Shown here in pieces: positions 1 through 64,000 of a stretch of DNA of 64,000 nt. The position numbers were made by a program, and so were the translations under genes. The notes under the pieces were generated by a model, which saw nothing but the letters and a program-made list of their open reading frames with translations, did no database searches and was not told the origin of the DNA. Within the stretch, counting starts at the first letter, position 1, and every line of letters starts with the position of its first letter. This stretch comes from the human T2T-CHM13v2.0 reference genome, Homo sapiens. The DNA is taken from the NCBI RefSeq assembly GCF_009914755.1, contig NC_060933.1, one strand, 5' to 3'.

Positions 1-449
1 GACTCTACCAATGAAAATGGGTGATTACCAGCTGTGAAACACAAAAACATACTTTTACGGTTACACATTCCTTTACAAACAACCGTGTACATTTCAGCCT
101 CCTGCCCCACCATTTCTTTTCTCCAGGCGGGAAGGCTGCATGTTGAGGTGGTCATAGAATGTTGAGTATCATACTTTCCTACCTCGCTTTTATTTGCGCG
201 GGTTTAAATGCGCCTTAACAGAACCCGTGCAAAGGCTTGCCAACTGTCTGGCTGCACCGGATGAGTAGAGCATCTTCCTTGGTGGCAGGTGGGTGCGAGG
301 AGGAGGGGGCTGGGCTTTTCTCCGGACGGGTGTTTGCCCAGAAGACCATCATCCCTGGACTACGTTAGGAGGAAGTGGCACCGCTCCGAGGTAGGGGAAG
401 AAGGGTTATAAAGGGGGGAGTCCACCACACATGGTCTTGAAGAAGCTTT

Positions 450-456
450 TATAAAA
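450..456 (+). promoter_or_regulatory. Candidate TATA box (TATAAAA) upstream of FOXD4L
   Basis: TATAAAAG about 190 nt before the ATG; a second TATAAAG lies at ~407. Confidence 0.35.
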
Positions 457-638
457 GGCAAAGGCATCTTTGCCGGACGTTGTTGCAAAGGAGTAGAAAC
501 AAGCAGACGAAAACATCCCAAAGGGTAACCACTAGCGTTCCTGCTTCTTGCAACATTCATCCCAGGCTTCCAGCTCAGCCCGCCCCAGGCCAGGTGATCG
601 GCCGCCACATCCCCTGCGACTGAAGCACCTGCTCCTCC

Positions 639-1892
639 ATGAACCTGCCAAGAGCTGAGCGCCTTCGCTCCACACCGCAGCGCAGCCTCCGGGACTCCGA
701 TGGGGAAGACGGTAAAATCGATGTCCTGGGAGAGGAGGAAGATGAAGACGAGGTGGAAGACGAGGAGGAGGCGGCGAGCCAGCAGTTCCTAGAGCAGTCG
801 CTCCAGCCGGGGCTGCAGGTGGCCCGGTGGGGCGGGGTTGCGCTTCCCCGAGAGCACATCGAGGGCGGCGGCGGCCCGAGCGACCCCTCAGAGTTTGGCA
901 CCAAGTTCAGGGCACCGCCAAGGTCTGCGGCGGCCTCTGAAGATGCCCGGCAGCCGGCATAGCCCCCCTACTCGTACATCGCGCTCATCACCATGGCCAT
1001 CCTGCAAAACCCGCACAAGCGCCTCACGCTCAGCGGCATCTGCGCCTTCATTAGTGGCCGCTTCCCCTACTACCGCCGCAAGTTCCCCGCCTGGCAGAAC
1101 AGCATCCGCCACAACCTCTCGCTGAACGACTGCTTCGTTAAGATCCCCCGCGAGCCGGGCCACCCAGGCAAGGGCAACTACTGGAGCCTGGACCCCGCCT
1201 CCCAAGACATGTTCGACAATGGCAGCTTTCTCCGGCGTAGGAAGCGTTTCAAGCGCCACCAACTGACCCCGGGAGCCCACCTGCCCCACCCCTTCCCTCT
1301 ACCTGCTGCACAGGCCGCCCTGCACAACCCCCGCCCAGGCCCTCTGCTTGGGGCCCCTGCCCCGCCGCAGCCAGTCCAGGGGGCCTACCCCAACACCGCC
1401 CCCGGGAGACGCCCTTACGCTCTGCTGCACCCGCATCCTCTTCGCTACCTACTGCTCTCGGCCCCCGTCTATGCCGGGGCACCGAAGAAAGCAGAAGGCG
1501 CGGCCCTGGCGACCCCGGCACCCTTCCCGTGCTGCAGCCCTCACTTGGTCCTCAGCCTTGGGAGGAGGGCAAGGGTCTGGCGTCGCCACCGGGAGGCGGA
1601 TGCATCTCTTTCAGCATTGAGAGTATTATGCAAGGGGTCAGGGGAGCGGGTACAGGGGCTGCGCAGAATTTGTCCCCGACCGCGTGGAGCTACTGCCACC
1701 TGCTCCAGCGACCATCAAGCCTGTTGCATCCCCAGACCGCTGCCCCTTTGCTGCAAGTGTCCGCCGCCGCCGCTGCTCGGACAATTTTGCAGCAATAGCA
1801 GCAGCATCAGGAGGAGGACTGCGCCAACGGCTGCGCTCCCACCAAGGGCGCGGTGCTGGGCGGGCACCTGTCGGCCTCGTCGGCCCTGCTGA
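639..1892 (+). pseudogene. FOXD4L3: FOXD4-like forkhead gene (417-codon FOXD4L3-type), single exon, disrupted here by nonsense codon K108*
   Basis: ORFs 639-962 and 993-1892 are in the same frame, separated only by TAG at 960-962 where the FoxD motif [18 protein letters not shown] needs AAG. Forkhead motifs [15 protein letters not shown] and [10 protein letters not shown] are intact. The N-terminus is acidic. The paralog number is inferred from the C-terminus and the adjacent PGM5 exon. Confidence 0.8.
993..1892 (+). CDS. Residual 299-aa ORF from M119 of FOXD4L (N-truncated forkhead protein); translation unproven
   Basis: The ATG at 993 has a strong ACCATGG context. The ORF starts inside helix 1 of the forkhead domain. 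Confidence 0.3.
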
Positions 1893-2567
1893 GGTATCAG
1901 GCAGTGGCAGAGGGCTCTAGGCTGACATCGCTGGCTGCCCCTTTGGGCGGAGAGGGGACCTCACCAGTTTTTTTAGTATCGCCCACGCCCAGTTCCCTGG
2001 CCAACTCCGCAGGGCCCTCCTAGAGCCAGGTGGGAGTGGGGAGCGACCCGCAGCTGCTCACTCCACCTTGCGCGGCCCATACTGGGCGTGTGCATCTGAA
2101 TCCCGCTGGAGAGCAAACACGAACTTCTGTTCGCTGCAAAATGGTTAGAAAGAAACAGCTGGATTACGTTCCTCTAAAAACCACCTGAACGTAACCTTCG
2201 CAGGGCGTCAAGTCATCTTTTCTTGCCTTCGGTTGTGGCTTCTATGGCTGTCCCGATTTGCGCATTTCCTGGGGTACTATGAACGTGAGTGGGGTATTTT
2301 GTTCTGGCATTAAAAGAAAAACAAGCAAGCAAACAAAAACACAGCCTCCGATGCCAAACATGTTCCCCCTTCTTCACTTCCTTGGAGCTGGAAGTATTAT
2401 TCCTAAGTCTAGTGCAAAATGCTTCTACTCTCTGTGTCTTCCTGATAGGGATGTTTAATGTAAGTAGGATATTAATTTCAGAACATTGATTTCTTATCTG
2501 TGTGTCTGACGTGCCATCTTTAATGTTAAAATTAAGGTGTTAAAATTAAGCCTAGTTATATAGACGA

Positions 2568-2573
2568 AATAAA
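2568..2573 (+). terminator. Candidate polyadenylation signal AATAAA for FOXD4L
   Basis: AATAAA followed by T-rich sequence; an alternative ATTAAA lies at 2309-2314. Confidence 0.4.
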
Positions 2574-3979
2574 ATGCTAAGTCACTACACTACATCGTTT
2601 ATTTTCTATTACATCTCATTCTTCCCTTTCTAAATGGAACTTTTTAAAACCTACGTTATTTTCCCTCAAACAATTTATTTTCACAATTCATATTTATTAT
2701 AGATAGCAGAAGTAATCCATTTTAATATGGCCTTTAAAAATTCCAAATATTTGAGGTTGAAAATGTCCTGGCTTTTAAAATAGGAAATTTACTATTTATG
2801 AGACTTCTAAAAGAAAAGAATAGGAGGGCATGTAAATATATTCTCCATTTATTTTTCATCACCCCTCAACAAGCTGGAAAACCATTTGAGATCAATTTGG
2901 AATGTAGTGGCCAACATGTACTCAGAGAAAATAAAAGGCTATAAATTATATATATATATATATATATTTTAAGCACTAGAATTTTCAAAACTTATTTCTT
3001 AAAAAAAAAAACAACTCTGAAAAGACTTTGCAACTAGAAAGGTTTAAGTGTTACTCGGCGTCAGGGGACGGAGTGGGGGGAAACCAGACAAGAACGCCCA
3101 TCATGAATTGCTCCCCACAAAGAAAACAAATTTCTAGGAACTTGGCCGTTTTCCCCTGTCCTGAGTGGGGTTCCCGATTCCGTGCCGCTTTGAGGGAAGC
3201 TGCTCCGTGAATGTGAGAAAGTTTTTCCCCCAGCCCCCATCTACTCCCCACCCCCAGCTATGAATTTCTTATTTCAGGAGGGAGGACAAACATGGAGACA
3301 CACATTTTTACAGGAGTCTAATTGGCCGATTTTTCTCCGGCTTCTCTTCTCCATCCCGTCTCTTGGAATTTCTTGGCACGCCCTACCTGAGATCCCCTAC
3401 GGGAGATTTCCTCTTGGCTCCTGCGGTTCTGAGGACGTTCTGAAAAGTTCCCAAGCCCCACCTTTGGTAGCTGCCCAGACCCCAGCTTCCAATTCTTCCC
3501 TCTTCTTTGCACAGGTAGCCGTTAGCCCCATAGCACCACCAGCGTCCAAAATAGACCACTTTTAGCAAATCCGGCAGGGCTGGGGCAGTCTAAGAGTTTG
3601 GAAACAAACTGAGAATAGAGGGGTCCTATTTCATGCCAGGTTCTCGCTGGTTTACGTTCCAACTCCCCTCTGTCCGTTGTGCGAAAACGTCTCCAGGCCG
3701 ACCTTCATTCATTTATTGTCAACAAACGTCCTGGGAGAGCGGCTACAGCCGGCCGCTGAACCCAGAAGGGACTTTCTCTAGGCTTTCTTGGCACCCTCCC
3801 AATTATCTTCCTTCTCTTGCCCGAGGGCAGACCAACACAGCTACGAACATGGGTGACTGAGGGTCAGACCCCTTCCCGGAACCGCCTCCAAGCTCCTAAT
3901 TTTTGCCTAATGTTAAACCATATCCAAAGATGAATATTTAAACAATCAATTCAGTGGCGGAGTAAATTAAACGTTATTC

Positions 3980-5620
3980 TCCGATCAAACAGGAGCTTCG
4001 GGTCCACCTGTTTGGAAGCACCCAGGCAGCTTGGAGAGGTCCGGCCTTCGGGTGCGACCCGCAGGGGTTGCCCTGCCCGGTTCGCGGAACGGACGTTTAC
4101 CTGTCGCAGCTACGAACCCACCAACGACACCAAGCACTTGCCGGGCAGACCAGGCGTCGTGGAGGCGCCCCAGCCCCCCCAACCCCCCCGCAACGACGCG
4201 TCCCAGGGGTGCGTAGTGCTTGGCGCGGTGACCAGACCTGGCCGCCTTCCTGACTGCACAGAGCAAGAGGCCACACTCTGGATCCCAGGCCGGGTCCCTG
4301 TGGTTCTGGGAGGGAGGTCCCGGATGCCTCCCAGATCTCGGGCTTCTGTAACCCTGAGGCTGGGTTTTAAAATCACGGCTCTTCCAAGTTACACGAAGAG
4401 TCCATGGTCAAGGGTCAAGGGTGGTCTTCGACCCTCGGGATCGTCTTCTTGAGAAATGGCTGAGAGCTAAGCCTAGAGCTGCCCAGGGAAGGAAGCCAAA
4501 GAGCTGGAGCCGAGCGCGAAGGGCTGGGAGGCGCGGGGAGGCCCCTTACCCCCGCCCGCCCCCCACACTGTCCTGGCCGCTAATAACGCTGATAATAGTA
4601 ACAGTATCGGCCAACTGTTTCCCCCCTGCTCCTGGTCTGCCAGGCACCGGATCCTCCTTTAGCACTCCCAGCACTCACTGAAGAAGACACTATGGAATTC
4701 TCCGTTTTCCAGACTAGAAATAAGTAACTCGGAGAAATTAAGAAACTCGCCCGACGACCCTCAGGCAGTAGCACCTGGCCAGGTTTGCTTTCTGAACCAC
4801 TAACTCCACTCGCGCACGCCACCTTTCCTGCCTGGGCCTCTTGCGGGTCGCAGGGGTGGAAGCCTGACCTGGGCCAGGGCCCGGATTTCTTCCTCCTGGC
4901 CTCTGTCCCACCGCCCCCGGTGCCAGGAAGCGCTTTTCTCTCCCCGAGACCCAGACGCGCCGAAAGACTCGCGCGGTCAGTTCCCTACCCCACGCCCTGG
5001 GCTGTGCGTTTTCTTGCAAGCCTCTGCCGAGTGCGGGGAACGGCGCCGCCAGACTCCCCCAGACCGCGCTCCGGCTCACGCCTGACTAGAGCACTCTGCT
5101 TCACAGAGGGGCGTTCTGCGCGTTCTTCCTCCCTGGTGTGATTTTCGTTCTTTTTCCTCTCATGGTCCCCAAGAACCCAGGCACCCCTCGACGTAGGTGC
5201 CGGCGGTACCGGGAATCCCTCCCCTGGACTCCCTGCGGGCCCGAAGCCACCTTCTAATCCCAGCCGCCTTCCCAAGGCGGCGGAGGTGGGCAGCTCCGGG
5301 CTCCGCGCCGCCCCGCGAAGCCGGAATTTCTCTTCGGAGTCTTGATACAGCTCTCCACTTCGTCGCCCCGCACTGGATCCTGGTAGCGTGAAACTTGCCC
5401 AGGAAGCTGGGCTGCGCTGGCCTGGGGTGAAGGTCCAAGAGACGAGGGGGCCGGGACGCGGGGCTGTCGCAACGACTGGCCCTCTGCGAACCCTCAGGCC
5501 AGCAGGTTCGGGACTATAGGAGTGGGAGTGGAGGTGGTGGCCACTGGAGAGTAGAGAGAACGTCCAGGAACCGGTGGACTAGGGGTCCCCGGCGGCTGGC
5601 CGAGGGTTGCAAGCAGAGGG
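3980..5620. promoter_or_regulatory. Second (orphan) CpG island downstream of FOXD4L
   Basis: GC/CpG-dense 1.6 kb with no credible coding ORF. Confidence 0.7.
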
Positions 5621-6866
5621 GACTATCGGTTGCCAGCAAGTCCCAAGCAGATGCCTTCTGGTAGGGCAGTCACATTCTACAGTGCCGATTCTGTGTACAT
5701 TGAGTATCCAAAATGAATAAAATCTGTTTATACATTGGAATGTAGCTTATGATTCCAAAATCTCATCTCCAGGCTGCCTAGATCACACGGCCCCGTTTCA
5801 TTCATTTTTACTTAATAACGGTCGTTAGACAATTTAGAGAAACAGCAGAAACCACGAGAAAAATAATGGAATCAAACGGCGATAAGGACTAACAAGGCTG
5901 GCGGGGAGATTTAGCAAATGGTGGCTTCTGAGAGTTTGCACCAGTCCTTCACCACATTTTATTGGAAGTGTGGAGAGTCATGATTCTCATTCCTCCCCAG
6001 CCTTCCGGAAAAATGCTCAGAAATTTCTTTCCACATTGACACCTGATTACAGTCTAAATAGTAACCTTATTCTGATTGTTAATGTAACCTTCTCGTAATT
6101 TCTACAAAAATACTTTAGTTTTTCTAGCTGTGTTTTCATGTAATCACTGAAATTATTTTTAATTGGTTTTAAGCATTCATTGATTCCATATACACCACCT
6201 GCAAAAAAGTTACATAGGTGATCGCTAACAATACTAGAATTCGCCCCATCCAAAGGAAACATTAGAGTAGAAAAAGAAAAAGGATTTGAGAATCCAGTAT
6301 GAAATTCAGTTAATCATTACTTCCCTGTTACTCAACTACCTTAACATTGTCAGGTTTACCTGAACATAAACTTCATTTTCTTAGTTGTTCTTAGAACGAA
6401 GGGATATGTTTATTGAAATCAGTAATTAAGAATATTTTGGGACAGTTATGATTTACTTAGCCAGTGAAGCAGTTTCTATTCCCAAATCCAGGCAAAGAGA
6501 ACAATAAGATTAAACGTAGCCTAAGAGATTTCCTTTTTGTCAAATAATGTGATTTTGCTATGTATAGAGGAGATGTCTATATGTAAGGGCATATTTATGA
6601 CCAGTAGTTCCTAAAATTAAGGGGACTATTATTGTGTTACTCAAGGTATCAGTTGTATAGGATACATTATGTCATATTTCAAACAATGTTTATAAAGAGA
6701 TTAGTATAATTAACCTGTATGTACTTCTCCTCTGGGCCAACCTTGTGTCTTCTTTATCTGCTGACAGTCCCCTCCCCACTGAATTATTTTGAATCAAATC
6801 CCAGATAGTCTATCATTGTATTGTATTTTTGAATATTTCTCTAAAAGATAATAATTCCATCAATGA

Positions 6867-6992
6867 GACTGGATGCAGTGGCTCCTCCCTGTAATCCCAG
6901 CTCTTTGGGAGGCAGAGGTTGGAGGATCACTTTAGGCCAGGAGTTCAAGACCACCCTGAGCAACACAGCAAGACCCCATTTATAAAAAAGAA
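6867..6992 (+). mobile_element. FLAM (Alu left monomer) inserted in an old L1M fragment
   Basis: Alu left-arm sequence with A-rich tail; TSD-like ATTCC(C)ATCAATG on both sides. Confidence 0.8.
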
Positions 6993-8644
6993 GATTCCCA
7001 TCAATGTAACCACAATACCATTATCACACCTAAATAATCCATTAATAGCATCGGTTTATCCAGGCAATATTTAAATATCTTCAATTGTCTAAAAACTTTT
7101 TGTTTAGTTGGTTGGTTTGAATTAGAATGCTAATAAGGGTTACGTATTGTGTTTGGTTGATATGGGCTATTATATCTCTTTTAGATTTCCTCAATCCTCT
7201 TTTTTTGTTTCCCTTGCATTTTTTATGGGAGAAACTGAACTGTTTGTTCTGAAGAAGTTGACATTCTGGACTTTGTAGCTGCAGGTAATAGTTTTTTGGC
7301 AAGATATTCCCAGGGATAAGGTCGTTTATTCAGACTTTTGAATATTGGCAAATAATAATATTGTTTGTAGAGGGAGAAGGATTAGTCAAGATATTTTTAA
7401 GAATCAACTATTGAAAAAACAAATTTTTATCAGAGTAAGCATGGATCTGGTAAAGATTATGTGAAATTTTCCTAAATGCAAATACAATCTAAAATTGTAA
7501 TGTCTTAAAATTAAAAAATAGATTATTTTCCATATGTTTATAGAAATATAAATGATCAATCAACTATTTCACTGACAATTTTAAATCTAGTTTTATCTTG
7601 AGGAGAATAAAGTTTTTTATATCTTTAGTATTTTAGTTGAAGATCCAAAGACATTTTATGTTAAAACTTTAGGTTTTATATTGTTTTGTGTTTTAAAACA
7701 TAAAATCTAAAATGTGGTAATATCCATGAGGTGCAGATAGAGTAATAGCACAAATTCTGTGTTCATGAAAATTCATTTTAGGATAACTTAATTAAAAGGA
7801 CTCAGGATTTGAATGATATTAGATTAGACAGAAAAAAGTTCACCTGAGTGTAAGACATAAGTAATAAAAACCAAAGGTAGCTAACTTTTTTAGGCTTCTT
7901 CTTTCTTTAAAGAGTATGCATATGAAATAAAATTTCCATGTCAATGTCCATTTTTCCATGGTACATAGGGCTTCTATAATTTCGTCTATTTCATCCTGCA
8001 GTTATTTTCACGGGTTTCTGTGTCCACCACTATCTGGAATCTCTGAGATGGTGAAAACGAAATCTTATTCTTCTTTATATTTCAAACAATTCCTAGCACA
8101 TTATCAAAAATACCTGATAAAATTTATTGTGTCTGTAATACTGGTAAGCATGTAAAAGGGTGGTAAATATATAGGCTTTAAGTTTAGATAGATCTAAATA
8201 TTATTAAAATTACCAAATTATTGTTTTTAAAAAGTATTAGTTTCCTAGGACAAATAGAGATTTTTCGATAAGGCTGGATTTGTAATACTTTAAGCAGCAG
8301 GTCACAGTGCTTAAGTATTTAATGCCGATTTGGCAAGCAGCTGATGTTTTACATAATGCTGTCGGGTATTTTATATTTGCGTGTATTTTCTGATGCACTG
8401 GATCCAGCACTTCATGTCACGTCATATATCTGTTTATAATATATACAAATGTATTTTCATATATATTTGATGTTTGATGGCTTTGAAACTTTAATCTTGA
8501 AATAGATTTTAAATTTTTATTAAAACTATTTAAATAATTACCGTAAGGAAAGAGCTCTTATTAGTTGAAAGAAAATGTAGATTCATGTTTCCTTGGAGAC
8601 TAGTCTAGTTTCCAAGGATAGACGGCAGTGAGGAGTTGGGTATC

Positions 8645-8870
8645 TAGATGGAATTTCTGTTGGTTTGGATTCCAGCTCTGCTGCTTACCAGCTTTGTGAC
8701 CTCAGGCAAACAACTTAACCTCTCCAAGCCTCAATTTCCCCATCTATATAATGGTGATATTTATAAGTTTCACCTTATAGGGCCATGGTGGGGATCACAT
8801 GAAATAGTGTATGTGAAGTGCTTAGCACAGTGCCTGGCACATACTCAATGCTCTATGCATGTCAGCTAGT
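8645..8870 (+). mobile_element. MIR SINE
   Basis: MIR core tgtgacctcaggcaa...cttaacctctc...cctcaatttccccatct and 3' gcttagcacagtgcctggcacata. Confidence 0.8.
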
Positions 8871-9319
8871 ACTTAATGATGCTAATAAACATGTTGTGTC
8901 CCTAAGCACGGGTGGAATCTTGCCTGACGTCCTTCTCTCTGCGTCCTGGTCAGTCTTCACATGGTGGGCCTCCTTTATTTCCGGTCACACACGGGTGGTA
9001 CACAGAGCATGCTGTTTCTTTCCTGCCAGAAGGTTCCTGCTGCAGCTCTCCTGCTAGTTTAGCTTAGCCTTCTGGTTTGAGGGATGAGTCACATGTACCA
9101 TCACTTCCCAGGACCAACAGGACCTTTCAGGAAAGCTATCCCTGCTTACACAGAGAATTGCCCTTGCCTAACACTGAAGCCTGGCAGAGTAACATGAAAT
9201 AACCACAGCAATTCTAAAATTAGAATTAGCATGCCTAGAATAACAGGTATAACCTTCTCTTGTAGTTTATCACTTGCTTCATTTCTGCTCAGCCTAATTT
9301 TCACTTGATGTGTAGATTT

Positions 9320-9620
9320 ATTTTTTGTTCACCCATCCAGAAAATGTTGACTGAGGAATTACTCTGTGTTAGGTGCTGTTGTAGGAGCAAGGGATACAAT
9401 GATGATCAAGGCAGATGCAGCCGTTACCTTCAGGTTGTGGAGTCCGGATACAGACTGGAGGCAGGCAGCTGTAAGATGTGTGAGAAATGCTGCGCTGGAT
9501 CAGCCCATGGTATTAGGAGAGCAGGTAAGGAAGGGTGGGGACAGGAGCGGACAACCTGGAGGAAGAGGCACCTAAGCAGAGTCCGGAAGGCTGAGGAGGA
9601 GTCAGCAGGTAAAAGAGAGG
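9320..9620 (-). mobile_element. L2 3' fragment
   Basis: Degenerate L2 end: ...gactgagg..actctgtgttaggtgctg...gggatacaatgatgatcaaggcaga. Confidence 0.5.
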
Positions 9621-9827
9621 GGAATCATGACATGCCATCTCAACTGTAGGACACGGCTAGCTGGCTGACTTAGCTGCTGTAACACCGGATTTTTGCAAGA
9701 CTCCCTGAGTATTTCTCGTGGACTTGCGAACAAATCTGAGCAAGAAAACCACGTAATTTCTTTTATGCCTTGCCCAAGAAAGCCACCTGGAGGGGCAAGG
9801 GGACCTTAGCAGAAAGAAGCTGGAGGT

Positions 9828-12800
9828 GGGGGGAGAACAGGGTGATATTACTCTCCATATGGTGGGGGGTGGACACCTCCCTGTCATATGGCTCGTAATA
9901 TCCAGCGGGGGAGAGGGGGTTGACTTTCCCCTACGTTATTGGTAATATCACCCCCCTCTCTCCCGCTAAATATTAAGTACAATATCACAGGTGGGGTGTA
10001 CACCCCCGGCGATGTTTGAAGTAATATCAACTTCTCCCCCTCTGGATGTTAGAAACAATATCACAGGGGGGTGTACACCCCCCTGCGATCCTGGGAGTAA
10101 CATCATCCTCTTTCCCCCGGATATTAGGAACAATATCACGGGGAGGGGGGTGCACACCCCCTGCGATATTGAAAGTCATATCATCTTCTTTCTCCCCGGA
10201 TATTAGGAACAATATCACAGAAGGTGTTTACAACTTTTGCAATGTTGGGAGTAATATCATCCTCTCTCACCCTAGATATTCAGAACAACATCACATGGGA
10301 ATTGTACCCTTCTGTTTATTGAGAGTAATATCATCCTCTCCCTTTCTGTATATTAGAAACAATATCACAGAGGGCTGTGTACACCCCCAGGAATGTTTTG
10401 AGTAATATTATCCTCTCTCTGCCTGGATATTTGGAACAATATGACAGGAGTTGTGTACACCCACTGTGATATTCGGTTTAATATCAACTTCTATCCCCTG
10501 GATATTGGGAGTAATATCTATCTTTAGCCCCTGGATACTAGGGACAATATCACAGGAGGGGTGTATACACACGGCGCTATTGGGAGTAATATCATTTTCT
10601 CCACCCCTTGATATTAGGTACAATATAACAGTGGGGATGTGTACCCCCTGGGATATTGGGAGTAATATTAATCTCTTCCCCTGTGGATGTTAGGAACAAT
10701 ATCACAGAAGGGGTGTATACCCCCAGCGATATTGGGAGTAAGATCATCCTCTCCCAACTTGGATATTAGGAATAATATCACAGGGGAAGTGTATAACCCC
10801 TGCGATATTGTGAGTAATATCATCCTCTCCCAAAATGGAGATTAGGAACAATATCACAGGAAAGGTGTACACCTCTTCTGATATTTGTGGTAATATCATC
10901 TCCTCCCCTCATTGATATTAGGAAAGATATCACAAGGTGTGTACAGCCCCTGCGATATTGGGAGTAATATTATTCTCTCTTCCCCTGGATATTAGAAATA
11001 ATATCACAGGCGGAGTGTACAGCAAACCCCCTGCGATATTGGGGGTAATATCATCCTCTTTTAACCTGGATATTAGGAACAATATCACAGGGGGCTTGTA
11101 CACTTCTTTTGACACTGGGAGTAATATCATCCTCTCCACAAGTAAATAGTAGGAAAAATATCAAAGAAGGTGTGTACACCGCTTGTGATATTGGGAGTAA
11201 TATCATCCTACCTCACCTGGATGTTAGAAAAAATATCGGGGGGCGTTTACACCACCTGCGATATTGGGAGTAATATGATTTTCTACCCCAGTGGATATTT
11301 AGAACAATATCACAGGGGCAGTGTACACCCTCTGAGATATTGCGAGTAATATCGTTCTCACCCCGCCGCCCCCACCCCAGATATTAGGAACAATGTAACA
11401 GGCAGATTATACACCTGCTGCAACATTGAAAGTAATATCATCCTTTTCCCCCTGGATATTAGGAACAATATCTTATGGGGGGTTTACAGCCCATTCCATT
11501 TTGGGAGTAATATCAACTTCTTCATTGCTGGAAATAAGAAACAATATAGCAGTTCTGGTGTACACACCCTGTGATATGGGCAGTAATATCATAGACTCTC
11601 CCCCGGCATATTAGGAACAATATCAGAAAGGGGTGTATACCCACAGCGATTTTGGGATTAATATCATACTCTCCCCCCTGGATATTAGGAACCATATCAA
11701 AGAAGGAGTGTCTACCCCTTGCGATAGTGACAGTAATATCATCCTCTCCCTCCCTGGATATTAAGAACAATACCACAGAATTGGCGTACACCCACTACGA
11801 TCATGGGAGTAATGTCATCCTCTAACCCCTGGATATTAAAAACAATATCACAGAGGAGGTGTACACCCCTCGCGATATGGCCAGTAACATCATCGTCTCC
11901 TCCACTGCGTATTAGGAACAATATCAAAGGGGTGTGTACACCTCCTGCGCTATTGGGAGTAATGTCATTCTCTTTTCCCCTGAATATGAGGAATAATATC
12001 ACTGATGGGGTGTACAACTCCTACGATATAGGCAGTAATATCATCCTCTCCCAACCTGGATATTAGGAACAAAATAACAGGACATCTACACCCCCTGCGA
12101 TACTGGGAATAATATCATCCTCTCTCCCACTTAATATTAGAAACCGTATCCCAGGAAGAGTGTAAACCCTCTGAGATATTGAGAGTAATATCATCCACTC
12201 CCTACCTAAATATTAAAAACAATGTCACGGGAGGGGTGTACACCCCTACAATATTGGGAGTAATATCATCCTCTCCCTCCCGAGATATTAGAAACAATAT
12301 AAAAGGGGTCGCGTACACCCCCTGTGATATTGGGAGTAATATCATTCTAATCCCCCCTGGATATTAGGAAGAATATTATACAGGGGATGTACACCCCTTG
12401 ACATATTGTGAGTCATATCATTTCTCTTCCCTTGGACAATAGGGACAACATCACGGGTGGGGGGTGTCCCCTGTTATATTGAAATTATTATCATCCTCTC
12501 CCAAACTGAATATTAAAAACAACGTCACGGGGCTGCTGTGACCCCAGTAATATGGACAGTACTATCATTGTCTCCCTCCCTAAATATTAAGAACAGTATC
12601 ACAAGAGAGGTGTACACCCCCTGCGATATGGCCAGTAATATCATCGTCTCTACCTTTGGATACTAGGAACAACATCACAGAGGGTGTGTACACCCCCTGC
12701 GATATTGGGCATAATGTTAGCCTCTCTTCCCCTGGATATAAGGAACAATATCCCTGGTCGGGGGAGGTGGAGTACATTAAGAACAATATCTGAAGGAGGT

Positions 12801-14062
12801 GGGTGTACACCCCCTGAGATATTGGGTGTAGTATCATCCTCTCTTTCCTAGGATACTAAGAACAATATCACAGGAGGGGTGTACAGCCCCTGCGATATTG
12901 GGAATAATATCACCCTATCCCCCTCTCGATATAAGGAACAATATCCCAGGGTGGGTGTACATCCCCTGCGATATTGGGCGTAATGTCATCATCTCCCAAC
13001 GTGGATATTGGGAATAAAGTCCCAGGGGGGTGTACACCTTCTTCGATATTGGGAGTAGTATCGTCCTCTCCCCTCGGGATTGTAGGCAAAATATGGAAGG
13101 GGTTTTACAACTCATGCGATATGGGCAGTAATATCATCCTCTCCACCTAGATATTAGGAACTATATCACAGGCGGCTGTACACTTGTTACGATATTGGGA
13201 GTAATATCATCCTCTCCCATCATGGATATTAAGAACAATATTCCAAAGGAGGTGTACACCCCCTGCGATACTGAGAGTAATATTATGCTCTCCCCTTCGG
13301 GATATTAGGAACAATATCGCAGGAGGTGTGTATAACCCCTGTGATATTGGGAGTGATATCGCCTTCTCCCCCTGAATATAAGGAACAATGTCACAGGAGG
13401 ATGTACACCCCCTGGGATATTGGGAGTAATATGATTTTCTCCCCCTCGAGATATTCGGAACAATATCACAATGGGTGTGTACAGCCGCTGCGACATTGCC
13501 ACTGGTATCATCCTCTCCCTCCCAGGATATAAGGAACAATGTCACAAGGGGTGTACACCCCCTGTGATATTGGGGGTAATATCTTCCCCTCCCCCGCTGG
13601 CCATTAGGAACAATGTCACAGAAGAGGTGTCCACTCCCTGCTACATTGGGAGTGAGATCATCCTCTCTGTCCCTGGATATTAGGAACAATATCCCTAGGG
13701 AGTGTACACCTCCTGCAATATTGAGACTAACATCATCCTCTTGCCCCCTGGATATTAGGATCAATATCACAGGGGTGGTGTACATCCCCTGCGAAACTGG
13801 AAGAAATATCATCCTCTCCACCTTTGGATGATAGGGACAATATCACGGGGGAAGTCTACGCCCCCTGCGGTATTGGGAGTCATATCATCCTCTCCCACCC
13901 ACGATATTAGGAAAAAAGATGACCGAAGGGATGTATACACACTGCGATATTTTTCATAATGTCATCCTCTACTCCCTGGCAATTAGGAATAACATCATAG
14001 AGGGGTGTACACTTTCTGTGATATTGGGAGTAACATCCTCTACCCCTCGGATATCGGGAACA
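9828..14062 (+). repeat. SATR1/SATR2-family satellite, ~75-bp palindromic monomers (first ~100 bp reversed, rest forward)
   Basis: Tandem GATATTAGGAACAATATCACAGGGGGGTGTACACCCCCTGCGATATTGGGAGTAATATCATCCTCTCCCCCCTG-like units with period 74-79. The family name is from recall. Confidence 0.85.
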
Positions 14063-14478
14063 ATTGTATTAAGTATTAATATTCATAAATATAATAACAA
14101 TTAATAGAAATCATCGATATAAATAATTACTATAAAGATAGTAAAAGTTAATACGGATTAAAAATATTAATGTTTACTATTAATAATTAACAGCAACCTC
14201 ACTATTAATAATAACATAATGATATCGGTAATTAATGTTACTTAATTAAATCAATAAGTGATGTTGGTAATAAAACAATAATTAATATTAAGGTTAATAA
14301 CGAATATTGAAAAATGACAATACTAATAATTAATTTTAACCATGCATAATCATATTTAAAATAATCATTAATGATTAATAACGTTATACTATTAATTAAT
14401 ATTACCATTGATAATTATTAAGACTGATGTTTAATAATTAGTAATATTATTAAGACTGATGCTTAATAATTAATCATA
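14063..14478. repeat. AT-rich spacer 1 at the satellite orientation switch
   Basis: Very AT-rich low-complexity tract; satellite is forward on the left and reverse on the right. Confidence 0.9.
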
Positions 14479-15720
14479 TTATTTCTCCTAATACCGTAGG
14501 GGGTGTACACCTACCTGTGATATTGTTCCTAATATCCAGGGATGGAGAGCATGATATTAGTTTTAATATCTCAGTAGGTGTACACTCACCCTGTGACACT
14601 GATCCTAATATCCAGGGGATAGAGCATGACATGACTCCCAACATAGCAATTAATGTACAGCCACCCGGTGATATTGCTCCTAATATTCACGGAAGAAGAG
14701 TATGATATTACTCCCAATATCGCAGGGAGTGTACACCTCTTCTGTGACATTGTTCCTGGTATCCCGCCGGGGAGAGGATGATAAAAATTAAAGTATCGCA
14801 GGCTGTGTTCACTCACCCTGTGATATTGTTATAAATATCCTGAAAGGGAGAGGACGATATTACTTCCTATAACAGATAGATATTACTCTCCATAATAGAG
14901 CAGGAGGTGTACACCCACCGTGTGATACTCTTCCTAATATTCAGAGGCAGAGAGGTCGATATTACTCTCAATATCGCAGGAAGTGTACACCCCCGTGTGA
15001 GATGGTCCTTAATAATATTCCAAGGCAGAGGGGGTGATATTACTACATTTATCGCAGAAAGTGTACACCCCCCCCAGGGATGTTGTTCCCATGATCCTGG
15101 AGAGAAGAGGATGATATTAGTTTAAATATGACAGAAGGTGTACACGCCCCAACTGATATTGTTTCTAATTTCAGTGTAGGAGAGGAGGATATGACACCCA
15201 ATATCGCAGGGAGTAGAAACACACCTGTGATACGGTTCTTAATATTCAGGGTGGAAGAGGATGATATTACTCTCAATACAGACGGGTGTACAACCTGCAC
15301 ACCGAGGGTGTACACCCATCTGTCAAACAGCACATAATTTCCAGAGGGGGAGATATTACCCCCAATATAGTAAACAGGCTGTGAGTCCACCGTGGATCGT
15401 AATAACTCGGGGGGGGAGAGGAGGTGGCTCTTACTCCCCATATCGCGGGGGGTGCCTCACCCCACTGCGAGGTGGATCATAATAGCGAGGGGTGGGGAGA
15501 AGGGGTGGCTGTTACTACCCATATCGCGGAGGGTGCCTCACCCCCGACATGTGGATCGTAATAAATAGCCGGGGGGGGGGGGAAGGGGGTGGCTCTTACT
15601 CCCCATATCTCAGGGGGTGCCTCACACCCCTGCAATGTGGATCATAATAAATAGCTGGGGGGGAAAGGGGGTGGCCCTTACTCCCCATACCGCGGGGGGT
15701 GCCTCAACCCCTGCGATGTG
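14479..15720 (-). repeat. SATR-type satellite in reverse orientation, grading into GC-transitional monomers (15400-15720)
   Basis: GATATTGTTCCTAATATCC...GATATTACTCCCAATATCGC is the reverse complement of the forward monomer. Confidence 0.85.
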
Positions 15721-15724
15721 ACCT

Positions 15725-18432
15725 GTGTCCGTTGTGAGCATTCTCTTTTTTCCTGCTATTAGGAACAATTTCACAGAGTGTGTGTACACAGCCTGCGATA
15801 TGAAAACTAATATCCTCTGCACCTCCGCATATACGGACCATATCACACAATGGGTGTACACTTTTTGCGGCATTTGGGGTCATGTCATCCTGTGTTTCCC
15901 TAAATAGTCGGGGAAATATCACAGGCCTATTCGGAGGCACATCCTACTTTTGCTACTGGAAATTAGGAGTAATATCACAGATGGGGTGTAAAGCCGCTGT
16001 CATATTTGAAGTAATATCATGCTCTCCCCCACTAGTTGTGACGCGCAGTATCACAGGGGGTATATACCTTCTGCGGTATTGGGAGTAATATCATCATCTC
16101 TTCCTTTACATGATAGGAACAACATCAGAGACGGGGTGTACACCCCGTGTGTTTTTGAAAGCAATGTCATTCACTCTTCTTCTAGATTTTACGATTCATA
16201 TCACAGGCGGGGTGTGCACCCCTTCTTATATTGGGAGTCATCGGATCCTTTTTCAAGCTGTATATTTAGAACAATATCCCATGGGGCTGTACATGTCTTC
16301 GATACTGGTCGTAATATCATCTTGTCCTTTCCTGGATACAAGAAAAAATATCACAGACGAGGTGTACACCCCTTGTAATATTGGGAGTAATATCACCTCT
16401 CCCCATGTGGTTATTAAGGACAAAATCACAGGGTGGTGTACAGTTCCTACTTTATTGAGAGTAATATCATCCACTCACCCCCTGGATATCAGGAGCCATA
16501 TCACAGAAGAGTTGTACACCCCCTTCGATATTGTCAGCAATATCACCATCTTCCCACCTAGATATTAGGAACAATACCCCGGGGGGCTTGGGGGTGTACA
16601 CCCACTGCGAGATCCAGAGTAATATCAGCCTTTTCCCGCTGGATATTAGGAAGTATATCACAGGTGTGTGTGCATCTTCTGCGATATTGGGAGTAATATC
16701 AGCCTCTACCCCGCTGCATATTAGGAACAATATACGGGGGGCGTGGGGGTTACACTCCCTGCGATATTGAGAGTAATGTTATTCTCTTCTCCCTGTACAT
16801 TAGGAACCATTTCCGGGGTCGTGGGGGTTACGCTCCCTGCGATATTGAGAGTAATGTTATTCTCTTCTCCCTGTACATTAGGAACTATATCACGGGGTCT
16901 GTACACCTTCTGCCATGTTGGGATTAATGTAATCCTCTCCCCCCACTGAATATCAAAAACAATATCACAGACGGGCGTACACCCTCTGCGATATGGCCAG
17001 TAATATCATCGTCTCTACCTTTGGATACTAGGAACAACATCACAGAGGGTGTGTACACCCCCTGCGATATTGGGCGTGATATTAGCCTCTCTTCCCCTGG
17101 ATATGAGGAACAACATCCCTGGTCAGGGGAGGTGGAGTACATTAAGAACAATATCTGAAGGAGGTGGGTGTACACCCCCTGAGATATTGGGTGTAGTATC
17201 ATCCTCTCTTTCCTAGGATACTAAGAACAATATCACAGGAGGGGTGTACAGCCCCTGCGATATTGGGAGTAATATCATCCCCTCCCCCTCTCTATATAAG
17301 GAACAATATCCCGGGGTGGGTGTACATCCCCTGCGATATTGGGCGTAATGTCATCGTCTCCCAACGTGGATATTGGCAATAATGTCCCAGGGGGTTGTAC
17401 ACCTTCTTCGATATTGGGAGTAGTATCGTCCTCTCCCCTCGGGATTGTAGGCAAAATATGGAAGGGGTTTTACAACTCATGCGATATGGGCAGTAATATC
17501 ATCCTCTCTCCACCTAGATATTAGGAACTATATCACAGGCGGCTGTACACTTCTTGCGATATTGGGAGTAATATCATCCTCTCCCATTATGGATATTAAG
17601 AACAATATTACCAAAGAGGTGTACACCCCCTGCGATATTGACAGTAATATTTGGCTCTCCCCTTCGGGATATTAGGAACAATATCGCAGGAGGTGTGCAC
17701 AACCCCTGCGATACTGGGAGTCATATCATCCTCTCCCCCTGAATATAAGAAACAATATCACGGGAGGATGTACACCCTGTGCGATATTGGGAGTAATATC
17801 ATTTTCTCCCCCTCGGGATATTCGGAACAATATCACAGTGGGTGTGTACAGCCGCTGCGACATTGCCACCAGTATCATCCTCTCCCTCCCAGGATATAAG
17901 GAACAATGTCACAAGGGGGCGCACACCCCCTGCGATATTGGGGGTAATATCTTCCTCTGCCCCGCTGGCTATTAGGAACAATGTCACAGAAGGGGTGTCC
18001 ACTCCCTGCTATATTGGGAATGAGATCTTCCTCTCCATCCCTGAGTATTAGGAACAATATCCCTAGGGAGTGTACACCTCCTGCAATAGTGAGACTAAGA
18101 TCATCCTCTCGCCCCCTGGATATTAGGATCAATATCATAGGGGTGGTGTACACCCCCTGCGAAATTGGAAGAAATATCATCCTCTCCACCTTTGGACGTT
18201 AGGGACAGTATCACGGGGGATGTCTACGCCCCCTGCGATATTGGGAGTCATATCATCCGCTCCCACCCAGGACATTAGGAACAAGATGACGGAACGGAGG
18301 TACACCCGCAGCGACATTTTCAATAATGTCATCCTCTACGTCCTGGCAATTAGGAGAAACATCATAGAGGGGTGTACACTTTCAGCGACATCGGGAGTAA
18401 TATCCTCTCCCCCACAGATATCGGGAACAGTT
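15725..18432 (+). repeat. SATR-type satellite, forward orientation (second array)
   Basis: GATATTAGGAACAATATC and GATATTGGGAGTAATATC motifs resume. Confidence 0.85.
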
Positions 18433-18843
18433 ATATTAATTATTAATATTAATAAATATATTAATAATTAATAGTAATCATCGATATTAATAATTGCAAT
18501 AGAGATAGTAAAAGTGAATATGGATAAAAATATTAACAATTACTATTAATAATAACAATATCACTATTAATAATAAAATAATGATATTATTAATCAGTGT
18601 TACATAAATCAGTCATAAGTGATGTTGGTAATAAAACAATAATTAATATTAAGATTAATAACTAATATTATTGAAAAATGACATTAATACAGATAATTTT
18701 AATCATGCATAATTGTACATTTAAAATAATCATTAATGATTAATAACGTTATACTATTAATTAATATTACCATTGATAATTATTAAGACTGATGTTTAAC
18801 AATTAATAATATTATTAAGATTGATGCTTAATAATTAATCGTA
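18433..18843. repeat. AT-rich spacer 2 (paralog of spacer 1)
   Basis: Shares long runs with 14063-14478 at an offset of ~4365. Confidence 0.9.
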
Positions 18844-19770
18844 TTATTTCTCCTAATACCGCAGGGGGTGTACACCTACCCGTGATATTGTTCCTAATAT
18901 CCAGGGATGGAGAGCATGATATTAGTTTTAATATCTCAGTAGGTGTACACTCACCCTGTGACACTGATCCTAATATCCAGGGAGTAGAGTATGACATGAC
19001 TCCCAACATAGCAATGAATGTACAGCCACCCGGTGATATTGCTCCTAGTATTCACGGAAGAAGCGTAGGATATTACTTCCAAAATCGCAGGGAGTGTACA
19101 CCTCTTCTGTGATATTGTTCCTGGTATCCCGAGGGGGAGAGGATGATAATAATTCCAGTATCGCAGGCTGTGATCACCCACCCTGTGATATTGTTATTAA
19201 CATCCTGAAAGGGAGAGGATGATATTACTCCCCGTAATAGATAGATATTACTCCCCATAACAGAGCAGGAGGTGTACACCCACCCTGTGATATTGTTCCT
19301 AATATTCAGAGGCCGAGAGGTCGATATTACTCCCAATATGGCAGGAAGTGTACACCCCCGTGTGAGATGGTCCTTAATAATATTCCAAGGCGGAGGGGGA
19401 GATATTACTCCCAAAATCGCAGAAAGTGTACACCCCCAGGGATATTGTTCTCATGATCCTGGAGGGAAGAGGATGATATCACTTTAAATATCACAGAAGG
19501 TGTGCACGCCCCCACTGATATCGGTTCTAATTTCCACGTGGGAGAGGAGGATGTGACGCCCAATCACACCTGCAGTAGAAACACAGCTGTGATACTGTTC
19601 TTAATATTCAGGGAGGAAGACGATGATATTACTCCCAAAACAGACGGCTGTACACCCTCTGCACACCGAGGGTCTACCCCCATCTGTGAAATAGTTTATA
19701 ATTTCCAGAGGGGGAGATGATATCACTCCGAATACCATAAACAGGCTGTGAGTCCACCGCGGATCCTAAA
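18844..19770 (-). repeat. SATR-type satellite, reverse orientation
   Basis: Colinear copy of 14479-15400. Confidence 0.85.
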
Positions 19771-22455
19771 AACCAGGGAGGGAAGAGGGGCTGGCACTTA
19801 CTCCCCGCATCGCGGGGGGTGTCTCAACCCCTTGCGATGGGGGTCCTAAGAGCCAGGGGGGGAAGAGGGGCTGGCTATTACACCCCGCATCAAGGGGGGT
19901 CCCGGCGATGGGGGTCCTAAGAGCTAGTGGGGGAAGAGGGCCTGGCTCTTATTCCCCGACTCGCGAGGGATGCCTCCCCCCTCTGCTATGGGGGTCCCAA
20001 GAGCCACAGGGGAAGAGGGGCTGCCTCTCAGTCCCCGCCTCGCGGGGGGTGCCTCCTCCTCCTGCGATGGGGGTCCTAAGAGCCAGGGGGGGAAAGGAGC
20101 TGGCTCTCAGTCCCTGTCTCGCGGGGGGTGCCTCCCCCCACTGCGATGGGGGTCCTAAGAGCCGGGGGGGGGAAGAGGGGCTGGCTCTCAGTCCCCGCCT
20201 CGCGGGAGGTGCCTCCCCCCACTGCGATGGGGGTCCCAAGAGCCAGGGAGGGAAGAGGGGCTGGCTCTCAGTCCCCGCCTCGCGGGAGGTGCCTCCACCC
20301 CTTCCGATGGGGGTCCCAAGACCGAGGGAGGGGAGAGGGGCTGGCTCTCAGTCCCCTCCTCCCGGGGGTACCTCCTCCGCCTGCGATGGGGGTCCCAAGA
20401 GACAGGGGGGGAAGAGGGGCTGGCTCTCAGTCCACGCCTCGTGGGGGATGCCTCCCCCCCCTGCGATTGGGGTCCCAACAGCCAGCGGGGGAAGAGGGGC
20501 TGGTTCTCAGTCCCCGCCTCGCGGGGGATGCCTCCCCGTGCTGCGATGGGGGTCCCAAAAGCCAGGGGGTGAAAAGGGGCTGGCTCTCAGTCCCCACCTC
20601 GCGAGGGGTGCCTCTCCCCCCTGCGACAGGTGTCCTAATAGCCAGGGGGGGAAGAGGGGCTGGCTGTCAGTCCCTGCCTCGCGGGTGGTCCTTCACCCCG
20701 CTGCGATGGGGGTCCTAAGAGCAAGGGGGGGAAGTGGGGCTGGCTCTCTGTCCCCGCCTCGCCGGGGGTGCCTCGCACCCTTGCGATGGGGGTCCTAAGA
20801 GCCAGTAGGGGAAGAGGAGCTGGCTCTCAGTCACCTCAGCATGGGGGGCCTTTCTGTTCTGGTTTTGCCCAAGAGTAAGCTTATTTGCATCTGGTTCTAG
20901 CAAGGGAATTGCTGCGAAGGCCCTCAAACAGGGGGGCCATCCTTTCGAATCCCTATCTAGTTGTTTAGAGATGTAGGCCACCGGCCTCAGCCAAGGCCCC
21001 ACAGTTTGGGTTAAAAGTCCAGCTGCCATCTTTTCTCTCTGACGCATACAATGGAAAAGGCTTTGTGAGATCGGGTAGCCCCTCGGCTGGGGCTTTCAGA
21101 AGTTTTTCCTTTAAGTCATGAAAGACTTGCTGTTGTTGGAATCCCCATTCCAAAAGTTCCCGGTCCCCGCCCCCATTGTGACCTCATACAAAGGCTTGGC
21201 TAATACTGCAAAGTTTGGGATTCCCAGTCTACAAAACCCCACAGCTCCTAGGAATTCTCTCACCACCCTTGTGCCTTTAGGCTTCGGTAGATTGCAAATG
21301 ACCTGCTTTCTTTCGGATCCCGGGCTGCTTTCGGACACCTGTCGAATAGTAAATCCCAAGTAAGGTACCTGCGGTCGTCGGCAGATCTGAATTTTCTTCT
21401 TGGACACCTAATACCCACAGTCCTCCAGGTCGGTCCCAAGGATCTTAGAATCCGCGATGGGGGTCCTAAGCCACGGGAGGAAGAGGGACTGGCTCTCAGT
21501 CCCCGCCTCGCGGGGTGTGCCTCCCCCGTGTGATGGGGATCCTCAGAGGTGGGCGGGGAAGAAGGGCTGGCTCTTAGACACCGCCTCGCGGGGGGTGCCT
21601 CCCCCGCCTGCGATGGGGGTCCTAAGAGCCAGGGGGGAAAGAGCGGCTGGCTCTCAGTCCCCGCCTCGCGGGGGGTGCCTCCCCACCTGCTATGGGGGTC
21701 CTAAGAAAAATGGAGGGAAGAGGGGCTGGCTGTCAGTCCCCGCCACGCGGGGGGTGCCACCCCCCTGCGATGGGGGTCCCAAGAGCCAGGGGGGGAAGAG
21801 CGGCTGGCTCTCAGTCCCCGCCTCGCGGGGGGTGCCTCCCCCCCCTGCGATGGGGGTCCCAAGAGCCAGGGAGGGAAGGGGTCCCAAGAGCCAGGGGAGG
21901 AAAAGCAGCTGGCTCTCAGTCCCCGCCTCGCGGGGGGTGCCTCCACCCTGCGATGGGGGTCCCAAGAGCCAGGGGGGGAAGAGCGGCTGGCTCTAATTCC
22001 GCGCCTCGCGAGGGGTGCATCCCCCCACTGCGATGGGCGTCCTAAGAGCCAGGGAGGGAAGAAGGGCTGACTCTGAGTCCTTGCCTCGCGGGGGGTGCCT
22101 CACCCCCTGCGATGGGGATCCTAAGAGCCACGGGGGGAAGAGGAGCTGGCTCTCAGTCCCCGCCTCGCGAGGGGTGCCTCCTCCCCCTGCGATGGGGGTC
22201 CTAAGAGCCAGGAGCGGAAGAGGGGCTGGCTCTCTGTATCCACCTCGCGGGGGGTGCCTCCCCGCCCTGTGATGGGTGTTCTAAGAGCCAGAAGGCTTAG
22301 GGGGGCTGTCTCTCAGTCCCCGCCTCGCGGGGAGTGCCTCCCCTTCCTGCGACGGGGATCCTAAGAGCCAGGGGGGGAACAGGGGCTGGCTCAGTCCCCG
22401 CCTTGCGGGGGGTGGCTCGCTCCCCTGCGATGGGCATCCTAAGAACCAGGGGAGG
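19771..22455. repeat. GC-rich ~79-bp satellite (derivative of the reverse SATR monomer), interrupted by an ERV fragment
   Basis: Tandem GCGATGGGGGTCCTAAGAGCCAGGGGGGGAAGAGGGGCTGGCTCTCAGTCCCCGCCTCGCGGGGGGTGCCTCCCCCCCT; period 79 (20064 to 20143). Confidence 0.9.
20830..21432 (-). mobile_element. Class I ERV (HERV-E-like) pol fragment, RT thumb/connection region, frameshifted, no LTR
   Basis: Minus-strand peptides YLGFTIRQ, REFLGAVGFCRL.IPNFAVLAKPLYEVT, LPDLTKPF.LY, RPVAY.SKQLD..SKGWPPCLRA and KLTLGQ lie in three frames. Confidence 0.85.
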
Positions 22456-22832
22456 AAGAGGGGGAGAGGATGATAATAATTTCAGCATCGCAGGCTGTGT
22501 TCACCCAGCCTGTTAAATCGTTATTTATATCCTGAAAGGGAGAGGATGATATTACTCCCCGTAATAGACAGATATGACTCCCCATCGTAGAGCACGAGGT
22601 GTACACCCGCCCTGTGATTTTCTTCCTCATATTCAGAGACCGAGAGGTTGATGTCACTCCCAATATCGGAGGAAGTATACACCCCCGTGTGAGATGGTCC
22701 TTAATAATATTCCACGGCGGAGGGGGTGATATGACTACATACATGGCAGAAAGTGGAAACCTCCCAGGGATATTGTTCCCACGATCCTGGAGGGAAGAAG
22801 ATGATGTTACTTTCAATATGACAGAAGGTGGA

Positions 22833-23864
22833 TGAAGTGGTGGACTGCCCCTCCACACCTGTGAGTATTTCTAGTTGGGTGGGTGGGAGGAGAGACTGAG
22901 AAAAGAAATAAGACACAGAGACAAAGTGTAAAGATACAACAGTGGGTCCAGGGGACCGGCGCTCAGCACACCAAGGACCTGCACCGGCACCAGCCTCTGA
23001 GTTCCTTCAGTTTTTATTGATTATGATTTTCATTATTTTAGCAGAAAGGAATGTAGTAGGAGAGCAGGGTGATGATAAGGAGAGAGTCTGCAGAAGACAT
23101 GTGAGCAAAAGAATCTATGTCATAATTAGGTTCAAGGGAAGGTACTATGACTGGACGTGCACGTAAGCCAGATTTGTTTCTCTCCACCCAAACATCTCAG
23201 TGGAGTAAAGAATAACAAGGCAGTGTTACTGCAAACATGTCTCGCCTCCCGCCACAGGGCAGCTTTTCCCCTATCTCAGAGTTGAACGAATGTACAATCG
23301 GGTTTTACACCGAGACATTCAGTTCCCAGGGGCAAGCAGGAGATAGTGGCCTTCCTCCACCTCAGCTGCAAGAGGCTTTCCTCTTTTACTAATCCACCTC
23401 AGCACAGACCCTTTACGGGTGTCGGGCTGGGGGACAGTCAGGTCTTTCTCATCCCATGAGGCTATATTTCAGACTATCACATGGGGAGAAAGCTTGGACG
23501 ATACCCTGCTTTCAAGGGCAGAGGTCCCTGCGGCTTTCCACAGTGCATTGTGCCCCTGGTTTATTGAGACTAGAGAATGGCGATGACTTTTACCAAGTAT
23601 ACTGCTGGTAAACATTTTGTTAACAAGGCACGTCCTGCACAGCCCTACATCCCTTAAACTTTGATTTTATACAACACATGTTTTTGTGAGCTCCAGGTTG
23701 GGTCAAAGTGGCTGGGGCCAAGCGGCTAGGGCAAAGCTACAAATTAACAACATCTCAGCAAAGCAATTGTTTAAAGGACAGGTCTTTTTCCAAATGGAGT
23801 CTCTTATGTCTTTCCTTTCTACATAGACACAGTGACAGTCTGATCTCTCTTTCTTTTCCCTACA
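22833..23864 (-). mobile_element. Solo HERV-K(HML-2) LTR5A-type LTR, 1032 bp
   Basis: The minus strand begins TGTAGGGAAAAGAAAGAGAGATCAGACTG and ends ...CCACCACTTCA. Perfect 6-bp TSD GGTGGA at 22827-22832 and 23865-23870. Confidence 0.92.
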
Positions 23865-24430
23865 GGTGGACACGCCCCCACTGATATTCCTTCTAATTGC
23901 AGCGTGGGAGAGGAGGATATGACACGCGATATCGCAGGGAGTAGAAACAACCCTGTGATACTGTTCTTAATATTCAGGGAGGAAGAGGATGATATTACTC
24001 CCAATACAGACGGGTGTACACCCTCTGTACACCGAGGGTGTACACCTGTCTGTGAAAGAGTTCGTAATCTCCAGAGGGGGAGATGATATTACTCACAATA
24101 TGGTAAAGAGGCTGTGAGTCCACGGAGGATCCTCAGAGCCAGCAGGGGAAGAGGGGCTGGCTCTCAGTCCCTGCCTCGCGGGGGTGACTCCCCCCAGTGC
24201 GATGGGGGTCCTAAGAGCCAGTGGGGGAAGAGGGGCTGGCTCTGAGACCCCGCCTCGCGGGGGGTGCCTCCCCGCCCTGTGATGGGGGTCCGAAGAGCCA
24301 GAAGGCTTAGAGGGGCTGGCTCTCAGTCCCTGCCTCGCGGGGGGTGCCTCCTCCCCCTGCGATGGGGGTCGTAAGAGCCACTGGGGGAATAGGGGCTTGC
24401 TCTCAGTCACCGCCTCGCGGGGGGTGCCTC

Positions 24431-24485
24431 CTTTCCTTTCTACATAGACACAGTGACAGTCTGATCTCTCTTTCTTTTCCCTACA
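24431..24485 (-). mobile_element. Isolated 55-bp LTR5 5' tip (duplicate of 23810-23864)
   Basis: Identical ctttcctttctacatagacacagtgacagtctgatctctctttcttttccctaca followed by the same flank. Confidence 0.9.
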
Positions 24486-24979
24486 GATGGACACGCCCCC
24501 ACTGATATTGTTTTTAATGCAGCGTGGGAGGGGAGGATATGACACGCGATATCGCAGGTAGTAGAAACACCCCTTTGATAGTGTTCTTAATATTCAGGGA
24601 GGAAGAAGATGATGTTACTCCCAATACAGACGGATGTACACCCTCTGTACACCGAGGGTGTACACCCGTCTGTGAAGGAGTTCGTAATCTCCAGAGGTGG
24701 AGATGATATTACTCACAATATGGTAAACAGGCTGTGAGTCCATCGCGGATCCTCAGAGCCAGGTGGGGAAGAGGGGCTGGCTGTCAGTCCCCTCCTCGCG
24801 GGGGGTGCCTCCCCCACTGCTATGGGGATCCCAAGAGCCAGTGGGGGAAGAGGTGCTGGCTCTCAGTCTCCGCCTCGCGAGGTGCCTCCCCACCCTGCGA
24901 TCGGGGTCCGAAGAGCCAGGGGGGAAGAGGGGCTGGCTCTCTTCGTGGATGATTCTTTTTCCATTCTCAGGCAGTTTTC

Positions 24980-25281
24980 TTTTTTCTTTCTTTCTTTTTT
25001 TTTTTTTTTTGAGACTGAGTCTTGCTCTGTTGCCCATGCTTTGCTCGATCTCGGGTGACTGCAACCACTGCCTCCCAGGTTCAAGAGATTCTCCTGCCTC
25101 AGCCTCCTGAGTAGCTGGGACTAGAGGCGTGTGTCACCACACCCAGCTAATTTTTGTATTTTTAGTAGAGATGGGGTTTCACCATGTTTGCCAGGATGGT
25201 CTTTATCTCCTGCCCTTGTGATCCACCCACCTCAGCCTCCCAAAGTGCTGGGATTGCAGGTGCGAGCCACCGGGTCCAGCC
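24980..25281 (-). mobile_element. Alu (S-type)
   Basis: Poly-T then the Alu body; TSD-like TCTCAGGC..TTTTC on both sides. Confidence 0.9.
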
Positions 25282-25299
25282 TCTCAGGCGATTTTCATA

Positions 25300-25730
25300 C
25301 CTGCATACTCTGATCACTACTCTGTTAAACAGTCAAGGAGGGGAAGTATTATCTTCAGATTTCCAGAGCTCTGTCTCTGTACAGCCCTCTCCTCCTCAAT
25401 ATTCTGCCCTATGAATTCTAGCCACATTGGCCTTCCCAGGCTCACAGTTCTGTCTTCTCAACTCAGGAAGATCTCTGAGTTCCATCTGCATTCTTTCTTC
25501 CTGTGCTGTGGCCTGGAAAGTTTTCTAAGGTGTTAGGGAGGTCAATTGTGGGGCTAGCCTCATTTGTTTCTCATCTCTTGAGGATCACTGCCCTTTGATG
25601 CTTGATTCCAGTGATTGATTCCCTTTGTTGCTTGAGGGCCATAGTTTCATATATTTTGTCCAGTAGTTTTGTTGTTTTAGGTCAGAAAGTAATTTTGGTC
25701 TCTGTTACTCTATCTTGGCCAGAAGTGTAA
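25300..25730 (-). mobile_element. Old L1M 5'-region fragment
   Basis: Ends ...ctgttactctatcttggccagaagtg, typical of old L1M 5' ends (recall). Confidence 0.5.
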
Positions 25731-26584
25731 GACCTAAGCATTTACACATCAAAATACTGCACACATAATTTTAGTTTAAGCTACTTTTTAAAAAATCTCC
25801 TTCATTTTCCATTTAGCATTCTATTTAGGGTATTACATTGGTTTTTTTGAAATTCTGTTATTGGCAGTTTCTATTGCCTATCAATCCCATTTAAAGATAG
25901 TGCATAGGGTATTCTAAAATAGCTGTTAAGCAAAGAGAAAATTGGGCCTGATAGGGTGAGAATCACAGCTCTAATACCTAGAGTGACCTTATAATGTATT
26001 GTCCAAAGGAGATATTTTTGACAGTGAAAGAGGGTGTTGTTAGTAATTATATCAGGACCATGGCCTAAACCAGGACTATCCCAGGAAGCCTGGGACATAT
26101 TTGTACCCCATCTCTATTTAATGCCTTTATACAATTCTTTACTTAATTCTACCAGCCTTTATTGAGCCTGCTTTCTTTGTCTAGCTGAGTGCCATGTGCT
26201 GACGTCACTAAGATCAATACAGCAAACTCTGAAAGATGGACAGAGAGACAGGAGATGGTCCTTTATAATGCAGTGTGATCTGTGCTGCAATAGAGGTGAG
26301 CACAAGGGCCTTACGAAGGTTCAGTGAAGAGCATGCTTGACTGCAGGGGAGGGTACTTAGGTTAGAAAAGATGAGTCGAAGTATGTTCATAGGGAGCATG
26401 AGATGAGAGGTGGTGGGAAAGGTATTCCAGACAGTGTGTGTCAAGGCCAAGAGCCAGGGGAACACAGGTAGGGCTTTTTTTTTTTTCTTCTAAGATGGAA
26501 GAGTGTTCTGATCGGCTGGAAAACAATGCACATGGGAAGCTGTACAGAAATGAGTGGGGAAAGGTAATACTTAACAGCAACAGC

Positions 26585-26810
26585 AGTTAATATTTAGTGC
26601 CCACTTAGGACATGCTGGACACAGTTCCGGGTACTCTGAACATATTCGCTCATTTAATCTTTACAACAACCCTATGAGGTAGGTACTATTATTATCCCCA
26701 TTTTCAGGTGAGGAATCTGAGGCACAGAGAGAGTAAGTATGTTGCCCAGGGCCACGCACCAAGTATGTGGTAGGTCCTGGAGTTGAATGCAGAGCCCCTC
26801 CACTCTAAAC
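26585..26810 (-). mobile_element. MIR SINE
   Basis: ctcatttaatctttacaacaaccctatgaggtaggtactattattatccccattttcaggtgaggaa. Confidence 0.85.
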
Positions 26811-27647
26811 TCCTGAAAGCCAGATGCTACAAGGCATTGTTATTCCAAGTGGAGGAATGCTAAGGACATCATCCTGCAGGTGACCAGGAAACCCTGAAGC
26901 ATTCGAAGCAGGGGAATGGCTTAAAACAAGGTGGTATAGGAAAGTGCTCCCAGAGCAGCATGAAAGTCTGGTGTAGTGGAGGTCTCCGCTAGCCACAAGA
27001 GGTGGTAAGAGGCTGAGCTGAAGCAGCTGCAGCAGGGATGCAGAGGATACATTCCCCAAACCCTTATGGGCAGAGTCCTTTGGCTTCAGTGACCACGGCC
27101 AAGGGTGCAGAGGAGAAGCCCAAGAAGATGCCAGGTGTCTGGCTTATGCCCCTGTGTGAACGTGAAGCCTCTCATTGACATGCAGGTTACAGGAGGAAAA
27201 GCAGGTTTATTTGGGAAGGAGGCTTCTAGACCATGACTTCCATTTTAGCCATGTAGTTTTTGAAGTGCTTGTACAAGTTCTAGGTGGAAATGTCCAGGAG
27301 GCAGTGGGGAACTCAAAGTAGATCTCAGGAGAGAGGCTTAGGCCAGAGGGCTTGGGGAATCATCAGCATGAGGGTGGGAGGAGAGCTGGTATTTGGATGA
27401 GATTGCAGTGGAGCATGAACAGAGTGGGAAAAGGTGGTGATGAACCCAGGGACTCCAGTATGCGGTAGCTGGCTGTGAGATTAGGAAGCAATGAAGGAGG
27501 CCGAGAAGGATGTGGGGGAGAAGCATCAATAAGGAATAAATGAGTTGCACGTGCTCCAGAGAGGCCAGCTAAAGACTGGATTTGGCTCTCGCAGGTCATA
27601 CACGAAAGAATCTTGGAACCAAAAGGAAAACTGTGGTGGTTTGAAGG

Positions 27648-28095
27648 GTATATTCAGTTTCTAGGTCTGCTGTCACAAAATACCAGAAACTGGGTGTCTT
27701 GTTAAAACAACAGAAATTTTTTCTCTCACAGTTTTGGAAGCTAGAAGTTCAAAACGAGGTGTTGGCAGCACCATGCTCTCTCTGAAGATGCTAGGAAGAA
27801 TCTGCTCCATGCCTTTCCATTCGCTTCTGGGGTTTCCTGCAAGCCCTGACATTCCTTGGCTTGTAGATGCATCACCCCAGTTTCCGCCCCCATCATCACA
27901 TGGCCTCCTCTCTGTGTGTGCCTCTGCGTTCCCTCTATTCTTCTTCTAAGGACACCGACACCAGTCATAGTGGATTAAGGGTCCACTCCTAACCAATTAC
28001 ATCTGCAACAACCCTATTTCCAAATAAAGTCACATTCTAAGATTCCTAGGGAGAACATGAATTTTTGGGGGTGTGTGGATACTGTTCAACCTGGG
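27648..28095 (-). mobile_element. MLT1 (B/C-like) MaLR LTR
   Basis: ctgctgtcacaaaataccagaaactgggtg...ctatttccaaataaagtcacattct...gaatttttgggg. Confidence 0.85.
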
Positions 28096-29472
28096 ACATG
28101 GAGTAAATAAATGGCAAGGAAGATTACAGATGACTTTAAGCTAAAGAGGGAGATAGGGTTAAATGTAGGACTTTTTTTTTTTTCCAGGACGGGAGAGGTT
28201 TAAACATGTTACTACATTGAATAAATGAAATAATCACGGACATGGAGTGGCTAAAGATTCTGAACTAAGTGCAAGTAATTGATAGCGCAAGCTCCCAAGG
28301 GGCTGGGGCCTGGAGCGCAGGTGGATGGATCCACTGTGGGCAGAACTGGGGCGTGGGAGGGGTGTGCCGATGCAGATGTGTTTGAGTGTGGGGGGCCAGA
28401 AGCTGATTGGGGCGAAGCGTGACAGTGCAGCTCCAAGCACGCTGGAGGTGTTCACCAAGCAAATCAAGAGCAGATGGCAGAACAAGCAGCTGAAATAACA
28501 GCTTGTGAAATCAACCCTACTTTGTGGGGAGAGGATGAGTTAAGGATTCTAGCCATGAGAACCAAGAAGAGGAGGATAATCTGTTCATGCCTATTATGGG
28601 GCTTTGCGGGAGCAGTTTCAGCCTCAACCTGGAGAATGTTTTAGAAGGCCAGAGAAAGGAACCCTGCAAATCATGTGAGCTGGCCCCTCACTTTGAGATG
28701 AAGTGTCCATACAGCAGTAACGCCACCCTCTGTAGTGGTTCTAGAGTGTGGCAATCTGGAGGGGTCATTATGGAAAAGGGCTGAAGCATAAGAATGTAGG
28801 CCCAATACTGAGATAGAAAGAGGATTCTCTGAGATGACTTAGGCAGGGTGATGGTGGTGGAGGTGGGTGTAAGAAGCCCTCTGCTGCCTCAGTCCGAGCA
28901 TGGAATTCAATTGGTCAAGAGCAGAGCCAATCACCATTTAGGCCCCCTTGTTAGCCTTAATTTATTCCTCAGGTATGGAGAATACTCCTCAAGATGCATT
29001 CAGAGTGTAAGCTCCCTCTTCCTCAGCAGAGGACTGCCCTGCAGGTTTGCAGTTCTGTCATTTGGAAACTCCCTGATGTGTCCCTTGGCTCTTCCCATTC
29101 TTTTGCTTCAACACATTTTAAGACCAGGCACCTTAACTGCAGAAACAGCATGAAAAACAAGTAGGTTTCAGGAAAAATTATCCCAAGTGGAGTCTCTACT
29201 GTGCTCTGTTTATCAGATGTAAAGCTTAAAACAGTGTAAGAGTTTTTACAGAGTGTATTCATATCACACCAGTTTTGGGTCCATAGACAGGGGCTTTTTC
29301 TAGATCAAACCGTTCAATTGTCCTGTTGATCCTGGCCTAAAATCTGAGTGGATAAAAAATATTCTAGGAGAGATGAGATTCTAACCCTCAATGGCAAAAA
29401 GCAGGGCTGAGCCCTAAGCCCACGTTTTTACACATATTTTACAATTGAATGTGTTGCACTACCGCTAGAACA

Positions 29473-29982
29473 CTAGTTCTCAACCAGGGGCGATTTTGCT
29501 TTCCAGGGGACATTGGCAATGTCTGGAGACATTTTTTTTTCCATTTTCAAAAATTGTGGCAAAGCACATAACATAAAATTAGCCATTTGAACCATTTTCA
29601 TGTGTATAGTTCAGTGGCACTAAGCACCTTCGCACTGATGTGCAACCATCACCACCATCCATCCATAGAACTCTCTTCATTTTGCAAAACTGTAACTCTG
29701 TACCCATTAAACACTAACTCGCCATTTCCCTCTTCTCCCAGCCCCTGACAACCATCATTTGACTTTCTGTCTCCATGATTTTGACTACTCTAGGTACCTC
29801 AAATAAGTGGAATCATACTGTTGAGGGATTTTTGATGGTCACAACTTGGGATGGGGTGCTGCTGGTGTCTAGTGGGTAAAGGCTAGGGAGGCCACTTAAC
29901 ATCCTGCAATGCACAGGATGGTCCCCACAAGAAAGCAATAACTAACCCCAAACGTCAATCCTACCAAAATTGAGAAACTCTG
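29473..29982 (+). mobile_element. MER20 hAT element split by an L1MB-like 3' fragment (29533-29820, minus strand)
   Basis: MER20 left end agttctcaaccaggggcgattttg...ggcaatgtctggagacattt resumes at tttgatggtcacaac...ttgagaaactctg. Confidence 0.85.
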
Positions 29983-30443
29983 AGCTAGAAAAATCCCATG
30001 ACTAGTCTTACACCATGGAGTATCAGTCAATAGAGACTAGTTATGTTGCAATAAGAAACCACCTCCAAATTTCTGTGGTTTAAAACAACTTATATTTTTG
30101 CTCTAACATGGAGCATCCTTAATCAGCAATCCAGGCTGGTGGGAGTTCCATCCTGACCTGGGCTTCTACGATGACTGAAGCAGAAAAAGGATCAGTGATA
30201 AATTGTGCACTGGCTTTTAAAGCTCCCATTGGAAGTGTCCAGGTCATTTTCGGTCACACTTTCTTGGCCAGATCAAATCACAGGTCCACATCTCACTTCA
30301 AAGGGAGGAAGGAAGTGCATTTTTACTCTGAGGAAATACAACCACCACACCTAGCAATTAAAAATAAACCTCATAGTGTTATCACCTGCTTGAAGTGCTG
30401 ATATCAGAGCAAGCCTACCAGTAGGAGTGGTGCAGGCTGCAGG

Positions 30444-30761
30444 TTTTTGGTTTTGTTTTGTTTTGTTTTTTGAGACTGCACTCCAGCCTTAGTCTGTCAT
30501 GCAGGCTGGAGTACAGTGGTGTCATCACAGCTTATTGCAGCCTTGATCTCCCCACACAAGCGATCCTCCCACTTCAGCCTCCTGAATAGTTGAGACTACA
30601 GGCCCGTGCCACCACGCCCGGTTAATTTTTTGTATTTTTTTTGTAGAGATGGGGTTTCACTATGTTGCCTAGACTGGTCTTGAACTCCTGGATGCAAGTG
30701 ATCCACTTGCCTCGGCCTCCCAAAGTGCTGGGATTACAGGCGTGAGCCGCCATGCCTGGCC
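30444..30761 (-). mobile_element. AluJ with an internal micro-inversion
   Basis: (TTTTG)n tail followed by the Alu body. Confidence 0.9.
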
Positions 30762-31566
30762 TAGAAGCTCATTCTTATTGGCCAGAAGCTAGAGAGTGAT
30801 CTAAAGGCTCCAAGCCAGGCCAGACTGGTTTCAAGCCTTAGGGCTAGTGTATTAATGAATGAGGTTCGAGCTTCTGTGGCATGGGAACTGAGGGGCACCA
30901 CAACACTCAGCTTACTCAAGGGACCAATTCTAGCAGCCTTCGAAGGAGTCTGAAAAAGGTAGCCTTGAATTAGTTTCCAGGTGAAAAATATTTGTCCCAA
31001 TTGAAGCAAGTACTACTAGTGACTGCCTCTGCTATGGAAGAAGGGGTTACCCGCTTGCCCGTGAGCAACAGGATTTCTTGGGGTTGATTTTGCAGGAACA
31101 TGTACCTCCATGTGGCCAAACAAGCAGGCTTGCTTAGATTTGCACCACAGGATATTAAAGTGGAAAGGAATCTTAAACATCTAATTGAGGGATGGCAAAT
31201 TGGGTTCATTGTAAGGGTCACCTCTGACCCTTTGGTTGTGGCTGCTAGGAGCATTGGGTGGGAAGAATTCCGTAGTTTTTTCCAGAGAGAGACAGCCACG
31301 CTTCATTAGAGAGTCTAGTGGGCATGGAAGGGAGGGGGTGAGTTGTTGTGCCTGTAACAGGATTTTGCCATCCCTAGTTCTAATCCAACACTTTGAGAGC
31401 TGAGGCTCAGCTCCACAAGTGATTTATAGAGGTCCTTCCTTTATTGCTTTTATGTCACCACATCTAGAATTAGGTCTTCTGCTTCCAAGAAAGTCAGCTG
31501 CCTCATTACCATGTAGCATAGTTAGATTCCCCATTTCATCTAGAAAATAAACATTTATTGAGGGCT

Positions 31567-31824
31567 GGCCAAGTGCGGTGGCTCACGCCTGTAATCCCCG
31601 CATTTTGGGAGGCCAAGGTGGATGGATCATTTGAGGTCAGGAGTTCGAGACCAGCCTGGCCAACATGGTGAAACCCTGTTTCTACTAAAAATACAAAAAT
31701 TAGCCAGAAATCCCTTGAACCCAGGAGACGGAGGTTGCAGCGAGCCAAGATCGCACCACTGCACTCCAGCCTGGGCGGAAGAGAGAGATTCCGTCTCAAA
31801 AAATAAAATAAATAAATAAATAAA
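31567..31824 (+). mobile_element. AluS with ~50-bp internal deletion, inserted in L2
   Basis: TSD ATTTATTGAGGGC on both sides; the right-arm start is missing (aattagccag|aaatcccttgaacc). Confidence 0.9.
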
Positions 31825-32214
31825 TTCACAAAAATATTTATTGAGGGCCCACTTGGTTTTTAGCACTGAAATAGGAGCCGAACATAGAGCAGTGAATGAA
31901 TAGGCCAAGTCCCTGCTCTTCTTGGCCTTACATTTTGGGGGAGGAGACAGATTAGTAATTATTAGGAGAATTATTAGTAATTATTAGGAGAAAGCAGGAA
32001 ATTTCTGCTTTCATGGGTGGGATACCAGAAGGTAAATCATTATGAAAGGATATTTTGGGACAAGTTTCTATAGCATAGATGTATTTTAGGATGATTGGGG
32101 CTGTGTGTTGTGAGCACGGGATCTCTGAGGCAGTCAAAGGGCACCAGGAACCTCATCTCTTAAGACATGCATGCACCGTAGGCTGCCGTTTGTGTCCCTC
32201 ACTTTGGCCAAGCT

Positions 32215-32570
32215 CCCTTCTTCATCATGGCCTTTGCACTTGCTGTTCTCTGTCTGGGGAAGAATGCTCTTTCCCTAGAGATCCAAATGGCTCACTCCTT
32301 CAGTGTCTTCAAATCTCTGTCAAATATCACCTAAACAGAGAGGCTTTCCCTGGCCTCTAGAGGACAAAGTAGCACATTTTCTCACCCACTTACCCTGCTC
32401 ATCCTTCTTTATAGCACCCCTCACCACCTGCTGTATTATTTGCTTATCGTTCAGCTTTCTCTCTAAAATGGAAGATCTATGAGAACAAGAACCTGTCTGC
32501 TCATTGAGGTGTTACTCCAGAAAAATGTCTGGCCCATGGCAGGTGCTTAATCAACAATTTTTGAAGGAAA
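32215..32570 (+). mobile_element. L2 3' end
   Basis: ggcctttgcacttgctgttc...tctggcccatggcaggtgcttaat. Confidence 0.75.
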
Positions 32571-33037
32571 AGTGGAGGAAAAAAAGATAGGAGAAAGCAA
32601 ACTCATGAAGAAGAGTGCTTGGGTGGGGTGGGAGGAGAAGAGGGCAATGGATCCAGGCCCTACAGGGATTCACTGTTCAAGCAGAAAGTCCAGGGAAAGC
32701 CACATGGCCTCCTTCAATCGGACGAGCTGGAGCTGCTGACATCCCCTGCAACCTGGGAGCCAGTGCATGCAATGCTCCAGCTGGGTCTAAGGACAGAAGG
32801 AGGCTAATGAACAGCCACCTTCGGAGCAACAGGGTCACTTCAGTCCTCCCTGTTTACTTCCAAGCTGCTGGGAGTCTTATGCACATTTCCTCTTCTCACT
32901 TGCCTCTTCACATCCCTAGCTGCCGCAGGAATTTATGGCTTAATTAAAGTGGGAAGCAGGGTTTATATATGTTTATATAAAGTTATATTTTCCTCCACCT
33001 CTTTGTTGGAAGAAAACTCAAATGTTAAAATTCTTAG

Positions 33038-33261
<224 letters not shown>

Positions 33262-35101
33262 CTAGAAAGGACACTAGAGATAAATCTAGTTCATGCTCCT
33301 TGTTTTCTGTGGGAGGACACTGAGGTCCAGGGTCACACAACTCACAAATGGCCAGCCTACGGAAACCCTTTAAGAGGCACAGTGTGAGGAAAAGGCAGGC
33401 ACTTGTGATAACCCCACTGGTGGGCAGGAGCTAAGCCTCCATAGGTGGGGAAGGGAATTAACCCCAGGACACAGGCTCCAGTCTGGGGGCTTGAGATGTT
33501 CAGGGGACGCCAGTTAGAACTAAGGCAGGAGGCCAAGGCAGAAGCTGTGCTCCTCTGCCTGGATGTATGAGGGCAGCAGAGGAAGAAGAGTTGGCAAAGC
33601 AGCCCAGAAACACATGAAGAGGAGGAGTGAATGTAAGTAGAGCATGCCAGAGATGGCAGATCAAGGCAGGGAGTTAAATTGAAGGAGGAGGCGGCTGCGG
33701 CCAAGGGTGCACAGTGATTCAAAGTTACAGTTGGTTATGGGCTGAGGAAACAGCTTTCTGTTTCACTGCTGTGAGAGGCAACCAGGTTGCAAGGAAAGGA
33801 GGGGAAGAGGGAGGCGTTAACATGGAGGAGTGAATGTAGACAGAACCTTCCAGATGTTGGCTGAAGATAGAAAGGAGAGGGAGGAGGGGTTCTGGAGGGA
33901 GAAAGAAGTTAAAGAGTATTTTTTTATATGGGGAGATATGGGAGTTTTGGGTTTTATTTTTGGCTTGTGAGAATGAGCTAATCTTGTATAAAGGGATTAA
34001 AGATTTTTAAAAAAATTTATCTCTGAGCCTTAGGTCTTTCAACTTTAAAACGAAGATCAAAAATCTATGTCTTTGGCTTATGAGGATTAAAATGTGAAAA
34101 CACATTACTCCAGTGCCTGGCACATTATAAACACATAATACATGGTAGCTATTTTAAATATTTTATTATAAACTTATGTAGTGCTCATCTGGAGGCCTAG
34201 GAAAGTGTTATTGAAAGTATTTTAAATCTTAGTATCTTATATTTATCATTTATAGGGTATAGTAGATTAAGAAATACTTCACGTATTTTGAAAGATTGGG
34301 CTGGAAACATACCCGAAGAAGCATTCTTTTTATCTCTCATGTACATGTGGACATTATACATTTTAATTAAGTGTTATTATATGAGCCAAATTCCCTCCTC
34401 ATGGGTGTTAGTAGGAGTTGACCTCGAAGGAGGGAGGATTTGGTTGTGGATTTATGACTCACATCTGCGAAAGGAGTAAGGGCGAATAAGAACAGGAAAC
34501 TCTCTGATAAGCAATTTTACTATGTTTTCATTTTTATCTGAAACTCTGTAATCCAAGACTGGGGTAACTTTTCATATTTTTTAAAAATACTTTTTTATAG
34601 GCTGGAGTGATCTTGTGTAAGCAAGGATAAATCATAGATGTTAGAGAGACGTTTGTCTCTGTGCTGTTTGGTGCAAATTCCATGAAAAAGAGCCAAGGCA
34701 GGGGGTGGGGGTGGTTGTCAGGAAACCAAGGGATGAGATGTTTTTCTTTTTCAAAGATGACACCTATGATGCCAACTAGTGAGCATGGGCGAACAGAGCG
34801 GAAAGGAATTCGTTACAGTCCTAAAGAGGGATAAATGCATCTGGTGTCAGATTAACTCCAGCGAACAGCCTCACTCAGTCCTAAATACTGACTCAAAAGC
34901 ATGTTGATTTCAGTGTGAGAAACAGATGTGTAAAGGTGACTTCTCATGAGGTAAAATATAAAGCAACATGCCTAGGTCTTAAAATCATGATGTTGAGTGC
35001 AACTATAAGAAAAAAATGGGCTTACTGATATAATGTTATTATGTAATTTAAAGCCACATTTGCATATCAAACAACCTTGCCTATTTCTACAGAGAGAGTT
35101 G

Positions 35102-35409
<308 letters not shown>

Positions 35410-36002
35410 AAGATATAAAGTTTAAGGACACATATCAAACATACTAGAGAGGTTGCTGATGGGATAGGGAGGATGAGTGTGAGCATCACAGACAAGGGAA
35501 AAAGCAAAATGAGACAGCGGCTTTGCCCAGATGGACAATGAAAATGTGCTATGAGTTAAAGAGCATGATTTTTAAAAGGAGAGAAATCTTTTAGTCATTG
35601 GTCTTCTCTTTGTTCTGGCTTAATGAATCTGCTGCAAAGGCAAATAGCTTTCAGGCAAACTTGCTGTCCTAGTGGTAACATTGGCTTCAAGGACTCCTCG
35701 AGCGGTTTGGGATGGCTTCCTGAGGGTGACAAAGAGGAGCTGTGTTTTCAGCCAAATATCAGAACCAGGGCCACTGCCTGCCGCCAAACCCCAGCGGGCA
35801 CCCCTACTTTGTGTTTATCTGTGGTGGCTACGCTTGCCCACCTGGGTGGGAACCCCGAGAATGACTCCAGACTTTTCCAGGGACTGCATGCCAGGGTATT
35901 TTTACAATTTATGTGTAGACTTTGTTCAGGTGGAAAAGTTATTTTATGAAGACGAAACAAGCAACTGGGGTACCTACCTTATGGCATTTTTTACATTGAG
36001 AG

Positions 36003-36426
36003 TGTTAAAAATACCCCTCCCTTAACCAAAACCCTGACAAATAGAGCCAGGGAAGGCCATGCAAAAAAGGATTCTTGGGCTTGTATGCCTGATAACAAAA
36101 AATTATCACAGAAGACTGCAAAAAACACAATCTTGCACAAAGCCCATTGCAACTTTGCACACAACAATGCTTCTGAAGGATATTTGCCCAACAACTGCCT
36201 GTCCAACCTGGGCCTGGCATCACCTTTGTTATTGATCTTTGTAGCCAAGGATAATCATTTCCAAATGATCATATAATCTTCCTCATTTTTTCTTTTGTCT
36301 TCCTTTACCTCCGTGAATATGCATATAGTTTACTCTGGCTTGCCTATTGCTATTGCAAGGCTCTGTTTCCAAACGAATATCTTTTTCTTGTGGAGAGCCT
36401 CTCTCTGTTTGTTATTTAGGTTGATA
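36003..36426 (+). mobile_element. Solo ERV1 LTR (MER67-like)
   Basis: TGTTA...TTGATA termini with 4-bp TSD AGAG at 35999-36002 and 36427-36430. The family name is from recall. Confidence 0.65.
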
Positions 36427-36582
36427 AGAGAAATGTGAACATTTGAGAGCTCAGGTAAAAGGCCTTAGTCTACAGTGAAACTTTTTTGCACCCTTAGAGG
36501 CTTACTTCCACTACAACTTGCAGGTGGGCCTTGAAAAGTTCTTGGAATAAGTTTGAGCTTTGATCTTGTCCGGTTCATTTAG

Positions 36583-37440
36583 CATAGATTCTCAAAATGT
36601 GGTCCCTGGACCCACAGCATTAGCATCGCCTGGAGATTGTTAGAAATGCAAATCATCGGGCCTCATTCCAGACCCTCAGCTGGAAACTCTAGGGGCATGG
36701 CCAGACCCCCTGTAGCTGAACAAGCCATCCAGGTGGTTTTGATGCAGCTAAAGTTCTGGAACAACTAATGTAGCCCCATTTGGAAAACTTGGCTGTACAG
36801 GCCTCCCTAGCTGGTAAGCTGCTAGCATTTTTTGTTTGTTTGTTTGTTTGTTTGTTTGTTTTGATACAGGGTCTTGCTCTGTTGACCAGACCGTGACCTC
36901 CTGGGTTCAAGCGAGGACTCAGCCTCCTGAGTAGCCGGGACTACAGGTATGTGCTACCACTATGCCCAACTACTTTTTGTATTTTTTTTTTTTGTAGGGA
37001 TGGGGTTTTAGCCCAGGCTAGTCTCAAACTCCTGGACTCAAGCAATCTGCCCACTTTGGCCTCACAAAGTGCTGGGATTATAGGCATGAGCCACTGTGCC
37101 CGGCCCTGCCAGCTTTGTATAAGCTGAGGAGTTTTTAAAAATACCTAGACTCAGGGCAAACCCCAGACACTTAAATCAGATTCTCTGGGAGGTGAAGCCC
37201 AGGCACTGGTATTTTTAAAGTCTCTACAGATGGTTCTAATGTGCTGCTAAGTTAGAGAACTGCTGATCTAGACCAGGCCTTTTCAAACTTAATGTGCACG
37301 TGAATTACCTGGACCTTGTTAAAATGCAGATTCAGTCTGCATAGGCCTGGGGTGGAGCCTGAGCTTCTGCATTTTTAACAAGTCTCTAGAGGATGCTGCT
37401 GCATCTGGGCTGCTAACTACACTTGGAGAGAGGAGGTTCT
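36583..37440. mobile_element. Cluster of three adjacent MER5-type hAT elements; the middle one is split by an AluJ (36828-37105, minus strand)
   Basis: ttctcaaaatgtggtccctggac...ttgttagaaatgcaaat, aatcagattctctggg and ttgttaaaatgcagatt motifs. Confidence 0.75.
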
Positions 37441-38178
37441 GGAGAGCAGAGGAAGGAGCATGAACCATAACCTAGGGGCTGGTAGTCCTGACTTCCGAGC
37501 CAAGGTTTGCCTTTATGTGGCTGGCAACTTGCTTGGACTCCTACCTCAATTCTTTGGGCCCAAGGTTTGTCCTGCCTCAGAAGGATGTCAAGAAAATTGA
37601 GTAATGCAGAATTGTTTCTTAAAGTGTGTGCAGATGCTCCATGAATTTAGAGAGTATGTGGATGCACATTACTAAATTTTAATAGTTGTGAACATGTTGT
37701 TATGAGTACTTAGAACAAGTAATAATGGCTTTTGATGTATAGTAGTAAAAAAGCTTCCTTTTAAAAGGCATGTATTTAAGTTTCAAAAGTGGGGCTATTT
37801 AAAAATATATGAAATAAATAATAGTAGAGGTAATTGACAGAGCAAAATTATGAAGGCAGGATGAGAATGACTCAAGTTTGGGAAATGCTGAGAAAGCAGA
37901 TGCCCAAGGGCTATGAAAACTTAAAAAAATAGGTAGCACTTGATTTTGATTGGCTGAATGAGATGATGTGTTCGATCATTTATGGGGTTGGCATTTGGCA
38001 ACATGCACTGGGTGGCTGGGATCACTGTTTATTAAAAAATATTTGAGTCTCTACTTTGCACTTGATACTCTTTTAGTCTCTTGGAAAAGGGATTGGGGGG
38101 GCAGGCAGGATAAAAACAAATCATTTATGCCCACAAGAAAATTGCAGGAAGATAAAAGTCATGAAATAAACTCTGTGC

Positions 38179-38450
38179 TTCTAATTTAATATTTTTTTAT
38201 AGATTATGAGAAAAAAGTTTTGCTCACTATCAGCTAGGAAAGCTGTCTTAGCACAACCATTCATTCTTGCACAAATCAAAATCAAGACGAGCCAGATTTA
38301 ATTTAATATTTTTTTACAGATTGTGAGAAAAAAGTTCTAATTTAATTTTTTTATAGATTATGAGAAAAAAGTTTTGCTCACTATCAGCTAGGAAAGCTGT
38401 CTTAGCACAACCATTCATTCTTGCACAAATCAAAATCAAGATGAGCCAGA
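38179..38450. repeat. Local tandem duplication A-a-A (118 + 38 + 116 bp)
   Basis: 38179-38296 is almost identical to 38335-38450, with a partial copy between them. Confidence 0.95.
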
Positions 38451-39310
38451 AGGCTCCATTCTGACAGCTTCTAATGGAGAAGCTACATTTACTGGACATG
38501 GGGAAAGTTGCTGGGCTCTAAGGACTGTGCTCATTTCTTGAACTAGATAAATGGTCTTGGTGTAGCATAATACCAAAACTTCTTGTCGCAGCCCGTAAGG
38601 ACAGAACTCAATCAGCCTGAAAAGGAAGTCAGTGACTCCGACTCAACACAGGAATGTTCTGTGATTCCTAAAGAAGGATGTAGGAGTGTGGCACAATTCA
38701 ACCACAGTCTGTGGCCCTGTGCCTCTGCCTTGACATGAGTGGGATATCCCAGCTGGTCATTTTCTTCTTATCTAAGACATTGGGAACAAATTACTTGACC
38801 TCCTCTGGGCTTCAGTACTCCCACTCATCAAATTAGAGGACTGGGCAATCGCTAGGCTCTCTTTAGGCATCATATTTTAGTTTCTGTGATTTTAAATTTG
38901 AGAAGGGGTGTCTAAGGGAGAATACATAGGGGAGGGGGAAAGGCTTATTAAAAGTGTAGTTAGGCACTGAATTTTTAAGAATTGCATTTTGTAATAATAC
39001 CTTTACCTAATCAGGACTGACAATCTTACCTGATGATAGCACCTGGAGGAATGGCTGCATTCAAAAATAAAAATGAAATAAAACAAGACCTTATTTGAAC
39101 TTAGCAATAATGCTGATTCCTCTTTTTGATTTGAGGAGGTTATAGCTGTTGTAAATGCTTGAATTGGGTCTGCCCAGGCAAAACGGAGTCAAGAGTCCAT
39201 GTCTGATGAATTTTAACAATGTAGACAATAAAAAGGGTTGCTTAAACTGCCCCTCTTTTACCAAAACACATTTACAAATGAAAGAACAACACTTCCATTT
39301 TTTAAAAACA

Positions 39311-39598
<288 letters not shown>

Positions 39599-42359
39599 AA
39601 AAAATTTCCATTTTTAATTGCAGGGTCTGGGGAATTAAAATGCATCCATAATTTCTTGCATCTCTCCGCTCGGGCTTGCATGAATGCAGAGGGATGGGGA
39701 GGACTTCTTGAGGCAAGCATCCCCCTCTTGTCGCCTGCCATCTGGAGAGAGAGGGCTGTGATTTATCTCACTTTAATCAGGAAGGACCCGATGGGTGGAT
39801 GGAGAGGTCTGATGGCTTTGTTGCTCCATGTGGGAAAGAAACGGACAGAGTGAATTTGTGTATGATCCCTAAGGAGAAAGCGTCTTTGTGCTCTATTTCT
39901 TTTTGACCTGGAGCCCCTGAAAGCAAGCTAGTTACAAGTTGAAATAGGCCGTTTCTAAAGTGTGATTTTGTTTGTGTATGAGCCTTGATTACAAAGGGGA
40001 AAAAAACCCGCTTAATTTACATACACCAGATGTAGTGCAGGATCCCCTGGGCTATCTTTTCAGGTATCAGGAAACTTTGATGAAAGTCACTTGTCTCATC
40101 TAGGAGTCATTTCATATTGTTTAGCAGAGCCTGGTATTAACATTTCCTTCCAACTGTTTACTGGAATCTGTGTGTTCCCTTCAAGTGATGCATACTAGGT
40201 GCACAGGCTTCCTGCCACTGTCATCCTAATCTTTCCGTGCAGACAGGAGCAGAGGGGAGAGCGCTGAGCCAGGCCCCAGCTTGCTTTTCTTTCCTGACTC
40301 AGCCCGGCTCCGCTGCACTTCTCAGCTCTTGCTGTAGGTGGTGCTGTTTGACCATTTTCTTCATGTGACCCTCCACTCGGTAATATAAATTCATTCGGAG
40401 GATGACCTGATATCAAAAAAAATTCCTTTTGATTAGTAGAATCAACTTATTTCTTCACACGATACTCTTCCCACTGAGACACATGGAGACAATTCTGACT
40501 CCAGGTTTGCAACCTTGAGATTTCTCTCAGATGCAATAAAAAACAAAAAAGCATTTTGAGTGGCACAGTGATGCCTAGTGCATGATCATGTTTGTCTGCT
40601 CAAACATAAAAGGGAAACTGGTGGGTTTGAGGATGCCCAGCAGCACGACAGCTGCCAATGTAAATGAGCGGTGTAGAGAGAGAGGGGGCGGGAGGGGACT
40701 ACAAACTTCAGAATATGAGCTGATCGTTTATAAGTTAAAAAAAAAAAAAAAAAAGTCAAAAGGGAGCCCAGGATGGTGCAGGAAAAAGGAGAAGGGAAGA
40801 TTTCCTTGCAGCTAATCAGGAGAGTTCATAAGGGCTGATTACATGTGTGGAAGCCTTCAGTTCTTTTTTTTAAAAATGTGAAAGTTTGCATGTATGTATG
40901 TATGTATAGCTTCGTGTATTACCATTATTATTGCAATCAGCAAATGGATTTACTTCCTTTATCTCATGGGCTCCTTCCCACTCACTTCTGGCAGCCCTTT
41001 TTCCTTTCTCCTTCATCCCAGAACACCAAAGAACAGATGCGCTTCCTAACCCTGGCTCCAGGGGACTTTATACAATGTAAACAGTGCACCTCTAAAGTGG
41101 TTCACCGCTTAGAGAACATGTGTCCCATTTTAAAACTGTGACTCCTTTATATTTTGCAGTGCTTATTTTAATAAGAGACATTGGACTTGTGACTTATTTT
41201 TCATGGAGGAGTGAGCTTAATGGTTGAAAGTAATCGATAAACTTGTTTTTCCTCTGATGCCATCAGCCAAGATCCTATGGCAATAGTAAGAGGATGACAC
41301 TGGGCTGGCACCCCCTCCATAACATATTTGGACCATTTTTTTCTCCCAGAATGCACATGCAATAGCTTTGGTTTGGTAAGAGAGAGATGGTGTACTTGGT
41401 TTCCTTCTGTCACACTTTTGGTGAAATGAATCAGACTTTTAAATCAGGAAATTCAGCGAGATGAGTTAGATTTTTACACAAGAGCAGTGGAGGACTTCCA
41501 GCTGGTTGGGGGAATGATACGGAAATATCTTGCTAAATCAGGGTCTGGTGGAATGCTGCTCCCCTGGCAGGCTCCTCTTCACAGGGAGCAATCTGTGGGT
41601 TGCTTATAGAACAGAGCGAGCAGGAGGCATAGCATGGTCTTGCTCGTGGGAAGACCCGGTGTTCAGATGTTTGTCATTAGGAACTGGGTGTGGGCTTTTT
41701 CAAGTTAAACTGAAGCGGCAGTTCTATTAGGAAGAGCCTCCCAGATCAGCATCTTCTGTTTCTGGATACTCTCCCTTTGAAAAGCCAGATTTCAGCAAAA
41801 AGCTTTCCTAATGGTGAAATTGCACAACTGAAACCCTATGGGAGCAATGGGAAAGATGGAGAAAGAGGTGGTTATATCATGTACTTCAACAGTTTATTTA
41901 GAGGCTGTTGACATTAGAATAACAAGCCAAGACAAACAAAAATACTCATTTTGGATGAAAATATTGTCTTTTCATGTTATTATAGATAGCTGAGTCCTAA
42001 GACTTATACAGAAACACATTTTCCTAATGAGTGGCTGATTTTTCTGGTTGTGCAAGTAATATCCAAATTATTGTACAAATTTTTGGCTCAGGAGCAAACA
42101 TTGTATTGCATATTGAGCTAATCACTTGCCCTTTCTAAGGTAAGCCCTTACCTCTGCTTTCCCTTCATCTTGTCATTTCTGTTTGTTGGGTACAGGTTTC
42201 CTGTTGGTTCTTTCTGTTGGCTCTGATGTAACATGAATGAAGTTCTTAACATCCTTTCAGACATAAACACAACTTAGCTCATTGTTTCTGAGTTCATATA
42301 GAGGTTTTCTTGCCCCTGAGACTTTCGTGTCAGACAGCTGGATGTTGCTGTGTTCAAGG

Positions 42360-43620
42360 CTCTATATGTTGATTTTGTATCCTACAACTTTACTGATTTC
42401 ACCTATCAGTTCAGTTCTAACAGTTTTCAAATTTTATTTATTTGTTTTTGTTTTTTAAATATTGTATGTTTCATTTTAGAGTCAGGAGGGTAGATGTACA
42501 GGTTTCTTACACAGGTATATTGCATGGTGCTGAGGTTTGGGCTTCTAATGATCCCACCACCCAAGCAGTGAGCATAGTAATCGACAGGTAGTTTTTCAAC
42601 CCTTGCTCCCACCATCCTTCCCTCCCACCTTTGGAGTCCCCCAGTGTCTATTGTTCCCTTCTTTGTGTTGAGTTCTAACCTTTTTTTAGTGAAGTTTGTA
42701 GGGTTTTCTATATATAACAAGATCATGCTGTCAGTAGAGACAATTTCATTTCTTCCTTTCCTATTAGGATGCCTTTTATTTCTTTCTATTGCCTAATTAC
42801 CCTGAGAAGTGGTGTCCGTGGGCATCCTTGTCTTGTTCCTGATGGTAGAGGAAAAGTTTCAACTTTTCACCATTGATTATGGTGTTAGCTATGGGTTTGT
42901 CATATATGGCCTTTATTTTGTTGGGATACAGTCCCTCAATACGTGATCTGTTGGGTGTTTTTTTTTCACCATGAAAGTGTTTCGAAGTTTGTCAAAAGCT
43001 TTTTCTATATCTATTGAGATGGCCATATAGTTTCTATCCTTTATTTTTCTAATATGGTATATTATATGTATTGATTTGCTTATGTTGAACCATGACATCA
43101 TCATGGTGAATGATTCTTTCAATGTGCTATTGAATTTGGTTTGCTAGGATTTTGTTGAGGATTTTTGCATCTATGTAGATCAAGGATATTGGCCTGTAAT
43201 TTTCCTTTCTTGTAGTGTTCTTGTCTGGCTTTGGAATCAGGGTAATGCTGGCCCTGTAAGATGAGTTTGGAAGTATTCCCTCCACTTCAGCTTTTTGGAA
43301 GAGTTTGAGAAGGACTGGTATTAGTTCTTCTTAAAATATTTGGTAGAATTAATCTGGGAAGCCATCTGGTTTTGGGTTTTTCATTGATGGGAGACATTTT
43401 CTTACTGATTCAACCTCCTTGCTTGCTATTAGTCTATTCAGATTTTTTAATTTCTTCATGAGTCAATCTTGGTAGGTTTTATGTGTCTGGGAATTTATCC
43501 ATTTCTTCTAGATGATCCAATTGGTTAGTGTGTAATTATACCTAGCAGTTTCTTAGGATCCTTTGTATTTCTGTGATATTGGCTATGATGTTTCATCTTT
43601 CATTTCTGATTTTATGCTAT
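42360..43620 (-). mobile_element. Old L1 ORF2 fragment with a nested younger L1P 3' end (~42430-42670)
   Basis: Minus-strand peptides MILLYIENP and [11 protein letters not shown] are L1 RT motifs. The nested insert is flanked by AGTTCTAAC at 42413 and 42671. Confidence 0.85.
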
Positions 43621-44431
43621 ATTGAAAACATGAGGCATAGCAGGTAGGGGGCACTGGTCAGGACTTGGGGTATAAACTGGCAGATGTTAAGGTGGGTGAT
43701 TCTGGTTAACTCAGAAACTCCAAAGTCCCGTGTGGAAGAATTAACTGCCTGTACTTGCCTAGTAATGTATATCCTTGGTCAAAAAAAGATCCAGCTGAGA
43801 ATGTTGGATGAAGGGACCAAATCAATATTCATCATTATGTTGAAAACAAGTCAGATTGGCTGTGGTCTTTTGACAGCAGGTCAGTGGCTAAGTCTATTTG
43901 AACAAAGTTAGGGCAGGTTCAAGAGAGAATCCTGAGATCGGTATTCTTTGTTCCATACAACCTTGCCTTTCAGTTTCTTCTCCCCATGCCTCCAGGATGT
44001 CCCTGCACAGCCCGTAGGGCCCCCTCCTTCAGTACCTTGCCTTATGAAGGGGAGAAAATGAGTTTTCCAATGTTAGCATATATTGAGCCTTCCAAAATTT
44101 CTATTTTAGGGGAGCTCTAGGAAAATAGCAGATTACTCTAAATCCCCAGGTAAAAATCTGAAATGGTGGAATTTCATACGACCAGGAGACATATTTTGGG
44201 GCAAGTGGGCTTTTCACAATCACTTGGACATGAAGGCATCTGCTTCTTCTATGCCTAAAATATTCCTTCAATTTAGTAGTTTAATTCCTCTTCCTCTTTT
44301 TCAAATTTCAAGACAATACATGTAGTGACTGAACAATTTGAATCCAAGTTTCACTATTTAACTGCCAGTGTGACCTTGGGCGAGTCACTTAATCTTTTCA
44401 AGGCTCAATTTCATCATGTAAAGTGGAAGTA

Positions 44432-44782
44432 CAAACAATCCCTGACTTACAATATTTTGACTTATGATCTTTCAACTTTAAGATAGTTTGAAAGCAATAC
44501 ACATTCAGCGGAAGCTGTACTTTGAGTACCCATACAACCATTCTGTTTTCCACTTTCAGTACAGTATTCATTATATTACATGAGATATTCAAAGCCCATT
44601 TTATTATAAAATGGGCTTTCTGTTAGATGATTTTGCCTAACTGTAGGTTAATGTGAGTGTTTAAGGTAGGCTGAGCTAGGCTATGATGTTTAGTAGGTTA
44701 AGTGTATTAAATGCATTTTCAGCTTACAATATTTTCATAAGTTTATTGGAATATAACCCCATTGTAAATTGAGGGGTATTTG
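44432..44782 (-). mobile_element. MER47A-like Tigger MITE inserted in a MIR
   Basis: Flanked by TA; gtacccatacaaccattctgtttt...ttagatgattttgcc...taggctatgatgtt match the recalled consensus. Confidence 0.8.
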
Positions 44783-47700
44783 TAATAATGATATCTCTTC
44801 AAGGAGACTTTGTGAGCCTCTCATAGGAAAATGCATACACAGATGCATATAAATATATAATCTTTCTTTTCCATACATATGATATTCTTTAAGGATATTC
44901 AAAAATCTGGAAACAGTTGCCTCCAGGGAGATAAATGGTAGTGGGTTGGGAAACTTTTAACTGTATACGCTTTTGTACCTTTTGCATTTTGAATCAGATG
45001 AATGTATAATCTACATAAAATATTAAGATTAAAACATCACCGAATAACTTATCAGGAGTTTGGTGAACATAAGGGAAGGCCACCTATGGTGGCTGTATTT
45101 TATTCAGTGTTGGTCACTGTTGGTCACTTCATAGAGCTTATTTCATTTCATCCTCACAAGCGCCGTAGGAGGAAGGGGCCCCAGAGGGATTCATGGTTAG
45201 AATAGCAGAGTAGGAGCATTTGGCAGCTATATTCTGTGTAGGTGATAACTTAAAAAATATTTTTGTTATAAAATGTTTCAAACATACAAAAAATATAGAG
45301 AAGCAGTTTTCTATAGTTATTAAATATTCTTAATGGGTAGTCATAGAAATTATCATCCAAAGTGGGATATTCTTGAGAGAAAAAGGAGGTTCTATTTATA
45401 ATTATGGTGGGATAACAAACTTAAGATGAACAGCTCTAGACAAACTGGGTTGTATGGTCCCTGGAAAACAAGGATTACTGTAAATGTGAGTCCCGCCTTG
45501 TGCTTCTCTCTGTCCCACCAAGAAAATATGATCTTGATACAGATGTTCATTGTGTCAAGGCAACCATGGCAACCATGATCTAGATACACTGTTCAAGTTT
45601 TATGCTGATCCTACCTATATATGTCTCAGGAGCTTTCCAGAGTTTCCTTTGAGTGCTTCTAAATTTTGCATAAATGGTATGCTGTCCCTTGTCTCTTTTT
45701 AAAACCCGTAAGCCATTTTCCCTTCTTTTCCTGGAAAATTAAAGGAACAAGGACCAGGAAATAACAATGTATTAGCTAAGGTTCTGTTGATTGAAAGCAA
45801 CAGAACCTAATTCTGGCTAGCTTAAACCATGCTAGGATTTAATGAAGAATACTGCAGAATCTTAGATATCTTATGACTGGGAAAGAGGAGGTTCAGGTAG
45901 TTCCTAGGATGTCAGCAACAGGTAGCTGTCAATTAACTGCCCCCACACCACCCACTGCTGCCGTCATCAATATAGCACACCACAATGGCTCCCAGCCTCT
46001 GTACGTCTGGGTTCCGGTGTTCAAATTCTAGAGACAGCAAGAGAAATCCCATTGAGTCAGGGATCCTTCCCTGGGTCACCCTCCCTGCCTACGGTCAGAA
46101 ATGCAGGATTATGTAGTAAAGACACAGCTAAAGAGGACCCACTTCACTGTATTGGGACCATTTGCAGGGGAGGCAAAATTGTGAGCTACGCACTTAAAGA
46201 GGTGATAACCATAAGTTTGCAGGAAAAAAAAATTGGAGAAGAGAAGGGTAACACTATGCTACGGTTTCTTCTGAAAATGGACGAAGGGAACAGCATTTCC
46301 ATTTGGAAATTCTCTCCTGGCATTTCAATATTTATGGATTCTGAATTCTGAGAAAAATCAGTTGAGAAATTAGGAAAATGGGAAGGAACATTCTAATTTT
46401 CCTGTGAGAATTACAGCTTAATAGTCAGTATAGAGAACTTACTGGCTTGAAGAAATGCACTGACTTCAAGTCAAGCAAGATGAGGAAGCGCTGACATGTG
46501 GAGATGAAAGTTAAGGTGAACGGGACAGGAGCAGTAATGGAGCCTCAGTCAGACTTTCTTGTATCTGTTGCTGTGTTATAAGTGTGTGTTCATGGCCTTG
46601 TCCACTGCTAACAGTGAACCATTTCTGCAAATAAATATTAATGTGTTCATAGGCATAGTATATGTTTTACAAATCCTATGAGAGGTGTTCTAAGAAATGC
46701 CAAGTTTTAGAAACAAAATATGCCCTTAAATCAGCAATTTTGACAGTTGCTTCTTTCTAGTGCTGTTCATCTTGCCAGGAGATCAGAATGTTATGTTATT
46801 TAAATGGTATTGGAGGGGATGATTGAAGCCTTGTTTAACAATGTCATGTAAACAATGATTAAAGCATTAAGTATTTGTGGTGTTACCTTTCAATCTTTAA
46901 AGGACTTTTCTTTAGCATTTATTTTGTGATAATATTCATTTCTTTTTAATGTTTTCTCTATTAATGCTATTGGATTTTATAATCTTGTTACAATATGTTG
47001 GCTCATAATAATAAATCATCATTTGTTATCATATCTTTTTAAAACAGAAGACTACTAAACTTTTTCATGTAATCCTGTTACAGAAAAAATGACTATTTGC
47101 TTGTTATTATAGTCACTTATTATTTTTCAAAAACTTGTAAGTGAAGTGTTATGAAAATCATATGAATTTGGGAATTCCCAAGCATTCTCAGAAATTTTAT
47201 TTCCTTGTTCCCAAATCCCAATGATTAATATCTGCCAGGAGTCAGAAAACAGTGAAAGGAAGTAACATCCTATGTTGGATACCTGGTAGGGTTAGTGAAG
47301 AAACGTTATTGCTGAGCTCTGTGTTACGCTCACGAATGATGCCATTGAGGAAGTCACACTTGTTGAAAGGAACGCAGATACACAAAGAGTTTTGCTGCTG
47401 TCTGTTGGATAAGAACCCCCTGGTCGATTTCAGCTCCTACTGCAAGTTAGAAAAATCAATCCAATGATAAATGAAAAGTGACCAGTGTGCTGGGAAATAA
47501 CTTATTTTTTGGCTTCAGAGGAAATTTTAGAAACAGTGCCAAGTGAAACGTAAAAACAAACTACGAAGACGTTCATGAATTTCCCTCTGAAGCTGACAGC
47601 CGTATTTTAGCAGATGGAACTCCTACTATTAGCCCAACTCTTGGGTTGAAACAGTGTGTCCAGGAAACCCTATGTTAAAATGCAATGTGTTGGGGATATT

Positions 47701-48617
47701 GTTCCTCTTTTTGCTTGAGTTAATTTTCAAATTAGTGTACTCTTGCTTAGCTGTGCTCTGAGGGAATGAACAAAAGATTGGTAAACTCTGATGGAGAACA
47801 CTGGTCAGGCAGGGCACATAGAATCCCTGGGGATGGTGGTTCCTGACAAATGGGGGAGGAGGACCTGAGCCAGGCTTGGGCTGGGCTGGAGGAACATGAA
47901 GATGGGATCTACTCACAACCCCCAAAACTGAGGGGTCCTGATAACACATTATTTCACCCTCAGCCATGCAAATTCATTATTTTTATGGATAAAATAGCTT
48001 TAAAAAACTAATTTACATTGAAATGTTAAAATATTTATATAGAGATTAGAAATATTTATATAGAGATTATTGGGAATCCCCTCCTAAAGCCCAAACATAA
48101 AAACTACCAAAAAAAAAATTCCGTGTAGGCTAAGATTGCAAATGACTGATGGAACGTAATTTAAATTAAACATGGAAAATATATTTCCTCTTTAATAAAG
48201 ATCTGAATTCTATTCTTTTTAGGAGCCTTCAGAAATGAAATTCAACTATTAAAAAAAGTATAGAGAAGCCTTTAGAAAAGAAACTTTTCTTTTGCTGTAT
48301 TATATAATAAAGAACTTTGATGAGAATAGTTCTAAAGTGTTTAATAATCGATTACACTGATGTTCCTAGGTATTGTGGGGAACACCTAGAAATTAAATCT
48401 TCATCTTTGGCAGATCAGAGGCCTATTATTTTTAGGTAAAACAATTAAAATCTGCTTTTAATAAATCACAAATTTTGCAAGTTAGCCATTAATAGTAAGT
48501 GCTTTCCAAAGTTGGGCCCAATACATGAAAAAGCCAGAAAAACATACCTGCATTAGTTTTGCCCATCACCTTCTTATGCTGGCCTCAGGAGATTTATTAA
48601 CAGCATTCAATATTTTA

Positions 48618-48757
<140 letters not shown>

Positions 48758-49171
48758 TTTAGGTATCCTGTGGCTACCTCCAAAAACAAGCTCCAGAGGA
48801 ACTGAATTTTTTTTTTATTTCATGTGTTGGGATAATGGCTTCTTTTGCAGTTACTTACGAAGAATTTAAGGGTCAGTAAAAATATTTTTTCATCCTTAAT
48901 AACATAAATTCTCTAATTTGTATGTGATATAATGCTAGATATTGTGCCAAAAGGGTTACGTAGACATAATCCATGCCCATTTTCAAAGATAATACTAATA
49001 TAGAGAATAAGAATCATTATTATTGTATTAATTATTATTTTAGTAATAGTAGTAATAATCAAAACAATTACATCAAACACTTATTAAACCCTTATTATGT
49101 GACAGGTACTGTGTAAGCAATTTCCACATATTAGCTCCTTAAATGTGATCAGTAACCCCATGAGGTAGGTA

Positions 49172-49902
49172 GCATTATGTCCATTTTATAGATGCAGAAA
49201 CTGAGCTTTGAAGAGGGAAAGCAACTTGCCCAAGGCCATGCAGGCAGTCACTGATAAGGGTGGGAAGCGAGAAGTTGAATTCTGAGATGTAAGTTCACAG
49301 ACACGAGTACACAAACACGTACAAGATACTCGTATGACATGTGGGGTTGCTTGAAATATGTAATTGACTTTCCCCAGCACAAGAAAGTGTTTGGACAGAT
49401 TTCAAAGGGATCTAACACCTCCTTAGAGGACTGCCCTATGACATTTTTCCATGTGCTTTTCTGCCTCTTGTCCTATACTTTTGGCATTTCTTCTGCTCTT
49501 AGAGGCAATGAGTCAACAGCATATTTTTAGCACCTCCTGTGTGCATAGAAGTGGCCCCTGACTCAATGGGAGTGTATAACTACCATGGGCCAAATCAATG
49601 TGCTTTCCTGTCAGCCAGGGGATTATAGAAGAACACGCTCCCCTGATTCCAACAGAACTTGCTGCCACTCTGATGTCTTCATGGTAAGGCCTCTAAATGA
49701 ATGTTCCAGAAATTCATGTTAAAGGCACGTGTCATATGTGTAACTTGTAAACATTTGTGTACTTGTCTCTGTGTCCTTACACCTCAGGCTTCAACTCTTG
49801 TTTTTACCTTTATCAATGACTACCTGTGTGCTGTGTGGCTTTGGACCAATTGCTCACCCCCTCTAAAGCTCAGTTTCTGCATCTGTAAAATGGATATAAT
49901 GC
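49172..49902. repeat. Diverged inverted repeat with ~170-bp arms (49172-49343 and 49726-49902), partly MIR
   Basis: The arms align as reverse complements, including ~60 bp beyond the MIR core. Confidence 0.85.
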
Positions 49903-50832
49903 CATATATACATAGATATAGATATACATACACAAATATATATACACACATATATATGTGTGTATATACATATATATGTAATATACAAACTGAAATATAT
50001 AGTTATATAAATATTTCAGTTTAAGTTTCAAAAATCACTGGAGGGTATTTTTATAATACCCTTCGGCAATTTTACCTGCTGCCTTTGCACATTCTGGTGA
50101 ATTTCTAAATGGAAGTCTGATAGAGATTAATCTTTTAATGCATCATAAATAAAAAAGAAAATCACAGAATGATGTAGCTGGAGAGGACCCTGGGGATCTA
50201 AAGTGTTTCATGAAAGATTAATGTCCTTGATCTGTTTGTAAGTGTTTTGGAAAAATCTTCCATGGTCAAATAAAACTTGGCAATGTTGGATTAAAGTTAA
50301 ATAGGTTTTTTTTCCTGCAGAACTTCATAGTCTTTAATATGCTAATGTGTTTTGTGAATCTACAAGGAATGAAGTGTTTCAATACTTATTTTACCCAGAT
50401 TCTCATTTTGGGACAGGCTGGTCAAACTGAGTCAGCTAGTATATTCTCTAGATGGAGATGATGGCTGATGCCTTTTTGAGAGCAAGAGAGTCCCCAGGGG
50501 AAGCAAGGATATATCAGTTGCTCCTATTTCATGCCAAGAATCCTCAGTCTTTAGAGGCTCAGAGAAGGCTGAAAGGCTACTCTAGGCTATCAGGGCTACC
50601 ATTCATTGTGACCCATGCTACAGAGAAGCTTTGAGCTCAGTGCAAAGGAGTGACCAGCCCTTGAGAATCAGGAAAATTTATTTATTTCTGACCTAGTCCA
50701 CTGAGGACATACAAGGAATGGGGCAGGGGAATGTCACCAGCTATGGTTACAAGCTAGTCTGATTCTCTTTCATTAAGAAAACTGGTCCCTGTGAGTTTAG
50801 ATTGGGAAGCACCAGGTTAAAAAAAATTTTTA

Positions 50833-50902
50833 GGCCAGGAGTGGTGGCCACTGTACTCCAGCGTGGGTGACAGAGTGAGAATCTGTCTTAAAAAAAAAAA
50901 AA
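50833..50902 (+). mobile_element. 70-bp Alu remnant (monomer head fused directly to the Alu tail)
   Basis: ggccaggagtggtggc|cactgtactccagcgtgggtgacagagtgaga...polyA. Confidence 0.8.
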
Positions 50903-51409
50903 GTTAATTGATGTCTTCTGTTGAGGACCTCTCAGAACTTTTAATATGAAAGTGTGCATTGTGAAGAATGGGAGTAGAGTGTACAGGAGTTTTAAAAGCT
51001 ACTTGGTCATGAAACTCTTGCTTTGTGCAGGATTCGAGGGGCACTAACATTCTGAGGAAAATATTTTGGGAAACATTGATCTAATCCAAACTTCTCATTT
51101 TACCAGCAAACAACTGTGGGGCCCTCTAAGTTTCCTTTCTCCATCATTGTGACAAATTCATTGGAATTAATTCAATTAAACCTGGGGTCAGCTTTGAAGA
51201 GATTTATTTAGCAGGTAAATCTGTTTTGTACATTTTGAGGGAGTTCTGAGTTTCCATAGTCAAAAACCACAGAACAATTTAACCAACCTTTATGGAATAT
51301 CACCTATGGCCCAAAGACCCTTTAGCTACAGTGATGGTCTACAAAAATATAAACTGTAATTCTTGCAATACAGGAGATTAGTAATAATGGTAAATATAAT
51401 GATGATGAC

Positions 51410-51555
51410 ACCATGAATAGCTAACATTTATTGAATGCCTTTCTATTAGTCAGGCACTTTACTAAGTATTTTAATCCTCCCAACAATTTATGAGGTAGGG
51501 ATTATAATAATTCCCATTTTATAGTGAGGACACTGAGGTTAGGAAATTATCCTAG
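51410..51555 (-). mobile_element. MIR SINE
   Basis: ttaatcctcccaacaatttatgaggtagggattat...cccattttatagtgaggacactgagg. Confidence 0.75.
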
Positions 51556-52324
51556 CCTAAATGTTAGGTATAAGCATGAATAGAAAGGTGTTATCAGCCT
51601 ATAAGACATTCCTTTATGAGTGATACAAAGTCCTATATAAATTCAGAGAAAAGACAAATGGTTTTAGAAATCCTTGATCAGTGAGTGTGAAGCACGTGGT
51701 GGCCCGGTTACTGTTTGGTTGCCCATCTGTCCTCCCTCTGGGGATCAGCACCCCCTTACTTTGGAAGACTTGTTTTCCTTGTCACTGTAAGGTTCTTTCT
51801 GGCTATGTGGTAGGGCACATTGCCTCAAACTAGCCCTGTTCCAGTCTTTGAGAACCTTGAAATTGGAACCAAGGGAAGAGGATTGCCTCTTGAATGGTAA
51901 TTCTCTAAAATCTAGTCTGAGGTGCTGGTGCCTAATCCCTGGGTCTGTGGAAGGAGCTGGGCTGTGAGAGGGGAGAATGATGTTGATGTCAAGAGAGAGG
52001 CAGGTGCTAGGAGCAGAGAGATGGAGGCCTGGAGGGTTTCTGGGCTTCTCTGAGGCTTAGGGTTTGGATCATTGTCTTCGTTACTGGAACAAAGGATTTA
52101 CCATACCTGCTCTTCTGGGAATGAAACTGTCCTGCTTTGCAAAAAAAAGTGTCATTAGAAAGAGATCTTAAAAACCCCACACCATAGACAGGTGCACAGA
52201 TCCCTAGAAGTGTTAAAGTTCTGTCTGTTGGATGCTAAGCCAAGACTCTTAAGTATGTTCTAAAGAGAAACTGGTGTGTGTAGGCTGTGCACTCCCAGGG
52301 AGATAAAAAGTTAGGAACTTTATG

Positions 52325-52564
52325 GGTTGGGCTTGGTGGCTCACACCTGTAATCCCAGCACTGTGGGAGGCTAAAGTGGGCAGATTGATTGAGCTGAGGA
52401 GTTCGAGACCAGCCTAGGCAACATGGTGAAACCCCATGTCTACAAAAACTACAAAAATTAGCTGGGCGTGGTGGCATGTACCTGTAGGCAGGAGGATCGC
52501 TTGAGCCCAAGAGGGAGAGGGTGCAGTGAGCCATGATTGTGCCACTGCACTCCACCTGGGTGAC
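52325..52564 (+). mobile_element. Alu lacking its 3' end and poly-A tail but flanked by direct repeats
   Basis: AGGAACTTTATGGG at 52313-52326 and 52565-52578. Confidence 0.9.
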
Positions 52565-52649
52565 AGGAACTTTATGGGAAATGGGATCTTGGAGACTGAG
52601 TAGAGACTAGAGGAAAAAAAAAAACTACCTCCCCGACTGGCCACACTAT

Positions 52650-52965
52650 TCTTTTAAAAAAATGTTAATTGACAAATTAAAATTGTATGTATTTACGGAG
52701 GTATGATGTGATGTTATGATATATGTATACATTGTGGAATAATTAAATCCAGAGAATTAATAGATTCATCACCTCAAAACCTATCTTTTTTGTGGTGAGA
52801 ACATTTGAAATTTATTGTCTTAGCAATTTTGAAATACACAATACTTCATTGTTAACTACAGTCACCATGCTGTGCTGTAGATCTCAACAAAATATATTCC
52901 TCCTGTCTCAACTAAAACATTGTACTCTTTGACAACATTTCCCCATTCCTCTCACCCCCTCCAAA
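52650..52965 (-). mobile_element. L1MA-like 3' fragment
   Basis: ttgtggtgagaacatttgaaattt...ttagcaattttgaaatacacaatac...gtcaccatgctgtgc. Confidence 0.8.
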
Positions 52966-54000
52966 AACACCCATTCTTTATGTTGAAGAGAATGGCTAAA
53001 AAGTCCCAGCAGGTTTCAACAGACGGCTTCAGTGGTTGTCCCATCACACTTCAATGTTATTAATAAAAAGGGGAGGGGCAATACATAATTCGGACAGGCT
53101 GAAAGTACCATTGTAACCACTTTCTTGACTTCACAGAAAAAGTCCTCTTGTTTTCATCTGTAAAATGGGAACTGCATGAATACCATTCTTCTTTTCTTCA
53201 GCCTCCAAAGAAAAAACAGATGCAAAGCCTTTAATCAATTGCAAAACAGTATACAATGTGTGTTATTACTCACAGTTGTCTTACTGTGACCAAACACTTT
53301 ATAAGCCTGCGGCAAGTCAGCCTTACTCTCAGTAAGTGGACAATATTTGGGGAAGGAGAAGCAGCAGGATATTTCAGGACAGTAGCCTTGGTGGGTCCAA
53401 AAATTCCTTGAGAGAAATGGGAGATAGAACTTTCTTCCTGCTTTGGGTTTTATCCTGTTAGTCTTTTCTCTCTTCACTCCTATTTTCTATGGAGAATTTC
53501 CTGGTTTTGGAGTTTGGGTGCGTTTTATGGAGAGGAGGCAGAAAATCTTTAGCTCCAGCAGAATGAAAGGATACATGCAAAGGAACCTAGCACAGTATCT
53601 GGTACCCAGGACTCCTTTAACTTGGCTTTATTCATTCACTCCTGGTAGGGCATTAATAAGGGATTTAGCCCCCTCCTATTGAAAACGATTAATTCAAGGA
53701 AGAGTTCAGACAGTGTGGACAGATACAGTGTAGGAAAGCCTATTTCTAAGGCAGGAGCTGGGTAGGGAGGGTGAGAAGGGCGAGAAGAATAGGGAAATAT
53801 GTGTCGTCTGTGTTGCTGCTGTTGCAACCACCACAACAAACAAACAAGTGAAAAAAAAAAAAAAAAAAAAAAGAATTGTCCATACCGGAAAGTGTGCTGT
53901 TTTGGAGGAGGCTGGGGAAAGTGTGGATGGCTCGAGTGGGTCCTGTTGGATTGAAGTCTGACAGTGGTGATTCCCTTCAACAAATGGTCGGGGTGGGAGG

Positions 54001-54002
<2 letters not shown>

Positions 54003-54042
<40 letters not shown>
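54003..54042. repeat. (AC)20 microsatellite
   Basis: Direct count. Confidence 0.97.
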
Positions 54043-54044
<2 letters not shown>

Positions 54045-54049
54045 CACAC

Positions 54050-55290
54050 GCAGCGCCCAGCCTCCGATTTCAGCGCTGGCAGGAGATAACCATTCTTAGC
54101 TCGCCTTTCCAGGGTTATTTTTGGCTGAGGCTGTTCGCTGATGGCAAAAGGTTTCAGCCCCCTCCCAAATCCCTCCCCGTCCTTGTTCTAAAGAGAAACT
54201 GGTGTGTGTAGGCTGCGCACTCCCAGGGAGACAGGGAGACGGGCCGGGCGCCGGAGAGGAACCCGGACTCTGCCCAAAGTCTCGCCGCCCGCCGGCTGTT
54301 TTCTGGCGGAGGGTGTGCCCCGGAGGGCGGCGATCGCGGGTGAAGGCTGGGGCCAGGCGCGGGTGGAGGCGTCACCGGGGTCGGGCTAGCAGGCCCTGGA
54401 ATCAGGCTTTTGGGACACCCCGAAAGTGAGTCCAACTTGGGGAGAAACTGAGGGCAGCTCGGGCGGTCTGGCAGCGGAGAAGGTGGGCGGGAGAAAACTT
54501 TACAGGAAGGCAGAAGCAATCTCTGCCGAGAGAGTCAGCCGAGCGGCCGCGCGGAGAGGAGGGGCGGGCGGTCCCCAGGCGGGCGGGTGCAGGGCGCAGG
54601 GCGCCGACCTGCTGGAGAGGGGGCCCGGGCGCGAGGCGGAGTCCCGGCGCGCAGCCAGGCTGGTGGAGGCCCCCGGCAGGCTGCAGATTCCCTCCGGCTC
54701 CAGGAGCCGCAGCAGGACCGGCCAGGAGGCGCCATGGAGGGGAGCCCCATCCCGGTGCTGACAGTGCCCACCGCGCCCTACGAGGACCAGCGGCCGGCCG
54801 GCGGCGGGGGTCTGCGGCGACCCACCGGCCTCTTCGAGGGCCAGCGCAACTACCTGCCCAACTTTATCCAGAGCGTGCTGTCGTCCATCGACCTGCGCGA
54901 CCGTCAGGGCTGCACCATGGTGGTGGGCAGCGACGGCAGGTACTTTAGCAGGACGGCCATCGAGATCGTGGTGCAGATGGCCGCGGCCAACGGGGTGAGT
55001 GTCCGGATGCCCCTCGCTTCCCGCCGCGCCGCCGCCATGCCCTCTCCTAGCCCTTGTCCCCCTGCTGCCTCCGGGCCCAGTTGGGAGGCCCCTGCCCGGC
55101 CCCGGCTTTGCTACCTCACTCCCGCGTCCTCACCCTCCAGCGCCCCACTCCCGCCGCGCTCGCAGCCTCCCCGGCGCACCCCGGACACTGGGTTCTATTA
55201 GTACCCACCGCCCCCAAAAGCCTTGAGGGGTTTCCGTCGTTCCTGGAGCCACTCCGGGCGCCCTGGACTCTTCTCCGACTCTGCGCACAT
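54050..55290. promoter_or_regulatory. PGM5 CpG-island promoter with GC boxes
   Basis: Dense CpG, GGGCGG boxes at ~54562 and 54581, no TATA box. Confidence 0.88.
54734..54994 (+). CDS. PGM5: Phosphoglucomutase-like protein 5 (aciculin), first coding exon, 87 codons
   Basis: GCCATGG Kozak; MEGSPIPVLTVPTAPYEDQRP...GSDGRYFS...QMAAANG is the PGM-family N-terminus. Phase-0 donor GGG|GTGAGT at 54995. A PGM5P paralog is not excluded because exon 2 lies outside the window. Confidence 0.88.
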
Positions 55291-55517
55291 CCCGCACCTG
55301 CTCATTTTTCTTTCGGACATTCTCTTACCCGGCCCTGTAGATTCCAAGGCAGCTCCCAGTTTTCCATATTGTTCCCAACGCATTCACTGCCCACAGTCCC
55401 CACACAAACTTCTTTCGCAGGCTCACAACATAGTCCCTCTGCCCCGTGCCCTTTTTGCAATAATCTGCCAGTCCCCTAAGTCTTAGCTCTGCCTATTTAA
55501 CAGTAGTGGTGTCTCAG

Positions 55518-55518
<1 letters not shown>

Positions 55519-55560
<42 letters not shown>
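55519..55560. repeat. (AC)21 microsatellite in PGM5 intron 1
   Basis: Direct count. Confidence 0.97.
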
Positions 55561-55562
<2 letters not shown>

Positions 55563-57430
55563 TCCCTGACATATTTGGCAAGAGTAGGCCCTGAAGGTTT
55601 TTATTATTTTGGTTCTTTAACCCAGTGGAATTACTGAATGATTTATTTAATTAGGGTAGGGATGGAGTGGATCCATTTGTTTGATGCTAAACAGCCTGAG
55701 CTCGCAGTTCCCAGGGGGCATATCTCTAAATGGTCTGAAATGAGATTTGCAGTGGTTTTCTTAATGCAATTCCCAACTTCTCTCCAAATGCCTTTTGGCA
55801 TTTGACAACATTTCATGCCTCTTCCCCTTTCGGTTTTCATCCTTGTTTTCTCTCCCTTCTCCCACGACCTCGGTAGTCTTCTGCAATCCAGATTCTCAGA
55901 CTTCAGGTTTTTCTCCCTCTGCCCCTTTCCTCTCTGTCCTATAACTAGAAGCACCTTTTGGCATAGACCCATATCCCAGTTTCCTCTTTCCCAGGTCCAG
56001 CAGCATCTCAAGGACATCTACAAGAGGGATACCTAATTTCAGGGGTCTCTGAATTATATGTGGGAAACATCGTCTAAAAAAGTAATTTTATCCTTATTCA
56101 TGCAACCAGACCCACACTCATAGAACTTTTCTTTAAGGAAAGTGTCTTGCAGATGTATAAATGAGTGTTAACATCTTTAAAAGCGAAACTGAACAATTCC
56201 CTGGCATTTGAATTCCCTCCTTCCTTCCCAACCCTCTCCTTTTCATTTTCTCATTTATTATTAAAAACATTTTTAAAGGATCTCCATGCTTCATATTTAT
56301 CTACTATAATTCCTCCTTCTCGGTGTTGCAGGGATGGGGAAAGAGGATTTTTTTAAAAACATAATAAAACGCAATTGGGAGAAACAGGGCCAGTGGTGTT
56401 GGGGTGGGTAGTGGAATTGTGATTTTTGACTCCAGTAGACAATGATGCTGGATATATGGGGTTTGATTTATCTCTGGCTCCTCACTTGGGATTGATGAAG
56501 TTTGGCTAGAATCAGGGAGTTGAAGAGAGGTTGACAAATGGTCTTTCACTCTTCTCTGACAGGCTGTTCCTGTGGAGTGATGGAGAATAACGAGCCTTGG
56601 GAGAGCTATGGGAGCTCTCATACTTCTTCCCGAGCCAATTTTTTAGGGAGTGAGAGAAACATGGCCTGTCCAATACTTGTTGTGGGTCAGGATATTTTTG
56701 AAGCTACGGTTGTTGATTTGCATGGGAAAATTATTATGTCTTATTATTTCTTGTCCCACTTTACCATAAGGACTCCTCAGCTTCTTACTTCAATGGGTCT
56801 TCTATGACAAACACACTTTATTAACTCTAAGAGTGGAATTTATTTTAACAGATAATTAGCATAGGTCAATATATGCTTAAAATAGGGTCAAATTAAACCT
56901 ACTACCTGTTATAAAGGACAGATGACAAATTAAAATCCACATAGAAGCATCGACTCTTAAATAATCTGAAAGTACTACTTCTAAGAGGGGTGGGCATGGG
57001 TGAAGGGAATGGTGGACATGTTTCAGAATTTCAAACAGCCAACTTTAACCAATCTTTTCCTCATTTTGTTCACCTTCTTGGGGGCTTATGCTAAAGTGAA
57101 GTGAATAGCCATAAGGCTGGCTTCAGGAGAAAGGTGGTCTAAAAGAACTGGATAATTATAAGCAAAATTGGTCTTGAATGATTGAAAATTGATGAGAATG
57201 TGCTTGTCTCCTGATTTGGCATCCTGAATTAGACTCAGGAATACTGAACTTGGATCCCAAAGGCTTTGGTCTTTTTTGATATCCTATTGGATACTCATAA
57301 GCAGGCTAGAAAAATAGAAAACTAGAATTTATTCTCTTTGAACTGACAAATCTAACCAGTGGGCTGCATTCTCTATATCTGAAAAATCTTGGTTTTGATT
57401 GAAAAAGTTAATTTTACAAAGCAATTTTCT

Positions 57431-57728
57431 TTTTTTAAATTAAATTTCATTTTTTTTGAGACTGGGTCTCACTTTGTTGCCCAGGCTGGAGTGCAATGGC
57501 ACAGTCTTGGCTCACTGTAGCCTTGACCTCCCCAGATTCAGGTGATCTTCCCACCTCAGCCTCCTGAGTAGCTGGGGCTATAGGTGCATGCCACTATGCA
57601 CAGCTGATTTTTGTGTTTTTACTACTCATAGGGTTTCTCTGTGTTGCCCAGTCTAGTCTCAAACTCCTGATCTCAAGAGATCTGCCTGCCTTGGCCTCCT
57701 AAAGTGTCATGAACCACCATGCCCAGCC
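57431..57728 (-). mobile_element. AluJ
   Basis: TSD TACAAAGCAAT(T/G)TTCT on both sides. Confidence 0.9.
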
Positions 57729-58520
57729 TACAAAGCAATGTTCTAGGAAAAACTACAGTTACTCTTTGATTATGTAATTGCTGGAGAAGAAAAACATGGC
57801 ATTTCTAAAATGATGAACTATATTACTTATATTTTAATATCTCATAAAGTTTGAAATAGACATTTCAAACATAAACATGTATAAAAAATTTTATAAATTA
57901 AAAATATAATATCAAAAACATAAAATTATTTTATTATAAAATTATTATAGAATCAAAAACATTATAAATTTAAACAACTTTTTTAAAAATTTATTTTGGG
58001 ATTTCCCATGGAGTGATGGAGAATAATGAGCCTTGGGAGAGCTATGGCAGCTCTCATACTCCTTCCTGGGCCAACTTTTTTAGGAAATGGGAGAAATATA
58101 CCCTGTTCAATGTTTATTGTGGGTCAGGATATTTTTGAAGCTATAGTTGTTGATTTGCTTCAAACTTTAAAAAATTTATTATAAAATTATGGGATGTAAA
58201 AAAATTTATTATAAAACTTTGAAATTTTCAAACTTTCAGAAAAGCAGAGAGATGAGATTAATGGCACTCATAGGCAAACATAGAACATAGATTGTAAACA
58301 TTTTCCTATATTTGTGTCATGATTATTTTTTGCTTGTGTTTGAAAGTATATTAAAGAAAATGATATTTTACCCCTAAATCTTTAGTACAGATTTCTAAAA
58401 AATAAGAACATTTTCCTGTATAGTTACGAAATCATCTTTTCAAACAAAATAAAAAATGGTTTTTTTATATCATTTATTACCCAGTCCACATTCAGATTTC
58501 CTCAATTATTATGAAATGTC

Positions 58521-58772
58521 CTTTTATTTTTTGAGACAAAGTCTTGCTCTTTCACACAGCCTGAAGTGCAGTGAAACAATCATAGCTCATTGCAGCCTCA
58601 AATTCCTGGGCTCAAGTGATCTTCCTGCCTCAGCTTCCTGAGTAGCTAGGACTATAGGTGCACACCACCATGCCCAGCTAATTTATTGTTTTTGTAGAGG
58701 TGGAGGTCTTACTACGTTGCCCAGGCTGGTCTCAAACACCTGGCCTCAAGTGATCCTTCCAGCTTGGTCTCC
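58521..58772 (-). mobile_element. AluJ within an old L1MC-like fragment
   Basis: Reverse Alu body. Confidence 0.85.
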
Positions 58773-59049
58773 CTGAAATATCTTTTGTGGCTGGTTTGTT
58801 CAAATTAGTTTCTTCTAATCAAGGGACACACATTGCATTTGATTATTTAGCTCAAGACTTTTTTTAACCTGGAAAATACCCTCACTCTTTGTTTATGTAT
58901 TTATTTAATGAAATTGATTGTTGAAAAACTAGTCAGTTGTCCTGCAGAATATTTCCCCTTCTGGAATTTTCTGGTTGCTTTTTATGGTGTCATTTAACTT
59001 TTCACTCTGTTTTTTCCTGGTTAACTGGAAGTTAGTTCTAAAGGCTTTT

Positions 59050-59400
59050 AGGCCTGCTATAACAAAATACCAAAAACTGGATGACTTATAAAGAACAGAA
59101 ATTTATTTCTCACAGTTCTAGAGACTAGCAAGTTTAAGATCAAGGAGCATGCGGTTTTGATATCTGGTTAGGACCAACTTTCTGGTTCATAGATTGGCCT
59201 TCTTGCTGGGCCCTCACATAGTGGGAGAGACTAGCTAGCTCTCTGGGGCCTCTTTTATAAGGGCACTAATTCCAATCATGAGGGCTCTGTCCTTATGATC
59301 TAATGACCGCCTAAAGGCCCCACCTTTTAATACCAGCACCTTTGGGGTTAGGATGTCAACATATTAATTTTGGGAAGACATACACGTTCAGCCCATTGCA
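59050..59400 (-). mobile_element. MLT1A-like MaLR LTR
   Basis: ctgctataacaaaatacc...cagaaatttatttctcacagttct...tataagggcactaat...ttcagcccattgca. Confidence 0.85.
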
Positions 59401-60456
59401 AGGTTTAGTTAGATTCAGGTTCAACTTCTTTTTTTAAAGACTATTTCATAGGCAATAATGTGTATTCACATCCCATCATTAGTGATTGTGAGATGATCGC
59501 AAGGTTAGGGCGATCACTGCCTATCTCCTCTGTTATATTCCCCCTTGGGTCAAGCCAGTAGTCTGTGACGTGAACTTTGTACCATGTGTATATTCAGTTA
59601 TATTCTGTATCAATATTTACTTGATTGTTTTAGCATTTATTAATGATCCTTGCTTGAGTTGATTATTTCATTAGGGGTTTCAAAATGGTGAATTTCTAAT
59701 TCTCTAATTCTATCTACATGTTTTAGCTGGCATTTTTCTATAAGCAGACCATTTTCTTCACAACTGGGTTATTTGGCTACCCTGAAACATAGTTCCTTCC
59801 GGGAAGGCAGAACATATGTTTATTTCTGTCTTTTAAAAATTACTGGTGTTTGGAGTGAAGATTTGGTGAGTTAACTACCTCCACAGGTGACAAATGAATT
59901 TTGTTTTGTCTCACTTTTGCTTTTTTGAATATCACTGTGGATGCTTGGATTTTTATATTTAATTTGAATGGATTAGGGAATAAATGAGAAGATAGGTTTT
60001 ATCTGTTTCTGTAGTTTTTATGTGGCTGTGTGAACTTACATTTAAAAATTCCCAGAAATATTTTAATTCCCCTTTAAAGATATAAACTATGTCATACTAT
60101 AAAGCAAAAGAAAAACCAATCATGTGAAGAGTAAATAGTATCTTTAAACGAATTGTGGTTAAGCTTAGTTTGTAACTAATTAGTTTTTTATTTTCTTTCT
60201 ACTTTTATCTGCTTCAGAGCCTCTTCAGTGGTTTAGATCTTCTATGTGTCAAATTATTCTAATCTCTTAAAAAGTTTAAGAGCTAAAATACAACACAATG
60301 ACTACAGGAATGCCTTTGTCCTTTTCTGGGTGGGTACACCTAAGGCAATTTCTTTTTCTCTTCTTTGTTCTCTGCTTCTTTCTTATTCTTAAATCATCTT
60401 CAATATTGGACAGATGTCAGCACTGTGCCTGCCTCAAGATGTTTCTGACTTTTTCT

Positions 60457-60801
<345 letters not shown>

Positions 60802-60814
60802 TGACATTATATAA

Positions 60815-61022
60815 TAGCACTGTTCAATAGAAGTTTCTTTGATGATGGAACTGTTCTGTAATCTGCATTGTCCCAGCCACTAGCCATATGTGACTACTGA
60901 ACACTTGAAATGTGGCTAGAGCAACTGAAGAACTGAATTTTGCATTTTACTTAATTTTAATTAATTAAAATAGAAATGCAAATAACCATAAGTGGTTAGT
61001 AGCTACCATACTGGACAGCAAA
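60815..61022 (+). mobile_element. MER3-type hAT element
   Basis: gcactgttcaataga...gccactagccatatgtg...cacttgaaatgtggcta...gctaccatactggacagc. Confidence 0.8.
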
Positions 61023-63539
61023 GACCTATAATTCAGCATTTAAAATCGATTTTGTTTTGTTTTCAAAAATGGAGTCAGACTGTTACAACCCAAAAGAACT
61101 GTAGGTTAAATTAAGGTAAATCACCAAATACTACATACACATTTGGGAAATCCAAACCAGATTTTTTCATGTGATAACCACACCCTCTTTTGACTTTAGC
61201 CTTGGAGGTAATGGAGTATGGCAGAAAAAACCCTGTATCAGCAGCTGGAAGACTCACCTTCTTTTCCTAGCTCTGCCATATATTGACCAAAAGAGTCAAA
61301 GTCCATTCAGATGGTTGAGGGGCCTTGGAATTTTGTTTTTGGTTTTCACATACAAGTTGGAGGGCAGATGCGTTAGCCTCTTGAAATACCCAGAAACCAC
61401 TTGTTTCCTCATCTAAAAATCAGGTATGACAGGATCATTTAATTATCCTGGAAATCAGATGAAGCACTGCATATGAAAGCACTTTGTAACATCGATAGCA
61501 CTGGGAAATGTAAAGACCTTTTACTGAAATATAAAGGTGTATGGTCAACTGAATATATCTCAGATAATTATGATTTGACTGTATGTATTGAATATAACCT
61601 GTAGTGGGCCCCTTGGTAAACAACTTACAGTTTTGTTGCAAGTTTTAGCCAAGAGAAAATGTATTTGTTGACTAGTCATGCCCTTTATTGGCCACATGAT
61701 GAGCAGCAATGATATTAACACACAGTGCACCTTGCAGAATTCAAGAATGTCTCAGCGTCTTGTGAACTAGGAAGCTGAAATGCAGTGGTATGCAGAAGGC
61801 TGGCTCAGTAGGAGCCTTGGGAGTGTCCTCCAGACAGATGTTTGTGCAGGTTGTATTTGATTCCAGCTGGCCATGAAAAGCTGGTTGCTCTAAAGAATGA
61901 GAATATACTTGGTTTTGCATTTACTAGAACTATCTGGGGAACAAATTCTTGGGGTGGAAGAAAGAAGGGAGGGAGAGAAAGCTGTGCTTCAATACCTAGG
62001 GCTTCTTTCCTGGAATGGATCTGAGAATCTGGGATTGGGTGGCTAATATCTCATCTCTAGAAGGGAGAAAGAACTGGGTGGTGATGGCTTTGTATTTTCT
62101 ACTGGAGTTCACTACAGAATAGGTGAATGGAATGGGCTGCTATGATCCAGACATTAGGGAGGACAGGTTTGTGATACATTAGAAGACTTGAATGAGCCCT
62201 TCTATGATTCTCTCTTCCCTCTTTCTGCTTCCCTTTCTGAATCCCCATCCCCAGGTTGTGGAATTAGCAAATCTATTTTGTGAGCAATAGCAAACTTACA
62301 GGAGCCCTTGGCTCCATCTATCTCCCTGTTTGTGTCAGTTCATTCTGGATGCTTTTAGTCTGTGGTCTTCATTCACTCTTTTTATGGGGAAGTAAAAGGA
62401 GTGGGACAGATTATGAGAACAGCTGGGTCCTCCCAGTTGCTGGGGTGGTTATTTTAAGCTTTGTTTAATGTGTCCAGAGACCCAGATGGCATTTTAACTA
62501 AGCTGCTTTATTAAATCTTGTGATAAAGCATAGTGATGTTTATTGAAAAGGCAGACACACATCAGCAACATTATGCGTGAAACTTGCCCTAAGAATTTTC
62601 TATAAAACATCTGTTCTCTTTGAGCCTTTTGTGAACTCTGGAAGTTTGCTAGTTTCTATACAGACTTGAGGACAAGAAGTTGGAACCCACTTTTGGAGAT
62701 GTCCAAGCATAGGTATTGGAATCATTAATCCTAACCCTCTCAGTTTTAAGGCCCCGGATACCCTTCTGTTAGACAACAGTAACATGAGCAAGCACTGTAA
62801 TAACATTTAAACAAGATTATTTGGAAATAATGGACAAGAAAAATTAGTATAAATTGTTTGGGGATTTTAAAATTAAAGATAAAAAGCTAGGGCTTCAATG
62901 ACCTGTGCCAGCCTATAGCCTTAAGAGTCAATTTGCAAACACTCAAGATTTGGCCAATATGCCTCTACTACTTCTACTTAACACAGTCAAAGGGAAATTT
63001 TTAGATTCTTTCATCTGATTTGACTCTCTTAGTTATGAATAAGAGGATATCTAGAATATATATGTGACTTGTTAAAATGAAAATCCACCTTCTCTGAGTC
63101 TTCAAATATCTTACATATCTTACATTTTTAGTAACATCAACTTTTGAAGTCATGTCCGTAGTTGTATGAAAAGAAAAATTTCAGGAACATTCAACCTCAA
63201 AAGTTCTTTTTCTTAGTCTGAAGTCGTAGAAGCATTTGACTTTTACTTTCTCTTTTTAAGTTTGTACTAGTAGGTATTTTGTATAAATATAATATTTAAT
63301 TATTGCCTTTGTATTCTTTTTCTCTAGTAAACATCCTGGTTTTTAGCTATCAATATGTAGTTTTACATTTAGGGATTTCTAATGGAAAGAGAAAGGAATC
63401 TGAAATCAGAGGACAAGAGTTTATTCTACTTGACCAAACACATACGAAATACTGGAAGGAGAGTTTTACAACAAATATTTAATATCTATGACATGTAAAA
63501 AGGTTTTCCAAATCAAGAAAATTCAAACAATTCAATACA

Positions 63540-64000
63540 AATATCATCAATAATAACACATGAACAGGTGGCCAACCTTATTAATAACCAGAGAAATATA
63601 AATTAAAACAATCCATCAACTTGTAAAAAAGATGAAATTACCCAGAGTTGGTGTAGGTGATGGAAAATTGTCATGTTTGTATACTGTTCATAGAAGTTAA
63701 ATTGACATAACTTTTTGGTCAGGCAATTTGGAAGTATATATCTAAATTAATAGAGTAGTTTTCTAATAACCTGGGAATCTCTTAATCTAAGAATCTTTAC
63801 TGTAGATTTTTCTAGAACAAATGTACAAACATCTATGTACAAGGGTACTCACTGCAGCATTTTGCTAAGGAAAAACTCAGAAAAAATCTATATGTTCAAC
63901 AGAGAACAGGTACATAATTTATGACACAACTGCACAATATACACCACTAAAATAAAGGATATAAATTTATATGTAGTATGAAAAAGATGTGAATGATAGC
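63540..64000 (+). mobile_element. Old L1ME-like 3' fragment
   Basis: Degenerate L1 ORF2 end and 3'UTR (ggcaatttggaagtat...atgtacaagggtactcactgcagcatt). Confidence 0.55.

What the first reader, a model, noticed from the sequence alone, without database searches (positions are those of the whole stretch)
19771..22455. GC-rich satellite is a structure-conserving rewrite of the AT-rich monomer, with compensatory changes in both hairpins
Seen: the 79-bp GC monomer aligns end to end with the reverse SATR monomer (CCTGtGATattgtTCCTAAtAtCCAGGGGGG-AGAGG...TCGC-GGGGGTG vs CCTGcGATgggggTCCTAAgAgCCAGGGGGGgaAGAGG...TCGCGGGGGGTG). Stem 1, TAATATC/GATATTA, becomes TAAGAGC/GCTCT(T/C)A, so each T>G on one arm is matched by A>C on the other. 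Stem 2, AATATCGC/GTGATATT, becomes CCCCGCATCGC/GCGATGGGG (e.g. 19803-19843). Inference: the fold rather than the sequence is being maintained, either by intra-monomer hairpin-templated conversion or by selection on a cruciform or RNA structure. This is the best candidate for an undescribed system in the window.
Basis: partly seen in the sequence, partly recalled or inferred. Interest (0 to 1): 0.8.

Follow-up and report, generated by a model that had tools for sequence, protein, structure and literature searches.

The report
GC-rich variant of palindromic SATR satellite
This is a GC-rich offshoot of a known human satellite repeat whose two mirror-image halves changed in step when the offshoot arose, most likely through DNA copying errors between the halves and not because a folded structure is being protected.

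Summary
The 78-80-bp GC-rich arrays (19761-20852, 21454-22418) are collinear, in-phase relatives of the neighbouring 76-bp AT-rich SATR-type monomer, and transitional monomers link the two. The monomer is a quasi-palindrome. In the consensus, both arms changed in matching positions: 16 of 22 arm positions still pair, against about 10-11 expected when the same changes are placed at random (P 0.003-0.009).

I collected 510 GC monomers from 14 loci on six chromosomes and 193 AT monomers. Within each family there is no covariation on the palindrome axis. Paired and unpaired columns vary equally. Pair-breaking changes reached 88-89% of copies. Folding energies match those of shuffled sequences, and RNAalifold finds no consensus fold.

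So the symmetry is a founder-stage event that was later amplified and dispersed by segmental duplication. My best reading is a few templated DNA-level events (template switch, or quasi-palindrome correction) during a strong AT-to-GC shift. A GC-rich SATR1 variant and this array layout are already in print, and so is the proposed mechanism. Ordinary overall, with a modestly interesting mutational footprint.

The parts
19761..20852 (+). GC-rich array, 14 monomers of about 80 bp (69% G+C). The first three monomers (19752-19979) are transitional 'edge' types.
   Evidence: TRF; nhmmer; composition; edge states
20853..21453 (-). 601-bp non-satellite insert: a degenerate retroviral pol-like fragment with broken frames on the minus strand. 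A gap of the same size (about 600 bp) recurs inside GC arrays at other loci.
   Evidence: ORFs. Pfam RT_RNaseH_2 E 0.005 and RT_RNaseH E 0.009, both below the curated cut-offs. Roughly 600-bp gaps in the array maps.
21454..22418 (+). GC-rich array, 12 monomers
   Evidence: TRF; nhmmer
22425..22506 (+). Chimeric monomer at the right junction: a GC-type arm 1 joined in the loop to an AT-type arm 2
   Evidence: Sequence; scores 36 with the AT profile and 24 with the GC profile
15394..15706 (+). Intermediate 81-bp array (4 monomers, 61% G+C). It is the positional paralogue of the start of the GC array. One stem-1 pair is fully swapped and one is half-swapped; motif 4 is still AT-type.
   Evidence: TRF; duplication 12700-15520 against 17065-19885, 90.4% identity
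18880..19737 (+). Forward AT-rich 76-bp array (11 monomers) that runs into the GC array
18431..18879 (.). AT-rich spacer (27-35% G+C) with a 32-bp repeat, lying between the inverted and forward AT arrays
15704..18430 (-). Inverted AT-rich 76-bp array (36 monomers)
9917..14064 (-). Inverted AT-rich 76-bp array (55 monomers), the older paralogous block
24126..24431 (+). Short GC-rich array (4 monomers) preceded by 3 AT monomers (23882-24106)
24747..24890 (+). Short GC-rich array (2 monomers) preceded by 3 AT monomers (24503-24725)

Best explanation
The GC-rich arrays are a derived, GC-shifted subfamily of the 76-bp AT-rich SATR-type satellite. They lie inside a known composite duplicon made of SATR arrays and a retroviral fragment.

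The monomer is a quasi-palindrome: two 22-25-nt arms around a purine-rich loop, plus a second palindromic centre at the monomer junction. When the subfamily arose, 15 of the 16 arm changes in the consensus were A/T to G/C. Many landed on matching positions of the two arms, so the inverted-repeat symmetry survived and was even extended.

I attribute that symmetry to a small number of DNA-level templated events in a founder lineage. One arm, or an adjacent G/C run, was copied in reverse complement onto its partner (template switching, also called quasi-palindrome correction). Array amplification and segmental duplication then carried the result to many loci. After that the arms drifted independently, and further A/T-to-G/C changes broke pairs.

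Shown here: the homology, the symmetric consensus changes, the graded series AT > intermediate > edge > core, the multi-locus spread, and the absence of any within-family constraint on pairing.

Inferred: the direction AT to GC, the templated mechanism, and the number of events.

The confidence of 0.5 is for the whole statement including the templated mechanism. Taken separately, I put about 0.95 on the homology and subfamily status and about 0.8 on the absence of ongoing selection for pairing.
For: - Homology and transitional forms.
- Symmetry beyond a shift null: 16 of 22 pairs against a mean of 11.2 or 9.8 (P 0.009 or 0.003). For AT to edge type, 17 of 22 against 12.1 (P 0.005).
- Footprints that fit templating. 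In the edge type, a 10-nt stretch of arm 2 (CTGGCTCTTA) is the exact reverse complement of arm 1 (TAAGAGCCAG). Relative to the AT form, arm 2 carries three substitutions and a 1-nt insertion in that stretch, all towards arm 1, and arm 1's flanking bases are unchanged. In arm 2, three adjacent substitutions turn CCCAAT into CCCCGC, the exact reverse complement of the GCGGGG three bases downstream. This makes a new local 6-bp hairpin and includes the one double change that does not fit the long stem.
- No ongoing maintenance.
- No thermodynamic signal.
- Dispersal: 267 matches (a lower bound) on six chromosomes. The junction monomer is shared between the window, chr9:77.05 Mb and chr11:71.5 Mb.
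- The mechanism is known. The abstract of PMC8794818 states that template switching can fix the pairing of existing stems and give multi-base compensatory mutations.
Against: - The founder-stage statistic is post hoc and rests on few events (about 13 arm changes).
- Half-step states exist for the same pair. The intermediate array has T opposite C, monomer 19833 has G opposite A, and the core has G-C. So not every pair changed in one event, unless these are recombinants like the chimeric monomer at 22425.
- The intermediate array carries the GC-type arm 2 without a matching arm 1. This does not fit a simple 'arm 1 templates arm 2 within one monomer' story.
- MAFFT places the 4-nt length difference inside motif 3, so substitution and insertion cannot be told apart.
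- No outgroup was available, so direction and simultaneity are unproven.
- Growth of G and C runs from already complementary seeds could mimic part of stem 2.
Confidence: 0.5

Rival explanations
1. Chance plus mutation bias on a sequence that was already a palindrome. A strong A/T-to-G/C drive (GC-biased gene conversion or a T>G-rich mutation process) and growth of G and C runs acted on both strands alike. Because the arms are reverse complements, the same sequence context sits on opposite strands, so the same changes appear 'compensatory' without any templating or fold.
For: - 15 of 16 consensus arm changes are A/T to G/C.
- The drive went on after the founder stage and broke pairs at columns 48 and 58.
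- In stem 2 the new G run and C run grow out of a pre-existing G-C pair.
- With arm 1 gaining G and arm 2 gaining C taken as given, complementarity of double changes is unremarkable (my arithmetic).
- The P values are modest and post hoc.
Against: - The permutation null that keeps each arm's own spectrum still gives P 0.005-0.009.
- The two motif pairs share the same ATAT core but changed differently. Motifs 2 and 3 went to GAG/CTC and motifs 1 and 4 to G-run/C-run, each matching its own partner. A purely context-driven process does not predict this.
- Arm 2 also gained a 1-nt insertion and a flanking change that extend the match to arm 1.
Confidence: 0.25
2. Selection on a fold. A DNA cruciform or hairpin, or an RNA hairpin in the lncRNA that runs through the arrays, is functional, and compensatory changes were selected to keep it.
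For: - Founder-stage symmetry.
- One pair passes through a G-T wobble state in the intermediate array (A-T, then G-T, then G-C).
- Predicted lncRNA exons overlap the arrays (hub table, not checked by me).
- PMC3059204 states that hsa-mir-3683 derives from SATR1 (passage).
Against: - No within-family covariation in 510 GC or 193 AT monomers.
- Equal variability of paired and unpaired columns in the GC family. In the AT family the difference disappears for A/T columns once bases are stratified (12.1% against 13.0%, P 0.79).
- Pair-breaking changes are near fixation.
- Only 8 of 510 monomers have all 11 stem-1 pairs.
- Mean folding z is -0.34 (GC) and -0.62 (AT). The palindrome-axis hairpin has at least 8 pairs in the minimum-energy fold of only 25 of 70 GC and 21 of 70 AT monomers.
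- RNAalifold finds no consensus fold.
- No Rfam family reaches its gathering score in 9000-26000; none is listed inside the GC arrays at E<=1.
Confidence: 0.08
3. Selection or drive for a protein-binding half-site carried in inverted copies on both arms. Each arm holds the same roughly 11-nt motif on opposite strands, and both copies track the preference of a binding protein such as a KRAB zinc-finger protein, so they change in parallel.
For: - The arms are two inverted copies of one sub-repeat.
- ZNF141 ChIP signal is reported as enriched over SATR1 satellites (passage in 10.1101/2023.02.27.530095).
Against: - Arm columns show no lower variability in the GC family.
- The arms diverge from each other after the founder stage.
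- No binding data were examined for the GC variant.
Confidence: 0.07

Closest known systems
SATR1 / 'SATR1v' / SATR2 satellite-associated repeats of primates
   Same: - A 76-bp AT-rich monomer in arrays of both orientations, next to GC-rich variant arrays.
- The local order, inverted AT array, AT-rich spacer, forward AT array, GC-rich array, matches the macaque SATR1-SATR1v core unit described in 10.1101/2025.08.04.668424 (passages).
- Hoyt et al. list a curated variant of SATR1 among the new T2T-CHM13 repeats (passage).
- Multi-locus, duplicon-associated spread.
   Different: I could not compare the window with the Dfam or Repbase consensus sequences, so the names are unverified. It is also open whether the human GC arrays are filed as SATR1 variant, SATR1v or SATR2. 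In the text I saw, none of these papers describes the monomer as a quasi-palindrome or notes arm-symmetric changes.
SES element (SATR-HERVE-SATR) flanking the Xiao/DA core duplicons
   Same: Satellite arrays on both sides of a retroviral fragment. Copies lie on several chromosomes at sites of segmental duplication (PMC2700803 figure legend; PMC5088589 passages; my).
   Different: The fragment here is only 601 bp and matches Pfam RT/RNase H models below their cut-offs. I did not test whether it is HERV-E. The OR7E gene of Xiao was not looked for.
Template-switch (quasi-palindrome) mutations that create or repair hairpin stems
   Same: Clusters of nearby changes, including an indel, that make one segment the exact reverse complement of a neighbouring one. 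The apparent multi-base compensatory changes need no selection (PMC8794818 abstract; PMC5453318 and PMC3820800, search listing only).
   Different: Here the event is inferred from family consensus sequences and paralogues, not from a reconstructed ancestor and descendant pair. The result was then amplified as a satellite subfamily. Those papers deal with unique sequence and RNA genes.
Structured RNA families supported by covariation (Rfam-type)
   Same: At consensus level, four A-T pairs are replaced by G-C pairs.
   Different: No covariation among 510 copies, no stability beyond shuffles, and no Rfam match.

Membership tests
SATR-type 76-bp satellite (as represented by the AT arrays of this window) | Collinear sequence homology of the whole monomer | tested here: met
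   nhmmer with one GC monomer: 23 mostly end-to-end hits on the AT arrays. The AT profile hits the intermediate and GC monomers at E 1e-7 to 6e-3. Ungapped arms are identical at 15 of 22 and 13 of 22 positions.
SATR-type 76-bp satellite (as represented by the AT arrays of this window) | Continuity in place: in-phase junction and transitional monomers | tested here: met
   Junction at 19737/19761. The edge monomers 19752-19979, the intermediate array 15394-15706 and the chimeric monomer 22425-22506.
SATR1 / SATR1v / SATR2 as named in Dfam and Repbase | Match to the curated consensus | not testable with these tools
No repeat library was at hand.
SES (SATR-HERVE-SATR) flank of Xiao/DA duplicons | Retroviral (HERV-E) piece between SATR arrays | tested here: inconclusive
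   Minus-strand frames with RT/RNase H-like matches at E 0.005 and 0.009, below the Pfam cut-offs. HERV-E identity was not tested.
SES (SATR-HERVE-SATR) flank of Xiao/DA duplicons | Many interchromosomal copies | tested here: met
   267 matches (a lower bound) on contigs 3, 7, 9, 11, 12 and 13. Arrays with about 600-bp gaps at 13 fetched loci.
Conserved nucleic-acid fold (structured RNA or selected cruciform) | Covariation that keeps pairs among family members | tested here: not met
   GC family: 74 doubles against 77.9 expected, 31% complementary against 35% in controls. The best stem pair ranks 37th of 2926 in mutual information. AT family: 81 against 53.5 expected, but complementarity is 37% against 39% in controls, and the excess shrinks to 106 against 90.7 after removing near-duplicates.
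Conserved nucleic-acid fold (structured RNA or selected cruciform) | Stability beyond composition | tested here: not met
   z from -2.3 to +0.4 in 10 monomers. Mean z -0.34 (GC) and -0.62 (AT), 70 monomers each. RNAalifold -1.31 kcal/mol.
Template-switch / quasi-palindrome mutation | A cluster of changes that makes a segment the exact reverse complement of a nearby segment | tested here: met
   A 10-nt perfect inverted repeat in the edge type against 7 nt in the AT form, reached by 3 substitutions and 1 insertion in arm 2. Three adjacent substitutions also create a 6-bp local hairpin.
Template-switch / quasi-palindrome mutation | The changes arise together on one branch (ancestor and descendant pair) | not testable with these tools
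   No outgroup genomes were available. The paralogues show some half-step states.

The most novel reading that the evidence does not exclude
The palindrome matters at the amplification stage only. Monomers whose arms pair well would be the ones that get copied into new arrays, for example through hairpin- or cruciform-promoted fork stalling, template switching and unequal exchange. A new satellite subfamily would then be 'born palindromic' by hairpin-templated rewriting and decay afterwards. Such molecular drive would leave exactly what is seen here: founder-stage symmetry and no covariation among the copies. It would make this locus, with its graded AT, intermediate, edge and core series across paralogues, a natural record of how template switching founds a satellite subfamily.
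Probability: 0.12. Interest if true: 0.55.

Novelty: new member of a known kind. Interest (0 to 1): 0.25.

Why it matters
It shows that a striking set of 'compensatory' changes in a repeat need not indicate a functional fold. All copies descend from one founder, so the changes count as a handful of events, and the copies themselves show no constraint. The graded series of monomer types may serve as a worked example of templated mutation acting on a quasi-palindromic satellite. It also helps annotate a GC-rich, hard-to-sequence repeat tied to duplicon breakpoints.

Tried and rejected
- Joint MAFFT alignment of 102 AT, intermediate and GC monomers for a pair count. MAFFT put the 4-nt length difference inside motif 3, so one structure line could not serve both families. 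I did not run the count of structure pairs and used separate profile alignments with an explicit column map instead.
- G-quadruplex as the alternative structure. There are only 8 motifs with loops up to 12 nt in the three GC arrays scanned (2363 bp, about 30 monomers), and none with loops up to 7 nt. I dropped it as a main explanation.
- CpG-island reading. CpG observed/expected is 0.40-0.47 at 69-70% G+C, so this is not island-like.
- Lower variability of the arms in the AT family (12.8% against 21.3%, P 0.001). It disappears for A/T columns after stratifying by base (P 0.79). It remains weakly for G/C columns (P 0.04), where the unpaired columns are slippage-prone G runs.
- Excess of doubles at local-hairpin columns 56/62 (40 against 26.3 expected, 33 complementary). 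These are the two outcomes of CpG decay, G>A and C>T, which are complementary by nature.
- Rfam scan of 9000-26000. Nothing is listed in the GC arrays at E<=1; all six matches lie elsewhere and below their gathering scores.
I rewrote and reran it.
- Not in print, as far as I searched. Full-text searches for SATR1/SATR2 (31 papers, 25 listed) and SATR1v (2 copies of one work) turned up no title or passage on palindromic monomers or arm-symmetric change. I read passages only, and supplements of the bioRxiv papers were not open to me.
Full report
WHAT IS THERE

The window lies in human chr9 pericentromeric sequence between FOXD4L3 and PGM5. Bases 9.9-24.9 kb are filled with one satellite family in two forms (TRF; nhmmer maps).
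- The AT-rich form has a 76-bp period and about 44-47% G+C. It occurs in both orientations: 9917-14064 and 15704-18430 on the minus strand, and 14515-15372, 18880-19737, 22425-22831, 23882-24106 and 24503-24725 on the plus strand.
- The GC-rich form has a 78-80-bp period and 69-70% G+C. It is always on the plus strand: 19761-20852, 21454-22418, 24126-24431 and 24747-24890.
- A four-monomer intermediate array (81 bp, 61% G+C) lies at 15394-15706.
- Bases 12700-15520 and 17065-19885 are a 90.4%-identical duplication. The intermediate array is therefore the positional paralogue of the start of the main GC array.
Its minus-strand frames look like a decayed retroviral RT/RNase H region, with Pfam E values of 0.005 and 0.009, below the curated cut-offs.

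OBSERVATION

The GC monomer is homologous to the AT monomer.
- One GC monomer finds 23 mostly end-to-end, collinear matches on the AT arrays, each weak on its own.
- The AT profile finds the intermediate monomers (E about 1e-7) and several GC monomers (E 3e-5 to 6e-3), all in the same order.
- The two arms align without gaps.
- The AT-to-GC junction keeps the phase.
- A chimeric monomer at 22425-22506 joins a GC-type arm 1 to an AT-type arm 2.

The monomer is a quasi-palindrome. Arm 1 and arm 2 are reverse complements around a purine-rich loop, on axis i+j = 63 in AT profile columns and 65 in GC profile columns. A second palindromic centre sits at the monomer junction. The same columns can also pair within a monomer.

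Both stem rewrites are in the consensus of 510 GC and 193 AT monomers. TAATATC/GATATTA becomes TAAGAGC/GCTCT(T/C)A. The ATT/AAT part of the outer stem becomes a G run facing a C run.

IS IT MORE THAN CHANCE?

The AT consensus arms form 17 Watson-Crick pairs of 22, and the GC arms form 16. I kept each arm's own set of changes and permuted them among positions with the same ancestral base. This gives a mean of 11.2 pairs (P = 0.009). Pooling the changes strand-symmetrically gives a mean of 9.8 (P = 0.003). So a generic AT>GC shift does not fully explain the symmetry. The test is post hoc and rests on about 13 changes.

RELATED SEQUENCE ELSEWHERE

The whole assembly could be searched. A 237-nt piece of the GC array has 267 matches (a lower bound) on contigs 3, 7, 9, 11, 12 and 13.

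I fetched 13 loci of 10 kb each and took every monomer that scored at least 35 bits over at least 60 profile columns, dropping overlapping lower-scoring hits. This gave 510 GC and 193 AT monomers. GC arrays at the other loci are again cut by gaps of about 600 bp. The array-plus-insert is therefore one composite, dispersed unit.

A GRADED SERIES

- At the 5' edge of the window's array (19752-19979), at its chr9:77.05 Mb paralogue, and as a whole small array at chr11:71.5 Mb, there is an 'edge' (E) type.
- The E type has the full GC-type arm 1. Its arm 2 still keeps three AT-type states.
- The E type pairs at 20 of 25 axis positions, the core type at 19 of 25, and the AT type at 17 of the comparable 22.
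- E and core differ only at columns 48, 50 and 58 plus the end of the C run. Two of these three changes, both A/T to C in arm 2, break pairs. One creates a pair.
- The core states dominate: column 48 is C in 455 of 510 and column 58 is C in 447 of 510.
- The intermediate array is less advanced still. One stem-1 pair is swapped, one is half-swapped, one stem-2 pair is swapped and one sits at G-T.
- Of the 16 consensus arm changes from AT to core, 15 are A/T to G/C.

IS THE FOLD BEING MAINTAINED?

No signal was found within either family.
- Mutual information with average-product correction. The top pairs are subfamily-marker columns. The best stem pair ranks 37th of 2926 in the GC family and 85th of 2850 in the AT family, and the other stem pairs are spread over the whole ranking.
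- Double changes at consensus-paired positions, GC family. 74 observed against 77.9 expected under independence. 23 of the 74 (31%) are complementary, against 35% for control column pairs whose consensus bases happen to be complementary.
- Double changes, AT family. 81 against 53.5 expected, but complementarity is 37% against 39% in controls. Part of the excess comes from paralogous copies of the same monomer. After removing near-duplicates it is 106 against 90.7.
- Column variability, GC family. 7.9% for paired columns and 7.6% for unpaired non-CpG columns (P 0.995).
- Column variability, AT family. The arms look less variable, but not once A/T and G/C columns are separated (A/T columns: 12.1% against 13.0%, P 0.79).
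- Stem integrity. Only 8 of 510 GC monomers have all 11 stem-1 pairs.
- Folding as single-stranded DNA. z-scores run from -2.3 to +0.4 in ten monomers. The means are -0.34 (GC) and -0.62 (AT) in 70 monomers each. The palindrome-axis hairpin is prominent in the minimum-energy fold of about a third of them.
- RNAalifold on 32 GC monomers (27 from the window, 5 from the chr11 locus L022) gives -1.31 kcal/mol with a covariation term of -0.09, and it does not predict stem 1.
- No Rfam family reaches its gathering score in 9000-26000, and none is listed inside the GC arrays at E<=1.

HOW IT MOST LIKELY CAME ABOUT

The symmetry belongs to the founder lineage, not to the copies. Two features point to copying between inverted segments and away from independent point changes.
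- In the E type, a 10-nt stretch of arm 2 is the exact reverse complement of arm 1. To get there from the AT form, arm 2 needed three substitutions and a 1-nt insertion, all towards arm 1. Arm 1's flanking bases stayed as in the AT form.
- In arm 2, three adjacent substitutions turn CCCAAT into the exact reverse complement of the GCGGGG just downstream. This makes a new 6-bp local hairpin. It also accounts for the one double change that does not fit the long stem.

This is the footprint described for template-switch, or quasi-palindrome, mutations, which can give multi-base compensatory changes in one event (PMC8794818, abstract read; PMC5453318 and PMC3820800 seen in the search listing only).

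Against a simple version of this story, half-step states exist for the same pair in different paralogues, and the intermediate array has a GC-type arm 2 without the matching arm 1. Recombination between monomer variants, as in the chimeric monomer, could produce such states, but I cannot show that it did.

I put about 0.5 on templated events as the main cause. The rest: 0.25 on bias plus chance acting on a pre-existing palindrome, about 0.08 on selection for a fold, and about 0.07 on a protein half-site carried on both arms (ZNF141 is reported over SATR1; passage).

COMPARISON WITH WHAT IS KNOWN

- SATR1 and SATR2 are the 'satellite-associated repeats' that flank the Xiao/DA core duplicons as SATR-HERVE-SATR (PMC2700803 legend; PMC5088589 passages).
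- Hoyt et al. list a curated variant of SATR1 among the new T2T-CHM13 repeats (passage).
- The macaque T2T preprint describes GC-rich 'SATR1v' arrays in units made of SATR1v, an inverted SATR1 array, an AT-rich spacer and a forward SATR1 array (passages). That is the order seen here at 15704-19737 followed by 19761 onward.
- I could not compare with Dfam consensus sequences, so the names are unverified.
- In the passages I saw, none of these papers mentions the quasi-palindromic monomer or arm-symmetric change. Searches for SATR1/SATR2 (31 papers) and SATR1v (one work) gave nothing on it.

VERDICT

The claim of a maintained fold is not supported. The element is a catalogued satellite variant inside a known duplicon. 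The likely mechanism is a known mutational process. Interest is low to moderate.

Noticed in passing
window 20853-21453 (minus strand): A decayed retroviral pol-like fragment (RT/RNase H-like frames with breaks) sits inside the GC array. Gaps of about 600 bp recur inside GC arrays at the other loci, so array and insert form one composite repeat unit.
   Followed up: partly
window 12700-15520 and 17065-19885: An internal duplication, 90.4% identical over 2838 nt. One copy ends in the intermediate array and the other in the GC array, so the two array types diverged after the duplication or through later conversion.
   Followed up: partly
window 22425-22506: A chimeric monomer: a GC-type first arm joined within the loop to an AT-type second arm. 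This shows that exchange between the two monomer types happens in the loop.
   Followed up: no
L015, L016 (chr7) and L020 (chr13:79.9 Mb); 8 of 510 monomers: A small GC subfamily with changes on both arms. The changes disrupt the usual pairing axis but give a short new inverted repeat in a register shifted by 3. These columns account for most of the top mutual-information pairs.
   Followed up: partly
GC profile columns 52-57 and 61-66 (e.g. window 21659-21673): A local 6-bp hairpin with a 3-nt loop in the GC consensus, absent from the AT form and intact in 91 of 510 monomers. It dominates several predicted minimum-energy folds. The excess of complementary doubles at 56/62 is CpG decay at two sites.
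   Followed up: yes
window 14065-14514 and 18431-18879: AT-rich spacers (about 25-35% G+C) with a 32-bp tandem repeat, lying between the inverted and forward AT arrays. They may correspond to the AT-rich spacer of the macaque SATR1-SATR1v unit.
   Followed up: no
window 13461-13572 (minus strand) and 25009-25280 (minus strand): A sub-threshold Rfam match to mir-3179 inside an AT array (32.6 bits against a gathering score of 90). Two SRP-like matches most likely mark an Alu element (my reading, not tested). One paper states that hsa-mir-3683 derives from SATR1.
   Followed up: no
window 19761-22418: CpG columns are about twice as variable as other columns in the GC family (16.6% against about 7.7%), and CpG observed/expected is 0.40-0.47. 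The arrays are decaying at CpG sites like methylated DNA.
   Followed up: partly
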